A DNA stretch of 63,971 nucleotides, counting the filler, from an uncultured Methanoregulaceae archaeon (lineage in GTDB: Archaea > Halobacteriota > Methanomicrobia > Methanomicrobiales > Methanospirillaceae), in assembly GCA_964530035.1 (NCBI GenBank). It is 12 parts of 12 records of this genome, joined end to end, with 100 filler letters (N's around TTAATTAATTAA, not from the genome) between each part and the next. Parts side by side here need not be neighbours in the genome. Positions count along the whole stretch, not along the records: positions 41,350 to 46,385 come from CAZGXZ010000169.1; 11 more parts are not named here. One strand, 5' to 3'. The position numbers were made by a program, and so were the translations under genes. Below are positions 1 through 63,971 of this stretch, piece by piece. The notes beneath the pieces were generated by a model that saw nothing but the letters and a program-made list of their open reading frames with translations, was not told the origin of the DNA and ran no database searches. Every line of letters starts with the position of its first letter. The first letter of the stretch is position 1.

Positions 1-277
1 ACCAATCGAGGAGATCGTCTGATTTAACCTTATTATGGCTTTTTTTCATGTTTCCCGCATGGACATAGATAACCTCCCTTCCGGTCGGTTCAACGGGTTC
101 CGTTGGGAGTACAATCGGGTGGTTGTCCAGGTCATCCCGTTCACGGTCTAACCGGCGATCATCACCGTGGACTGGCTGCAAAACCCCGTAACGGTCGAGA
201 AGGAAGTCAACAAAATCCTCCACCTGGCGCCGGTGTTCCGGGCTGAGCCTTTCAATCTTGGTATCAAGCGGGTTCAT
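1..277 (-). CDS. DUF2281-like small protein (3' end runs off window)
   Basis: Manual translation MNPLDTKIERLSPEHRRQVEDFVDFLLDRY...; GAGGAG SD upstream; not in ORF track because no stop is reached. Confidence 0.6.
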   Translation of the reverse strand, partial: MNPLDTKIERLSPEHRRQVEDFVDFLLDRYGVLQPVHGDDRRLDRERDDLDNHPIVLPTEPVEPTGREVIYVHAGNMKKSHNKVKSDDLLDW

Positions 278-367
278 GTTCTCCTCTTCGCACCGGTAAA
301 GACACCCTACTGGCTACTCCAAGAGATTTACGGTTCCGGCTCTGTGATTTCCTGATGGCACTCATGG

Positions 368-898
368 CTATTCGCGGGTTCGCATCAGAAGGATTTTCGA
401 TGAGTATTCTGCAAGGGATGTGAGCAGGTAGCCCTGTTCAAGGGATGCCCCGGCTGCAAAGGTTCCATGACCCCGTGCAATGACCAGCGGTGAGTGCTGA
501 AGGCCGGAGGCAACAGAAACGGCAAGTTCCTCTGTCCCTGGTTTTCCCGTGACAACCGGGATGGCGGGACAGAGAAGTTCACCCTTGATGTCAATGGGGA
601 TGACCTCATCAGTTTCGAATGAGATCGCTACGGCATGGGGGGGATGGGCATGCACAACGGCCTGGTGTGGTGTCTGCCGGTATGCCTCCCGGTGGACCTT
701 ATAATCAGTTGAAGCGGTTTCAGGTACGTCGCCCTGCAAGGGGCAGAAGACCAGGTCGCCCGGGTGGTCCAGATAACTTTCCGTTCTCGTGATCCAGAAA
801 CCGGACGGTGACCTGGAGCTCATGTTTCCACAATTCCCTGCTACCAGGCCCTCCTGAAAAAGCCTTTGCCCGATCTGCATGACGTAGTGCTTATTCAT
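368..898 (-). CDS. Class II aldolase/adducin family (fuculose-phosphate aldolase-like)
   Basis: GNMS, HAHPP and ARGHG metal-binding motifs; start trimmed to MNKHY. Confidence 0.85.
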   Translation of the reverse strand: MNKHYVMQIGQRLFQEGLVAGNCGNMSSRSPSGFWITRTESYLDHPGDLVFCPLQGDVPETASTDYKVHREAYRQTPHQAVVHAHPPHAVAISFETDEVIPIDIKGELLCPAIPVVTGKPGTEELAVSVASGLQHSPLVIARGHGTFAAGASLEQGYLLTSLAEYSSKILLMRTRE

Positions 899-963
899 CC
901 CGGTCTCCCGGCGGACGTGAAGATAGTAATGGTGAGGTAAGTCTTCCCGGGTAGTCTCCTGGA

Positions 964-1614
964 TTATACAAACCTGATCCCGACATCCCTCATTTTGTTG
1001 AAACGGGCGATATTCAACAGCAGTGGGGTGATACACTCGACCATTGGTGAGGCTGCGAGGGGGCCGGCATCAAAGGCCTTTAATTTTGAGATACGGTTGA
1101 TGATTCCCATCACCGTGGCCTTGGCCTCCTGGTCATCCGAGCAGACCGGTATGGCGTAATCAAGTTCTTCATCAACTGCCTTCCACCTGTTCGCTGCAAC
1201 CGTATTGAAGGCCGTTACAAGCCGTGTGCCCTCAGGCAGGAGCCGTTTTGCCATAAGGGCGGCAGAACCCTCTGCCGGGGGGATAAAAGTAAAAAAATCC
1301 CGTTTTTCCATGGGGTTTACGGGACTTACAACGATTTTATCCTTAAACCCGGTCAGGCCTCCGAGAGTCGGCTCGAGGTGCCTGAATGGTATGGCAAGGA
1401 TCACAACATCCGTATCGTCCACGGCCTGCTGGTTGGAGACCCCGGAACAGGAACAGGAAATTCCCCGCGCCTTCAGGAGGTCTTTACAGCACTGGCCGGC
1501 TTCAGCTGCTTTCACCTCGTCCCTTGAGCCAATGACGACATCATAAAGCGGAGACAGCCGTACCGCTATTCCCTCGCCGATATCTCCCGTTCCACCAACT
1601 ATACCGATTTTCAT
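964..1614 (-). CDS. npdG: NADPH-dependent F420 reductase
   Basis: MKIGIVGGTGDIGEG Rossmann fold, GSR, SPVNP, AFNTV, VECITPLL motifs. Confidence 0.92.
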   Translation of the reverse strand: MKIGIVGGTGDIGEGIAVRLSPLYDVVIGSRDEVKAAEAGQCCKDLLKARGISCSCSGVSNQQAVDDTDVVILAIPFRHLEPTLGGLTGFKDKIVVSPVNPMEKRDFFTFIPPAEGSAALMAKRLLPEGTRLVTAFNTVAANRWKAVDEELDYAIPVCSDDQEAKATVMGIINRISKLKAFDAGPLAASPMVECITPLLLNIARFNKMRDVGIRFV

Positions 1615-1615
1615 A

Positions 1616-1888
1616 TCAGCTCACCAGAGGCTTGAGGATGCCTTCAAGCGTCCCTGCATCTGTCACACCCTGGAACTCCTTGACCTTCTTACCGTCTATT
1701 TCAATGATGAGTGTGGGAACGACCTGGATTCCATATGTGCCGGCGAGGTCCATGTTCTGGTCAACATCTATCGTTCGTACCTCGATGCTATCGCCCATCT
1801 TTCTTTTTAGTTCTTCCAGGATAGGGCCCTGGCGCTTGCAAGGACCACACCACTCGGCATAAAAATCAAGTATAACGGGTTTACCCAT
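1616..1888 (-). CDS. Thioredoxin
   Basis: DFYAEWCGPCK and VPT motifs. Confidence 0.93.
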   Translation of the reverse strand: MGKPVILDFYAEWCGPCKRQGPILEELKRKMGDSIEVRTIDVDQNMDLAGTYGIQVVPTLIIEIDGKKVKEFQGVTDAGTLEGILKPLVS

Positions 1889-1947
1889 AGGGAAATCCAC
1901 CAACAACAAATGTCGCGCTTAAAAAGGGATAAAGATTGTTATTTTTC

Positions 1948-3615
1948 TTATTTGGAGAGGATAGCCATTATTATCCGTCCGTATGCCGGCCTGGTCACGA
2001 CAACCCCGACAAAGACCCCGATAATGGTGATCAGGGCAAATCCCCTGAGAGTCGAGAGGTCCATGACGACCAGGGGGATCATCGCGATAATTACCGTTGA
2101 AGCCGATGCGACGATAATGGTGAGAGCCCGTGCAAGCCGCTTCCGGTAGAGGGTCGGTGAAGGCACCCTCCCCTCATGGAGGATCTCGTCAGTGATGATG
2201 ACCAGCTGGTCGATACCGGTACCCAGGACAGCGATAAGCCCCGCAATCGTGGCGAGGTCAAGCTGGATGATCCACCGGGATATGCCAAGGAGGATGATGA
2301 GTTCAGAGATGTTGATGGCCATCATCGGTAAAACGATGGCTGGTTCGCGGTACCTGAAGTATACCGTCAGACCTACGGTGAGAATGGCAAGGAGCGCCGC
2401 GAGGATGACCATCGTCTTGAAGTGTTCACCAAGTGCCGCCGAAACCGAACCTGACCCGGCCACGGAGACATCCACGGGGAGTGCCCCAGCCCGGAGATGA
2501 ATCTCAAGGTTCTGTGCCGCGGTCATGCTGGGTGTCCCGGAACCGGTCGATGCATAGAGCTGTTTTACCGGCTCGGCCTTCAGGCGTGCCGCGAGGTCGG
2601 GGGAGAGCGGAGCCCCGTACACCTGGACATTATCCAGGAGCATGAACAGCTGGTGGCTTTCGGGATTGTCCACGGCTCCGGTCTTTACGACCATGTCACG
2701 GAACTCCTTTGCACCATCGTCAGAGAGGGTAAAACCGACACCCCACGAGTTGCTGCCCGGTGGTTCCTGGCTCGGGTTTGAGACCGACGATATGGTATCG
2801 CCGTAAATTACATGCTCGGTCTGACCCCCTTCAGTCTGAACGCGTATCTCGAACTTTCCTTGCTTTCCGACGATATCCTGTGCCTGTTTCATGGTCTTGC
2901 CGGCAAGTTCCACCCTGATGTATCTGGTGGTCCCGTCCAGACCCGTAATCGTGTTGACCTTCGCGTCCTGGGTCCCTGCAAAGTTTACCTTCTGTTCAAG
3001 GATCCTCTTGATGTCATTCGCCGTTTCCTTTGAAACGCCCTGCTGGTAAGTAATGATCTTCGCGCCGTTCTCGGCGAATATCGGCTCGAGCTCCTCGCGG
3101 CTGTAATACTTGCGGATCTCAATCTTGTCCGGTCCGATTACCTCGACATCGGCATCCAGGCGTGTTTTCAAGGCGGAAATAAACTTTTCAAGGTCAGCCT
3201 CGTTCTGGATATTTGACTGGTATCCTACCACTGCGGCTTTAAACTCCAGCTGGAGCCAGGAACCCTCCTGGAGGTCAAGGCCGAACTGGAGGTTGGTTGC
3301 GAAGCGGGTCTTCTGTTCATAGGATACGACAGGTATCCCGAGGGATGAAAAAATCGCATCTATTTCCGCTTTGCTGTAGGCTTTTGGGATTTCTATGGTC
3401 GTGGTTTCGTTTGTCGAGCCGATGACCTTGACAGATACGCCCATCTTGTTATTCAGGGCGCTTATTGCCTGGTCAACCGGCATCGTGTTTGAGAAAGTGA
3501 CAACCTCGTAGCTTTCGAAGTGGGGGTAGATGGAGATCACTGAAATTATCAGGAGTGCTATGAGAAGTAACACCCGGTAATCCCTGAAGAGGCTGCGTAG
3601 TTCTTCCTGGTTCAT
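1948..3615 (-). CDS. secD: Protein translocase subunit SecD
   Basis: GLDLQEG, LRAGALP, GTGID motifs; C-terminal TM bundle; overlaps secF stop (ATGA). Confidence 0.95.
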   Translation of the reverse strand: MNQEELRSLFRDYRVLLLIALLIISVISIYPHFESYEVVTFSNTMPVDQAISALNNKMGVSVKVIGSTNETTTIEIPKAYSKAEIDAIFSSLGIPVVSYEQKTRFATNLQFGLDLQEGSWLQLEFKAAVVGYQSNIQNEADLEKFISALKTRLDADVEVIGPDKIEIRKYYSREELEPIFAENGAKIITYQQGVSKETANDIKRILEQKVNFAGTQDAKVNTITGLDGTTRYIRVELAGKTMKQAQDIVGKQGKFEIRVQTEGGQTEHVIYGDTISSVSNPSQEPPGSNSWGVGFTLSDDGAKEFRDMVVKTGAVDNPESHQLFMLLDNVQVYGAPLSPDLAARLKAEPVKQLYASTGSGTPSMTAAQNLEIHLRAGALPVDVSVAGSGSVSAALGEHFKTMVILAALLAILTVGLTVYFRYREPAIVLPMMAINISELIILLGISRWIIQLDLATIAGLIAVLGTGIDQLVIITDEILHEGRVPSPTLYRKRLARALTIIVASASTVIIAMIPLVVMDLSTLRGFALITIIGVFVGVVVTRPAYGRIIMAILSK

Positions 3616-4466
3616 TTTCCACCCCTCTTCTGGACATACCACCTGATAAGTCCCGCATTGGTAAGCCATGTATTCATGATGTCAAAAAAAAGCCCGATCA
3701 GGAGGACTGCCGACATCTCCCAGATGATTGTGACCTGGCCTATCCAGGAGACGATGAACATGGCGGCTACCGCAGCGATGGCAGTACTTGTCATGATGAT
3801 ACCAGTCCTGAAAGCACCGGCCATCTTGTCATTCAGATTACCCTGCCGTTTCAGGACCCGCATGGTGAGGAGGATGTCCGAGTCAACGGAGTAACCGATG
3901 AGCATAAGGAGTGCGGCGGTCGTGCCGAGCGAAAGGGGCAGGCCGACGACATTCATTGTCGCTGCAGTCATTGCCATGTCCGCAAATGCCGAGATAACCA
4001 CCGCCATCGAAGGGACAAATGTCCTGAAAATCAGGAAGATGACGATGGACATCCCGACGAACGAGAAGATGAGTGCCAGGAATGCCTGGTTTTGGAGGGT
4101 CTGACCAAATGATGCCCCTATCTGGTCAATTTTCGCGTCAGGATACTTCTGTGCGACAAGCGCAGATAGTTCGTTGAAACGCTCGTCGGCCATTGGTTCA
4201 AACCTGATAAGTTTGCCGTTGTTCACCCCTTCACCGATATTTGCAATTGAGTAACCGGTAAAGGTAGCCCGTATCTGGTCCGGGGTGTCTGCGGTAAACA
4301 CAGTGACCGCAGTACCTCCCTTGAAATCCATCCCCGGCATTACGGGCATGCCGGTGGATGCAAAGGTAAGCCCGATGGAGATCAAAGACAGTACGAGCAG
4401 TACTGCCGGGATTGCGACCATCTGGGCCAACGAATATCTGCTGATATCGTAGTGGATCAATCCCAT
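3612..4466 (-). CDS. secF: Protein translocase subunit SecF
   Basis: GMDFKGG, IGYSVDSDILLT, NTWLTNA motifs. Confidence 0.95.
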   Translation of the reverse strand: MGLIHYDISRYSLAQMVAIPAVLLVLSLISIGLTFASTGMPVMPGMDFKGGTAVTVFTADTPDQIRATFTGYSIANIGEGVNNGKLIRFEPMADERFNELSALVAQKYPDAKIDQIGASFGQTLQNQAFLALIFSFVGMSIVIFLIFRTFVPSMAVVISAFADMAMTAATMNVVGLPLSLGTTAALLMLIGYSVDSDILLTMRVLKRQGNLNDKMAGAFRTGIIMTSTAIAAVAAMFIVSWIGQVTIIWEMSAVLLIGLFFDIMNTWLTNAGLIRWYVQKRGGK

Positions 4467-4577
4467 ACCAGAACAGGTGCGCTTTGAAGGAATATCATGG
4501 TTTAGCTTGGGCCCGGTCGGAAACCCTATCTCTTTTATGTCAAAAGACAGAAAACGCGCTTAAAATCCACGCCCTCC

Positions 4578-4964
4578 ATGACCGTCCAGGCCTTGGGCGG
4601 GAGCGATAAACCAGAAGGACTTTATAAGGCCCTGACCGAGCTTGATGGCATGAGATCGCCAGCGGATGTGCGGGCCCTTATTGAGGACCGACTTGCACGT
4701 TACCTCAAGAAAGACCGCAGCGGTATCAGGAGAGCCATGCTCCGCCTCTTCATCGAGGTGCCGGAGCTGACCATCGGTGAAATCCATGCAAGGCTTTCAT
4801 CGTTATTTCCAATCAGCCTGCATTCAGTTGCGGCGACGGTTGGAATTATTTCTACCCGGCTGGGACTGCTCCATGTGAGGAGAAACCCTGAAGGGACGTG
4901 CTGCATTTATCAGTTAAAAGGTCAGTACGTAGATCTGGTTCGACGGTCGGTCACGGTTGCCTGA
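4578..4964 (+). CDS. DUF2551 family archaeal wHTH protein
   Basis: RLARYLKKDRSGIRRA...SVAATVGIISTRLGLL pattern. Confidence 0.75.
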   Translation: MTVQALGGSDKPEGLYKALTELDGMRSPADVRALIEDRLARYLKKDRSGIRRAMLRLFIEVPELTIGEIHARLSSLFPISLHSVAATVGIISTRLGLLHVRRNPEGTCCIYQLKGQYVDLVRRSVTVA

Positions 4965-5016
4965 ACAATCAGGCCAACCAGACTACCTCCCCATTATACA
5001 GGGTGACAATCTTTTG

Positions 5017-5307
5017 ATGGACTCGTTCACGAATAAAAGGACATCGGTTGCCGATTCCTTTTCGGAAATCCATATAAACGATGATGTAATCGCGTATATC
5101 CAGAAAAAAAAGACTGACTTCCGGATCTCTACCTCATGCGGCGGGCCTGTTCTCCTTCCGGTTTCATACAAGCCCCCCAAGAAAACGGACATCAGGCTGC
5201 GGGCCGGTGATTATATCATTTACGTATCCATTCACCAGGTCAGTTATATGTCGGAGATCCATATGGGTATGGTCCCGTTTCATCAGGAGAGAACCGTAGG
5301 GGTGTGA
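5017..5307 (+). CDS. Conserved hypothetical protein
   Basis: FRISTSCGGPVLLPVSYKPPK; co-oriented in operon; start uncertain (4957 or 5017). Confidence 0.65.
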   Translation: MDSFTNKRTSVADSFSEIHINDDVIAYIQKKKTDFRISTSCGGPVLLPVSYKPPKKTDIRLRAGDYIIYVSIHQVSYMSEIHMGMVPFHQERTVGV

Positions 5308-5317
5308 TTATACCGGG

Positions 5318-5734
5318 ATGAGCTTTACTGAGCTCGATCATACGGCGGATATTCTCATCAGGGTTCATGCTCCTACCCTTGAATCCTGTTTTGCGGAGTG
5401 TGGATTGGCACTGATGACGGTGATGTATCGGGATATCGGCTCAACACCTCCTGTCATTCAAAGGACGGTTACCGTATGGGCCGATGACAGCGCCGGGCTT
5501 CTTCATGATTTCCTTTCAGATCTTCTGTGCCTGTCAGAGTCGGAAAACCTTGTGTTTTCAGGGATTACCGTGCGCCTGAGCGGGGAGAACCGGCTTGATG
5601 CAGACCTTTCAGGAGATGTTTTCGATCCCGGAATGCATGGAGGGGGGGCAGAGGTCAAGGGGATCTCCTTTTCAGGCCTGGATATATTCAAGGACGAACA
5701 GGGATATGATATTGATATCCTCTTCGATGTGTGA
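5318..5734 (+). CDS. Archease
   Basis: ELDHTAD, EVKGIS and terminal FDV motifs; adjacent to rtcB. Confidence 0.95.
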
Positions 5735-5739
5735 TTCCG

Positions 5740-6000
5740 ATGATCCAGGGAGTAAAACGGCTTGGACCTTTTGAATGGGAAGTCCCGGTGACCCTCGAGG
5801 AGGGTGCGGTGCTACAGCTTGCAAATGTCGCCACAATGCCGGGGATCATCAGGCATTCCCTTGCGATGCCAGACATTCACTGGGGATATGGTTTTCCCAT
5901 TGGCGGAGTTGCGGCTTTTTCCCTTGAAGACGGTGTCATATCTCCTGGCGGTGTAGGCTTTGATATTAATTGCGGGGTCAGGCTCCTCACGACTCCGTTG
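5740..6000 (+). CDS. rtcB: RtcB RNA ligase, N-terminal fragment (cut by contig end)
   Basis: [15 protein letters not shown] and [14 protein letters not shown] motifs. Confidence 0.93.
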
Positions 6001-6100
6001 NNNNNNNNNNNNNNNNNNNNNNNNNNNNNNNNNNNNNNNNNNNNTTAATTAATTAANNNNNNNNNNNNNNNNNNNNNNNNNNNNNNNNNNNNNNNNNNNN
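6001..6100. other. Artificial contig linker (N44-TTAATTAATTAA-N44); also at 12000, 17956, 23896, 29835, 35710, 41250, 46386, 51520, 56634 and 61612 (100 nt each)
   Basis: Identical all-frame-stop spacer; genes truncated at linkers; internal contig lengths fall monotonically from 5899 to 4878 nt. Confidence 0.99.
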
Positions 6101-7223
6101 TCCCTTCGTATGACGCCTGGAAGGCAGTAACCTTGCCAACCGTGGATGTCACAGAAGATGTAGCCGTGTTCCCGGATGTGTCGTGAGCGTTGGTCGTTGC
6201 TGTAGCTGCACTGCCCGTCACATCTGTCGCCGTCTGGAAAGACGCAGATTCACCTATTGTTGCAGCTGCAACCTGCGTGGTTGACACGGTTCCCGGCTGG
6301 TAGGAATAGACGTTTTGTCCATCTACCTGGCCGACCAAGTACCAGCTGCCCGATGAAGCAGATGCCGATGCTGTATCGGTTCCAGCTCTGCTTGCAACGT
6401 TCGCAACGGAACTCACAAGGTTGGTCTCACCAGAGGTAGTTGTTGTCTGTTCCGCTACCGCACCACCCACGAAAGAAATACCAACAGAGTCCTGAGGGTC
6501 ATCGAGCGTGGCGCCATAACCGACGATGGTATCTGCCCCTGCTCCTGACATCTGCGCAGTTGTCATGACACCGTTTGTCACAAGCGCATTGGTCGCTCCG
6601 CTTGCAATGCCGTAATTCGAGACCGTCCCAGCAGATACCAGATCACCACCTGCGCCAACACCGATTAATCCATTGGGTGAGTAAGCCCCGATAGTCGATG
6701 AGGTTCCGAGATCATCGAGGTGTGCAGTCATGACTGGATCTGCAGTATAGCCATCCTTTACTACGACATATGCGGACGAGAAGTCAGTCTGCCCGCTGGA
6801 CGTACCAACAACGCTAAAGATTGACCTGCCGTATCCAGACGAGGACTGGTAGGCATCTGCAACCGGTCCAGCTCCGCTAGTAGACACGTCCGACGTCTGT
6901 TCTACATTGGCGCTTCCACGGGTCGTGTAGGTCGCTGATAGTGAACTTATCCCCCTATAGAGGTTGCCGGTCGCGGACTGTTGTACAACGCCATCACCGT
7001 AGGCAACAGAGTCCTGACCTGCAGATGCTACTCCACTATCTACAGATACACCTTGGGATAAGGACGAGAAGTCAACGCCGCCATTGGCGACACCAGTCAT
7101 GACGGAGGCATAGCTGCCATGACCGTCAGACTCCATCCCTCCTACGAGGTAATTGGCTGCGGATGCAGCCGTAACACTCAATACAATGATGGCGACAAGC
7201 GCCACCAGCACTTTTCGATGCAC
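6101..7223 (-). CDS. Secreted Ser/Thr/Ala/Gly-rich surface protein (3' truncated)
   Basis: Signal peptide MHRKVLVALVAIIVLSVTAASA; purine-rich SD (AGGAGG) before GTG; no Cys, low charge. Confidence 0.8.
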
Positions 7224-7786
7224 TTTCCTTTCCTCCTAGTTATCCCCTCGGGATAGCTATGAACGATTCTTTAAACCAGGGTAAAATAACGATATGCGAG
7301 ACAATTTTGACGAAATAAACGGTTTACAATGATATGAATCATTGAGCCGGGATGGGTGACCGGTGCCTTATAGTAATGAGTACCAACATCACAATCACTG
7401 TTACAATGGATGACAATATGCGCCGTTGAAGACGTTGATATACCAAGACCACCAGTTTTTAACAGACGGTAAATTTAAGGTGAAATGCTGTTTCAACCTG
7501 TTTCCAAGCCAATCGTGGAAGACTTCCCATACGTCCCTGCAAATTCGAAAAAGATGGGAAAATCGTAGTATTAATCCCCGGAACTGGTGTCTGACATCTG
7601 TCTGACCATACAATTCAGAACCCCTGTTGAGAGAGACCACGGGACAAAGAGAAAATGCCCGACGGAGGTATCCATCCTCATAGCGGTTACCACCCTTCCA
7701 CTCCGTTTTGTACCATGAACAAAATGCCCGCGCAATCCCGAAAAACCCGCAGTTTATCTAGTATCAGGCCCATCCAGTACTCATCC

Positions 7787-8220
7787 ATGGAAGAGGTCGA
7801 AGTGGTGACAGCACGGGGGCACCCGCTGGTCGCGGGGACCCATCCGACGACGTTCGAGGTGACCCGTGCGGAACACCTGTCGCGTGCCGGCGACTGCATC
7901 ATCGCCATCGGGGCAGATAAGGCCGCGGCAGACCTTTCCGAAGAATTCCGGTCGGCCATCCGGAAGCCGGGCTCGGTGCTTACGACCCATCTTTCCTGCG
8001 GGGATGTCGACTACGAGGTCACGTCCCTGGGCCATCCTGACTTCGTCCTTGACCACAACGAGGACCTTGTGTGGCGCCGGAGCAGCTACATTGACGGGCG
8101 GACGATTGGTATCCAATCGGATGCGACGGCACGGTCACTTCCCCGGGAGCTTGTCGCCCTGCTCCGAGATGGTGCGCGGCTTGTCGTTACGATGACCGTG
8201 ACAGGAGGGGATGATACCGG

Positions 8221-8224
<4 letters not shown>
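7787..8224 (+). CDS. DUF371 family protein
   Basis: ARGHPLV.GTHPTTFEVT, GDCII and WRRS motifs. Confidence 0.9.
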
Positions 8225-9291
<1,067 letters not shown>

Positions 9292-9418
9292 CAACTTGTC
9301 ATGGAGAATCAGGACCTTGGCAACTGTTTTTTTCCCGAAGGAACCTTTAAACGGTTGTCACATCAATATGAGTGTGACAAACGGTCCGTTCAGGGCTGCA
9401 TAAGGAGTTTTCAGAAGC

Positions 9419-9598
9419 ATGGACAAGATGGGTATTCTCGAGATCATCGTCGGAATCATTTTCGTAGCACTGGGACTATACGCGGCCTACATCTTCCTGC
9501 CCGAGCTGATCTTCGTGCTCAAGGGAGTTGTCGGCGTTATCGCGATCCTCGTCGGACTGCTCCTCCTCGTGATCGGGTACATCACGGTCAAGGAATAA
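9419..9598 (+). CDS. Small two-TM membrane protein (59 aa)
   Basis: MDKMGILEIIVGIIFVALGLYAAYIFLPELIFVLKGVVGVIAILVGLLLLVIGYITVKE; AAGGAG upstream, T-tract downstream; below ORF-track cutoff. Confidence 0.75.
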   Translation: MDKMGILEIIVGIIFVALGLYAAYIFLPELIFVLKGVVGVIAILVGLLLLVIGYITVKE

Positions 9599-9623
9599 CC
9601 GGTTCACTTTCCTTTTTTCCAGG

Positions 9624-10244
9624 TCAGACCGGGAGAGTCCGTTCAAGGACCATGATCTCGACCGGTATTTCCAGCCGGTCCCTAGTATGAAATGAAAACG
9701 TGCGGGGTATGACCAGCGCACCGGAGGTCATGGACACCACCTGCGCCCGGCCCTCAACATACGACATCACAAAAACAGCTGAACCCGAGTTGAAGATCCC
9801 ATGCACCGTCCTCCCAAGAAATAGGGCGGTGTCGATGAAAGGACGGTCAGCATGTTCCTTCTGTGCCCCGAACGGCGGGTTCATGACAACCGTGTCCACA
9901 GGGCCTGGCAGGGGTACCTGAAGACCTGCACCAATAAAAGATTCGATAAGCTCGATTTCAACCCCCAGGTGTGAAGCGTTCTCCTTCGCCGTCTTTAAAG
10001 CAGCAGGGTCCCGGTCGACTCCCCACACCTTCGACGCCCCGAGCAGGCATGCCCCAATCGCGAGGATCCCCGTCCCGCACCCCAGGTCAAGGACTGCCCG
10101 GCCTTCGATATCCCCCCTGAGCGCCGCATCGAAGAGGAGCCGGGCGGCAAGGGGAGCGGGAGTCTGGTACTGTTCGTACCGCGGGTCCGGCCGTTCAAAA
10201 CCCCTGACCTTCTGGAGCGCCATCTCGAGCTGGCGGAGCTTCAT
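9624..10244 (-). CDS. METTL5-family RNA methyltransferase
   Basis: EQYQTP, DLGCGTG and MNPPFG motifs. Confidence 0.93.
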   Translation of the reverse strand: MKLRQLEMALQKVRGFERPDPRYEQYQTPAPLAARLLFDAALRGDIEGRAVLDLGCGTGILAIGACLLGASKVWGVDRDPAALKTAKENASHLGVEIELIESFIGAGLQVPLPGPVDTVVMNPPFGAQKEHADRPFIDTALFLGRTVHGIFNSGSAVFVMSYVEGRAQVVSMTSGALVIPRTFSFHTRDRLEIPVEIMVLERTLPV

Positions 10245-11188
10245 TCCAGGATCTCGTCGATGGATATGGCGTCCATCTCCCGTGCGCCCATGATGGCCTC
10301 GAACTCGGCCGGTGAAAGAACCGGCCGGGAAAAGCGTTCCTGGTCGTCGTAGGCGATTCGCGGACAGGCGGTATTCACATAGGCGTCGAATCCCAGGTTG
10401 ATGAGAGCCTCGGGGGTCACTTCCCTGATGATGACGATATGGGCGTCATCATGGAGCCTGGCAAGCCGTTCTGCGAGGTCCATCCGTTCCTGTCCGCCCT
10501 TCGATGAGACTAGGACCCCGAAGCTTCCTGCTGACCGCGCCTTTTCCATGACGGCGAACCGGCGCCTGACCATCCGGGACACGTCGACCACCGAGGCTTC
10601 ACCGGTATAGGGATCAAGGGCGACAACGCGTTTTCCGGTGGCAAGGGCAACTCCTGCCGGGTGGAAACGGCCGGTACCCACGTAGAGGACCTCATATGCA
10701 TCGACGGAACGCGCCGAGCCAAATGAACAACCGAGCACCTGGCCTTCCAGGGGGGCACGCGGCCCGCCCGGGCAGGCAGATGCACTGATCCCTTTCGTAC
10801 CGAGATACCGGATAATCTCCGGCACCAGGTGGGCATGCTGAACGGTCGTCACGACCCCCACCGTCCTTCCCTGCAGTAGCGGAATGGCGGCATCAAGGGC
10901 TTCCAGGGGAAATTCCATACGGTACGGCTGGTAGATGACCCCGGGGTGGTCTCCAAGAGGGGCATGACCGATATGGACAAGGACATCGGCTCGTGCAGCC
11001 GCGTCGTCTGCAAGGTCACATGCCCCGTAACAGGGATCGCCGCTGATGATGACAGAGAAACCGGCCTTCTTCAGCTCCCGGGCATAGGAAACTGCCTGCC
11101 TCTTGAGGCCGTCAGGGACCTGGAGGGCGACCCGCCGGGCCTTCCGGCGGGTGAGTTCTTCTATAATCTCAGAAATACCGGTCGACAA
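10241..11188 (-). CDS. dph2: Diphthamide biosynthesis enzyme Dph2
   Basis: [18 protein letters not shown] and TACPR (three Fe-S Cys). Confidence 0.95.
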
Positions 11189-11717
11189 TCCGCACCCGGT
11201 CGGTCACTTCTATCGTGACCAGTGCCTTGTAAGGTATTTTCACGGGGGGGTCCCCGCGACGGATGGCGATACAGACGTCCGCTATGTCTGCTCCGATATG
11301 GTCAAGAGCTCCAACGAGGGCCTTGAGCGTACCCCCGGTGCTGATAACATCGTCAACTATCACGACCCGGTCGCCCCTTGAAACACCGTTGATGTACAGC
11401 TCGCCCTTTGAGTACCCGGTCGTCTGGTGGACGGCGACCTCGCCAGGGAGGTGGTAGAACCGTTTCCTGACAATGCTCATCGGGATGTCGGTCATGGTCG
11501 ATATGAGCGATCCAAGGGGAATTCCCATCGCTTCCGCGACGACGATGGTCTTCACCTTGTCAAGGTCGAGGACCCTGACCATCGCGACGGCTACCTCGCG
11601 GAGGAGGGCCGGGTCCACGATCGGGACGCCATCCGTGATGGGATGGATGAAGTAGTTGTATTCACCCCTCTCAACGATGGGGCAGGTCTCGAGTGATTCT
11701 ATCAGGTGTTCAAGCAT
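11169..11717 (-). CDS. hpt: Hypoxanthine/guanine phosphoribosyltransferase
   Basis: [17 protein letters not shown] and [13 protein letters not shown] motifs. Confidence 0.92.
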
Positions 11718-11999
11718 GGGTCTCACCACACTGTTCGATAAAGGCCTCTATCCTGTCCGCATGCACGTGGGGCATGCAGACGATGCGGAGGTGTCCGTTC
11801 CTGGTATGCGAGACCCGCCAGGGCGGCGGGACCCCGAATGGTTCGAAGGTGGCGACATTGACCTCCGGTGTCACCGCCCGGGTCTTTCCAAACGCCTCGA
11901 GGCCGGTGATGAGGCGCCGGGTGTTTTTCATGCACCCCCCGACGAGTGCCTCCATCCCGTCAAGGCCGAGGTATTCGAGGACGGCATAGGCTCCTGCCA
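11710..11999 (-). CDS. mfnA: L-tyrosine decarboxylase MfnA, C-terminal fragment
   Basis: YLGLDGM...NVATF...WRVS...LRIVCMPHV; position upstream of hpt. Confidence 0.8.
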
Positions 12000-12099
12000 N
12001 NNNNNNNNNNNNNNNNNNNNNNNNNNNNNNNNNNNNNNNNNNNTTAATTAATTAANNNNNNNNNNNNNNNNNNNNNNNNNNNNNNNNNNNNNNNNNNNN

Positions 12100-12285
12100 T
12101 GAAAGGCCGTGAGACCGCCGCCGGGGCGCCCTTCGGGGGCGGCGGGGTATCTTTCCGGGGTGCGGGATCCATGCCCCCACTGAAGGGTTTCCTATGAAAA
12201 TGTTAAAATGACCTCATAATAAGGAGATTTTGGATAGGGGGGGTTATGGTTCGAGTGTGAACTCCCGTTCATGTAAGTTTTAACC
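12100..12285 (-). repeat. Modular intergenic repeat, copy 1 (blocks D, B)
   Basis: Reverse complement matches CCCTTCAGTG..AAGATACCCCGCCGCCCCCGAAGGGCGCCCCGGCGGCGGTCTC (46741-46830, 56521-56610) and also 61806-61903. Confidence 0.9.
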
Positions 12286-12376
12286 AAACTCCAAATTTTA
12301 TTCAAACGGAAACATGCTCACATAGAGTTGAAAGCCGGTCTGCACTCCGTCAGAAAAATCTGGATAAGACGTCCTT

Positions 12377-13018
12377 TCAGGCCAGCCTGCCAGGGAACGC
12401 GGACAGCGTGTAATAGAGCCCGAACCCGATAAGGAACACGCCACAGGCCAGCAGGATGATGCGGTACTCCCGCGGTCCCAGGAGGAAACGCCCCTTGTGG
12501 ATCCCGGACGAGACGAGGGTCAGCCACGCGAGGTCAGCGGACCAGTGACCGATGATGAACGCGACCGCGTTCTGGATGCCCCCCGCCATCGTGCTCACGA
12601 GGAGAGCGCTCCCGACGGTGAACCACCAGATCCAGAAATACGGGTTCGAAATGCTCGTGACGACCCCGGCTACGACCGGCCGGGTCGTCGCGTCGTCACC
12701 GCTTTCCACCGTCATCACCGCCGTCCTGCTCCCGCGGACCGTCAGGATGCCGAAGATCACGAGGGCGATTCCCCCGATGACCGCAATGACTGTTGTGTAC
12801 TGGCTGAAAATGATCGACAGGCCGAACACCGTCAGGAGGACCAGGGCCGATTCGACAAGGATATGACCGAAGGTGACCTTCGGGCCCATGGTCCAGCCTC
12901 CTTTCACCGAGGCCTGGATGGTCGCGACGAGGGTCGGGCCCGGGGCGAGGGCCCCCGTGAGCCCGATCAGGAAACCAAGGGCCAGGGCATTGAGGAACAG
13001 GAGGGCCTCAAAGGGCAT
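12377..13018 (-). CDS. LysE family translocator
   Basis: ALAPGP, GH..VE and SNPYFWIWW motifs. Confidence 0.9.
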   Translation of the reverse strand: MPFEALLFLNALALGFLIGLTGALAPGPTLVATIQASVKGGWTMGPKVTFGHILVESALVLLTVFGLSIIFSQYTTVIAVIGGIALVIFGILTVRGSRTAVMTVESGDDATTRPVVAGVVTSISNPYFWIWWFTVGSALLVSTMAGGIQNAVAFIIGHWSADLAWLTLVSSGIHKGRFLLGPREYRIILLACGVFLIGFGLYYTLSAFPGRLA

Positions 13019-13475
13019 CGTCGCACTTCTCCAGGACGGTCATCCTCGGGTGAAACCCGAACTTCTCATAAAACGTCCATGTCTCCTCGTTACCACACGA
13101 AACGGCGACGACAATCCGTTTCGCCCCGGACGATAAAAGCCACAGAAGAGCGCGTCCCATCAGGCGGGACCCGATACCACGGTCCCTGAACGGGCCGTCG
13201 ACAAATATCGAGTCAATCTCCCCGGTCCCGTCCTCCGAAAACGAAACGATGCAGTACCCGACGGTCTGCCCGGTGCCGGGTTCACGTGCGATTTCGATCC
13301 GCACCGTTCCCGTGACAGTTTTTTTGAGGATTTCCACCTTCCGCTCGTCGAATGACCGTGCCAGGTAATGGCCTGAGAAATGCCGCGTCCTCGCGAGGTG
13401 ATGGCGGTTGAGGGCCTCCCAGAGCGGACGGACATGTTCAAGCCCCGATTCGTCCGCCGTGACATACTCAACCAT
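13008..13475 (-). CDS. GNAT N-acetyltransferase
   Basis: FRDRGIG (motif A), N..FYEKFGF (motif B). Confidence 0.9.
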   Translation of the reverse strand: MVEYVTADESGLEHVRPLWEALNRHHLARTRHFSGHYLARSFDERKVEILKKTVTGTVRIEIAREPGTGQTVGYCIVSFSEDGTGEIDSIFVDGPFRDRGIGSRLMGRALLWLLSSGAKRIVVAVSCGNEETWTFYEKFGFHPRMTVLEKCDDAL

Positions 13476-13530
13476 GAAAAAAGTCTTCCTCCGGGTTACC
13501 AGGACGCACCATACAGGATTTCAGCACGTA

Positions 13531-14484
13531 TCAGTGGCTTGCAGCACCTTCTGCGTCGTCGAGCAGCGTCCGTGACACGATGTACTCGCCCCGGGCCTCG
13601 CGGGTGGTGCCGACAACGAGCCACCGGTGTCCGCCGCTCTCCTCGATGACTCCGCATGCCTCGATGCATTCTCCCTTCCGTGCCTGCCCGCAGTAAGTAT
13701 GGGTGAATGAGTACACCGCCTCGATCTCGCCGTCCCCGAGCGGGTAGACCGCCGGACTGTCAAAGGAGAGCCGGTCGTCGGTGACAACGCCCGTGACCGT
13801 CACCCGGCCAAGAACCCTTCCCTTCGGCGGGACCGGGTCTCCGGGGAGCTGGTCGTACCCGCGGGAAAACAGGAGGTCGAAGTACGTCCCGTCTACCTGT
13901 CCCCGGTTCCATTTACGTTTTTCATGGGCGATGAACTGGTCGTACGGGATCTCCGGCTTCCGCTTGTCGTACACCTTTCGCCACAGTTCCGGGGAGAGCG
14001 GGTCAACAAGCCCCTCATCCATCGCTCCTGCGAGCCGTTCCCGGGCCTTACCGAACGATGACCCATAGATGACCAGGTCAATGTCGGAAGACCCGCTTCC
14101 AAGACCGCAGAGGAGCGACCCGGTACATCCTATCGTTCCGGAAGGGAGGGTAAGCGCCTCTTTCAGGGTGTTGACGCCTGCATGCCGGGAGCATACTTGG
14201 TCGAACTGCTCTTCGGGCTTGAAGACCCGGACGATGTCCTTCCCGGGGATACGGTGGACCAGATCAAGGTACTCCGGTTTGTACTGCCCAACGAGGCTGA
14301 AAGCCTCGTCAAAATCGACCTTGCGGTACCTCGTACCCTCCGGGTTTACCCGGTCCCCGGCTGGGTCAGGGACGTACCTGAGGATGCAGCCGGCACGTTC
14401 GTCATTGTCGTAGGTGGCGACGGCATACAGCCAGCCGTCGGCGTCCGCGATGAAATCGCGTATCCGGAGTGGTCTTACAGGCAT
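13531..14484 (-). CDS. Pol-beta-type nucleotidyltransferase domain protein (COG1665-like)
   Basis: GCTGSLLCGL..SDIDLVIYG motif; C-terminal OB-like region. Confidence 0.85.
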   Translation of the reverse strand: MPVRPLRIRDFIADADGWLYAVATYDNDERAGCILRYVPDPAGDRVNPEGTRYRKVDFDEAFSLVGQYKPEYLDLVHRIPGKDIVRVFKPEEQFDQVCSRHAGVNTLKEALTLPSGTIGCTGSLLCGLGSGSSDIDLVIYGSSFGKARERLAGAMDEGLVDPLSPELWRKVYDKRKPEIPYDQFIAHEKRKWNRGQVDGTYFDLLFSRGYDQLPGDPVPPKGRVLGRVTVTGVVTDDRLSFDSPAVYPLGDGEIEAVYSFTHTYCGQARKGECIEACGVIEESGGHRWLVVGTTREARGEYIVSRTLLDDAEGAASH

Positions 14485-15062
14485 GGACGGTCTGTCCCTG
14501 ACAGGAACTCCCTGACCTTATTGCCGGCGGCACCCTCCCTGATAATGGTCCCGGTCGTGAGGTCGACCACGGTGCTCGGGGTCCCCGGAAGCCTCCCGCC
14601 GTCAATCAGGAGGTCGTGCATGACATTACATTCGGCCGGGATGACCGGGTCCTTCCCCCCGGAGCGGTTTGCGCTCGTGGCGGTGATCGGGGCGTCGAAC
14701 TTCTGGATGATGCTGACCGGGACGACATGCGAAGGAATCCGCACCCCGATGAGACCGGTCCCCCCGGTCAGGACGGACGGGACCACCGAGCGGGCTTTAA
14801 GGACCACGGTCACCGGGCCGGGGAGGAACTCTGCGATGAACGCCTCGGCCCGTTCATCGACCCTGGCCACGAGGGAGAGCATCTCGCGGTCGGAGACGGC
14901 AAGGGAGACCGGTTTTCCTGCCATCCTTCCCTTTGCCTCGTAGACCTTTTCGATGGCTTCGTCGGAGAATGCGTCGGCACCGAGGCCGTAAACAGTATCC
15001 GTAGGATATACCACGAGGCCGTCATGCTGGAGGACCTTCACCGCCCTGTCAATGATGTCCAT
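14475..15062 (-). CDS. Threonylcarbamoyl-AMP synthase (Sua5/TsaC)
   Basis: YPTDTVYGL, KGR, PGP, TSANRSG and STVVD motifs. Confidence 0.95.
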   Translation of the reverse strand: MDIIDRAVKVLQHDGLVVYPTDTVYGLGADAFSDEAIEKVYEAKGRMAGKPVSLAVSDREMLSLVARVDERAEAFIAEFLPGPVTVVLKARSVVPSVLTGGTGLIGVRIPSHVVPVSIIQKFDAPITATSANRSGGKDPVIPAECNVMHDLLIDGGRLPGTPSTVVDLTTGTIIREGAAGNKVREFLSGTDRPCL

Positions 15063-15757
15063 CAGAATTCCTTGCCTTTGACCCGGTTGATGTCAAAGAC
15101 TCCGATGCTTGAGACGTGCATGACGGCGAACACCCCGGCCTGGATCGGGTCGGTCACCACGAGGTCCGCGTGCCGTGTCACGCTCCCCACCATCTTCAGC
15201 GCAATGACAGGGATTCCAGCCTCCTTGACCCGCTCAACGGCGTCCGAAATGCTGCCGCCCATGAGCGAGCCGGCAAGGACGAGGATCCCGGCCCTGGGAA
15301 GACGGGCAACCGCATCGACCGCCTGGGCAACCGTTTCCTCTCCCACGAGGGGGATGGTGTCGACCGAGATCCGTTCTCCCCTGATATTGTGCCGGTCGGC
15401 CTCGTTCACGGCACCGAGAGCGACTTGGGCGACCTGGGCGCCGCCGCCAATAATAATGACCCTCGTCCCGTAGATGTTGGAAAAGGGCTGGCAGGTCTCG
15501 GCCGAGCGCACACAGGGGATGGAGTTGAGGTCCTGGATGAGTTTCTCATGTTCCTCCGGCCCCTCCTCGTACTCGAAGTACATCTCGGCGAGACCGGCAA
15601 GCGGGCCAGAGTCAAACGTTTCCTGGTGGATCATCAGGATATTGGCGGAATGCGTCGTAACGACCGTCGCGATGTCCCGTAAGACACCCTTCTGGTTTTC
15701 GGCAACGACCCTGACTGCAAAAACAGGCGATTCCTGCTTTCCCATGAGCTTGTCCAT
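15062..15757 (-). CDS. ACT-domain regulator (DUF5612/COG1707-like)
   Basis: NQKGVL ACT motif; GGGAQVAQVA.GA.NEADRHNIRGERISVDT. Confidence 0.88.
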   Translation of the reverse strand: MDKLMGKQESPVFAVRVVAENQKGVLRDIATVVTTHSANILMIHQETFDSGPLAGLAEMYFEYEEGPEEHEKLIQDLNSIPCVRSAETCQPFSNIYGTRVIIIGGGAQVAQVALGAVNEADRHNIRGERISVDTIPLVGEETVAQAVDAVARLPRAGILVLAGSLMGGSISDAVERVKEAGIPVIALKMVGSVTRHADLVVTDPIQAGVFAVMHVSSIGVFDINRVKGKEF

Positions 15758-15765
15758 GAAAAGGA

Positions 15766-15836
15766 TGCGATAGCCGGGAATCGAACCCGGGCTAGAAGCT
15801 TGGGAAGCTCCTGTCCTACCGCTAGACTACTATCGC
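15766..15836 (-). tRNA. tRNA-Gly(CCC)
   Basis: GCGATAG/CTATCGC acceptor stem, anticodon loop TT-CCC-AA, GGTTCGATTCC T-arm, discriminator A, CCA not encoded. Confidence 0.97.
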
Positions 15837-15976
15837 AAACGGTATCCCATTGGTATGACGGTAAAACCTGATAAATGATTCCTTCCCCGGTGCAGAAGAC
15901 CCAGGTGAAGGTTTCCGCGACGGAGAAAGCGCGTGAGGGTGAAGTGAGTCACCCCGGGGGAACGGGCCGGGCGTCG

Positions 15977-16906
15977 TTACTTTTCTTTCCTGCCGTTGTT
16001 GTTTGAAATCCGCTGTATCTCGTGGATTACGTCCCGGTGGTATGCCAGGATCATGTCGCTGATGACCCCGAACATGAAGACCTGGAAACCGACCGATATG
16101 AAGAGGACGGTGAGGACGGTGAGAGGGAGGTGCTCGATCTGGCGGAACCAGTCGGCAAGGACGTAGATGCCTGTTATAACCCCCACGATCATCAGGATAA
16201 CCCCGATGAGACCAAAGTAGAAGAGAGGGTTGTTCATCCTCGCGAGCCGCCAGATCGTGGTCGCGATTTTTATCCCGTCATGGAGAGGGTCCAGCTTGGT
16301 GGCCGTCCCCGGGCGCACACCGTACGAGACCGGGACGACCTTCACCCTCAGGTCAGACCTTACCGCCTCGGCCGCGATCTCGGTCTCTATCTCGAAACCT
16401 TCCTCGGTGAGGTGCATCTGGGAGACCGACTCCCTGGTGAAACCCCGGTAGCCCGAGAGGATATCGGAGAGGAAGACTCCGTGGGCCACCTTGAAGATCT
16501 TGTTGAGCCACAGGTTCCCGTGATAGTTGAGCGTTGAAAAAGCGTCCCGGTTCTTCTCAAGCAGCCGGTTCCCGATGACATGGTCATCCCCTTTGAACAG
16601 GGGTTCCAGCATTGCCTCGGCATCTTCCGGGGAATAGGTCCCGTCTCCGTCAAGCATCAGGATATAGGGCTTATCGATCGCGTTCAGGGCCTCGATGATG
16701 GCATTTCCCTTTCCCCTCCGTGTCTGGACCATCACATCGGCACCGAGCCCGCGTGCAATCTTCACGGTATCGTCCCGGCTGTTACCGTCCATGACGAGGA
16801 TGTGGGGAAACCCCCGGGACTTGAACTCCTGTATCAGGTCTCCGACGGTTGGGGCCTCGTTCAGGGTCGGGATGAGGATCACGACCTGGTCGCGGTCGAT
16901 GGGCAT
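15977..16906 (-). CDS. aglJ: S-layer glycoprotein N-glycosyltransferase AglJ (GT2)
   Basis: IPTLNE, GKG, DGDGTY, DILSGYR and GFEIETE motifs; two C-terminal TMs. Confidence 0.88.
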   Translation of the reverse strand: MPIDRDQVVILIPTLNEAPTVGDLIQEFKSRGFPHILVMDGNSRDDTVKIARGLGADVMVQTRRGKGNAIIEALNAIDKPYILMLDGDGTYSPEDAEAMLEPLFKGDDHVIGNRLLEKNRDAFSTLNYHGNLWLNKIFKVAHGVFLSDILSGYRGFTRESVSQMHLTEEGFEIETEIAAEAVRSDLRVKVVPVSYGVRPGTATKLDPLHDGIKIATTIWRLARMNNPLFYFGLIGVILMIVGVITGIYVLADWFRQIEHLPLTVLTVLFISVGFQVFMFGVISDMILAYHRDVIHEIQRISNNNGRKEK

Positions 16907-16945
16907 TGGTGTACTATTTAAAAATGACTTCACATAAGACCTTTG

Positions 16946-17515
16946 ATGAACCTTGGCAAGCCCGGGACGCGGATCCTCGCTGTTGCAGAGTCGTTTGCTC
17001 CAGGTGAGACCTCGACGCTCGCGGGGCTCGTCATGAGAAAAGACCTCAGGATAGACGGTTTTGCAGTCACCAGGCTCACCGTCGGGGGCAGGGACGCAAC
17101 CGACGGGGTAATCCGCCTGTTCCATGAGCTCGACAGGAAGGACATCAATGTCCTCATGCTCTCCGGGGCGGTCATCGCATGGTTCAATGTTATCGACCCG
17201 GAGACGGTCTGCCGGGTGACCGGCCTCCCGGTGATCTGCGTAACCTACGAGGACTCGGAAGGGCTTGCCTCACACATCATGCACCATTTTCCCGGTGATG
17301 CGGCCAGGCTTGCTGCCTATGAGCGTCTCGGGGAACGGACTCCGGTTGTTCTCAGGAACGGTTACACCTTGTTTGTCAGGTCCTGGGGCATGCCGATCCG
17401 GGATGCGGCGACCTTCTGCAGGCAGACGACCTTTGACGGCAGGGTGCCGGAACCCGTGCGGGCCGCACGGCTCCTCGCACGGGGCATCATGCGGTCCTGG
17501 AATGCCGCGATATGA
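16946..17515 (+). CDS. DUF99 / UPF0215 endonuclease V-like protein
   Basis: AVAESF, GRDAT, AWFNVID and PEPVRAA motifs. Confidence 0.88.
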   Translation: MNLGKPGTRILAVAESFAPGETSTLAGLVMRKDLRIDGFAVTRLTVGGRDATDGVIRLFHELDRKDINVLMLSGAVIAWFNVIDPETVCRVTGLPVICVTYEDSEGLASHIMHHFPGDAARLAAYERLGERTPVVLRNGYTLFVRSWGMPIRDAATFCRQTTFDGRVPEPVRAARLLARGIMRSWNAAI

Positions 17516-17955
17516 CCTGGCCGGTCCGCTTGTCGATGATGTCCACCCTGACCAGGTCGAACGGCCTGAAGGTCCGGTCTGAAAAGTCGATGACGATCCG
17601 TTCCCTTGGCTCCCATGTCCTCCCCCGGCACCCGCTTCCACCCATCGTCTGGACACCCGTGTGATGGGTCGGGATGAACTCCTCCCCGTTCATGGTGGGT
17701 ATCGGGACATCGACCTCCTGCCCGTTCCGGAAAAAGACTGCCCTGAGCTGATTGTTATCGTACGGTACAGCTCCGGTATTGACGAGGGTCACGCGGCTGT
17801 CCATCGTGAACCTCCCCGATTCATCGAATGACTGCACCCGTTCTATCTGGAACACCGCCGGGATCCCTGAAAGGTCGAGAAACGGGAGCCTGAAGAGGAG
17901 GAGGACCATGGCGGCAAGAAGGACCGTGAGGGCGATGAGGAGTACCGTCGCCTGC
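17487..17955 (-). CDS. Archaeal pilin-like protein (5' truncated)
   Basis: QATVLLIALTVLLAAMV hydrophobic pilin-like helix followed by a beta-rich domain ending in W..DFS..V.IID. Confidence 0.6.
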
Positions 17956-18055
17956 NNNNNNNNNNNNNNNNNNNNNNNNNNNNNNNNNNNNNNNNNNNNT
18001 TAATTAATTAANNNNNNNNNNNNNNNNNNNNNNNNNNNNNNNNNNNNNNNNNNNN

Positions 18056-18423
18056 GAGAGTACGCCAATGAAGTTGTTCCTCTTACGGCGCCGGAGTGGA
18101 GGTCGGACCTCATCACGGTCCATAAACGGCAGAAGTGCGGCGGCGTGGTCGTCATGACTGATGGTTGTGTGCGGGCGGCATGTACCGGTCCTTCAGGACA
18201 TCTTGTCCCCCGTCCACCCTTTTTCGACCCACTTTTTTCCTACGTGCTTTCTCAGCAGGATGAAAAGACCGCATCAGAGGAGATCAGGTCGTTTCTTAAA
18301 AGCCAGGGCATGGCAAGGTGCTCAGATGACGACAAGACCGTCGTTGTCGGGGTAATCCGCACCGTTCATGACGCTAATAAACCAGACGACGATACCAGGG
18401 TACACCATGACAACCTTACATGA
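18056..18423 (+). CDS. PP2C-family phosphatase (YegK-like), C-terminal fragment
   Basis: Frame from 18058 reads EYANEVVPLT...MTDG...PFFDPLF...SDDDKT. Confidence 0.85.
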
Positions 18424-18521
18424 CAGCACATAATGCATCACGGGGAGATGTCTATGGAAGACAGCAGACAGTTCGATGATTCGGGAGCCTGATCGGCAAG
18501 CCGCCAAGGGATACGGAGCCT

Positions 18522-21500
18522 ATGGTTGTAAGGATACGTGAGAAGTTCTTCTCGTTCCATGATGTCGAGCCCGGCTCCCGGCCAGGGGGCATGATCTGCC
18601 TCATTCCTGGGGAGGGTGAGGGAACCGGGGTTGAAGTGTCTGCTCACGCCCCCTGGATAGTACTTCCCCATGATAAGGGCCCGTACCCTGAAGGCAGGAT
18701 CCCTTTTTTCATCGATACGGCCCAGCTGGGACCCGGGGGCTCAGGCACGGGGAGTATTGACCTTGCAGAAGGAACCTCCCGGGAATGCGTTTATATATCC
18801 GTCAGTGTGGCCAGAGCTGCCGGAGAGAAAGGTACCCGGGATACCTTCACGCAGGTAAAGCAAAGAGAAGCCTTCACCGACAAGGGCAGGTTCACACTTG
18901 TCCATACAGGAAAGCATGGCGGAGAGGGGGATATCTACCTGGTCCTGGAGGACCACTCCCTGTGTGCAAAGATCTTTCATGAAGACAGAGACCGTGTCAC
19001 ACTTCAGAAAAAACTGCGGGTAATGGTCTCATGTCCACCTACTGACCATAACTCGTTTTCATCCCTTGCATGGCCTCAGGCGCTCCTGTATGCTGACCTG
19101 GAGCAAAAGGAGTTCATCGGCTTTATAATGCCATATATTGACCGCAATGAATTTTCAGAGTCCCATGTGCTCTTCGATCCCGATGAACAACACCGCTTTT
19201 TTTCCCACAGGGGAACGTTCCGCAACCTCCTCGCTGTTGCCCTCAATATATCAGGAATAGTGTCGGCAGTCCACCAGAAAGGGCACTGTATCGGTGACCT
19301 CCGCGATACCAACATCCTGGTCGCAAAAAACGCAAGGGTGGCCATAATCGACTGCGATTCATTCCAGGTCAGGGATCCGGAAACGGGGTGTGTCTATCCG
19401 ACGACAGTGGGCTCACCCGAATACCTGCCACCGGAACTCACCTCCAATACGACAGGTATGACCTGTCGTGAACGGAGAGGTGCCGACCTGTTTGCCCTTG
19501 GAATCATCATATTCCGGCTCCTCATGGGTGGTGTCCATCCCTACCAGGCCCGGGGTCCGGGGGTGCATGCTGCCCCCACCACCAGGGCCAAAATTACCCT
19601 TGGCCTGTTTCCGTACCATCCAGGGAACAAGGGCGTACAACCACCCGAATGCGCTCCACCCTATCGCAGGATACCTCCTTCACTCCAGAGGCTCTTTTAT
19701 CGGTGTTTCGTCACCGGAAACAGACGGCCTGGAGCACGCCCAAGTTCGGCGGAGTGGAAAGCCGTCCTTTCCCGCGAGTTCAACCAGCTCATCCGGTGCC
19801 AGTCTGATCCTGACCACTGGTACTCCCCTGACCTTGTTGAGTGCCCCTTCTGCGATACCGAACGGTACAGTCCGGGCAGTCCCGTCCCCGCCCTGAGGAG
19901 AACAGAAACAGGGGTACCTTCGGCAGCGCCCCCGGGACCGGCATTGCCCCTTTCAGGGGCGGGGATGCCAGGCCAGGGAATTCCAAAGGCCTGTTCCGTG
20001 CAGCCACTGCAAAAGGAAAAGCCACCCGTTACCCAGATACCTGTCGTCCAGGTCTCTCGTACAGGAAATTTGGCCAGACGCCCTGGAGCATCAACTGCAG
20101 GCGAAATTCCAGATATTTCTCCGGATAGGAACCAGGTGCTGAAGCACGGAGAAAACCAGACCGGGGATAGAACCGGTCAGGCTGCACCGCTCCAGGCCCA
20201 GGTACCCCGGGCAAGAGATGCACATACACCTCAAAAAAGCCAGATGTGCCCTTCTCCTGAACTCGCGGACACCTCTGTCCCCGACAGGGTGGCACAGCTG
20301 TCACAGGGTTCATTCCAGGAACAGATGGAGGCACGGGAGGCGCTGGCACGAGGAGGACCTGTCGTCGTCCCAGGTCTCCTTGATGCGGCACGGTCAGGGA
20401 AAACAACCTACCGGGCCATCAGGCCTGTAATCAGGGAGATAGGTCCGGCTGCCATTCCTCTCCTGATCGCAGGACTTGACTCGCCATACTCGGTCCATGG
20501 GGTGTTTATACTCCAGGCCGTCAGGGATTTTGGTCTGCAGGGGATTCGTCCACTCCTCCATGCCATGGGTGAAAAAGGTACGGAATTCCAGCTTCAGGCC
20601 ATTTTTATCGTGCATGATGCCTGTCCGGCCGCGATCGGGGTCATCACATCAGAAATCCCGTGCCTTTCCCTGAGGTCCAGGTTATTTGCATTTATCCTGA
20701 TGGCTTCGGCTGGTGAAGCCGCCATCCCCCACCTGGTCAGGCTCCTCCGTTCCGGAGACTGGGGCCTTGAGGCCATGGCGGGGTGGGCACTCGGAGTGCT
20801 GGGTATCCCGTCAGTCCTGCCCGTAATCCTTGGCTGCCAGGAAGACCCCCTGGAGATGAGCCGCATAGTGCCCCCGGTGATGGAACGCATCGGGCAGGCG
20901 GCGGTCCCATCTGTCATGTCCCTGTACCGTTCCGCCGGGAAGCCGCTTCAGACAGGCCTGAACCTTCTCATCCACCAGCTTTGCCGGAGATATCCGGCTG
21001 CATTCATCCCGTTCATCGGAGATCCGGAGTACATGGTGCGGGATATTGTAGTCAGGGCATTATGTGCAGCCGGTGAACCGGTTCTCCCCGTGGTGACCGG
21101 ATACCTTTCTACCGATGACCTCCTCATAAGGGCGGGGGTCGCCGAGATCTTGTCATCCGGCGGTTCCTGCTCAGTCCCGTTGCTTGTTGAGGCATTCATT
21201 CATGGCAACAACCGCACGAGGACATCGGCAGCACGGGTCCTGATACGGATAGGGGAACCCTCAATACCGGCCCTTTCAGCAATAGCCCGCACTGCCGAAG
21301 GCCAGGTCAGGACTGATGCGCTTTCGGCGCTGGTTACTATCGGGTTACCGGCAGCACCCTCCCTTGTTCAGATTGTCATGGATGAACCAGGGGCAACGCC
21401 GAGGACAAGGGAGGCGGTCAAGGCGCTTGCAGATGTGTATCGCGAGGGACCGCCCACCATTTCAGACCTTTTATACTCATTTACCCCGGATATGCGGTTG

Positions 21501-22208
21501 AAACTCCTCGACACCATCAGGACTGCCGGGAGAGCGGGCGAACCGCTCCTGGCGGTCTTCCTCGCAGATCATGATACCGAAATCCGGAACGAGGCCCTGT
21601 CCTGTTCACTCGAAACCGGGATCAATGCCATCCGGATGCTGCTCATCCAGGCCGGGACCAGCAGTTCCGGCCAGGAGGCTCTCTCATCGTTCATGCGTTC
21701 CAAAGGATCTGTCCGGGCATATGCATGCTTCATCAGCCTCATCCTCGACCCTGACGACCTCGTCGCTGAGGGGGCTCTTGGTGTTCTTCGTGATTCTGTG
21801 AGACACAACCCGTCATTTCCTCAATATTTCAGCAGGATCCTGCCGGATCTTGATGAAGAACTGGGAGTCCGCCTTGTAACAGAGTTCGGCAGGATCCCGA
21901 CCCCAAACCGTGAGGTCCTGCTGCAGGACTGCATCCGGCAGAGACCGGGAGTGATCAGGGAAACCGCCTGGGCATTACTCGGAAAAGACCTGTCCTCCGA
22001 CCAGGGAAAGGCTGTACTGTCCGGGTCAGATCCCAGCACCGCCACCATGCAGGGCTTTGTCAGGGAAGACCCTGTAGGGGACGGCTTTCCTGAAAAAACC
22101 CCTGGTGAAAGACACCTGTATTCTCCACAGCCGGGAGATGATGCAAACGGGACAATACAGAAATTCAAGGAGAGATTACTGGGATATTTCAATAAAAAAG
22201 GCAGGTAA
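18522..22208 (+). CDS. YegI-like Ser/Thr kinase with N-terminal BACON/Ig-like domain, Cys/His finger and HEAT repeats
   Basis: GGEG loop, AKIF, GDLRDTNILV, IDCDS, PEYLPPE, DLFAL; CxxxxxH...CPFC; many IGxxAIPxL HEAT-like units. Confidence 0.9.
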   Translation: MVVRIREKFFSFHDVEPGSRPGGMICLIPGEGEGTGVEVSAHAPWIVLPHDKGPYPEGRIPFFIDTAQLGPGGSGTGSIDLAEGTSRECVYISVSVARAAGEKGTRDTFTQVKQREAFTDKGRFTLVHTGKHGGEGDIYLVLEDHSLCAKIFHEDRDRVTLQKKLRVMVSCPPTDHNSFSSLAWPQALLYADLEQKEFIGFIMPYIDRNEFSESHVLFDPDEQHRFFSHRGTFRNLLAVALNISGIVSAVHQKGHCIGDLRDTNILVAKNARVAIIDCDSFQVRDPETGCVYPTTVGSPEYLPPELTSNTTGMTCRERRGADLFALGIIIFRLLMGGVHPYQARGPGVHAAPTTRAKITLGLFPYHPGNKGVQPPECAPPYRRIPPSLQRLFYRCFVTGNRRPGARPSSAEWKAVLSREFNQLIRCQSDPDHWYSPDLVECPFCDTERYSPGSPVPALRRTETGVPSAAPPGPALPLSGAGMPGQGIPKACSVQPLQKEKPPVTQIPVVQVSRTGNLARRPGASTAGEIPDISPDRNQVLKHGENQTGDRTGQAAPLQAQVPRARDAHTPQKSQMCPSPELADTSVPDRVAQLSQGSFQEQMEAREALARGGPVVVPGLLDAARSGKTTYRAIRPVIREIGPAAIPLLIAGLDSPYSVHGVFILQAVRDFGLQGIRPLLHAMGEKGTEFQLQAIFIVHDACPAAIGVITSEIPCLSLRSRLFAFILMASAGEAAIPHLVRLLRSGDWGLEAMAGWALGVLGIPSVLPVILGCQEDPLEMSRIVPPVMERIGQAAVPSVMSLYRSAGKPLQTGLNLLIHQLCRRYPAAFIPFIGDPEYMVRDIVVRALCAAGEPVLPVVTGYLSTDDLLIRAGVAEILSSGGSCSVPLLVEAFIHGNNRTRTSAARVLIRIGEPSIPALSAIARTAEGQVRTDALSALVTIGLPAAPSLVQIVMDEPGATPRTREAVKALADVYREGPPTISDLLYSFTPDMRLKLLDTIRTAGRAGEPLLAVFLADHDTEIRNEALSCSLETGINAIRMLLIQAGTSSSGQEALSSFMRSKGSVRAYACFISLILDPDDLVAEGALGVLRDSVRHNPSFPQYFSRILPDLDEELGVRLVTEFGRIPTPNREVLLQDCIRQRPGVIRETAWALLGKDLSSDQGKAVLSGSDPSTATMQGFVREDPVGDGFPEKTPGERHLYSPQPGDDANGTIQKFKERLLGYFNKKGR

Positions 22209-22212
22209 CAGG

Positions 22213-22494
22213 TTATTGAGCATATTCCATCTCTTTCAGGGTCCGGTCGGCAAGGTCCCTCATGCGGGCGGAGATCCTGATTGATGATGCTGATTCAACG
22301 TCCTGCAGCATACCTGCAATTTCTGTCCCGAGCACGAATATTGCGTGCTTGTGTTCAAGTTTCGACCTGTGCTGCTGAGTGGGGTTGATTTTAAGGGCGT
22401 TATACTGAGAACACGAGATCTGGTTGTTTTGCTCAAGATCCTGCTTGATCTCATAGAGCATCTGGTGAAGTACAATCAACTCATCCTTGTGCAT
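22213..22494 (-). CDS. UPF0058 family protein
   Basis: MHKDELIVLHQ...HRSKLEHKHAIFVLG. Confidence 0.9.
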   Translation of the reverse strand: MHKDELIVLHQMLYEIKQDLEQNNQISCSQYNALKINPTQQHRSKLEHKHAIFVLGTEIAGMLQDVESASSIRISARMRDLADRTLKEMEYAQ

Positions 22495-22556
22495 ACACAG
22501 AACACCACGAACTACTATTGGGCCCTGATCTATAAATAAGTTGAGCGGGGCAAAAA

Positions 22557-23885
22557 TCAGCCCGTTTTTAAAAGACGGATGCTAATTGGGCGTTTTATGA
22601 TGCCCTTGAACTCGCGAGCGGCTATGAAATCAACTCCTTTGACGACGGCCAGGTCCAGGAGCCGCTGGTTTACTTCCCCGTCCGTTATCAGCCCATGGAC
22701 GGGTCCGCCCGTTGTTTCAAGTATTTTTTCCGTCTCTTCAACAGAAAATTCCCCTATCGTCCCCAAATTGGGGTTGACAAGACGGGCTGACTTCTTCCCC
22801 CTGACTGCAAGGATGTGCTCTTTCAGGGTTGGATATGGGGGAGGGGTCTCAACAACGACGGGCGCTGCAGGAGGCGGTGAAACCTGAGGGGTATGATCTT
22901 TTTTCACCTTCGGAACAGCATGCTTCTTGACCCGTTCCATATCAGGCAGTTGGATTTCTCCCGTTTCCCTCGAAGGTGCTGGCGGTCCCGCGGGTGCCGG
23001 TGCTTCCTCTGAAGGTCCGGCCTGGCCGGAATCAGCTCCCTGGTCAGTGTCCCTGTCAAGGGCATAGTCCTCCCTGACATATTCTGCCGGGATCTTGTTC
23101 CGGAGAGCCTTGATAATCTCTTTTCTTGAAAGATCCTCGACGCTTTTTTCCTTCGGACTGTATGCAACAAAGTCAACGTCCGCGACCTGGAGGAGTTCAC
23201 GCAGGATCAGCTCGCCTCCGCGGTCTCCGTCAAAGAATGCTGTAACAGTCTTTTTTTCTGATAATTCAACAATCGCCTTCGGTATATGCGTTCCTTCAAC
23301 GGCAATTGCATTCTTGATCCCATACCTGAGAAGGTTGATAACGTCTGCCCTTCCCTCAACGATGATAATCGCGTCCGAATCAGTTACATTCGGACCAGCG
23401 GGCAGCTTTTCGTCACCTATGGCAGAGATTTTCTCTACCCTCAGGCTCTCCCTGACCTGTTCGAGCAGGGAGTCTGAATCGACCGTCCCTTCCTCTAAAT
23501 GGTCTACAAGGAGTTCTTTTGCACGATCAAGAATCCTCTTTCTCTTTGTTATCCTGATGTCCTCGATTGACTCAACCAGGACGTGGGAGGCGCATGGCCC
23601 GATGCGGTCGATCGTCTCGAGTGAAGCAGCAAGGATTGCTGTCTCCGCCCGGTCAAGCGACGATGCTATCAGGACTTCTCCCCGTGTCTCTCCTTTTTTA
23701 CTCGTGGTCTGGACGTCGATCCGTCCGACCCGCCCCATACGCTGGAGGTCACGGAGGTCAAGCTCTTCTCCGAGCAGCCCTTCCGTCTGCCCGAATATCG
23801 CCCCGACTACGTCAGGTTTGTCAACCACCCCCTCTGCGGTAAGGCTGATATGAATGATATACTTGGTAGTGTCCGATGAATGCAA
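22557..23885 (-). CDS. dnaG: Archaeal DnaG (Toprim, exosome-associated)
   Basis: DVVGAIFGQTEGLLG, VEGRADV and DGDRGG motifs. Confidence 0.96.
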   Translation of the reverse strand: MHSSDTTKYIIHISLTAEGVVDKPDVVGAIFGQTEGLLGEELDLRDLQRMGRVGRIDVQTTSKKGETRGEVLIASSLDRAETAILAASLETIDRIGPCASHVLVESIEDIRITKRKRILDRAKELLVDHLEEGTVDSDSLLEQVRESLRVEKISAIGDEKLPAGPNVTDSDAIIIVEGRADVINLLRYGIKNAIAVEGTHIPKAIVELSEKKTVTAFFDGDRGGELILRELLQVADVDFVAYSPKEKSVEDLSRKEIIKALRNKIPAEYVREDYALDRDTDQGADSGQAGPSEEAPAPAGPPAPSRETGEIQLPDMERVKKHAVPKVKKDHTPQVSPPPAAPVVVETPPPYPTLKEHILAVRGKKSARLVNPNLGTIGEFSVEETEKILETTGGPVHGLITDGEVNQRLLDLAVVKGVDFIAAREFKGIIKRPISIRLLKTG

Positions 23886-23995
23886 TGAAAATCCCNNNNN
23901 NNNNNNNNNNNNNNNNNNNNNNNNNNNNNNNNNNNNNNNTTAATTAATTAANNNNNNNNNNNNNNNNNNNNNNNNNNNNNNNNNNNNNNNNNNNN

Positions 23996-26136
23996 GGGTC
24001 TCTTTTCAACAGTTCGTCCTTCGTGACCCCGAGCATCCGGCAGGCGACCACGTTCGCGTCAATAGACCGCCCGGGCATCCCGTCCTCCCGCAGGGTCTTC
24101 AGGTGGATGGCATCGTTCGCACTGTTGAAGATCTCCCTGAACTTAACCTCGTTCTCCCGCAGCGCCTCCTCGGTCCGCCTCCGCTCTGTTATGTCGTGGA
24201 TAATCCCGATGACTCCGATGATCTCCCCCTGGCCGTTGTAATGGGGGCTGTAGATGCCGTAGACATACCCCGACTTCCCCGTATCGGGTACCCGGAACGG
24301 AGTGTCTCCTGAACGAACATTCTCGCCCGCGAGCGCCCGCCGCAGGAGGACGTCTATCCCCTGTTCCTCCAGGTGGGGAAACAGGGAGAAGGCGTTCGAC
24401 CCGAGTGCCCTCGAGGCAGGGACCCCGGTGATCGTCTCCATGAAGGGGTTCCATACCTTGTAGGTGAAGTCCCGGTCATAGACCACGATGCCTTCCTTGG
24501 CGGTATCGATGATCTCCTGGATGAACCGGAGGTTTTCCTTGAGACTGGTCTCTGCCTCTTTCCGGTCCCTGATGTCCCGTATTGATTCGATGGCCCCGGT
24601 GAGGTCTCCCTGGTCGTCATAGAGCGGGGTCGCCTTTCCCCAGAGGTAGGATTCTTTGCCATGTGGCCGGGCTATCTGGGTTTCCGCGATGAGCAGGTCT
24701 CCCCGTTTCTGGATGACATGGTAGTAGTTCTTCTCGACCTCCTCCTCGGGTTCGAACACGAGGTCGACGAGCATCGGGCGGCGGTTGCCGTAGAACGGGA
24801 TGGCGTACTCCCGGTCTCCCTTCCCGAGCATCTCTTCAGCCGGGACCCCGGTCAGCTCCTCCATCGCCCGGTTCCAGGCGATGACCCTCCGCTGGCTGTC
24901 GACCACGAGGGTGGCGTCCGGGAGGAAGTCGATGATATCTGCCTGTTTCCGCTCCGAGCGCCTCAGTGCTTCCTCTGCCTGTTTCTGCTCGGTGATATCC
25001 CGGACGCTGATGATCGCGATGCTCCGGGCCTTCTGGGGGTAGATGTTGCCGTTGATCTCGGCCGAAAAGAGGGTCCCGTCCTTCCTCCGGTGGTACCGGT
25101 CCGGTACGGAGACATGGCCGATCTTTCCGTCCAGGACTCCTTCAACGGTGTCGGCAACCAGGTCGGAGAGGGACAGGGAACGGAACTCGTCGCGGGAATA
25201 CCCGTACAGGTTCGTCGCCTCCCGGTTGGCATCGAGGACCCTCCCGGACGGACTGTCGACGACGACGAGGGCGTCGGCCGAGGACTCGAAGATGTTATGG
25301 TACCGGCGTTCGCTCGCCCGGAGAGACTGTTCGAGCGTCTTATGGCCCGTGATGTCCCTGATGGACTCGATCGCCCCGGCCAGGTTTCCCCGCGAGTCAT
25401 AGACCGGTGACGCGGTGAACCAGAGGTGGGCTCCCTTCCCTCCGTACAGGTTCGGGACGAACTTCTCGGAAACGATTTTCCTGCCTTCCCTCGTGATGAC
25501 GTCGTAGTACCGGTTCACGGGGAGGGTGATGTCAAGGACGAGGTCGAGGAGGAGCGGTCTCCGTTCGTTGTAAAACGGCAGGGCATACTCGTAGGAGCCC
25601 TTTCCAAGCATATCAGCGGCAGGGATGCCGGTCATCTGTTCCATGGCATGGTTCCAGGCGATCACGGTCCCTTCGAGGTCAATCGCGAGGGTAGCGTCGG
25701 GGAGGAAGTCGATGATGTCGAGGATCCGCTGGTCCGAGTCCCGCTTGGCCTCAAGCGTCCGGCGTTCCCGGACAGACTTTTCGACCTTGTCCGCGAGCTC
25801 GACGAACTGGGCCGTCGGGTCGCCGCCCTTCTGGATGTAGTAATCCGCACCGTTTTCCAGGGCCTGGATGACAACCTCCTCGCGGCCCCGGCCGGTGAAG
25901 AGGATGAAGGGGATGTTACCGTATGTTTCCCGCACCGACTTCAGGAATTCGATGCCGTCGGCCTCCGGCATCTGGTAATCAGAAATGATTGCGTCGAACG
26001 GGGTGGTCTCCAGGACCCTGCGGGCGGCAGCCACCGAAACGCAGGTGTCAAGGTGGAGCCTGCCGGTCCGCTCGAGGAAGAGCTTCGCTATTTCAAGTAA
26101 GGAGGGCTCATCGTCCACGTACAGAACGGAAATCAA
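23996..26136 (-). CDS. Receiver + multi-PAS signalling protein (3' truncated; probably a hybrid histidine kinase)
   Basis: VLYVDDE/SDYQMP/FTG receiver; repeated IIDFLPDAT..WN.AME PAS domains. Confidence 0.92.
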
Positions 26137-26294
26137 AACGGTTCACTTGGTAATTAAGAATGATTTATAAGGCTATTTAAGGGTGTTCCATTGTATCAGG
26201 ACCTTATACAGGGCTCTTTTCCTGATTGTGCCGTGCTCCGGTCTGATAACCAGCATCAGGCCTTCCAGTCCGGGCCGGGCATCGGTAAAATGGC

Positions 26295-26645
26295 TTTGTC
26301 CTGAGATACATGTCAGGTAACCTGCATGATTGAAGAAACGGGATCCGGCATTTTTCAAACCTTATTGCATGGTTCCTGACCTTGCTGAATACCAGTAATA
26401 TCATCGTTTACGATATCCCCTAACCATCAACCCTTCAGTGGAGGCTTCGCCCCCACAACTCCTAAAAGATACCCAGATGGCCCTGGAAGGCGCCCCGGCG
26501 GCGGCTTCAGGGCTTTTCATGAGGATAAAGGCCGTTAAAATGATAAAACAATGAAAATTCAAAAAGCAACAACGGGTATTGGGAATACGCCTACGGCGTG
26601 CCATGGCTATCGTATGCAGGGGGTTTGGGGGGCGGCAGCTCCCTG
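26295..26645 (+). repeat. Modular intergenic repeat, copy 2 (blocks A, B, C)
   Basis: CAGGTAACCTGCATGATTGAA (26314), CCCTTCAGTG (26431), ATGGCTATCGTATGCAGGGGGTTTGGGGGGC (~26603), all shared with copy 3. Confidence 0.9.
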
Positions 26646-26987
26646 GTATGGGTCCGTTTCCACCGGGCACCCAGTTCGGGTATGGTCGACCGTGCACGGC
26701 TCCAGTCCCTTCCGTTCCGGTTCCGTCGGTCCTCACTCAGGTCCGTTCCGCCCGCACTGTCTCTCTAATCGTTCTTCCTGGACTGGTGGCAGGTGGACGC
26801 CCGTAATTTCTTCGCAGGCCCCTCATCACCGCTGCACCATCCCGCTCCTCGCGGACCGTTCCACGGACCGCTCGTGGCTGGTGCATGAGAGACTGTGGTA
26901 TTACCCGGAACACCCCACCCGGATCCGGTTCTCTCCATCCGCAGCGGCTACTCCTCTCCCCCCCCACAACCGGCATCCCGTCCACCA

Positions 26988-29522
26988 TCAGTCCTTCGGG
27001 GTCCCTCCGGCGTAGCGGTAATAATAAACCTTCACCAGTTCAGCGGTCACGAAGAACGCTGCCACCAGCCCGAAAATGATCGCGAGGGCTCCGGGTGAAG
27101 GCGGAACAAAGGAAAAGAAAGCCTGCCCTGATAACGTGTAGGGGAGGATGATGGTTGCGACCGCGGCGAGCATGGTCAGGGCCAGGACATGGATTGACGG
27201 GCGGCTCGCCTTGTAGAAGGGAAGCCTGGTCCTGATGGAGAAGAGGAAGACAAGTTCTGTCAGGATGCTCCCGATGAACCAGCAGGTCTGCAGTACCCCG
27301 GCCCCGTCCCTGACAAAGACTGCGAAGAACGCGAAGTCGTCGACGGTGCTGATCACGCCGAGGAGGGTTGCAACCAGCACGATCTCCTTGAGATCGTACC
27401 TTCCCGGAAGACGGAGCTCCGCCTCGTCCACGGTGTCGGTGGCGATGGAGATCATGGGGAAATCGGAGAGAAGGTTTACGAGCAGGATCTGGAGCGGGAG
27501 CATCGGGAGGAACGGGATGAAGAGCGAGACAATGGCGATAGCATAAAAGTTGCCGAAGTTGGATGCAAGCGTCGCCTTCAGGTACTTGACGCTGTTGGCC
27601 AACACCTCCCTCCCGCTCTGTATTCCCTCGATGATCACCTCCAGGTCCTTCTGCAGGAGGATGATGTCCGCAGCCTCGCGGGCGATATCGGCTGCGCTGT
27701 CAACGACAAGGGAGACCCCGGCCAGTTTGAGCGCCGGCGCATCGTTGATGCCCTCGCCGAGAAACCCGACAGAGCAGGTCCGCTGCAGGGTCCTGATAAT
27801 CTCGAACTTCTGCTCGGGCAGGATTCGGGCAAACACCGCGTGTTCCTGTATCACCCTCTCCCGCGTGTCAGGGGGCATCCCTGAGAGGGCGGACCCGGTG
27901 ATGACCGCCCCCGGGTCGTCGATGAGACCGATGCGGACCCCGACCGCCCCGGCAACATCAGGGCTGTCCCCCGTGATGATCTTGAGGGCCACGCCGAGTT
28001 CGCGGGCCCTCTTAACCGCGTGGAACGTTGAGGGTTTGATCGGGTCGGTGAACGCCATGGCGCCGAGAAACTCGAGGTCCCGGATATCGCCTGGGGAAAT
28101 CCCCGATGTCCCCGGTGGAAGAACCCTCTTTGCGAACGCGATGGTACGCTCCCCGGCCTGTCCCTTCCGGGAAAGCCAGTCTCCAACTGCCACGCGCCCG
28201 GCTTCCGGGAATGACGGGCAGAGTGGGAGCACCTCTTCAGGTGCCCCGCGGACGACCAGCACCGGGCCCGCGGGCAGGTTGGCCAGCACGGCGTTCCAGC
28301 GCTTCTTTGGGTCGAAGGGGATCTCGTCAAGCCGCTCCGACACCGGTGTTTCCCCGGGAGAGAGCCGTGCAACTGCATCGAGAATGGCGATATCGAACGG
28401 CTCTGTCTTCTCTCCGGTGGCCGCGACCGAGAGCGATGCGAAGGAGAGGAGGGACGGGTCTGCCTCCGGCGAGACCCCGGTGACAGACAGGGTGTTCTCG
28501 GTGAGCGTCCCGGTCTTATCGGAACAGAGGACGCCGATACCCCCTATGTCCTCAATGGCCGAGAGCCGCTTGACAACCACGCCGTGCTCTGCCATCCGGA
28601 GCGCCCCTCGGGAGAGCGAGACCGTGGTCACGACCGGGAGCGCCTCGGGAATGACGCTGACCACGAGGGCGATGGAGAAGACCACGAGCGCAAACAGGTC
28701 CACGGCTTCTCCTTTCAGGAGAAGGTTTGCCACGAACACGAAGACCAGCGTTACGAGGATCATCCGGAGGATGAACTGGCTGAACCTCCCAATCCCCTTT
28801 GAGAACTCGCTCTCCTTCGTGGTCTCGACGGTCAGCTTCGCGATCGTGCCCATCTCGGTCCGTGCACCGGTCGCAAGAACCACCGCGACCGCCTTGCCGC
28901 CGACCACCGTGGTCCCGGAGAAGCAGAGGTTGTGGCTCCCGTACACATCGGGTGGCAGGGTGTCCAGGGTTTCGGGGCGCTTTGGTACGGCGACAGATTC
29001 GCCGGTCAGCACGGTCTCGTTTACGACAAGGTTCTGCGAGGTCAAAACCCGCACGTCGGCCGGGACGATGTCTCCCGTCTCAAGCATGATGATATCCCCC
29101 GGCACGATATCCCTCGAAGCGAGCACCTCCCAGCGCGAGTCCCGCAGCACGCGACTCCTCGGCGTGATGAACTGCTGCAGGGCACGGAGGGCCTGCTCCG
29201 ACCGGTATTCCTGGTAGAACCCGAGGAACGCGTTGATCAGGACGAACCCGAAGATGATTGCCCCGTCCACGTACTCGCCGATGAGAATGACAATGGCCGC
29301 GGCAACCAGCAGGAGGTAAATGAACGCCGACCTGAACTGCCGGAGTGCGATCTCCCACCACCGGACCCGGTCTGCAGTTATCTCGTTGTATCCTTCTTTT
29401 TCGAGCCGCCGCGACGCTTCGTCCCCCGTAAGCCCCCTGCCAGGGGAGCTCCTGAAATATGCCAGGACATCCTCCGGTGGGCGCGTGGCAAAGTATTTCG
29501 TATCCGGGCCGGTTGAAGTCAT
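26988..29522 (-). CDS. Cation-transporting P-type ATPase (MgtA-like)
   Basis: LTGES, IPEALP, DKTGTLT, ITGD, KYLK..ASNFGN, PFLPMLP.Q.L..NLL.D motifs. Confidence 0.92.
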   Translation of the reverse strand: MTSTGPDTKYFATRPPEDVLAYFRSSPGRGLTGDEASRRLEKEGYNEITADRVRWWEIALRQFRSAFIYLLLVAAAIVILIGEYVDGAIIFGFVLINAFLGFYQEYRSEQALRALQQFITPRSRVLRDSRWEVLASRDIVPGDIIMLETGDIVPADVRVLTSQNLVVNETVLTGESVAVPKRPETLDTLPPDVYGSHNLCFSGTTVVGGKAVAVVLATGARTEMGTIAKLTVETTKESEFSKGIGRFSQFILRMILVTLVFVFVANLLLKGEAVDLFALVVFSIALVVSVIPEALPVVTTVSLSRGALRMAEHGVVVKRLSAIEDIGGIGVLCSDKTGTLTENTLSVTGVSPEADPSLLSFASLSVAATGEKTEPFDIAILDAVARLSPGETPVSERLDEIPFDPKKRWNAVLANLPAGPVLVVRGAPEEVLPLCPSFPEAGRVAVGDWLSRKGQAGERTIAFAKRVLPPGTSGISPGDIRDLEFLGAMAFTDPIKPSTFHAVKRARELGVALKIITGDSPDVAGAVGVRIGLIDDPGAVITGSALSGMPPDTRERVIQEHAVFARILPEQKFEIIRTLQRTCSVGFLGEGINDAPALKLAGVSLVVDSAADIAREAADIILLQKDLEVIIEGIQSGREVLANSVKYLKATLASNFGNFYAIAIVSLFIPFLPMLPLQILLVNLLSDFPMISIATDTVDEAELRLPGRYDLKEIVLVATLLGVISTVDDFAFFAVFVRDGAGVLQTCWFIGSILTELVFLFSIRTRLPFYKASRPSIHVLALTMLAAVATIILPYTLSGQAFFSFVPPSPGALAIIFGLVAAFFVTAELVKVYYYRYAGGTPKD

Positions 29523-29682
29523 CAGGGGGGATCCTGCTGTATCAAGAAGGTATTCAGCGGTTTCCCCCTGTTAATCTTCGCATGCTGTCCAACCCCATCC
29601 GGGCGGGGAGCGAAGGGGGTAGCAGTCCTTAAAGCGGCGGGAGGCCGGGGAGAATGGGAAATCAACCATCAGCCAATCCAGT

Positions 29683-29834
29683 TCACATCCTCCTCGGCAG
29701 TGTCCTCTTGTGCAGGTACATGGTTCCTGCTGTGAATACGGTAGTGAACACGATCAATGCCGCAATATCTCCGTAAACAGGGAAATAATTCGTCCCGGTG
29801 AAGGAGTACCGCACGAGGTCCGTGAAATAGGTCA
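29683..29834 (-). CDS. ABC-2 type permease, C-terminal fragment
   Basis: TYFTDLVRYSF...ALIVFTTVFTAGTMYLHKRTLPRRM*. Confidence 0.6.
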
Positions 29835-29934
29835 NNNNNNNNNNNNNNNNNNNNNNNNNNNNNNNNNNNNNNNNNNNNTTAATTAATTAANNNNNNNNNN
29901 NNNNNNNNNNNNNNNNNNNNNNNNNNNNNNNNNN

Positions 29935-30629
29935 TTGCCGTAGCGGTTGTCATCACATCTGTCTTTGTCTATTTCTCGTACAGGACAAGGACAGCAAATA
30001 TTTCAGGACTCTTCTCAGCAGCCCTCATCGGGATCCTCCTCATCGTCTTTGCCGACGTCATGTGGTTCCTGATCATGCTCCTCTTTTTCATTCTTGGCTC
30101 TGCCGCGACCATGTACCGGTATGCAGAAAAGCTGAAACTCGGGGTCGAACAGTCCCACGGGGGAGCGAGAGGTTACATCAACGTATTCTCAAACGGCCTC
30201 GTCGGCGCGATCTCGGCGGTCCTGTTTGGCCTGACCGGAAACCCCCTTGCTGCGTCAATTTTCGTCGGGTCGGTAGCTACCGCAACTGCTGATACGGTAG
30301 CAGGCGAGATCGGAGTGACCGGGGGCTGGCCCTACCTGATAACGACCTTGAAACGGGTTCCTCCCGGGACAAACGGAGCGGTCAGTCTCCTCGGTGAGGG
30401 TGCCGGTGTACTGGGCTCTGCCGCGATCTGCTTTTCCTCATGGGCATTCGGTATCATATCCCCAGAATCTGCGGTCATCTGCACGGTTGCAGGGTTTATT
30501 GGCTCCAACCTTGACAGCCTGTTCGGCGAGGTTATTGAAAACCGCGGCATCATCGGAAATGCAGGGACGAATTTCCTCTCAACACTCGGTGGCGGGGCGA
30601 TTGCCGTTGCGATGAGTGCCCTTGTGTAA
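29935..30629 (+). CDS. DUF92/TMEM19 family membrane protein (5' truncated)
   Basis: RGYINVFSNG, ADTVAGEIG, PPGTNGAVS.LG and DSLFG motifs. Confidence 0.9.
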
Positions 30630-30639
30630 AAAACGGAAT

Positions 30640-31485
30640 TTAATACTTGAACCAGCGTCCCTTTTCATCATAGACCCCGTCCTGGACAACTGCCTCCTGT
30701 GGGGTTATGCCTGACAGTTCCCGGTAAAAAGCGACCTTCCAGGCGAGGAGGATTGGGATGAGCACAAGGAGGAGGACGCAGCCAACCGCAGCTGTCACGA
30801 GGATGCCGTCCTGGCCCAGGATTCCCTGGAAGTCGGCGAGAGTCAGCATCTGCGCTGGGTCCGTTACGTTGATGGCTGCGATGGGTTCGAGGCGGTCCAT
30901 GAGAAGCGAGGTCCACATGATGAGTCCCAGGAATGACACGATAAAGACGAGAAGGAGCGACTCCACATAATATGCAAAGGTCTTCCAGCCATGGAGAACC
31001 ACGACCTGGGCGCTCCTCCGGATGGATGCAAAAACCTTCTGGCCCTCGCACAGGGCAGCAGTATCACAGAAAAACGAGAAGAATGCAAACGGGACACAGA
31101 CACCCAGGAAGACCCCTGATATCATGACCGGGTCAGCGGGTATCCCGATGAGGGTCACAGGCACGAGTACCAGGCCAACGGTCACGAGGGCTGCAAACGC
31201 CAGGATGACAACCGGGAGGAGGATCCGGAAGTACCCTTTTACGGCTCCCGATATGAATCCCTGCAGGGTGAAGTCAGCGTTGCAGACCTGGCTGTAGAAA
31301 CCGGCACATAAAAACGGTATGATAACAGCAAAAAGGATGGTCGCCCTTGACCCGATGAAAAAGCCTGCCTCCAGTACCAGCAGGAGATAGGCGCCTCCCA
31401 GTGCCCCTGAAAGCAACCCTGTCACCCAGAGAGCAGGGTGACCCGCCAGGAGACCAAGCCCTTCCCGGAGGGCCGTAAGGGACAT
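30640..31485 (-). CDS. Multi-pass membrane protein of unknown function
   Basis: About 6 hydrophobic segments; C-terminal GVYDEKGRWFKY. Confidence 0.8.
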   Translation of the reverse strand: MSLTALREGLGLLAGHPALWVTGLLSGALGGAYLLLVLEAGFFIGSRATILFAVIIPFLCAGFYSQVCNADFTLQGFISGAVKGYFRILLPVVILAFAALVTVGLVLVPVTLIGIPADPVMISGVFLGVCVPFAFFSFFCDTAALCEGQKVFASIRRSAQVVVLHGWKTFAYYVESLLLVFIVSFLGLIMWTSLLMDRLEPIAAINVTDPAQMLTLADFQGILGQDGILVTAAVGCVLLLVLIPILLAWKVAFYRELSGITPQEAVVQDGVYDEKGRWFKY

Positions 31486-32075
31486 TAACGGTTCCTCGGC
31501 ATGGCTGCAATCTCCCGGACCTGGAGGTCAAAAAACGAGGCGGTATGGGCCGGGAGGATGACACAGACCGTATCTGCCCCGCTTGCCGTCCCTCCCACGG
31601 CGATTACCTCATCGCCGAGAGGAATGGCACCCTGATCAGCGGCGATGAGCACGCATTCCACGGCGACCTTCAAACCCACCGCCACGACCCGGCGGAGCGC
31701 TTCGGCGATGGCCTCGGTACGGGACCCTCCACCAACCTTCGGTGAGCGGGAGATTGCGCGTTCAAGCCCGGAGAGCGCATGCGTACCGGTCACGATCCTG
31801 ACCCCCTTTTGTTTCAGGCGTTCTGCACATGAAACGTCAAACTCCCAGACACCAGGTTTCGAAAAGCCGACGACATGGGTCACGACAATAAGAGAAACAC
31901 CTGTTCCATCAAGAGTTTCTGCAAAGACCTCAGCTGTCCTTCCGGAGGTGCTGGCAACGACGATGGTCTTTATGCCGAGTTCGCGGGCACGTTCGAGTGC
32001 GATCCCTGCAGCCTCCCCGGTGTTTGTAGCCCCGGGCGTATCAAAATAATAGGTTTTTCTGACAGTGCTTCCCAT
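31485..32075 (-). CDS. Pyruvate kinase C-terminal-like protein (COG1751)
   Basis: YFDTPG..NT, VVASTSG.TA, VTH..GF and GLKVAVE motifs. Confidence 0.88.
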   Translation of the reverse strand: MGSTVRKTYYFDTPGATNTGEAAGIALERARELGIKTIVVASTSGRTAEVFAETLDGTGVSLIVVTHVVGFSKPGVWEFDVSCAERLKQKGVRIVTGTHALSGLERAISRSPKVGGGSRTEAIAEALRRVVAVGLKVAVECVLIAADQGAIPLGDEVIAVGGTASGADTVCVILPAHTASFFDLQVREIAAMPRNR

Positions 32076-32115
32076 ACAGAACGGTTATGAAGTCCTGTTA
32101 TAAAAGGAGTAAACC

Positions 32116-33285
32116 ATGATCACTCTCGCCCTTGCGGGAAAACCGAACTGTGGTAAATCCACATTTTTCAAAGCGGCAACCATGGCGCATGCCGAGATTG
32201 CCAACTACCCCTTCACCACCATAGACGCGAATTTCGGGGTGGGGTACGTGAGGGCAGTCTGCCCTTGCAGGGGCCTTGACCTCACGTGCCAGGCCTGCAC
32301 CGGCGGGATCAGGTATGTACCTGTAAACATCATCGATGTCGCAGGGCTGGTCCCCGAAGCCCACAAGGGCAAGGGGCTCGGCAACCAGTTCCTCGACCAC
32401 CTCCGCCAGGCTGATGCCATCATCCATGTCATCGATGCAAGCGGGGGAACGGACAGTGAAGGAAACAGCGTCGAGCCGGGCTCTCATGACCCCCTTGGAG
32501 ACATTAAGTTCCTTGAATACGAGATGGCCATGTGGGTCTTTGGCATCCTTGAGAAGCACTGGCAGAAGATCTCACGCTCGGCGCAGTCCAAGACCTATCC
32601 CATTGAGAAAGGAGTGGCGGAAGCCCTTGCAGGACTGGGGATCCGCGAACACGACATCACTGCAGCGGAAACCGCTACAGGAGTCCCCCTGGTCAGGTGC
32701 CAGGGCGAAACCCTCGTCACCTTCTGCCACCACCTGATTACCATCTCCAAGCCGATGCTCCACATCGGGAACAAGGTGGACGAGACCAGCGAGGTCCTCA
32801 TCAGGCGGTTATCTGAGGCTGACATCCACTTCGCCTCTGCTGCGAGTGAACTCGCCCTCAGGAACGCCGCTGCAGCACAGCTGGTCACCTATCATCCAGG
32901 GGATCCGGCATTCACCATTGCAAAGGAGGATACCCTCTCACCGGGTCAGAAGACCGGGCTCGCCCGTATCAGGGCGTTGATGGAGCGGTTCGGCGGGACA
33001 GGCGTCCAACAGGCAATCAATAACCTGGTCTTCGGTGAACTGGATATGATCGTAGTGTACCCGGTCGAAGACGAAAACCACTTCACCGATGGCAAAGGGC
33101 GTGTCCTCCCTGATGCATTTCTCATGAAAAAGGGCTCGACCCCCCATGACCTCGCGTTCCAGGTCCACACGGATATCGGGAAGGGGTTCCTGTATGCCAT
33201 CGACGCCCGGAAGAAAATGAGGATCAAGGAGTCCCACGTCCTTGTCGATGGAGATATCATCAAGATCGTTAGTACGGCAAAATAA
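32116..33285 (+). CDS. ychF: Archaeal YchF/OBG-family NTPase with TGS domain
   Basis: GKPNCGKST, NYPFTT, DVAGLV and NKVD motifs; C-terminal TGS. Confidence 0.93.
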   Translation: MITLALAGKPNCGKSTFFKAATMAHAEIANYPFTTIDANFGVGYVRAVCPCRGLDLTCQACTGGIRYVPVNIIDVAGLVPEAHKGKGLGNQFLDHLRQADAIIHVIDASGGTDSEGNSVEPGSHDPLGDIKFLEYEMAMWVFGILEKHWQKISRSAQSKTYPIEKGVAEALAGLGIREHDITAAETATGVPLVRCQGETLVTFCHHLITISKPMLHIGNKVDETSEVLIRRLSEADIHFASAASELALRNAAAAQLVTYHPGDPAFTIAKEDTLSPGQKTGLARIRALMERFGGTGVQQAINNLVFGELDMIVVYPVEDENHFTDGKGRVLPDAFLMKKGSTPHDLAFQVHTDIGKGFLYAIDARKKMRIKESHVLVDGDIIKIVSTAK

Positions 33286-33346
33286 CCAAGATCCCTCCTT
33301 TTTTTACCATATTTATATATACTGGGACGTAAAAGATCGGATCTAC

Positions 33347-33667
33347 ATGCAGGGAGAGGTGTTCCAGGCGCAGATCCTGCGTAATTTCTTTGACACCATC
33401 ACGGGTACCGACAGGAACCTGACCCGGATCTACCTCTGCGTCATAAGCCTTGCCAAGCTCAGGATGGAGGAGCCGGAAAAACTTGCATTCCTTGTCGACC
33501 AGATAAGGAAAAGCAAGGTTAATAAGGAACTCTCCATCGATATCCTCGATTACATGTGCGATGCCGCCCGCGAACTCGAAATGGGAACTGTGCAGACCGC
33601 GTTCGGGGTAAAGGAGATTGGAAAGGTCCAGGAGGACTTCTCAGGCATCAGCCTGGATACCCTCTGA
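33347..33667 (+). CDS. Hypothetical protein
   Basis: Clean ORF with GC3-rich codons after a TATA box (TTTATATA ~33312). Confidence 0.75.
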   Translation: MQGEVFQAQILRNFFDTITGTDRNLTRIYLCVISLAKLRMEEPEKLAFLVDQIRKSKVNKELSIDILDYMCDAARELEMGTVQTAFGVKEIGKVQEDFSGISLDTL

Positions 33668-34141
33668 TTACAGGTTCAACGGGATTTTATAGTCCCCGAG
33701 GATCTGAAGGGCAAACTTCTGGTTTTCCTCGAGCGCCTGCTGGTCTTCGGGAGATGTTGCGATCCCCACGGCATAGAGGAGGAGAAGGGCATTATCCATT
33801 GAGAAAATGAAGGGGTCACGGTTTGGGTCCTGTGGCAGGTCGACACACAGCCACTGGCGGTCGGTCTCGTCAAAGATCGTGGAAAGCTCCGGTCGCGGGT
33901 CCGCCATCTCAAGCATGTCGCTCCGTTCACGGACCATTTCAAGTGCCTTTCTGATGGTTCCGGAAATCCCGGGGGATCCGGTAACAACCCCGAGAGCTGT
34001 TGCAGCATTCCGGGACGCATTCGTATACAATCCATACTTGAAGGACAGCACGGCCCCGGCGATCTCGTGTCCGGCGGCAGGATCAAAACCGGTTACCGAC
34101 TGTCGTACATGTCCAAGGTATTTTTCAAGATACGTCTTCAT
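33668..34141 (-). CDS. Hypothetical protein
   Basis: ORF overlapping the upstream gene's 3' end; start uncertain (34141 or 34177). Confidence 0.7.
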   Translation of the reverse strand: MKTYLEKYLGHVRQSVTGFDPAAGHEIAGAVLSFKYGLYTNASRNAATALGVVTGSPGISGTIRKALEMVRERSDMLEMADPRPELSTIFDETDRQWLCVDLPQDPNRDPFIFSMDNALLLLYAVGIATSPEDQQALEENQKFALQILGDYKIPLNL

Positions 34142-34556
34142 CAGGTGATTCCTCCGTTTCCTCGAACTCCCCGTCATCGTCCCCGCTCCTGTCCTCCTCC
34201 CTCGGGGTGGAATATTTCAGCTTAAGGCGTATGAGCAGGACGACCATGGTCGCCGCGAACAGCAGCTGGAGGAAGAGGTTCGGAGCCGTTTCAGACGGAA
34301 ACCAGAACATGACCATGGCATAGACCGGTGCCACGAGGGCCACGATGTCCCTTCTCGGAAGGATATAGGCATAAATACCCAGAAGGACCGAGCCGATGAA
34401 CGGACCCACCGAACCGAGCAGGGATTGCAGGTCAGGGGCCAGCAGGCCGGCCCTGATGAGCGCGTACACGATCAGTGGCCCTGAAAAGGAAAAAAGAGGG
34501 ATGAGAACATCATACACGGTGATCCGGTGTCTCGTATCGTTCAACGGTTGGTCCAT
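34125..34556 (-). CDS. Hypothetical membrane protein
   Basis: About 4 TMs and an acidic tail. Confidence 0.75.
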   Translation of the reverse strand: MDQPLNDTRHRITVYDVLIPLFSFSGPLIVYALIRAGLLAPDLQSLLGSVGPFIGSVLLGIYAYILPRRDIVALVAPVYAMVMFWFPSETAPNLFLQLLFAATMVVLLIRLKLKYSTPREEDRSGDDDGEFEETEESPDEDVS

Positions 34557-34683
34557 GCGCCTATCCCTATACCTTTTTGCCCTGTTGCCCATAAGCATTG
34601 GCACAAAGAAATACCTGATTCCCGAATACCGCCCGTCGTAGCCATTCCCATACGGTTATCAGGATCCGGAGCGAGATCTGACT

Positions 34684-35709
34684 ATGAAGGTCTGCATCAT
34701 GTGCGGGGGTGAGGGGACCCGCCTGCGCCCGCTGACCTTTGATCGCCCCAAGCCCTGCATCCCGATCTGTAACCGTCCCTCGATCGAGCACCTGGTATCC
34801 CACCTCGCGAACCTCGGGTTCAGGGACGTTATCCTTACCCTCGGTTACATGGGCAGGTCTATCGAGGAGTCGCTTGGAGACGGTTCGCTCTTTGGAATCA
34901 ACATCACGTATGTCCACGAGACGACGAAACTCGGGACGGCGGGGAGTGTCAAGAATGCCCAGGAGTACCTTGACAGCCAGCCGTTTCTCGTGGTCGGCGG
35001 TGACCACGTGACGGATGTGAACCTCCTCGAGTTCTACCGGGAACACCAGCGGTCAAAGGCATTGTGCACCATAGGTCTCATCAGCATCGACAACCCCCAG
35101 GAATACGGCATCGCAGAGATTGACGTCGATTATAATATCCTGCGGTTCAAGGAAAAGCCAGCCCCTGGCGAGATATTTTCGAACCTTGCCTCGACCGGTA
35201 TGTATATGCTTGACCCTGAGATCTTCGATTATATCCCTGCCGGCGAGAAGTGCGACTTTGCCAGGGATGTGTTTCCGAAGCTCCTGGCAGAGGGAAAAAG
35301 TGTCAAGGCATGGCTTGCAAGGGACAACTGGTCGGACGTCGGGTCGCCTTCTTCGCTCCGTCAGGCTGAACAGTGGAAGCTCCGGGAGATCGCCTACACG
35401 AGCATCAGCGGGGACCTCTACATCAAGGGGTCACAGGTCCAGGGACCGGTCCAGCTGGGCGCCTCGATCACGCTTGGAGCACATTCCCGGATCATCGGGC
35501 CGGTTTCCATTGGATCCGGGACGAGTATAGGAGACCATGTCCTGATCGGACCCTACACCAGCATCGGTGAGCACTGCCTGATCAGGGCGAACAGCAAGAT
35601 CTTTTCCTCATCGATCTACAACCGGGTCGTCATCGGGGCGAACAGTACTGTTTCCGGTTCCATCATCGACAACGACACGGTCATCGGGGAGGACTGCAAC
35701 ATCGAGAAC
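34684..35709 (+). CDS. NDP-sugar synthase (mannose-1-phosphate guanylyltransferase-like), 3' truncated
   Basis: GGEGTRLRPLT..PK, GTAG, F.EKP and W.DVG motifs; hexapeptide repeats. Confidence 0.93.
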
Positions 35710-35809
35710 NNNNNNNNNNNNNNNNNNNNNNNNNNNNNNNNNNNNNNNNNNNNTTAATTAATTAANNNNNNNNNNNNNNNNNNNNNNNNNNNNNNNNNNN
35801 NNNNNNNNN

Positions 35810-36564
<755 letters not shown>

Positions 36565-36638
36565 CATCAATAAATTCTCATGGTGGAGAATCCCGGGGGC
36601 CCAGGGGACACGGGTAAGGTGAAAAGAGGGTTGAAGGA

Positions 36639-37718
36639 GTGAACGGCATGGTCAGTGAATCTCCACGGATCATCTCGTGGAACGTTACCCTGCGGTGTCC
36701 GCTGAAGTGCTCCCACTGCTACGTGGACGCGGGTGAACACGAGGCCCCGGGTGTGCTCTCGACACAGGAAGCGTTCTCGGTCATCGACCAGGTGAGACGT
36801 GCAGGGACGCCGGTTGTCGTGCTGAGCGGGGGGGAACCGCTCATGCGGGACGATATCTTTGAGATCGCATCCCATGGCACGGAACAGGGCCTCCGGATGG
36901 TCATGGGGACGAGCGGGGTGCTTCTCGATAAAAAGGCAGCGGAACGGCTCCGTCACGCAGGGGTACAAGCTGTTGCCGTGAGCCTTGACTCGGGGAGTCC
37001 AACCGTCCACGACGCGTACCGGGGGATGGACGGGGCATGGGAAAAAGCGGTTGCCGCCCTCACCCACTGCCGGGAATCAGGCATAGGGACCCAGGTGAAC
37101 ATGACCGTGATGCGGCCCGGGACAGGCGACGTGGAGGAGGTGGTGCGCCTGGGGACTTCACTGGGAGTCCGCGACTTCCAAGTCTTCCTGCCTGTTCCCA
37201 CAGGCCGTTCCGGGGGTGCCGGAAACGGGACACCTGGAGAGTACGAGGAGCTCATACGGGAGCTCCTGCTGCTTGGCCGCAAGACCGGGGTCCGTCTCCG
37301 CCCGACATGTGCACCCCAGTTCCGCCGTATCGCCGATGGTCTTGGTATCAGCGACCCGGGCTGGGGGAGGGGCTGTATCGCAGGGATATCCTACTGTCGG
37401 ATTTACGCGGACGGTGACGTGACGCCATGTCCTTACCTCCCGGTGGTGGCGGGAAATGTTAAAAAGACACCTTTCCATGAGATATGGTCCGGTTCGCCAG
37501 TATTTGCTGCACTCCGAGACCCGGGCCTCCTCCAGGGGAAGTGCGGGCGGTGCGGGTTTAAGACGGTCTGTGGCGGCTGCCGGGCCAGGGCGTACCGCGG
37601 GGGTGGAACGGTGTCTCCGATGGCCTGCGACGGGCTTGCCCCGCCGTCCGGCATCCCCGGGGATCTCTGTGCCGAGGACCCGTTCTGTCCGTACGAACCG
37701 GGAGGTGTGGCAGGGTGA
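36639..37718 (+). CDS. ahbD: Radical SAM/SPASM heme b synthase AhbD-like
   Basis: PRIISWNVT.RCxxxCxxC, PTCAPQF.RI, GCIAG, CxxCxxxxxCxxCRA motifs. Confidence 0.8.
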   Translation: MNGMVSESPRIISWNVTLRCPLKCSHCYVDAGEHEAPGVLSTQEAFSVIDQVRRAGTPVVVLSGGEPLMRDDIFEIASHGTEQGLRMVMGTSGVLLDKKAAERLRHAGVQAVAVSLDSGSPTVHDAYRGMDGAWEKAVAALTHCRESGIGTQVNMTVMRPGTGDVEEVVRLGTSLGVRDFQVFLPVPTGRSGGAGNGTPGEYEELIRELLLLGRKTGVRLRPTCAPQFRRIADGLGISDPGWGRGCIAGISYCRIYADGDVTPCPYLPVVAGNVKKTPFHEIWSGSPVFAALRDPGLLQGKCGRCGFKTVCGGCRARAYRGGGTVSPMACDGLAPPSGIPGDLCAEDPFCPYEPGGVAG

Positions 37719-38227
37719 CGGAACACTCCCTCCCGGACCACACGGACCTCTCTGTCCTTGAGGCCCTCCAGGACGACTTTCCCATCGTGCCCCGGCCGTT
37801 TCTTGAAATAGCACAGAGGACCGGGATATCCGAACAGGACCTCCTTGCCAGGCTGAAACGGCTGTCAGATACAGGAATACTCCGCGGGATATCCCCAGTC
37901 CTTGAAGCCCGGAATCTTGGGATCGGTTCAGCGACCCTGGTCGCTGCACATGTCCCTGAAGGAAGGGTCGCGGAGGTGGCGGCGATCATCAGCGGCTACC
38001 CGGAGGTATCCCATAACTTCCGGCGTGACCACCAATACTCCCTCTGGTTCACGATATGCGGGAAGGATGACAGGGAGGTCGTACGTGTCCTTCAAGAGAT
38101 CGCGGACCGGGCGGGGATCGCCCCTGAAAATCTCCTCAACCTCCCGACGGTTGAACGGCTGAAGATTGACGTGAGGTTTCCGTTCCTCACGAAGGGGCAG
38201 GGGGACAGCGGCCATGGACAGGGTTGA
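37715..38227 (+). CDS. ahbA: Siroheme decarboxylase alpha subunit
   Basis: LQDDFP..PRPF, VSHNFRR and WFT motifs. Confidence 0.88.
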   Translation: MTEHSLPDHTDLSVLEALQDDFPIVPRPFLEIAQRTGISEQDLLARLKRLSDTGILRGISPVLEARNLGIGSATLVAAHVPEGRVAEVAAIISGYPEVSHNFRRDHQYSLWFTICGKDDREVVRVLQEIADRAGIAPENLLNLPTVERLKIDVRFPFLTKGQGDSGHGQG

Positions 38228-38702
38228 CCGGGAGCTCCTCGCGGCCCTCGAGGACGGTATCCCCCTCGTGGAACAGCCGTACCGCGAGATCGGGAGGCGA
38301 CTCGGCCTTGCAGAGGAGGAGGTCCTCGCACGGGTCAGGCGCCTGAAGGAGGAAAGGGTCATCAGGAAGGTCAGGGCACGCATCAACCAGCGGCTTGCCG
38401 GGATAGAGGCAAACGCACTGGTCGCCTGGAGGCCGTGCGGAGACCGCGAGGAGGCAAATGCGGCCCATATTGCGGTCTCTCCGGCCATCACCCACTGCTA
38501 CAGGCGTAAACCTGTCCCGGGAAAGTGGGAATACACTATTTACACGGTGCACCATGGAAGGACCCGGGAGGCGGTCCTCGCCGAGGTCCGGGCGCTCTCG
38601 GAGGAAACAGGCATCGGCGAGTACCTCGTCCTGTTCAGCACCAAGGAGTTCAAGCGGGTCCCGAACGTGAGGATCGGGGAGAACGGGGGCGGCCTGGCAT
38701 GA
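38214..38702 (+). CDS. ahbB: Siroheme decarboxylase beta subunit
   Basis: THCYRR, YTVHHG and FSTKEFK motifs. Confidence 0.88.
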   Translation: MDRVDRELLAALEDGIPLVEQPYREIGRRLGLAEEEVLARVRRLKEERVIRKVRARINQRLAGIEANALVAWRPCGDREEANAAHIAVSPAITHCYRRKPVPGKWEYTIYTVHHGRTREAVLAEVRALSEETGIGEYLVLFSTKEFKRVPNVRIGENGGGLA

Positions 38703-39901
38703 ACCGGATCACCCAGTGCCTCCATGGCAGGGGGACGGTGAGCTCGGTTTTGAAACACCAGGGAAGGCCGGCTTCCGGGGTGCCCGGCCGGATGCTCGCC
38801 TTTACGGGAATGATACGGCCTGTCGTGTTCTGGAATGTCACGAACCGGTGCAACCTGTCGTGCAGGCACTGTTACGGGCAGTCCGGGCCGGAAGACCAGG
38901 GAGGTGCCGAGCTGACCACGGTAGAAGCCCTTGCCCTGATTGACGACCTTGGCGCAACGGGAGTCCCGCTCATCCTCTTCACCGGTGGAGAGCCGCTCAT
39001 GAGGGGGGACCTCTTCCAGCTGGCTGAACACGCCCGGTCACGGGGAATCATGACCGCCCTGAGCACGAACGGCACCCTTATCACGCCGGAAACCGCGGGG
39101 AGGATCAGGGAGAGCGGGATAGGGTACGCCGGGATCTCGCTTGACGGGAGCACTGCGGTGACCCACGATACGTTCCGCAATACCGTGGGGTCTTTTGAGA
39201 AGGCAACGGCCGCATTCGGACACTGCCGTGACGCCGGGGTCAGGTGCGGGGTGAGGGTTACCCTCACGCGGGAAAACCACAGGGAACTGGGAGCCCTCGT
39301 CGACCTTGCCCGGGACCTTGGAGCGTCCCGGTTCTGCCTGTACTGGCTCGTCCCCTCCGGGAGGGGACACGATCCCTACGACAGGCTCCAGCTCCGGCCT
39401 GGCGAGGTCACGGCGGCACTGGACCTCCTCTACGAAAAGGCCCGGGAGACCGGCCCGGGAGAGATGGAGTTCCTGACCGTGGACGCCCCCCAGGACTGTG
39501 TCCACCTGCTGGGATCGATGGAGCGTGACGGGTCGCCGGACCTCCCGGAGGCCCGCGACCTCGTAGTATCCCAGAAGGGGGGCTGCAGCGCCGGCGACCG
39601 CGTTGCAGACATCGACCCGTGGGGAAACGTGTACCCGTGCCAGTTCGCGAGGTTCCCGGATTTCCTCGTCGGAAACGTCAGGGAACGTCCCTTTTCCGGA
39701 CTGTGGCAGGATGCGGCCAACCCTGTGCTCTCGCGTTTCAGGGCGGAAAAACGGCGTGCCGGAGGTGCATGCAGCACGTGCAGCCATTCCGACCTCTGCG
39801 GCGGTGGGTGCAGGGTCAGGGCGCATGTCCTCACGGGAGACTTCCTGGCACAGGACCCGTTCTGTTATGTCCATCCGCCTGATGCCGGGGCGGGTGACTG
39901 A
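38699..39901 (+). CDS. ahbC: Radical SAM/SPASM Fe-coproporphyrin III synthase AhbC-like
   Basis: N-terminal extension, PVVFWNVT..CNLSCRHCY, YAGISLDG, LTVD motifs; start at ATGA overlap. Confidence 0.82.
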   Translation: MNRITQCLHGRGTVSSVLKHQGRPASGVPGRMLAFTGMIRPVVFWNVTNRCNLSCRHCYGQSGPEDQGGAELTTVEALALIDDLGATGVPLILFTGGEPLMRGDLFQLAEHARSRGIMTALSTNGTLITPETAGRIRESGIGYAGISLDGSTAVTHDTFRNTVGSFEKATAAFGHCRDAGVRCGVRVTLTRENHRELGALVDLARDLGASRFCLYWLVPSGRGHDPYDRLQLRPGEVTAALDLLYEKARETGPGEMEFLTVDAPQDCVHLLGSMERDGSPDLPEARDLVVSQKGGCSAGDRVADIDPWGNVYPCQFARFPDFLVGNVRERPFSGLWQDAANPVLSRFRAEKRRAGGACSTCSHSDLCGGGCRVRAHVLTGDFLAQDPFCYVHPPDAGAGD

Positions 39902-40012
39902 AGGGTATGAGCCCTTTTTCCCAGAGTGGCAGGGGGCCCTGAAACCAGGGCTCTCCGGCCTGGTCCCCGGTGCCAGGCGCGGGTCGTGGCGGGGGCACCC
40001 GCTGGCCAGGGC

Positions 40013-41249
40013 TTACCCTTTTTCAGTGACTCTAAACTCTTCTTTCGGAACAAGGATCTCGAAACGCGCCCCCTTTCCAGGCGTACCGGTCTCCCGGATC
40101 GTGATACCGGTGAGGGCGAGGATCTCCCGGGCGAGGAACAGCCCGAGCCCGGTGTTCTTCCCATACTCCGCGTCGAATATTGTTTCTTTTTCTCCGTCAG
40201 GGATCCCGACCCCGTTGTCCTCCCATACGACCATGAGCCCGTCTCCCGAAACCTCCGCAAAGACTGTTATCTGGGTCACATGTTCCCCGTGACGGAGCGA
40301 GTTGTCAAGGAGGTTGAAAAAGACCTTTTCAAGCATCGGGTCGGCAAACACCGAGTAGTCCCCGACCATTGAGGTGAACGTGACGGACGACGGGACGTGA
40401 CGGGCAGGCATGGCCTGTTCGAGCGGGACCCACAGGGGTTCGTTTGTACCGAGGTCCTTGTAGACGCGGGTGAACTCAATCTGGTACTGGATGGCCTTCG
40501 TGACCGCGTCGATCTGCTCGAAGTACTCGTCAAGGGCCGGGTCGCGGTTCTTCGAACGGGCCAGTGCCAGGAAACCGAGCACCGTCAGGGTCTTGTTGAG
40601 TATGTCGTGGCGGGTGATGCCGGAGAGGAGGTTGAGCTGCCGGTTTGCCATCTTCAGAGCGTCCCCGGTCTTCTTTCGCTCGGTGATGTCCTCGATGGTC
40701 GAGAGGATGTGGGGCTTTCCCGCTATCGCCACCTGGCTTGAGGACATGAGGCAGTCCCGCTTTTCACCGTTCTTAATCCGGCAGGCGATTTCCATGCCCT
40801 GGACGTGCATCGTCTCCCTGATGCGGGTGTGCATCTGCTGGCGTTCATCAGGGTCCGGGAACAGGGCCAGCTCTTCGGAGGTCTTCCCTATGACCTCCTC
40901 GCGGCTGTACCCGGTATTCCTGACAAAGGTATCGTTCAGTGCGAAGCCTCCTGTAACATACAGGATTTCTNNNNNNNNNNAACCGGCCATCCGTTGCAGA
41001 CACGAGCGTGAGAGCCACGGGATTGCTCCTGAACATTGTTGTGAACGTGTTTTCCGACTCGAGGTGCCGCTCTTCCTCCTCCCGCCGTTCCGTTATGTCC
41101 CGCATCGAGATGAGGATGGCCTGCGTGTCCTGGAACCGGATGTTCTTCCCGATGCACTCGACCCAGAGCTCCCGTTGCGTGTCCGTGAGGATCTTGTACC
41201 GTACCAGGTAAGCATCGGTGCCTTCGGCTACCTTTTTGAGGTCCCGGAG
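40013..41249 (-). CDS. PAS histidine kinase, C-terminal part (10-N gap at 40971-40980)
   Basis: ITRHDILN H-box, NLLDNS N-box, DNGVG, GLGLF motifs. Confidence 0.9.
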
Positions 41250-41349
41250 NNNNNNNNNNNNNNNNNNNNNNNNNNNNNNNNNNNNNNNNNNNNTTAATTA
41301 ATTAANNNNNNNNNNNNNNNNNNNNNNNNNNNNNNNNNNNNNNNNNNNN

Positions 41350-42704
41350 CCTATGTGGATGTCGCTGCGTATACAGGTTTTCCGGAGATGATGGGTGGCA
41401 GGGTCAAGACGCTTCACCCGAGAGTCCATGGAGGACTGCTTGGGAGGCGGGGGACTGATGATGCAGTCATGGATGAACACGGGATCGTGTCCATCGATCT
41501 CCTTGTCGTGAACCTCTATCCCTTTGAGCGCATGTCCGATCAGGCATTATCCCTGCCAGAACTCATCGAGTTCATCGATGTCGGCGGGCCTGCGATGATC
41601 CGTGCGGCTGCGAAAAATTACAAGGACGTGGCGGTCATCACCGATCCCGCCGATTATCCGCTGGTCTCTGATGCAATCAAAAGAGGAGGCTTCACCGGGG
41701 ATGAGCGGTTTACTCTTGCAATCAAGGCATTTTCCAGAACTGCTGCATATGATGCCGCGATCAGCAACCACCTGGGTTCTATCGGGACTTCCTTTCCTCC
41801 TACTCTCACCCTGCAGTTCTGTAACGGGCGGCCTCTCCGTTACGGTGAGAACCCGCACCAGGAGGGGGCGATATACGGTGTAACCGGGATTGCCGGTGCG
41901 GTACCTTTCCAGGGAAAACAGATGTCCTATAACAATTATCTTGATTTGAACTCCGCCTCAGCCCTGGTCCGTGAGTTTGAAGAGCCCTGCGCGGTTATCG
42001 TCAAACACAACAACCCCTGCGGGGTGGCATCGGGACCGAACCTCCTCCAGGCATATGTTGAGGCAAGGGAAGCGGACCCTGTTTCTGCTTACGGTTCAGT
42101 TGTCGTATTGAACCGCGAGGTGACGCGTCCCCTCGCCGAGGAAGTCGTAAAAACCTTTGTGGAGGTCCTTGCAGCCCCCTCCTTCACCCCGGAAGCACGC
42201 GATATCCTTTCGGGCAAGGAAAACCTGCGGATCATCGTCCTCGGTTCCCCGGTGAACGGAGTGGAAGTACGGTCGATCGAGGGAGGGCTGCTCGTTCAGA
42301 AGACCCCGTACAACAGGGAACACTGGAAGGTCGTCACCGACAGGGACCCGACTCCTGCCGAATGGAGTGCCCTCCAGCTCGCATGGAAGGTATGCGCGCA
42401 CACGAGGAGCAATGCCATCGTCTTTGCGAACCAGTTCAGGACCCTTGGGATAGGTGCCGGACAGATGAGCCGGGTCGATTCGGCCAAGATCGCAATGCAG
42501 AAAGCCAGCGGTTCTCTGAAAGGTTCGGCGGTGGGCTCGGATGCCTTCCTGCCGTTCCCTGATACCCTTGAAGTTGCCGCATCTGCGGGGGCAACTGCAC
42601 TGGTCCAGCCAGGTGGTTCGATACGTGATGATGAGGTTATTACAGTGGCGAACAGGCTCGGAGTCGCCATGGTCTTCACCGGTACGCGGCACTTCAAACA
42701 CTGA
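41350..42704 (+). CDS. purH: Bifunctional AICAR transformylase/IMP cyclohydrolase (5' truncated)
   Basis: GRVKTLHP, IDVGGP, RYGENPHQ, KHNNPCG and GQMSRVD motifs. Confidence 0.97.
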
Positions 42705-42793
42705 ACCGGGGTACGATCCGGGCTCCCTCCCTTTTTGAGATGAAACGAGGTACCCTCGTCGCCCTCCTTTCATACAGGGCTTTTTCTGAACGA

Positions 42794-42990
42794 TTTAAAG
42801 AGAACCCCCAGTATGGTATGTCCTGTCAGAGGCAGGTGGAGCCTGTTTTGAAATACACAACCGGGAAAAAAGAAATGCTGCGCTGACCGTTTGGTTGAAC
42901 ACAGATCCCTACGAGTGAACCAGGATGGTGCTGGTAACCGCTGTCTTTTATACGGCAGTTTCCATACACTCCTATGTGGTGGAATTTTCC
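42794..42990 (+). promoter_or_regulatory. Putative TATA box (TTTAAA 42794) and ~165-nt hairpin-rich leader of the cimA operon
   Basis: Five consecutive stems, several with G-U pairs on the + strand; the last one covers the GGTGGA SD. Confidence 0.45.
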
Positions 42991-44479
42991 ATGACAGATC
43001 GTTTTATTCTCTGAAAGGATCCGTTTTTTCGACACTACCCTGCGTGACGGGGAACAGACCCCGGGCGTTTCGCTCTCACCTGAAGCGAAGTGTGAAATTG
43101 CAGCGAAATTATCTGATATCGGTGTTTCGGTCATCGAAGCCGGATCTGCCGCTGCATCCGAGGGGGAACGTGAAGCTATCAGAAAGATCGCCGGAGCAGG
43201 TCTTAAGGCTGAGATTTGCACCTATGTCCGTGCTCTCCGGGAGGACATCGATTACGCTGCCGATCTCGGGGCCGACTCGGTTCACCTTGTGGTTCCGTCC
43301 AGCGACCTTCATATCCAGAAAAAACTGCGGAAGACAAGGGATCAAGTCCTGGAGATGGCGTTTTCCGCGGTTATGTATGCCAGGGACCGCGGCCTTAAAG
43401 TTGAGCTCTCGGCCGAGGACGCATCGAGGGCTGACCCGGGATATCTCCTCTCCCTGTTCAGGGGAGGCGTGGAACGAGGGGCCGACCGTTTGTGTTTCTG
43501 CGACACGGTAGGGTTGCTTACCCCCGAACGGGCGTCAGAGGTTATTCCTCCGCTCTGTGTTGCGCCACTGTCAATACATTGTCATAATGACCTTGGCTTT
43601 GCCCTGGCCACCACGGTTTCCGCCATCAGGGCCGGGGCTGGTTGTGCGCATACAACCGTGAACGGACTGGGCGAACGGGCTGGAAATACAGCATTCGAGG
43701 AGCTCGTCATGTCGCTCGAAGTCCTTTACGGCTGTCGGACCGGCATCAGGACAGAGGAGATATATCCCCTTTCGTCGCTGGTCTCACGTCTTACCGGGAT
43801 TCCCCTTGCGACAAACAAGGCCATAGTGGGAGAGATGGCCTTTACCCATGAAAGCGGTATCCATGCCCACGGAGTGCTCAAGGAACCAAGTACGTACGAG
43901 CCGGTACGCCCTGAATCCGTGGGCCGGAGACGCCGGATCGTCCTGGGCAAGCATTCGGGGTCGGCATCAGTTGATGCGGCACTGTCCGAGTTGAACTATC
44001 ACCCTGATGAACCCCAGAAAAAGGAGATCCTCAAGAGGATCAAGGTACTTGGCGATGAAGGAAAACGGGTCACCGATGCCGACCTTATGGCAATAGCAGA
44101 GGCGGTCATGGGTCTTACCTGCCAGCCGACCCTGAAGCTCCGTCAAGTGACGGTAGTCTCTGGTAATACCGTCATTCCGACAGCATCCGTAACCCTTGTC
44201 GTCAAGGGTGAGGAGGTCACCGGGGCAGCAACTGGAACGGGTCCTGTGGATGCCGCCATAGAGGCACTCAGGAAGTCGGTTGCCGACGTTGCTGATATCA
44301 GGCTCGAGGAATATCACGTCGATGCCATTCGCGGCGGGACCGACGCCCTTGTCGATGTGACGGTGCGTCTTGCGAAAGACGGAAAAATCATTACGTCACG
44401 GGGCGCCCGTACAGATATTATCATGGCATCCGTGGAGGCAGTGATATCCGGGATGAACCGGCTTATTGGGAGGGAATGA
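42991..44479 (+). CDS. cimA: (R)-citramalate synthase (LeuA family); ATG is out of frame with the enzyme frame
   Basis: [14 protein letters not shown] (from ~43025), [19 protein letters not shown] and GPVDA motifs; regulatory domain; upstream of ilvBN. Confidence 0.85.
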
Positions 44480-46155
44480 TGAAGAACGGAGCACGGATAC
44501 TGATTGAAAGTTTGAAAAGGGAGGGCGTATCGACAATCTTCGGGTATCCCGGGGGCTCTGTCCTCCCGATATACGACGAGCTGTACGACTCGGACCTCCA
44601 GCACATTCTTGTGAGGCATGAACAGGCCGCAGCCCATGCTGCCGATGGATACGCAAGGGCGAGCGGCAGGGTCGGGGTTTGCCTTGCCACGTCCGGGCCG
44701 GGGGCCTGCAACCTCGTCACAGGCATTGCCACTGCATACATGGACTCAGTACCCGTCGTTGCCATAACCGGACAGGTCCCGACCGGCATGCTGGGAAACG
44801 ACGCTTTCCAGGAGTCGGACATAACCGGGATTACTCTCCCGGTGACCAAGCACAATTACCTTGTAAAACGAACGGAAGACCTTGCACGGGTCATCAGGGA
44901 AGCCTTTTTCATATCAGGTACCGGAAGGCCCGGCCCGGTCCTGGTCGACCTTCCGAAGGACGTCAATACAAGGGAGATAGAGTACAAACCTCCTTCGGAT
45001 GAGGAGATGCAGATACGGGGATACAAACCGACCTTCAGGGGGCATCCCAAACAGATAGCCCGGGCGCTTGAGTTCCTGCTCGAGGCAGAAAGGCCGGTGA
45101 TATATGCCGGTGGCGGGGTGATCTCATCAGGCGCCTCGCCGGAGCTTATCGCGCTTGCAGAACGTCTCTCCATACCCGTCACCACGACGCTCATGGGCCT
45201 CGGGTGTTTCCCGGGTGATCATCCCCTGAATCTCGGCATGCTCGGGATGCACGGGACCGAGTACGCCAACTTTGCAGTCACTGAAAGCGATTGCCTGCTG
45301 GCGGTCGGGGCCAGGTTCGACGACCGTGTCACGGGCAAGGTGGACACCTTCGCGCCTCATGCCTCGATTATTCATATCGATATTGACCCGGCTGAAATTG
45401 GTAAGAACAAGCCTGTTGATGTACCCATCGTCGGTGACGTCCGCTCTATCCTTGCCGATATGCTTGCAATGCTGAAAAGGGACGCATCACATGACGCCTG
45501 GGTCGAACGTGTCAGGACATGGAAGAAGAAGCACCCGCTCCGGTTCCGCGATGACGGCTCTCTGCGTCCCCAGATGGTCGTAAAGGCATTATCAGATGTC
45601 CTGTCACCTGACGGCATCATCGTGAGCGAGGTCGGCCAGAACCAGATGTGGGCCGCCCAGTACTATGTCTTCAGGAAACCCCGGACGTGGATAAGCTCCG
45701 GAGGGCTTGGGACGATGGGGTACGGTTTTCCGGCGGCGATCGGTGCAGCATATGCATGCCCGGACTCCCAGGTCTTTGACATAGCGGGCGACGGCTCCAT
45801 CCAGATGAATATTCAGGAACTCGGAACAGCAGCCCAGTATAAAGTTCCAGTGAGGATTGCAATCCTCAACAATCAGTACCTGGGAATGGTCAGGCAATGG
45901 CAGGAACTCTTCTATGACCGGAGGTATGCCTACACAGAGCTCCCTCCTGTTGACTTCGTGAGGATTGCAGAAGCGTACGGCGTGGATGGCATCAGGGTAG
46001 AGGAAAAAGAGGAGATCGCCCCTGCAATACATGCAGCAATGGAAGCTGAAGGACCGTTTGTCCTGGATTTCCGCGTTACCAGGGAGGAGAATGTATTTCC
46101 GATGGTTCCTGCCGGGGCGGCAATCAACGAAATGATTGGAGGTCACAAGCAATGA
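44476..46155 (+). CDS. ilvB: Acetolactate synthase large subunit
   Basis: FGYPGG, RHEQ, TSGPG, RFDDR and GDGS..N TPP motifs. Confidence 0.96.
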
Positions 46156-46385
46156 AACCCCATACCCTCAGCGTGCTGGTCGAGAACAAGGCGGGTGTGC
46201 TCTCCCGCGTCACGGGTCTGTTTTCGCGGCGGGGTTTTAATATTGAGAGCCTTGCGGTCGGTACCTGTGAAGAACCAGGTTTAAGCCGGATCACCATTTT
46301 ATGCATCGGTGACGATGCGCAGATCGAGCAGGTCATCAAGCAGCTCAACAAGCTGATAGAGGTCATCAAGGTCTCTGATATCACC
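46152..46385 (+). CDS. ilvN: Acetolactate synthase small subunit (3' truncated)
   Basis: [23 protein letters not shown]. Confidence 0.95.
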
Positions 46386-46497
46386 NNNNNNNNNNNNNNN
46401 NNNNNNNNNNNNNNNNNNNNNNNNNNNNNTTAATTAATTAANNNNNNNNNNNNNNNNNNNNNNNNNNNNNNNNNNNNNNNNNNNNTACACACAACAC

Positions 46498-47050
46498 TGA
46501 TCATGGGAATTGCAGACGATGAAGATCTCGTATAAAGGGGTGCATAAACCTGAAGATAGCAGATAGTAGCAGAGTTTAAATATCAATTTTAACGAAGAAT
46601 TCTTCCCTGCCAGACATCATTTTCAGGTAACCTGCATGATTGAAAAACGGGATCTGAAATTTTTCGAGACCTTTCAGAAGGTTTAGAGACCTTGTCGGCT
46701 ACCAGGAGCATCACCGTTCCCGACATGCCATAACCATCAACCCTTCAGTGAAAAATTTTCCCTCTCACTCCCAAAAAGATACCCCACTGCCCCCGAAGGG
46801 CGCCCCGGCGGCGGTCTCACGGTCTTTCATGAAGATTCCGAACCGGAAAAATCTCGCTGAAATAAAATAACGAGGGAATAATAAAACAGAAAACAATGGG
46901 TATCACGAAACCGCTTACGGCTTGTCATGGCTATCGTATACAGGGGGTTTGGGGGGCAGCAGCCCCCCGGAACGAATCCCGTTATCTTCATTTCACATTC
47001 TCTCCCGTTCCACCTCAAACAATCAGCCTTCAGTGGAGGTTTCGCTTTAA
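46498..47050 (+). repeat. Modular intergenic repeat, copy 3 (blocks E, A, B, C, partial B)
   Basis: E at 46498, A at 46624, B at 46741-46834, C at 46916-46970, second CCTTCAGTGG at 47027. Confidence 0.9.
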
Positions 47051-47332
47051 CACCCCTCGAACGATCTGTTTCAGCCCCACGGTTCTCATCTCTCCGTTCC
47101 TCTGCCTGTTCAAGGTGAAAACCAAAAATCGGCTTTTTAGAATTCTTTGACTGCAATTATTGCTGATGAAGATCTTTCATGAAGAGCTGAAAACAATTCA
47201 AGGTTAGGTGAGTTTCAATAGAGCCTTTTTAGCACCTATTCACTCAAAAAGAGCGGTTTTGGCCCACCAGCACCATCCTTCCAGCAAAGGGAGGATAAAC
47301 ATGGCCACGACAGGGAGTCCTTATCCTTGCCA

Positions 47333-48199
47333 TCATGAAACGAAATAATCCACGATATTCCTGAAGAACTCCATGTTCACCGAATCTGTCGGAACGGACT
47401 TTCCCTCGCGTTTCAGCCGTTCCTTCCGGAGAGGCCAGTCATAGAGGTTCACGAACTCCATCGCCCGTTCGGGGTGGGGCATGAGCCCGAGGACCTTTCC
47501 GTCAGCCGAGGTAATCCCGGCAATATCGTTGACAGAACCGTTCGGGTTCCAGGGGTACTCCCCGGCTGCCGGGCTCATGTCCTCACGCACGTACCTGAAC
47601 GCGACCATGTCCTCTTTTTCGAGTCTCCGGAGCGTCTCTTCTGAGCAGGAGAAGTTCCCCTCCCCGTGGGAGACCGGGCAGTAGAGGTGGGAGAGGCCTT
47701 TCGTCCAGACCGTGTCAGCAACGGGTTTCAGGGTGACGAAGCGGCACTCCAGTACACCTTTCCGGTTCGGCATGAGGGCGATCCCACGGCTGTGGTGGGC
47801 ATCGAGCGCCGGTACCAGGCCAAGGTTCGCGAGGATCTGGAAGCCGTTGCAGATCCCAAGGACGAGGTTGTCACCTGACAGGAAAGCGTCGAGGTCCTTT
47901 TGCAGGTTGTTCCTGACCCGGTTTGCATATGCGTTCCCGGCGCCGGTGTCGTCCCCGTACGAGAAACCACCCGGGAACACGAGGAGACGGTATCCGGAAA
48001 GGGTCTTCTCACCGGCAATCAGGTCATTGATATGGACGGTGTCGGATCCCATCCCGGCACGGAGGAGGGCCTCGGCCGTCTCCATCTCCGAGTTTATCCC
48101 GTACCCGCTCATGATGAGGGCCTTGTGTCGTGTCCTGAGCGGAGGATGCACCCGTCCTGTCCCGGAATGAACCGGGGGTTCCGTGGTATGGCGCTCCAT
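47333..48199 (-). CDS. purQ: FGAM synthase glutaminase subunit
   Basis: PGGFSYGD, GICNGFQ, HGEG and MPHPER motifs. Confidence 0.95.
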   Translation of the reverse strand: MERHTTEPPVHSGTGRVHPPLRTRHKALIMSGYGINSEMETAEALLRAGMGSDTVHINDLIAGEKTLSGYRLLVFPGGFSYGDDTGAGNAYANRVRNNLQKDLDAFLSGDNLVLGICNGFQILANLGLVPALDAHHSRGIALMPNRKGVLECRFVTLKPVADTVWTKGLSHLYCPVSHGEGNFSCSEETLRRLEKEDMVAFRYVREDMSPAAGEYPWNPNGSVNDIAGITSADGKVLGLMPHPERAMEFVNLYDWPLRKERLKREGKSVPTDSVNMEFFRNIVDYFVS

Positions 48200-48201
48200 G
48201 G

Positions 48202-51147
48202 TCAGTACCCCCAAAACTGCTGCTTGTAGGCAGTTTCCATCACGCTCACCCGCTGCTCGATGAGGGTCCTGCCGTCCTGTCTCACCCGGAACACCGTCCC
48301 GCCCACCGTTCCCATGAAACGTGCCTCAGGACCCATTACGGTCTCAAATGCCTGCCGGTCAACCGGGGCGACCGTGACGAGAACCCTGCCGAGTGACTCG
48401 GAGAAGAGGTGGAGATCGGGACGCACACCCTCCGGGATGGTAATGTCCATACCGAGCATCCCGGCGATCGAGACCTTCGCAAGGGCGATGAGGAGCCCGC
48501 CAAGACTGACCGGGAAGGCCGAGGCCACGAGACCGCGGTCGATCGCTCCGGCGAGCCTCCTGTACCTTTCTTTTGCTTTTCCGATGTCGAGTGCCGGGAC
48601 GTTCCCGCCTTCGATACCAAGGAACCCGGCATACTCCGACCCGCCCAACTCATCGAGGGTCCTGCCGAGGAGGTATACTAGATCGCCGTCGACCTTGACA
48701 TCCATCGACACCGCCTTCCCGGCATCGGGGTGGACGCCGATCGAGGAGACAAGGAGCGTCGGGAGGACCGAAACCTTCACCGGTCGTCCATCGGGATCGA
48801 ACCCTGAAAAGTCATTGAACATGCTGTCCTTGCCGGAGATGAACGGGATCTGGAAGGCCACTGCCGCATCGCGGCACCCGAATGCGGCCTGTTTGAGCTG
48901 CCAGAGCCTCGCGGGGTCGTCCGAGGAGCACCAGCAGAAGTTGTCGAGGAGGGCGACGGCGTCCGGCGGGATGCCGGTTGCCACCAGGCCCCTGATGGCG
49001 GTGTCGATGACGGCGACCGCCATCCCGTACGGGTCGATCTCCGAGTAGGACGGGAAGAGGCCCTGGGAAAGGCCGACGGCCTTTTGGGAGCCCGGTACGA
49101 CCTTCGTGAGGGTCGCAACCCCCTGGACTCTCCCTTTGCCCTGGACCGGCCCGAGGACATGGCCACCCTGGACGGTGTGGTCGTACTGGACCGAGATGAA
49201 CTCCTTCGAGCAGATATTTTTTCGTTTCAGCATCGAGATCAGCAGGTCATCGAGGCGGTCAGGGCACCGCGGGAATGGGGCGGCTGCAGGAGCCTGGACC
49301 GGCGTAGTCTTCAGGTGTTTTTTCGGCAGCCCGTCATGGAGGAAGTCGAGGGTGATGTCCATAACGGTAGTCCCGTGGTATTCGACGGTGCACCGTCCTG
49401 TATCAGTAAAGGTCCCGATCACCGTGGCCTCAACCTCCCGGCGCTCCATGAGGGCGAGAAACGCTTCCAGTTTATCCGGCGGGACGGCGAGCGTCATCCG
49501 TTCCTGCGACTCGGAGATCCAGATCTCCCACGGCGCCATGCCCGGGTACTTGAGCGGCACCCGGTCGAGCTGCACGTGGCAGCCGCCTGACTCCTTCGCC
49601 ATCTCGGCGACCGAGCAGGAGAGGCCGCCGGCACCGTTGTCCGTGATGCTCCGGTAGAGGGCCCTGTCCCTGGCCTCTTTCACGATGACGTCAGAGAACT
49701 TCTTCTGGGTGATCGGGTCGCCGATCTGGACGGCGGTTACCGGGCTTGCCGGGTCAAGGGCCTCTGATGAGAAGGTGGCACCATGGATCCCGTCCTTTCC
49801 GACCCGCCCGCCGACCATCACGACGAGGTCACCGGGCCTCGCCTGCTTCTCGTGGAGCACTGTCCCGTCATGCACCCGGGGCATCACGCCGATCGTGCCG
49901 GCAAAGACCAGGGGTTTTCCCCGGTACCGGTCATGGAACCAACACCAGCCCTGGGGTGTCGGGATCCCGGAGCAGTTCCCGCCCACGCCGACACCACGCA
50001 CCACCCCTTCGAAGACCTGTCTCGGGGAGAGTACGGGATTTTGACCGTTTTTACCCCGGAAAAGGCCTGGATCGGTGTCAGGGTCTCCGACGCAGTACCC
50101 GTACACGTTGATGCAGGGTTTCGCCCCGAGGCCGAAGCCGATCGTATCGCGGTTCACCCCGACGATGCCGGTTAGAGCGCCTCCAAACGGATCGAGGGCC
50201 GAGGGCGAGTTGTGGGTCTCTACCTTGCAGGTCACGAGATGGTCGTCATCGAAGATTATTGCACCCGAGTTATCGGTGAACACTGATACACAGGTGTCCC
50301 TGTCCCCCTTTGCCGCCCGGACAGCGTTGGTCGCCCCCTGGATGCAGGTCCTGTAAAGTCCTTTCGGGACGTCGTCGTCCATCGCGGATGCAAAGATCGT
50401 GTGCTTGCAGTGTTCGCTCCAGGTCTGGGCAAGGGACTCAAGCTCGACGTCCGTCGGCATCCTGCCCGCCTTCCTGAAATAGTCCCGTATCGTGTGGATC
50501 TGGGCCAGGTCAAGAGCAAGGGGACCCCGGCGCTCCTTCGTGACCGGGTCGGGAATGCCTTCCTTGCCGATTCTTGCCAGTTCCGCATCGCTGATCTCCA
50601 GGTCCACGACCCCGGCTTCCTGGAGTTCGTGGAGGTGGACAAAGGGTGTTGACGGCTCCATGCCCCGTGAGCCATACTCCTCGCGGCTTTTTACGTGGAC
50701 CCGGTTTACGAGGGGGTTTCCCAGGCTCCCGGCCAGTTTCCGGAGTGATTCAGGGTTGAGGTTCCCGGCGACAAGGAACAGCCGGGACGAAAAGACTGCC
50801 TCTCCCTCGCCGAACCCGAACCCGAAATAGTCCTCGATGGTCTGCCGGGCGGTCGTCCCGGTGTTGTCGGTGACCCCGGGAAGGAAACCGACCTCGATGG
50901 CAAAATCAAAGCTGGCTTCCGTGGGCCGGTCGACCAGGAACTCCTGGACGACAGGGTTGGTGAGCTGTCCACCGATTTCCAGGAGCTCGGCCGGGGTGAA
51001 GTCCCGGGAAGAGGTCGCAATGGTATAGACCTCGACGAGGTGAAGGGCATCGACAGGAAACCCGAGCGAGCGGGCCCTCTCGGTCCGGGTCTGCAACCGG
51101 GGGTCGGACACGAACCTGACCTCGATCCGGTGTACATGGGAAGCCAT
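48202..51147 (-). CDS. purL: FGAM synthase PurL with N-terminal PurS-like extension (981 aa)
   Basis: WSEHCKH, KVETHNSPS, DNGAGG, SESQERM and SGKDS motifs. Confidence 0.95.
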   Translation of the reverse strand: MASHVHRIEVRFVSDPRLQTRTERARSLGFPVDALHLVEVYTIATSSRDFTPAELLEIGGQLTNPVVQEFLVDRPTEASFDFAIEVGFLPGVTDNTGTTARQTIEDYFGFGFGEGEAVFSSRLFLVAGNLNPESLRKLAGSLGNPLVNRVHVKSREEYGSRGMEPSTPFVHLHELQEAGVVDLEISDAELARIGKEGIPDPVTKERRGPLALDLAQIHTIRDYFRKAGRMPTDVELESLAQTWSEHCKHTIFASAMDDDVPKGLYRTCIQGATNAVRAAKGDRDTCVSVFTDNSGAIIFDDDHLVTCKVETHNSPSALDPFGGALTGIVGVNRDTIGFGLGAKPCINVYGYCVGDPDTDPGLFRGKNGQNPVLSPRQVFEGVVRGVGVGGNCSGIPTPQGWCWFHDRYRGKPLVFAGTIGVMPRVHDGTVLHEKQARPGDLVVMVGGRVGKDGIHGATFSSEALDPASPVTAVQIGDPITQKKFSDVIVKEARDRALYRSITDNGAGGLSCSVAEMAKESGGCHVQLDRVPLKYPGMAPWEIWISESQERMTLAVPPDKLEAFLALMERREVEATVIGTFTDTGRCTVEYHGTTVMDITLDFLHDGLPKKHLKTTPVQAPAAAPFPRCPDRLDDLLISMLKRKNICSKEFISVQYDHTVQGGHVLGPVQGKGRVQGVATLTKVVPGSQKAVGLSQGLFPSYSEIDPYGMAVAVIDTAIRGLVATGIPPDAVALLDNFCWCSSDDPARLWQLKQAAFGCRDAAVAFQIPFISGKDSMFNDFSGFDPDGRPVKVSVLPTLLVSSIGVHPDAGKAVSMDVKVDGDLVYLLGRTLDELGGSEYAGFLGIEGGNVPALDIGKAKERYRRLAGAIDRGLVASAFPVSLGGLLIALAKVSIAGMLGMDITIPEGVRPDLHLFSESLGRVLVTVAPVDRQAFETVMGPEARFMGTVGGTVFRVRQDGRTLIEQRVSVMETAYKQQFWGY

Positions 51148-51289
51148 GCGTACTCATTGGACGTCATAGCTCTAAATGCTTAGAGCGGAGCCCTGTACCC
51201 TTGAGGGCACCATCCAGAAACCCTCCCAGGGGGACCTGGTCACGGCACGTTTCAACGTCCTTTTCCCCCATGAAGTCCCACGGGTTTTC

Positions 51290-51519
51290 ATGCACGAGCT
51301 GGCAAGGGTTCTTGTTGAGCGAAGGGGGATTACATGGGTCGCCATAACCGCGGTCCTGTACGCCCTTGTCCTCATCCCTTTCAACCAGGCCGGCTTCGTC
51401 GTCGCCGGGATACCGGTACGCCCGGCTGCAGCCCTCCCCGTGGTGCTCGGTATCCTGTTCGGTCCCGCAGCCGCTTTCGGCTGTGCCATCGGGAACGTTG
51501 CCGGAGATATCTACGGCTC
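51290..51519 (+). CDS. QueT/ECF S-component-like membrane protein (3' truncated)
   Basis: AITAVLYA..RPAAALP..GILFGP.AAFG.AIGN..GD. Confidence 0.7.
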
Positions 51520-51619
51520 NNNNNNNNNNNNNNNNNNNNNNNNNNNNNNNNNNNNNNNNNNNNTTAATTAATTAANNNNNNNNNNNNNNNNNNNNNNNNN
51601 NNNNNNNNNNNNNNNNNNN

Positions 51620-51897
51620 ATTGCGTCCCTGACCACGTTGTGGGGGTTCTGGTCCCGCGGGTCCCAGAGCTCGAGGATGTCGCCGAGGAGGACAAGGGTC
51701 GTCGGCCGGTAGATCCGTGCCTCGCCACCGCCCCGCCCATCAGGGCCGTCCCCGGTGCTGAATGCCAGCGGGGCGTCGTTTCCCGGGTGGTACCGGAGCC
51801 ACCTGATGAAACGGGAGAACTCGCCGCTGTCAGCCCCTTCCGCCCCGAGGTGGAGGTCTGAGACCACGATCACCTGTTCCCGGCCGGCACTGTCCAT
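51620..51897 (-). CDS. Calcineurin-like metallophosphoesterase (3' truncated)
   Basis: VVSDLHLG and LLGDILELW motifs. Confidence 0.85.
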
Positions 51898-52003
51898 GGA
51901 CTGTATGTGAGATACCCGAGGGAAAGAACCTTTGTCCGGGAGGCCGATCACCAGAAGGATCATTTCCATACCCCTTTTACTGTCACGAGGGTATCTTTTC
52001 TCC

Positions 52004-52855
52004 ATGAAACCTCCTCTTGAGAGCCTGCCCGGAACCGTGAAACGACCCTCCCCCGCCTTTTCGTGGTCATGCCTGGGTTTTCTTGTGCTCCTCCTGCTCG
52101 TGTCCCAGGCGGCGGCCGCCGCAGGACCGGCACAGGTCGGGGACCAGGCCACGCCCGGTATCTCCCTGGAGGGACCGCAGGAGTACATCACCGAGGGCAT
52201 GAGGCTCATGGCCGAAAAGGACTGGGACGGTCTCGGTGAGGTGACCGCTGCCGGGCTCGCCCGCTACCCGGACGACGCGGAACTCAACTGCCTGAAAGGC
52301 TACCAGCTCAGGAAGACCGGGAACTTCACGGGGGCGGTGGACCACGTCACCATTGGGATCAGGTTCGACCCGAAACCGGTACGGTACGCCAACCGGGCGT
52401 ATGCCTACCTCGCCCTGGGCAGGAATGCCGATGCCCTCCAGGACGCCGACACGGCCATTTCGCTCAACTCGTCCTATACCACGGCATACGCAGTCAGGGC
52501 GACAGGCCTCCTGAAGACCGGGGACCTGGCCGGTGCACAAGTGGCAGTAGACACGGCTGTCGCCCTTGAACCGTCAAACCCGGTATGCTGGCACATCCTG
52601 GGACGGGTCCTCGCTGCCCGGGGGAACTGCACCGGTGCCAGGGAGGCGTTCATGACCTCGCTTTCGATCAACCCGGACTATGACCTCCCCTGGCCCGGGT
52701 ACGGGAATGCCACGGAAGACCTGACGGCGCTGGAGACGACGTGTCATGCGGCCGTTCCCTCGCCGACCCGGGCAGCCCTCCCCCCGCTTGCTGCCGGTGT
52801 CGCGGTCCTTGCAGCCGGGGCTGTCCTCGGGGTTTTATCTGCCCGGAGGAGGTAA
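52004..52855 (+). CDS. Exported TPR protein with C-terminal membrane anchor
   Basis: Signal-like segment, TPR repeats, PT linker plus hydrophobic tail ending RRR. Confidence 0.85.
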   Translation: MKPPLESLPGTVKRPSPAFSWSCLGFLVLLLLVSQAAAAAGPAQVGDQATPGISLEGPQEYITEGMRLMAEKDWDGLGEVTAAGLARYPDDAELNCLKGYQLRKTGNFTGAVDHVTIGIRFDPKPVRYANRAYAYLALGRNADALQDADTAISLNSSYTTAYAVRATGLLKTGDLAGAQVAVDTAVALEPSNPVCWHILGRVLAARGNCTGAREAFMTSLSINPDYDLPWPGYGNATEDLTALETTCHAAVPSPTRAALPPLAAGVAVLAAGAVLGVLSARRR

Positions 52856-53683
52856 ACCCCCCTCTCTTCGTATCCAATCTCCGCTGCTGCGTCTAGGAGG
52901 GGACTTGCTCGTCCATGGTACCGGGCGGAAGACCCTGGGGGCGAAGCAGGAGGTCATCACCTGCAGAAAGACCGGTGACTCTGGTAATTTCCGGCAGGTA
53001 TCCCCGGAGTCAGGTGAAACTGGGTAACGGTCATGGAACGGGACCTCATGGCTCCGGGAGGTTGCTGCTCCTGGAACCATCGTTGCCACCGGTTAATGCA
53101 TGACAATGCCCTTGTTTTCTTCTGGAACCTCGCCGGACATCCATTTATCCGATGAGACAGTCGTTTTTAAACCAGTTCGCCAGAAAGGGAAAGCACGTAC
53201 CTGGGTTTCTATTGGAGACTGGTTCTTCCCACGGGTCCTGCTCCCGACCAGTACCTGGTACCACGGGGTCCGTTCATGAGCTGTACCCCTCTTCCTGGGA
53301 AGGGGGCCCGGGCATGCCTGGCATGACGGATCTTTTCCAACTACATCCTGTACGACCTCCACGCCCTTCCCGTCTCATCGACTCAGCAGGTCCCCTTGCT
53401 CTGATGGGTTATTACCCAGGTACGCGGGATGGCCACATTCCGGGAGAGGTGACCACGACGGGCACCGTTTATTCATCTGTCTGGTCGCCGCTTACATATA
53501 GCACTATATGGTTTATTCCCCCTCCGGCCCCGTTCCGGGAGCAACCGGCCTCCTCTGCCGGCCCGTGGTTTCCCCGGCCAAGAAAACCTATATCTCCCGT
53601 CCAAGAAGACGTTCATGGTGACAGCGCCCGGGTATCCATCCCGATACTCCCGGCACCAGGGAAAAAGTCCCACGGAAACAACC

Positions 53684-55105
53684 ATGCTCTGCCCTTCCTG
53701 CGACCAGGAGAACCCGGGGTTTGCAAACTTCTGCCAGTACTGCGGCTTCCAGTTCAGGGACCCCCCCGTCGACCTCCTGAAGGGACAGGGGGCCGGCGTC
53801 TGTAGTGAAAAACCCGTGCCGGGACAGGAGGGAGGACCGGGCCGGGAGACCGGGCAGGTCCCCTTCTCCGGGGAGAAAACGGGCACCCCGGGTAGAGAAC
53901 CGGAAAAGGAGCCTGCCGTCAACGGGGTGCCGGGACCCGGTGAGGTGGGGCAGGGAGGCGACGGGCTGACAGCCGCCGGGTATTATGAAAAGGGCGTCGA
54001 ACTCTTCAACTCCCATGACTTTGAAGCCGCCCTCGCGGTGCTTACTTTAGCAGCCACCCTCGACCCGGCCATGGACCGGGCCTTCAACGCAAGGGGGGTC
54101 TGCCTCACACGCCTCGGCAGGACGGACGAAGCGGTCGCCTCGTACGAGAAGGCCCTGGCGCTTGACCCGGAGAACGAAAAGTACCAAAAAAACCTGGCCG
54201 TGACCCGGCTGAAACGCGGGATGGCCCAGGCTGCAAGCCGCCGCGGGCTGGGGACACCGCCCGGTACCCCAGGTGAAGATGGGGGAACGGGGGCCGGATG
54301 GCCGATGGGGGTCCCGGGGCCGGCAGGCTCCCCCCCGCCCGTGACAGGCAGTCCTCCGGGAGGGACGACGGCAGGAGCGGAGTCTGCCGAGGGAAAGGGC
54401 TCTCCTTTGTTCCCGGCGTCCAGGGCGGCCACCGACACCGCCGCCGCCGGAGGGCTCTATGCGAAGACGACTTTTGAGCAGCAGCCCCCCGTCTTCCAGG
54501 CCGCCCCGGTCTCCCGGCCGGGACCCCCGGGAGGGCCGCACAACGCACCGTGCTACTACTCAGGGGCGTGGGTCAGGTGGGTCGCCTACTTCGTGGACAG
54601 CCTCATCATCCTCGGGATCAGCATCGCCATCATGTTGCCGGTCGTGTTCCTCGGCGGGATGTTCATGGCGAACATCTTCGCGATGGCCGTCCTGTTCCTT
54701 GCCATCGCCGTCATATACCTCCTCTACTTTACCCTCTCGGAGTGCTCCGCGAAGCAGGCGACACCCGGAAAACGGCTCTTCCGCCTCTTCGTTACCAGTA
54801 ATGACGGCAGCCGCCTCACGTTTCCCCGTTCGCTTGTCCGGAACCTCCTCAAGATCTTCTTCACGGCAGGGCTGCTCCAGGTCATCAACGGCTGCGTGAT
54901 CTGGGCCTCCCCGATGGGGAAGGGCGTCCACGACTACCTCTCCGGGACCCTTGTCCTCACCCCGGACACGACCGACAAGCCGTATGCCCCGGGCGGGGTG
55001 GGTGTGACCGGCGTGAACCGTGTCGCGCTTGCCATCCTCGTTATCCTCTGCCTCGTGACCGTCATCATGGCGGTGGCCTGGGCCGTCCTGTTCTTCAGGC
55101 TATAG
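53684..55105 (+). CDS. Zinc-ribbon + TPR + RDD domain membrane protein
   Basis: CPSC..N...FCQYCG; TPRs; R.VAY.VD..TPGK..R...HD RDD motifs. Confidence 0.88.
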   Translation: MLCPSCDQENPGFANFCQYCGFQFRDPPVDLLKGQGAGVCSEKPVPGQEGGPGRETGQVPFSGEKTGTPGREPEKEPAVNGVPGPGEVGQGGDGLTAAGYYEKGVELFNSHDFEAALAVLTLAATLDPAMDRAFNARGVCLTRLGRTDEAVASYEKALALDPENEKYQKNLAVTRLKRGMAQAASRRGLGTPPGTPGEDGGTGAGWPMGVPGPAGSPPPVTGSPPGGTTAGAESAEGKGSPLFPASRAATDTAAAGGLYAKTTFEQQPPVFQAAPVSRPGPPGGPHNAPCYYSGAWVRWVAYFVDSLIILGISIAIMLPVVFLGGMFMANIFAMAVLFLAIAVIYLLYFTLSECSAKQATPGKRLFRLFVTSNDGSRLTFPRSLVRNLLKIFFTAGLLQVINGCVIWASPMGKGVHDYLSGTLVLTPDTTDKPYAPGGVGVTGVNRVALAILVILCLVTVIMAVAWAVLFFRL

Positions 55106-55179
55106 ACCCGGCCGTGGGGGCAGACCCCGGGCACGTGGCGGTCCCAGGAGTGTGATTCCTGGCCCGGCATACGCGGAGG

Positions 55180-55920
55180 TCATGACGGTTTTTGGGGAGA
55201 CACCGTTCCGACCTCGTGGACCATCAGGTGGATCCCGCCGTCAAGTCCTGAAAAAAACACCTTTCCGTCCATGGAAAACTCCCCGTACGACAGGTACCCC
55301 GCCTCGGAAAAGCCGCATGTTTCAAAGAGCCCCCTCGATGCGGCGCTGGTGCAGTCGGCCACCACCAGCCGGTAACCCCGTTCGACGGCACAGTCGAGCA
55401 GCTGCCCGATAAGGGCCTGTGCAAACCCCCGGCCGCGGTACTGCCGGCCAATCCCTATCTGGAAGACGTGGAGGGCAGTGCCGGGAGCTATCCCGTCAAA
55501 CATGAGGCTCCCCTGTTCCAGCTCGTTGATCATGGTGACGGCCTCGCGGAAATGGGCGAGAAATTCGCCCATTGAGGGTGTCCAATCAGCCGGGTCCTCG
55601 GTCATGTCGAAGGCGAAGATGAACCCGGCGAGCTCTCCCGTCGTCCCGTCGCGGGCAAGAAAACTCTCGCCCCTCCCGGCAAGGGACCGAACATAGGGGC
55701 ATGCATGGTCCAGGAACAGGGCCGGCTCGGGGGCATGACGGTGCGTGGTGGGTTCGTCGGCGAGGAAGACCGCGGCGTAGAGACGTGCTGCCCCGTCCAC
55801 GTCGGAGGCGGTCAGGGGGCTGATGACCGGCCCGGCCCGGGAGCTGTCCCCGCCTTCCGTCCTGCAGGCCCGGGCGGCATTTTCCGTATCCCCTGCCTGG
55901 TACTCCATGTCACACGACAT
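55180..55920 (-). CDS. GNAT N-acetyltransferase
   Basis: YRGRGFA and S..LFETCGF motifs; start uncertain. Confidence 0.82.
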   Translation of the reverse strand: MSCDMEYQAGDTENAARACRTEGGDSSRAGPVISPLTASDVDGAARLYAAVFLADEPTTHRHAPEPALFLDHACPYVRSLAGRGESFLARDGTTGELAGFIFAFDMTEDPADWTPSMGEFLAHFREAVTMINELEQGSLMFDGIAPGTALHVFQIGIGRQYRGRGFAQALIGQLLDCAVERGYRLVVADCTSAASRGLFETCGFSEAGYLSYGEFSMDGKVFFSGLDGGIHLMVHEVGTVSPQKPS

Positions 55921-56280
55921 ATCGCGCTGCGTCCCTAAAAGTGAGCTCGTTCCCCGGTTGTGCTGACCTCATAACAGGACGGTTGGAATGGAGATACGGG
56001 TGACACTAATTCAAGCGATATCCGGTTTTCCCCCTATAGGTTATGAGAACAGCCTGCCCAGCCGGCAGTATTCTGTTAATTATTTGAAGTTGATTAATGC
56101 AGAAAATTATACATAGTTATTGAACAAGACTTATATCAGCCCCCTTGCACCGGGTTCCTGTTTCACTCAACTCACGCATATCTCAGACGAGGCACTCTTG
56201 ACACGTCCTCTCCCTGCAAGGGGGGGTCCATAGTACGGGATCCGTCCTGGTTTCAGGAAAATGGGCTTTGTTGAACCTTA

Positions 56281-56633
56281 TGATCAAAATTGCACCTGAT
56301 GGAGGTCTCTCATAATGGGGGGAATAAAAATGAAGAGAGAGAAGATTTTAACGGAACTAAAATCTCATTTTTCGCATAATTCTTCCTTGCCTGACATAAT
56401 TAGCAGGTAATCTGCGTGATTGAAGAAATGGGATCTGAATTTTTTCAGGCGTTTTTGAATGCTTGCAGACCGTGCCAAATAACCGTAACCTCTCGGTTCC
56501 CGATATCCTATCAGCATCACCTCTTCAGTGGGGGTGTGCCCCTACGCCCCCGAAAAGATACCCCGCCGCCCCCGAAGCGCGCCCCGGCGGCGGTCTCATG
56601 GCCCTTCATGAAGATTTCAAACTGGAAAAAACC
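56281..56633 (+). repeat. Modular intergenic repeat, copy 4 (blocks E, A, B; cut by contig end)
   Basis: TGATC..AATTGCACCTGATGGAGGTCTCTCA (56281), GCAGGTAATCTGC (56403), block B at 56521-56613. Confidence 0.9.
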
Positions 56634-56733
56634 NNNNNNNNNNNNNNNNNNNNNNNNNNNNNNNNNNNNNNNNNNNNTTAATTAATTAANNNNNNNNNNN
56701 NNNNNNNNNNNNNNNNNNNNNNNNNNNNNNNNN

Positions 56734-57491
56734 AGAGAGTGTCAAAAGAATTTATCGACGAGAACACACGGTGCAGGACCCTTGACGAGGTCTCGCTGAC
56801 GGCATCTTCAGACGAGATCATCTGCATCATGGGGCCGTCAGGGTGCGGGAAGTCAACGCTGCTCAGGATCATCGAGGGGCTTGACCCGGAGTACACGGGA
56901 ACGGTCCGCGGGGAATCGGATGACCCTGACAGCCGGCCTTCGACGGCGATGGTATTCCAAGAACACGCCCTGTTTCCGTGGCTGAACGTATCGGACAACA
57001 TCGCGTATGGTTTACGGCTCAAGGCCCGGCATACCCCTGAAGACGAGGCTGACCGGCGGGTATCGGAGCTCCTGGCACTCACCCACCTTGAAGACTTTGC
57101 AAAGGCAATGCCCTACCAGCTTTCGGGAGGTATGAAACAGAGGGCCGCGGTGTGCCGGGCTCTTGCGGTACGGCCCGAAGTCCTCCTGATGGACGAACCG
57201 TTCAGCGCCCTTGACGCGTTCACCCGGCGGGAGCTCCAGGACGAACTGCTCAGGATACGGGACGATACCGGGACGACCATCCTGCTCGTGACCCATAGTC
57301 CTGAGGAGGCCGTTTACCTGGCGGATCGTGTTATCGTGCTTTCCGAGAGGCCTGCCGCGATTGTGAAAACGGTGTCCATTGAGCTCCCCCGACCGAGGAG
57401 CCACTCCGATCCGGCCTTCATCGGGATACGGGAGAGCCTTATGGCGATGGTCCGTGGGGATGCGGGAAAAAATGGCCAGAACCGGTTATAA
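56734..57491 (+). CDS. Nitrate/sulfonate-type ABC transporter ATPase (5' truncated)
   Basis: GPSGCGKST, LSGGMKQR, LLMDEPF and VTH motifs. Confidence 0.93.
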
Positions 57492-57576
57492 AAAACCTTT
57501 TTATCGTCCCTCTTTGGAACGAAACACCCTGTCCTTGGTGAGGCGTTGGAAAAGAAACCGGATGGACCCCGAATGC

Positions 57577-58794
57577 TCACCAGACCTGGTTTAAAAGCCA
57601 TTTCCAGACAGGTTCAATGACTATCGTCAGATCACCCATGTTCATGTGTTCTTCCTGGCTGCTCGTCAGGATTCGGCCCTCTTTTATCCTAAAAACACTC
57701 ATTGCCTCCATCAACCCACCAATCTCACGCTCCCTGTTTCCCTCGTTCAGCTCATGGCATACCTGGATTGCAGAGGTTATGGTGTTTCCCTCCATGATAA
57801 TGAAGTCGCACTCCCGTTTTCCGGAATAATAGAAGATATTCCTATCTCTTCGCTTCAACTCAATAAAAACAACATTTTCCAGGCTCCTCCCTGTATCCGG
57901 GGTCAGGAAAAACCCGGTCAGCCTGTAAAACGCCGTATCGATGCAATAGATCTTTCTTGGGGAATTCAGTTGCTTTTTTAGTGAAAAGTCCATTTTCAAC
58001 AGCTCGAAATAGAGATAGGAATTTCCCAGGTACGTTATGTATTCCTTTACGGTGATGGCATTTTTAAGACCGAGACCGGTTTTCAGGGAGTTATAGGTAA
58101 AGGGGAGGGACACTGAAGATGAGAGAATTGCAACAAGTTCCCGGACAGTTCGCGTCCTCCTGATAGCGTAACGGTTGATGATGTCCCTGTATAGAATATT
58201 TTCATAGAGTGTTCTGATGTATTCGGTGTCCTGGTTCCGGAGGTATTCCGGCATCCCACCCGACTCAAGGTAGTCCTGAAAGGCAGTAAAAAGTACGACC
58301 CGCTCTTCAGGAATATATGGTGCATCAGGCTGTACGGGGATCTGGTGATAACGGAGGTACTCGGTAAAGGAAAACGGATATACCTCAAAGAGTTTGTACC
58401 TCCCTGTCAGTCGTGTGCCGAATTCAGCACTTAAAAGGGAGGCATTCGAACCGGTGATAACTACTTTTTTGCCGTCATCCTGGAGCCGGCGGACGAACGT
58501 TTCAAATCGGTCGATATTCAGGACTTCGTTGAGGGCTTCAAAATCCTCTGCATAAAATTTGAGGAGCCGTTCATCTTCAAAATTGACATAGGCATACCCG
58601 GAGGTTCTCCCCATGATCTGCCCAAGGAGTATTGATTTGCCGGCCCTCCGTATCCCTGCAAGGACAACCACACGGTTGTCATGAAGTGATCCGAGTATTT
58701 CAGGTAACAGTGACCTTTCAACAAATGAATTGCCTTTTTTCAGATGGTTCCTCTGCTGGATGACAACCTGTTTAAGGCTATCCCGCGAGATCAT
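57577..58794 (-). CDS. AAA_14/DUF4143 (COG1373) ATPase apparently lacking the Walker B segment
   Basis: GIRRAGKS, NFEDER, TGSN, LTGR, PFSF.E, GGMP, K.Y..D, EN.V..EL, ECDF motifs; no hhhDEIQ. Confidence 0.85.
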   Translation of the reverse strand: MISRDSLKQVVIQQRNHLKKGNSFVERSLLPEILGSLHDNRVVVLAGIRRAGKSILLGQIMGRTSGYAYVNFEDERLLKFYAEDFEALNEVLNIDRFETFVRRLQDDGKKVVITGSNASLLSAEFGTRLTGRYKLFEVYPFSFTEYLRYHQIPVQPDAPYIPEERVVLFTAFQDYLESGGMPEYLRNQDTEYIRTLYENILYRDIINRYAIRRTRTVRELVAILSSSVSLPFTYNSLKTGLGLKNAITVKEYITYLGNSYLYFELLKMDFSLKKQLNSPRKIYCIDTAFYRLTGFFLTPDTGRSLENVVFIELKRRDRNIFYYSGKRECDFIIMEGNTITSAIQVCHELNEGNREREIGGLMEAMSVFRIKEGRILTSSQEEHMNMGDLTIVIEPVWKWLLNQVW

Positions 58795-58976
58795 ACTAAT
58801 TACTAATTAGCAATATACTATAAAGTTACTTATTGATGATTAGTATAAATGCACGCTATGGTGAAATGCCTCACAGAACAGCGTGTACCTCTTATTAGAA
58901 AATGGGTGACCTCGAGGCGACTAATACCCTCATCGCTCGGTCCCTTCTCGTTCCGGGTTGTATCCTATGGGTGCCT

Positions 58977-59228
58977 TCAGTACCTCAGCGAACGGAAAAG
59001 AAGGAACAGGACGTTGCACCCGATGACCATGATGAACAGGAAGACAGAGACCCAGACCCACTCCTGGCGGGCATACAGGAACGCACTCCAGAGGAGCGCA
59101 ACAAGACATATCAGGCCGAATACTATCCACAGGCGGCGCTCCTGTTCTCTTTTCCTGGCGCTCTCTGCGACCCGGCTGGCCTCGGGGCCGTGGGCTTCCG
59201 GCCAGCTGCCCGGAATTTTTCGGTTCAT
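58977..59228 (-). CDS. Small two-TM hypothetical protein
   Basis: RRLWIVFGLICLVALLW..WVSVFLFIMVIGCNVLFLLF. Confidence 0.55.
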   Translation of the reverse strand: MNRKIPGSWPEAHGPEASRVAESARKREQERRLWIVFGLICLVALLWSAFLYARQEWVWVSVFLFIMVIGCNVLFLLFRSLRY

Positions 59229-59751
59229 TGGTCCGGGAAAAGATGGTCTTCGGGACTCATAAAGCCGTGTGATACGAGCAGGCCATACCACTCTAGCTTG
59301 TAGATTCATTCGTTGGCAATGGTGAAGGTCCGTTCCTCATGAGATGGGGTTCCTTGCGGATATAGCAGGAAGTTCTCTTTCCAAGAGCCAGGTAATAAGC
59401 GCGCAAATAAAACAAGAAGAAAAATGTCCTTTTGAGACATTTTTCCTGGCACCGGGAGTTGTAGTGGTACAAGTCCATGTGCATCAGGTCGATGCACACT
59501 ATTATCATGCTCAGCATCAGAGGATTATTTTGACATAACCCGTTCCCGGTGGGGGGCGATCCTTAACTGGTTGGAATAACCCCTATAGCTCGTTTTTTAT
59601 AAAAAAAAATCATGAATAAATCGACCGAGGCACCATTTGCCCAACGTAGGGCCGTCTTATGTCTACCATTAATATCTTCTATTAATGATATGCAATAAGG
59701 AATAGTATTAAATTGTTGTATAATAATTCACGATCATAGGGGGGCTGTACC

Positions 59752-61611
59752 ATGTCAGAGTACGGCAGGACGAATTTAACACTAATTCTCATTTTGATAC
59801 TGGCCAGTGCCATAGTTGGTACTGCGGGGGCTGCATTGACCGTTACTGTTACCAGCAGTCCCGGGACGCTGGTCGCAAACGGACACGACAATGCAACCAT
59901 ACGGGTGCTGGTGATGGACGGGGGCACTCCTGTTTCCAACCAGTCGGTAGACATTTCGGTACACAACCCGCTTCTCGGGACATTGAGCCCGACCAGCATT
60001 ACGACCGGGCCGCTCGGGTACGCCGAGTCACAGTTTTCGGTCGCCACGACCTCAGGGACCGCGATTATCACCGCCATCGTCGCGAATGCCACCCCCTCAG
60101 CCATAGCCATCCCCCTCACAGCCCCTGTTGCCGACTCTATCGTCCTCTCGACTGACAAGACCTGGGTGGTTGCGAACGGCCAGGACCAGGCCATTGTCAC
60201 TGCTACGCTGACAAACACCAGTTATGGTGAAACAATCCCCGTTGCCAACCAGAATGTCTTGTTTACCCTGGCGGAAGGAGCGGTTATGGGTTCCCTTTCT
60301 CGGGGGGTCGGGGTCACGAACAGCTCCGGGATGACGACGACCGTCTATACAACAGGGACAAAAAGCGGCAGTGCAACAATTGGAGGAAGTTCTGGCCCGG
60401 TGAGCACTAGCATTACCCAGCTGGTTGACCACGACCTGCCATTCAGCATGTCTACCCACCACGAACCTGAAGTGACCGTCGGGAACCTGACAACCCTCAG
60501 CGTCCATCTCCAGGACCAGTGGGGGAACCCCATTGATATCTGGAAGGATAGGGAAACAGTCCAGTTTATCGTCTCCTCACCCGGGGACACCGCCAGGTTC
60601 TCAGACGGGTACGGGTCATGGTCGAGCAACCTCAACCTTTCTGTTGATATCCAGGGGAACATCTCGGCACAACTTAAAGTATCCACCCAGCCGGGATGGA
60701 ACAACATCCAGATTATTCCCCCTGCCCCCGTCCCGGCAAAAGGACTTTCAATACTGGCCATTTCCAACGGGATTCCTACCAGCATGCAGACCATCGTCGA
60801 CCCATCGACCGAATGGCAGTATGCCGACGGGACCAGTAAAATAACGATAACCTACATTCTCAGGGACCAGTATGACAACACAATAGAAAACAGCGGGATT
60901 TATATCGTTCCGAGCGAGGGCGACCCCCTGACCGTCTACACCGATGCCCTTGGAAGGATGAGCATCGATGTCAACCCCCAGACGATTGTGAAAAACATTA
61001 CGATTGTTGCAACCGCTGTTGACAATAGTTCTGTAACAAGTACAAAAAACGTCCAGTTCGTTCCCACGGAACCCGTGGACATGGGCCTCACAGTGAGTCC
61101 GCTTATCCTTCCGAGCGGGGAGGTCCCGCTTGAAAACGGTGAGGTGAGCTATGCTGAAATAAGGGCCAAGGTCGTTGATGCCAAGGGGAATGGTGTTTCC
61201 GGCCAGACGGTTACCTTCAGCCTTTCAGACATCACCCGGATTGACGCGTCCGTCAACGACCCGTACCTGGAAACAACGTCGGCGGTAAGCAATGAAAACG
61301 GGTATGCTATCATCCGTTTCCGGCCGGGGACCTTTGAAGTATATGGTGAACCCCATTTCACGAAGAAGGCCTCGGCGTCGTGCAATGTGAGAGCTCAGTG
61401 GAGTTCAGTCCAGAGAAGCCAGAAGATCGAGTGGAAGAACTATCCCATCCTGTACGCTGAAACCTCCAGCTACCCTCCGCAGGTCTATGTCGGTAACTTC
61501 ACCTACATCACCCTGAAACTGAAGGGTGACGGCTTTGCGATAGTGCCTGACCCGATAGACGTAGTTCTCTGTACTGACCGGTCTGGGAGCATGCTCTATG
61601 ACAACCCTGAC
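59752..61611 (+). CDS. Secreted invasin/Big_1 Ig-repeat protein with vWA domain (3' truncated)
   Basis: Signal peptide; repeated VANG.D.A.I and DxxGN Big_1 motifs; DVVLCTDRSGSM MIDAS. Confidence 0.88.
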
Positions 61612-61711
61612 NNNNNNNNNNNNNNNNNNNNNNNNNNNNNNNNNNNNNNNNNNNNTTAATTAATTAANNNNNNNNNNNNNNNNNNNNNNNNNNNNNNNNN
61701 NNNNNNNNNNN

Positions 61712-61965
61712 TATCTTATGCTGGGGTTTTGGTTGTTGGCAGCCCCGGGTTCAAATCCCTTTTATCCTCTTTTGTTAAAAGCAAAAGCCAAAAAATCGAC
61801 TCTATTAAAATGCAAATGAACTGAAGTTCACACCCGAACTATGAAAATTTCTATTCAAATATCCTCATTATGAGGACATTTTTTTACATTTTCATTGGAA
61901 ACCGTATGATCGGAATTGCAGCTGATGGAGATCTCTCAGAATGGGGTGAATAAAATTAAGGAAGT
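61712..61965 (+). repeat. Modular intergenic repeat, copy 5 (degenerate C, D, E)
   Basis: TGAACTGAAGTTCACAC..ATTATGAGG..ACATTTTCAT.GGAAACC matches the reverse complement of 12187-12283; E block at 61907 matches 56281. Confidence 0.85.
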
Positions 61966-63362
61966 GGAGGATTTCAACAAAGCAGGATTGCTTTCGAAAA
62001 AAGGAGTTCCCGCCCATGTCCGCTTCCCCGGGGTGGGGGATCGCTCCACGAAGGTCCACGGCCCGGGGCCGGTTGGGGTTTACCGGCCTTTCATAGACGG
62101 TATGAGCTCCACCGGAACCTTCTGGAGACAGTATAACCGGTTACACCTGTTCACCGGCATCCGGGCTTGAGTCATTACCCGGTGTTCCCCCTGACTGGCG
62201 GATGATGAAGGGAGTATGGACCTCCGACGACAACGGGCCGGGTCGATGGATGACGGAAGGTTCACATCCCTGATTTCGTGGGTATAACCTGCCGGGCAGG
62301 GACTGGCTCACCCGGGTATGGTGGAGTCGCTATCCCTGATGACCCGTATTCATGGGCCAGTACAGGCTATCCGGTTGTTCGCACTCCCGTAAGTAAGCTT
62401 CCCGTTCAGTACTCCGAAAATCCCGGGACGTACAGGAGTCGCATAGTACCCGCTCCCCTGCCTTTCCCTGACCTCCGGATTCCTTCTCCAGGTAATCCTT
62501 ACGTCAGCGTGGCCAGGAAGTATCACCCGGTTCGTGTATCCTGGAGCGATATCGTATCTTTCCAGATCCATGGAGTCGGGGGCAGTCCGTCCGTTAGGCT
62601 GGTCACAGAATGGAGACACGGTTGATGCGTGGATTCCCTTCCTCCCTGGAGGGAGGTGTGTCTGCGGGGGACTGCCATACGACACGGCCAGCCACGTGGT
62701 GATGACCCCCTCCCGGACGGCCCGGGATACCGCCGCCAGGAATCGGGCTGTTCGTGCTGAAGACTCCGCAGGGGCTTTCATTTCCCTAGCCCCGGATACC
62801 CGGGCGTTGCATGAGGAAACCCCTCCCCCGGGAATCGGCGGAACCGCCCCCTGCAGTGGTCGTATTTTGGATGGCGGACCGGGCATCCTTCCCTGCCTGC
62901 CGGTATTGGCCCGGGTGGTGAAGGGGGAGCCTCACGACCCCTGAGGTTTTTTCCGTAAGGCATGGGTGTCTTCCCTGCGGGAGCTCCCGGTCGACCGGGC
63001 AACATGGTCCCCCGCCAGGTCATTCCGTGGGAAAGGAGTCTTCCCTGGCAGGCACAGGGAACCCTGTGATCAAAACACCTCCACAGATTGGTTATAATGG
63101 ACGATCTCTCTCCGCAATGGGGCATTCATCATCCCCTGGTAATTTGCCGGCAAACCGCGATTATGGCCGTGTCCTGATTGGCGGTCACCGCAAGGAGGAA
63201 ACGAGCATCCCACGTGGGTGGAGGTATGGGCACGGGATACCATGGTACGAGTCCGGTTCACCAGGTTGTCCAGGTACATCCCCGCACCTGGGCACACTCC
63301 AACCGGTCATGACCCCTGACCTGATGAAAATAAGCCCGAATTGGCCGTTTTTTAGATCTAAA

Positions 63363-63390
63363 ATTTCGCAGAATAGAAATTCTGCGAAAA
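63363..63390. other. Putative dif-like recombination site (11-6-11)
   Basis: ATTTCGCAGAA-TAGAAA-TTCTGCGAAAA inverted repeat, 380 bp upstream of a tyrosine recombinase. Confidence 0.6.
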
Positions 63391-63770
63391 AGTTCATAAG
63401 AGCTCGCGGTATACCTAACCAGCAGAGGAATCGGATTTCAAAACGGTGATCCTGAACTTCCAGGGTTGTCTGTACGGGTAAGGAGGTCGTATCATGGTTG
63501 ACAGGACCCTGCCCCCTGCCGGAAAGTAAATGGATGGGGCTTCGTCGGAATATCCTTCAGGACCTGTAGTTTCTCCTGGCGCCATCGCAAGGCCCGGACA
63601 TGTCAAGGCACTACCCGTTCCAACCGGATGGAATCATGAACTACCTGGGATATGGTGCAATTCCGGACTCGCCAGAGGAAAGTGGAGGCCTGGCGGTCCG
63701 ACAGGGATTTCGGCAGGTCTTCGTTTCCATGCTCCAGGTCACGGCGTGAGAACCTTCCTTTGACGATACC

Positions 63771-63971
63771 ATGGCTCAAGGCGGATATTTCCCTGAATGG
63801 CTGAACCGGTACAGGCACCACCTCAGGATGAGGAATTACTCCCCGAGGACCATATCCAGCTATGAACAGGTAATCCGTCACTTTGGCGGTTATGTGTGGC
63901 TTGTGAGGAACGGCGACCCTGGCATGAGCCCCGGCCCCACGACCGATCTCACCGTATCGAGGATGGATACC
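63771..63971 (+). CDS. XerA-like tyrosine recombinase, N-terminal SAM-like domain (runs off window)
   Basis: MAQGGYFPEWLNRYRHHLRMRNYSPRTISSYEQVIRHF fits the L....S..T..Y...F core-binding motif; not in ORF track. Confidence 0.8.
   Translation, partial: MAQGGYFPEWLNRYRHHLRMRNYSPRTISSYEQVIRHFGGYVWLVRNGDPGMSPGPTTDLTVSRMDT

Follow-up and report, generated by a model that had tools for sequence, protein, structure and literature searches.

In bacterial leu, ilv and thr attenuation, a short leader ORF with cognate codons, placed before the first enzyme, senses aminoacyl-tRNA. How archaea tune their amino-acid synthesis genes to supply is, to our knowledge, poorly known. In bacterial prfB, which encodes release factor 2, an autoregulatory +1 frameshift occurs at CUU_UGA with an internal Shine-Dalgarno (SD) sequence 3 nt upstream, and the frameshifting passages of a 2016 review name, among known +1 stimulators, an internal SD 5′ of the site and a hungry codon in the A site (PMC5009743). 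The same passages cover yeast Ty1, which slips by +1 at CUU_AGG_C, and name no known starvation frameshifting with a starvation-specific functional product (PMC5009743). Archaeal recoding on record comprises, in the relevant section of another review, the -1 frameshift of fucA1, viral tail genes and chlD (PMC8211752). For Haloferax leuA2 (HVO_1510), Pfeiffer and Dyall-Smith (2021) speculated about slippage and about translation only under leucine shortage; their passages on this gene place the mapped TSS in H. volcanii 2-4 bp from an out-of-frame ATG, and report that in proteomics an 18-residue peptide (~43-61) is missing and a peptide from residue 62 is seen (PMC8305020).

The locus described here lies on record CAZGXZ010000169.1 (G000:C169) of an uncultured Methanoregulaceae archaeon, within an analysed stretch of 63,971 nucleotides in which contigs are stitched together with N gaps (hereafter the window, along which all positions are counted). 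On its plus strand, the frame of a LeuA/CimA-family synthase runs from stop to stop over 42995-44479 (494 codons), bounded 5′ by the TGA at 42992-42994. The DTTLRDGEQ motif of the enzyme begins at 43031, and the first ATG, GTG or TTG in its frame is a GTG at 43289, 98 codons in and deep within the catalytic domain. A preliminary description of this DNA had reported that the frame has no such codon between the TGA and the catalytic motif, and that the SD-preceded ATG at 42991 opens a mini-ORF in another frame; all coordinates were reproduced, as were the GGTGGA, its 7-nt spacer and the seven codons. This leader ORF (42991-43014, +) consists, in the zero frame, of 7 sense codons and a TGA (43012-43014), and is one base out of register with the enzyme frame; its SD (42978-42983, +) was read from the sequence, and across cimA loci anti-SD pairing is highest at -13 from leader starts. 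A TATA-like box, also read from the sequence (42946-42952, +), would place the transcript start ~15-18 nt before the leader ATG, and an in-frame uORF occupies 42974-42994 and ends at the ATGA stop. Within the leader, TTT (43003-43005, +) is the predicted P-site codon of a +1 shift and the Ile codon ATT (43006-43008, +) its predicted hungry A-site sensor. After such a slip, the synthase would be read over 43007-44479 (+), 490 codons from 43007, giving 495 aa with 5 leader residues included. The gene for the acetolactate synthase large subunit, ilvB (44476-46155, +), has an ATG that overlaps the cimA stop and is followed by ilvN at 46152. Elsewhere in the window, purH lies upstream of cimA (41298-42704), and purQ/purL-like ORFs were seen by eye on the minus strand (47333-51147). 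Two radical-SAM-like ORFs stand on either side of two AsnC/Lrp-like ORFs at 36639-39901, a set that presumably recalls the alternative haem pathway cluster ahbABCD, with a catalase-peroxidase-like fragment upstream (36019-36564).

CimA catalyses the first step of threonine-independent isoleucine synthesis. The window gene is an archaeal LeuA/CimA/AksA synthase: it scores above the curated cut-offs of TIGR02090 (494.8; cut-off 484.75) and NF002085 (616.4; cut-off 517), with the DTTLRDGEQ motif and a C-terminal regulatory part, and its homologues carry PF00682, PF22617 and PF08502. The closest named homologue is from Methanolinea (79%), which makes the host a Methanomicrobiales methanogen; homologue names in NCBI are mixed, many being D-/(R)-citramalate synthase and others 2-isopropylmalate synthase, and archaeal CimA is not found among solved structures. 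We compared loci from 41 relatives and from 61 class-level, 61 phylum-level and 31 haloarchaeal genomes (overlapping sets), taken as best matches or as a hand-picked subset of the listed matches; 232 motif hits became 221 once 11 duplicates were dropped, and one fetched locus (L135) had no motif hit. The tree resolves three clades, with 99 cimA (the window gene included), 101 leuA-like and 21 aksA-like members, and support for the window gene's clade, which it shares with full-length haloarchaeal paralogues, is 0.96 in a tree that leaves HVO_0644 and MJ1392 themselves outside. Full-length and short haloarchaeal paralogues are 38-44% identical; the corresponding passage gives 39% identity for HVO_0644 and HVO_1510 (PMC8305020), and disruption of HVO_0644 is described as causing isoleucine auxotrophy in the cited portion of a second paper (PMC4300041). 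We use the cimA label because the full-length and short paralogues mirror HVO_0644 and HVO_1510 and loss of HVO_0644 brings isoleucine auxotrophy, and the window gene is likely a citramalate synthase acting at the first step of isoleucine synthesis. The ilvB neighbourhood is not diagnostic for cimA, because HVO_1510 itself adjoins ilvB1 (HVO_1508), as given in the same paper (PMC4300041).

The candidate shift site was described by a 12-base profile that covers positions -9 to +2 relative to the candidate P-site codon; it leaves out the next codon and requires an open leader from ATG or GTG. Scores of at least 6 were reached by 69/99 cimA, 77/101 leuA and 0/21 aksA loci; because the training set was these very loci, which are kin, and the threshold was our own choice, these figures are counts and not P values. 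The codon after the site matches the pathway: Ile in 68 of the 69 scoring cimA loci (66 ATT, 2 ATC; L028 has CTT) and Leu in all 77 scoring leuA loci (56 CTT, 14 TTA, 3 CTA, 2 CTC, 2 TTG). The P-site codon, descriptive since NTT is part of the profile, is TTT in 65 and ATT in 4 of the 69 cimA loci, and TTT in 35, GTT in 28 and CTT in 14 of the 77 leuA loci. The enzyme-frame codon that overlaps the site is TTA in 68/69 scoring cimA loci, and TTA makes up 2% of Leu codons in the window's own genome; a null that holds only the peptide fixed expects Ile codons in 6.1/69 cimA loci vs the 68 observed. For leuA the same null expects Leu in 65.4/77, which makes the leuA test weak; wherever TTT would abolish the Leu codon in leuA (58 cases), the overlap codon is TTC without exception. 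TTT-A alone is not unique to the site, as an internal in-frame TTTA is also present.

Among the scoring loci, the nearest upstream ATG lies in the leader frame in 64/69 cimA and 63/77 leuA (127/146); leaders run for 4 to 24 codons before the site, and the zero-frame stop follows 1 to 14 sense codons beyond it. A canonical in-frame start is wholly absent from 31/69 cimA and 35/77 leuA scoring loci, and no in-frame ATG occurs within 30 codons in 67/69 cimA and 62/77 leuA (the other 15/77 leuA loci have one), whereas all aksA controls have an ATG (21/21). A stop within the leader span closes the enzyme frame in 59/69 cimA and 44/77 leuA loci. The preliminary description had singled out the out-of-frame ATG, the TTT-ATY and the nearby stop for comparison across Methanomicrobiales cimA 5′ ends; these are conserved, and the leuA paralogue has them with a Leu codon. 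Start annotations of cimA and leuA in databases are inconsistent. TATA-like motifs, found with a loose pattern and without a null, occur in 51/52 Methanomicrobiales cimA loci, with a median position of -42 relative to the leader ATG, and the same kind of search places them at medians of -29 and -32 from the ATG of leuA leaders in Methanomicrobiales and haloarchaea. Because of these distances, the leader ATG would be the first AUG of an mRNA that is SD-led in cimA and leaderless in leuA. One Methanosphaera aksA-like locus (L329) has no ATG, GTG or TTG in frame before the catalytic motif and carries an ATT behind a G-rich SD-like stretch where its relative L293 has ATG, possibly an AUU start or an error.

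Single contigs span 42720-43500 in 2/4 compared runs (two studies) with 0 differences and 0 gaps; both runs are possible sources of the window DNA and are thus not fully independent. In a same-genus genome (L002) the layout is identical, the out-of-frame ATG and TTT-ATY recur across the first 30 orthologue loci, and enzyme frames are intact in all orthologue matches. The 1-nt assembly error that the preliminary description had allowed for therefore fails: an error is ruled out by the contigs without differences, by the L002 layout and by the element scored in 52/56 Methanomicrobiales cimA loci, and we regard the comparative evidence as a stronger argument here than the contig agreement. From other organisms, contig matches are confined to ~42976-43023 and some brief segments of the gene, which places the leader with the most strongly conserved sequence of the region. 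Contigs of two RNA-labelled runs, probably DNA, did not extend across the site.

Among loci below the threshold, 9/30 cimA and 6/24 leuA lack an in-frame ATG within 30 codons, and by eye 7/9 of these cimA and 6/6 of these leuA, the leuA of the window's own genome included, share the layout with the cognate codon. The remaining sub-threshold loci have ordinary starts, mostly as entire families, and plain ATG starts occur in many lineages. The own-genome leuA (L031; G000:C33, ~735-796, outside the window) lacks an in-frame start, and its leader carries CTT-CTT, at a profile score of 3.5. In haloarchaea, the leader reaches an Ile codon in 12/12 cimA loci, 9 times after GAA and 3 times after TTT, with a search pattern that required Ile, and short leuA genes have GTT-CTT at the equivalent register in 28/28 fetched loci. 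Nine haloarchaeal cimA loci (L128, L141, L145, L146, L150, L249, L250, L253, L257) have longer leaders and a conserved stretch before GAA-ATT; the GAA P-site codon in haloarchaeal cimA may reflect a different slip step. In one family (L028, L029, L061), cimA and leuA lie side by side in divergent orientation behind separate leaders, and the sensor position of the L028 cimA is the Leu codon noted above. An in-frame ATG has been gained inside the element in L013, L114 and L176; these three and L239, L068, L069 and L086, in which an in-frame ATG was gained or the leader replaced, look like natural constitutive versions. Outside the phylum, among the genome-collection matches listed, we found the layout in two Bathyarchaeia cimA and in the cimA and leuA of one Odinarchaeia genome; it was not found in the Methanosphaera, Methanobacterium and thaumarchaeal loci examined, and no bacterial locus among the 80 listed scored at least 6. 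As read from these loci, the layout is shared by Methanomicrobiales, further methanogen families and haloarchaea, and some Bathyarchaeia and Odinarchaeia have it too.

The bases at -9 to -3 from the P-site codon (42994-43000, +) form an internal stretch complementary to the anti-SD, weak here with the GATC core only, and may act as a prfB-like internal SD stimulator. Pairing with the anti-SD, a sequence seen at the 16S 3′ end in 4/4 relatives, has its maximum nearer to the P-site codon (-8 in cimA, -10 in leuA) than to the start codon at initiation sites (-13 in cimA, -11 in leuA). A hairpin is predicted over the SD and leader AUG (42975-42996, +) from a single-sequence fold, and we treat it as a lead: single-sequence folds reach z <= -1 in 22/34 Methanomicrobiales cimA loci vs 1/21 aksA, with arm sequences that vary, and starts of aksA and leuA on average lack the hairpin. 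No consensus hairpin emerged from RNAalifold when 39 loci with differing loop lengths were aligned without gaps. If formed, the cimA 5′ hairpin might reduce initiation, or it might leave the anti-SD available to the internal site. The 42974-43100 region folds with z -2.73, to which this hairpin contributes part, and a search for a 3′ stimulatory structure at 43007-43080 found folding no better than shuffles (z 0.68). A bacterial-type scan found no terminator-like site at 42690-43100. We rejected a leader-peptide transcription attenuator, given the single Ile codon, this lack of a terminator-like site and the 31/69 loci without a canonical start.

Compared with prfB as described in the passages cited above, the cimA and leuA loci share a short zero-frame ORF, a product in the +1 frame, an NUU P site, a predicted slow A-site sensor and, though weak in the window copy, anti-SD-complementary bases 5′ of the site. 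In prfB, however, the A site is a stop codon read by the regulated protein, whereas in cimA and leuA it is a sense codon for the end product of the pathway; the host here is archaeal, two paralogues have interchangeable sensor codons, and re-pairing in cimA is imperfect. By this analogy, the cimA element would work like prfB without being a prfB member, with Ile or Leu in the A site instead of a stop. Starvation frameshifting and yeast Ty1 resemble the proposed cimA shift in their +1 slip at a slow sense A-site codon, though that of Ty1 is slow constitutively (PMC5009743, frameshifting passages). In the fucA1-type cases an archaeal chromosomal enzyme needs a frameshift, as cimA would, but the chromosomal ones covered in the section cited are -1 or lie at internal sites (PMC8211752). 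Haloferax HVO_1510 belongs to the same gene family, with the same out-of-frame ATG and the idea of slippage under leucine control; in the passages on this gene its authors left CTG vs ATG open and gave no shift site or sensor codon, and did not bring in cimA, isoleucine or methanogens (PMC8305020). The loci L204 and L216 match the residue numbering of that paper. With the site located, the annotated N-terminal peptide of HVO_1510 is predicted not to exist as such, and a leader-frame origin of the residues before Phe-47 would account for the missing peptide; its absence can also have technical causes. Relative to bacterial attenuation, cimA and leuA have one or two cognate codons and a leader that overlaps the gene, which often has no start of its own.

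From the layout and its conservation, frameshifting of some kind at the cimA site is very probable, and we consider it likely that a programmed +1 frameshift at TTT-ATT, rising when Ile-tRNA is scarce, gives entry to the enzyme frame. Ribosomes would initiate at the out-of-frame ATG at 42991. With Ile-tRNA plentiful, ATT would be decoded and translation would stop at the TGA at 43012, so that a 7-residue peptide would be made in place of the enzyme; under Ile-tRNA shortage, the A site would stand empty and the peptidyl-tRNA-Phe would slip from UUU to UUA, probably aided by pairing of the bases at -9 to -3 with the 16S 3′ end. Translation from 43007 onward would then produce CimA, so that the end product would control its pathway through elongation. 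In leuA, an identical module would use a Leu codon as its control, and the control of cimA could extend to ilvB-ilvN by coupling, given the ilvB ATG that overlaps the cimA stop. The preliminary description had already proposed a +1 slip at TTT-ATT into the enzyme frame; the conserved site and the cognate codons support this, but the re-pairing of UUU to UUA is imperfect and the exact step is one that we infer. UUU_A in cimA gives a wobble mismatch, whereas UUU_Y and CUU_Y in methanogen leuA fit, and re-pairing is poorer for GUU_C (haloarchaeal leuA), AUU_A (one methanogen family) and GAA_A (9/12 haloarchaeal cimA). The slip step may differ from that of prfB, because re-pairing is imperfect for UUU-A and worse for the last three. 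We rejected a -2 slip, for which no conserved re-pairing was seen by eye.

A +1 shift could be real and needed and yet run at a set ratio, or answer to a cue other than Ile-tRNA such as growth rate or tRNA modification, and so merely keep the enzyme low. This explanation, which we hold unlikely, draws on the same layout evidence, and on the Leu codon of the L028 cimA; U-ending codons read by wobble (ATT 66/68, CTT 56/77) could moreover be slow whatever the supply. It would not predict that cimA keeps Ile while leuA keeps Leu through five different codons, a pairing that holds across methanogens, haloarchaea and single Bathyarchaeia and Odinarchaeia loci. The enzyme might instead start in frame at a non-AUG codon (ATC at 42998 here; ATT or GTG in relatives), with the leader ORF acting through competition or re-initiation. 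An enzyme-frame ATC or ATT does stand at -5 in 60/69 cimA loci and a GTG at -8 in 30/69, and database annotators have used such starts, if inconsistently. Yet ATY would also be conserved if GAUC pairs with the anti-SD, the spacing of the SD suits the leader ATG (peak -13), with ATC ~20 nt away, and leuA has GTC or GTT at -5 in 22/77 loci and GCT in the own-genome copy; the TTA in 68/69 loci would go unexplained. By reasoning alone, stalling on the Ile codon would leave ATC hidden beneath the ribosome, and re-initiation past the leader stop would yield enzyme when Ile is plentiful. Initiation at ATC, which the preliminary description had listed as an alternative, is thus weakened by where the SD lies, by the leuA codons and by the constraint on TTA while keeping the support of ATC/ATT at -5, and we give an in-frame non-AUG start little credence.

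There remain correction at the RNA level (transcriptional slippage or editing), readthrough of the uORF at 42974-42994, and an assembly error or pseudogene, which even together are highly improbable. The site does hold a T4 run, but many leuA sites lack a homopolymer (CTT-CTT, GTT-CTT), and transcriptional slippage was rejected for that reason. The uORF readthrough raised in the preliminary description fares no better: an in-frame ATG uORF ending at an ATGA stop has counterparts in just 11/69 cimA loci and is absent in 58/69. Against an assembly error or pseudogene stand the contigs and the intact orthologue frames described above.

Beyond the single locus, we think there is a good chance that the hungry-codon +1 shift is a modular amino-acid sensor of archaea, inherited with the leuA/cimA pair, its A-site codon reset to Leu or Ile, and that its range takes in methanogens, haloarchaea and some Bathyarchaeia and Asgard archaea. 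The first enzyme of each pathway would then be made when its own end product runs short. Three scans of the window's own genome for further amino-acid genes with the module recognised none besides cimA and leuA; these scans are insensitive (they work at a level where own leuA scores 3.5) and the genome is 86% complete. The relaxed one of them gave 9 candidates, with cimA and leuA the sole recognised amino-acid genes. Apart from PMC8305020, a literature search with incomplete coverage of subscription papers revealed neither a test of the mechanism nor any statement on cimA; the accessible portion of PMC13759103 holds nothing on cimA or leuA slippage, and the words leuA, isopropylmalate and citramalate occur 0 times in the accessible text of the recoding review (PMC8211752). 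The preliminary description knew of no recoding loop of this kind described in archaea, which holds for cimA as far as this search goes, but slippage had been speculated for haloarchaeal leuA2 (PMC8305020).

The reading of cimA and leuA given here was therefore partly foreseen in print for the leucine paralogue, in the passages on HVO_1510 (PMC8305020); the shift site, the sensor codon and the extension to cimA and isoleucine go beyond those passages. The relevant passages of the two reviews record neither a +1 frameshift in an archaeal chromosome nor a starvation frameshift that serves a purpose (PMC5009743, PMC8211752). If the proposal is true, these genes would provide a natural, purposeful case of starvation frameshifting, of a kind absent from the passages cited of the 2016 review (PMC5009743). 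The site is exact, conserved and mutable, and the swap of its codon is a built-in control. The N-termini of many cimA and leuA annotations would need correcting, and the control would be relevant to engineering branched-chain amino-acid or citramalate production in methanogens. In these archaea, control at the level of elongation would do the job that leader-peptide attenuation does in bacteria.
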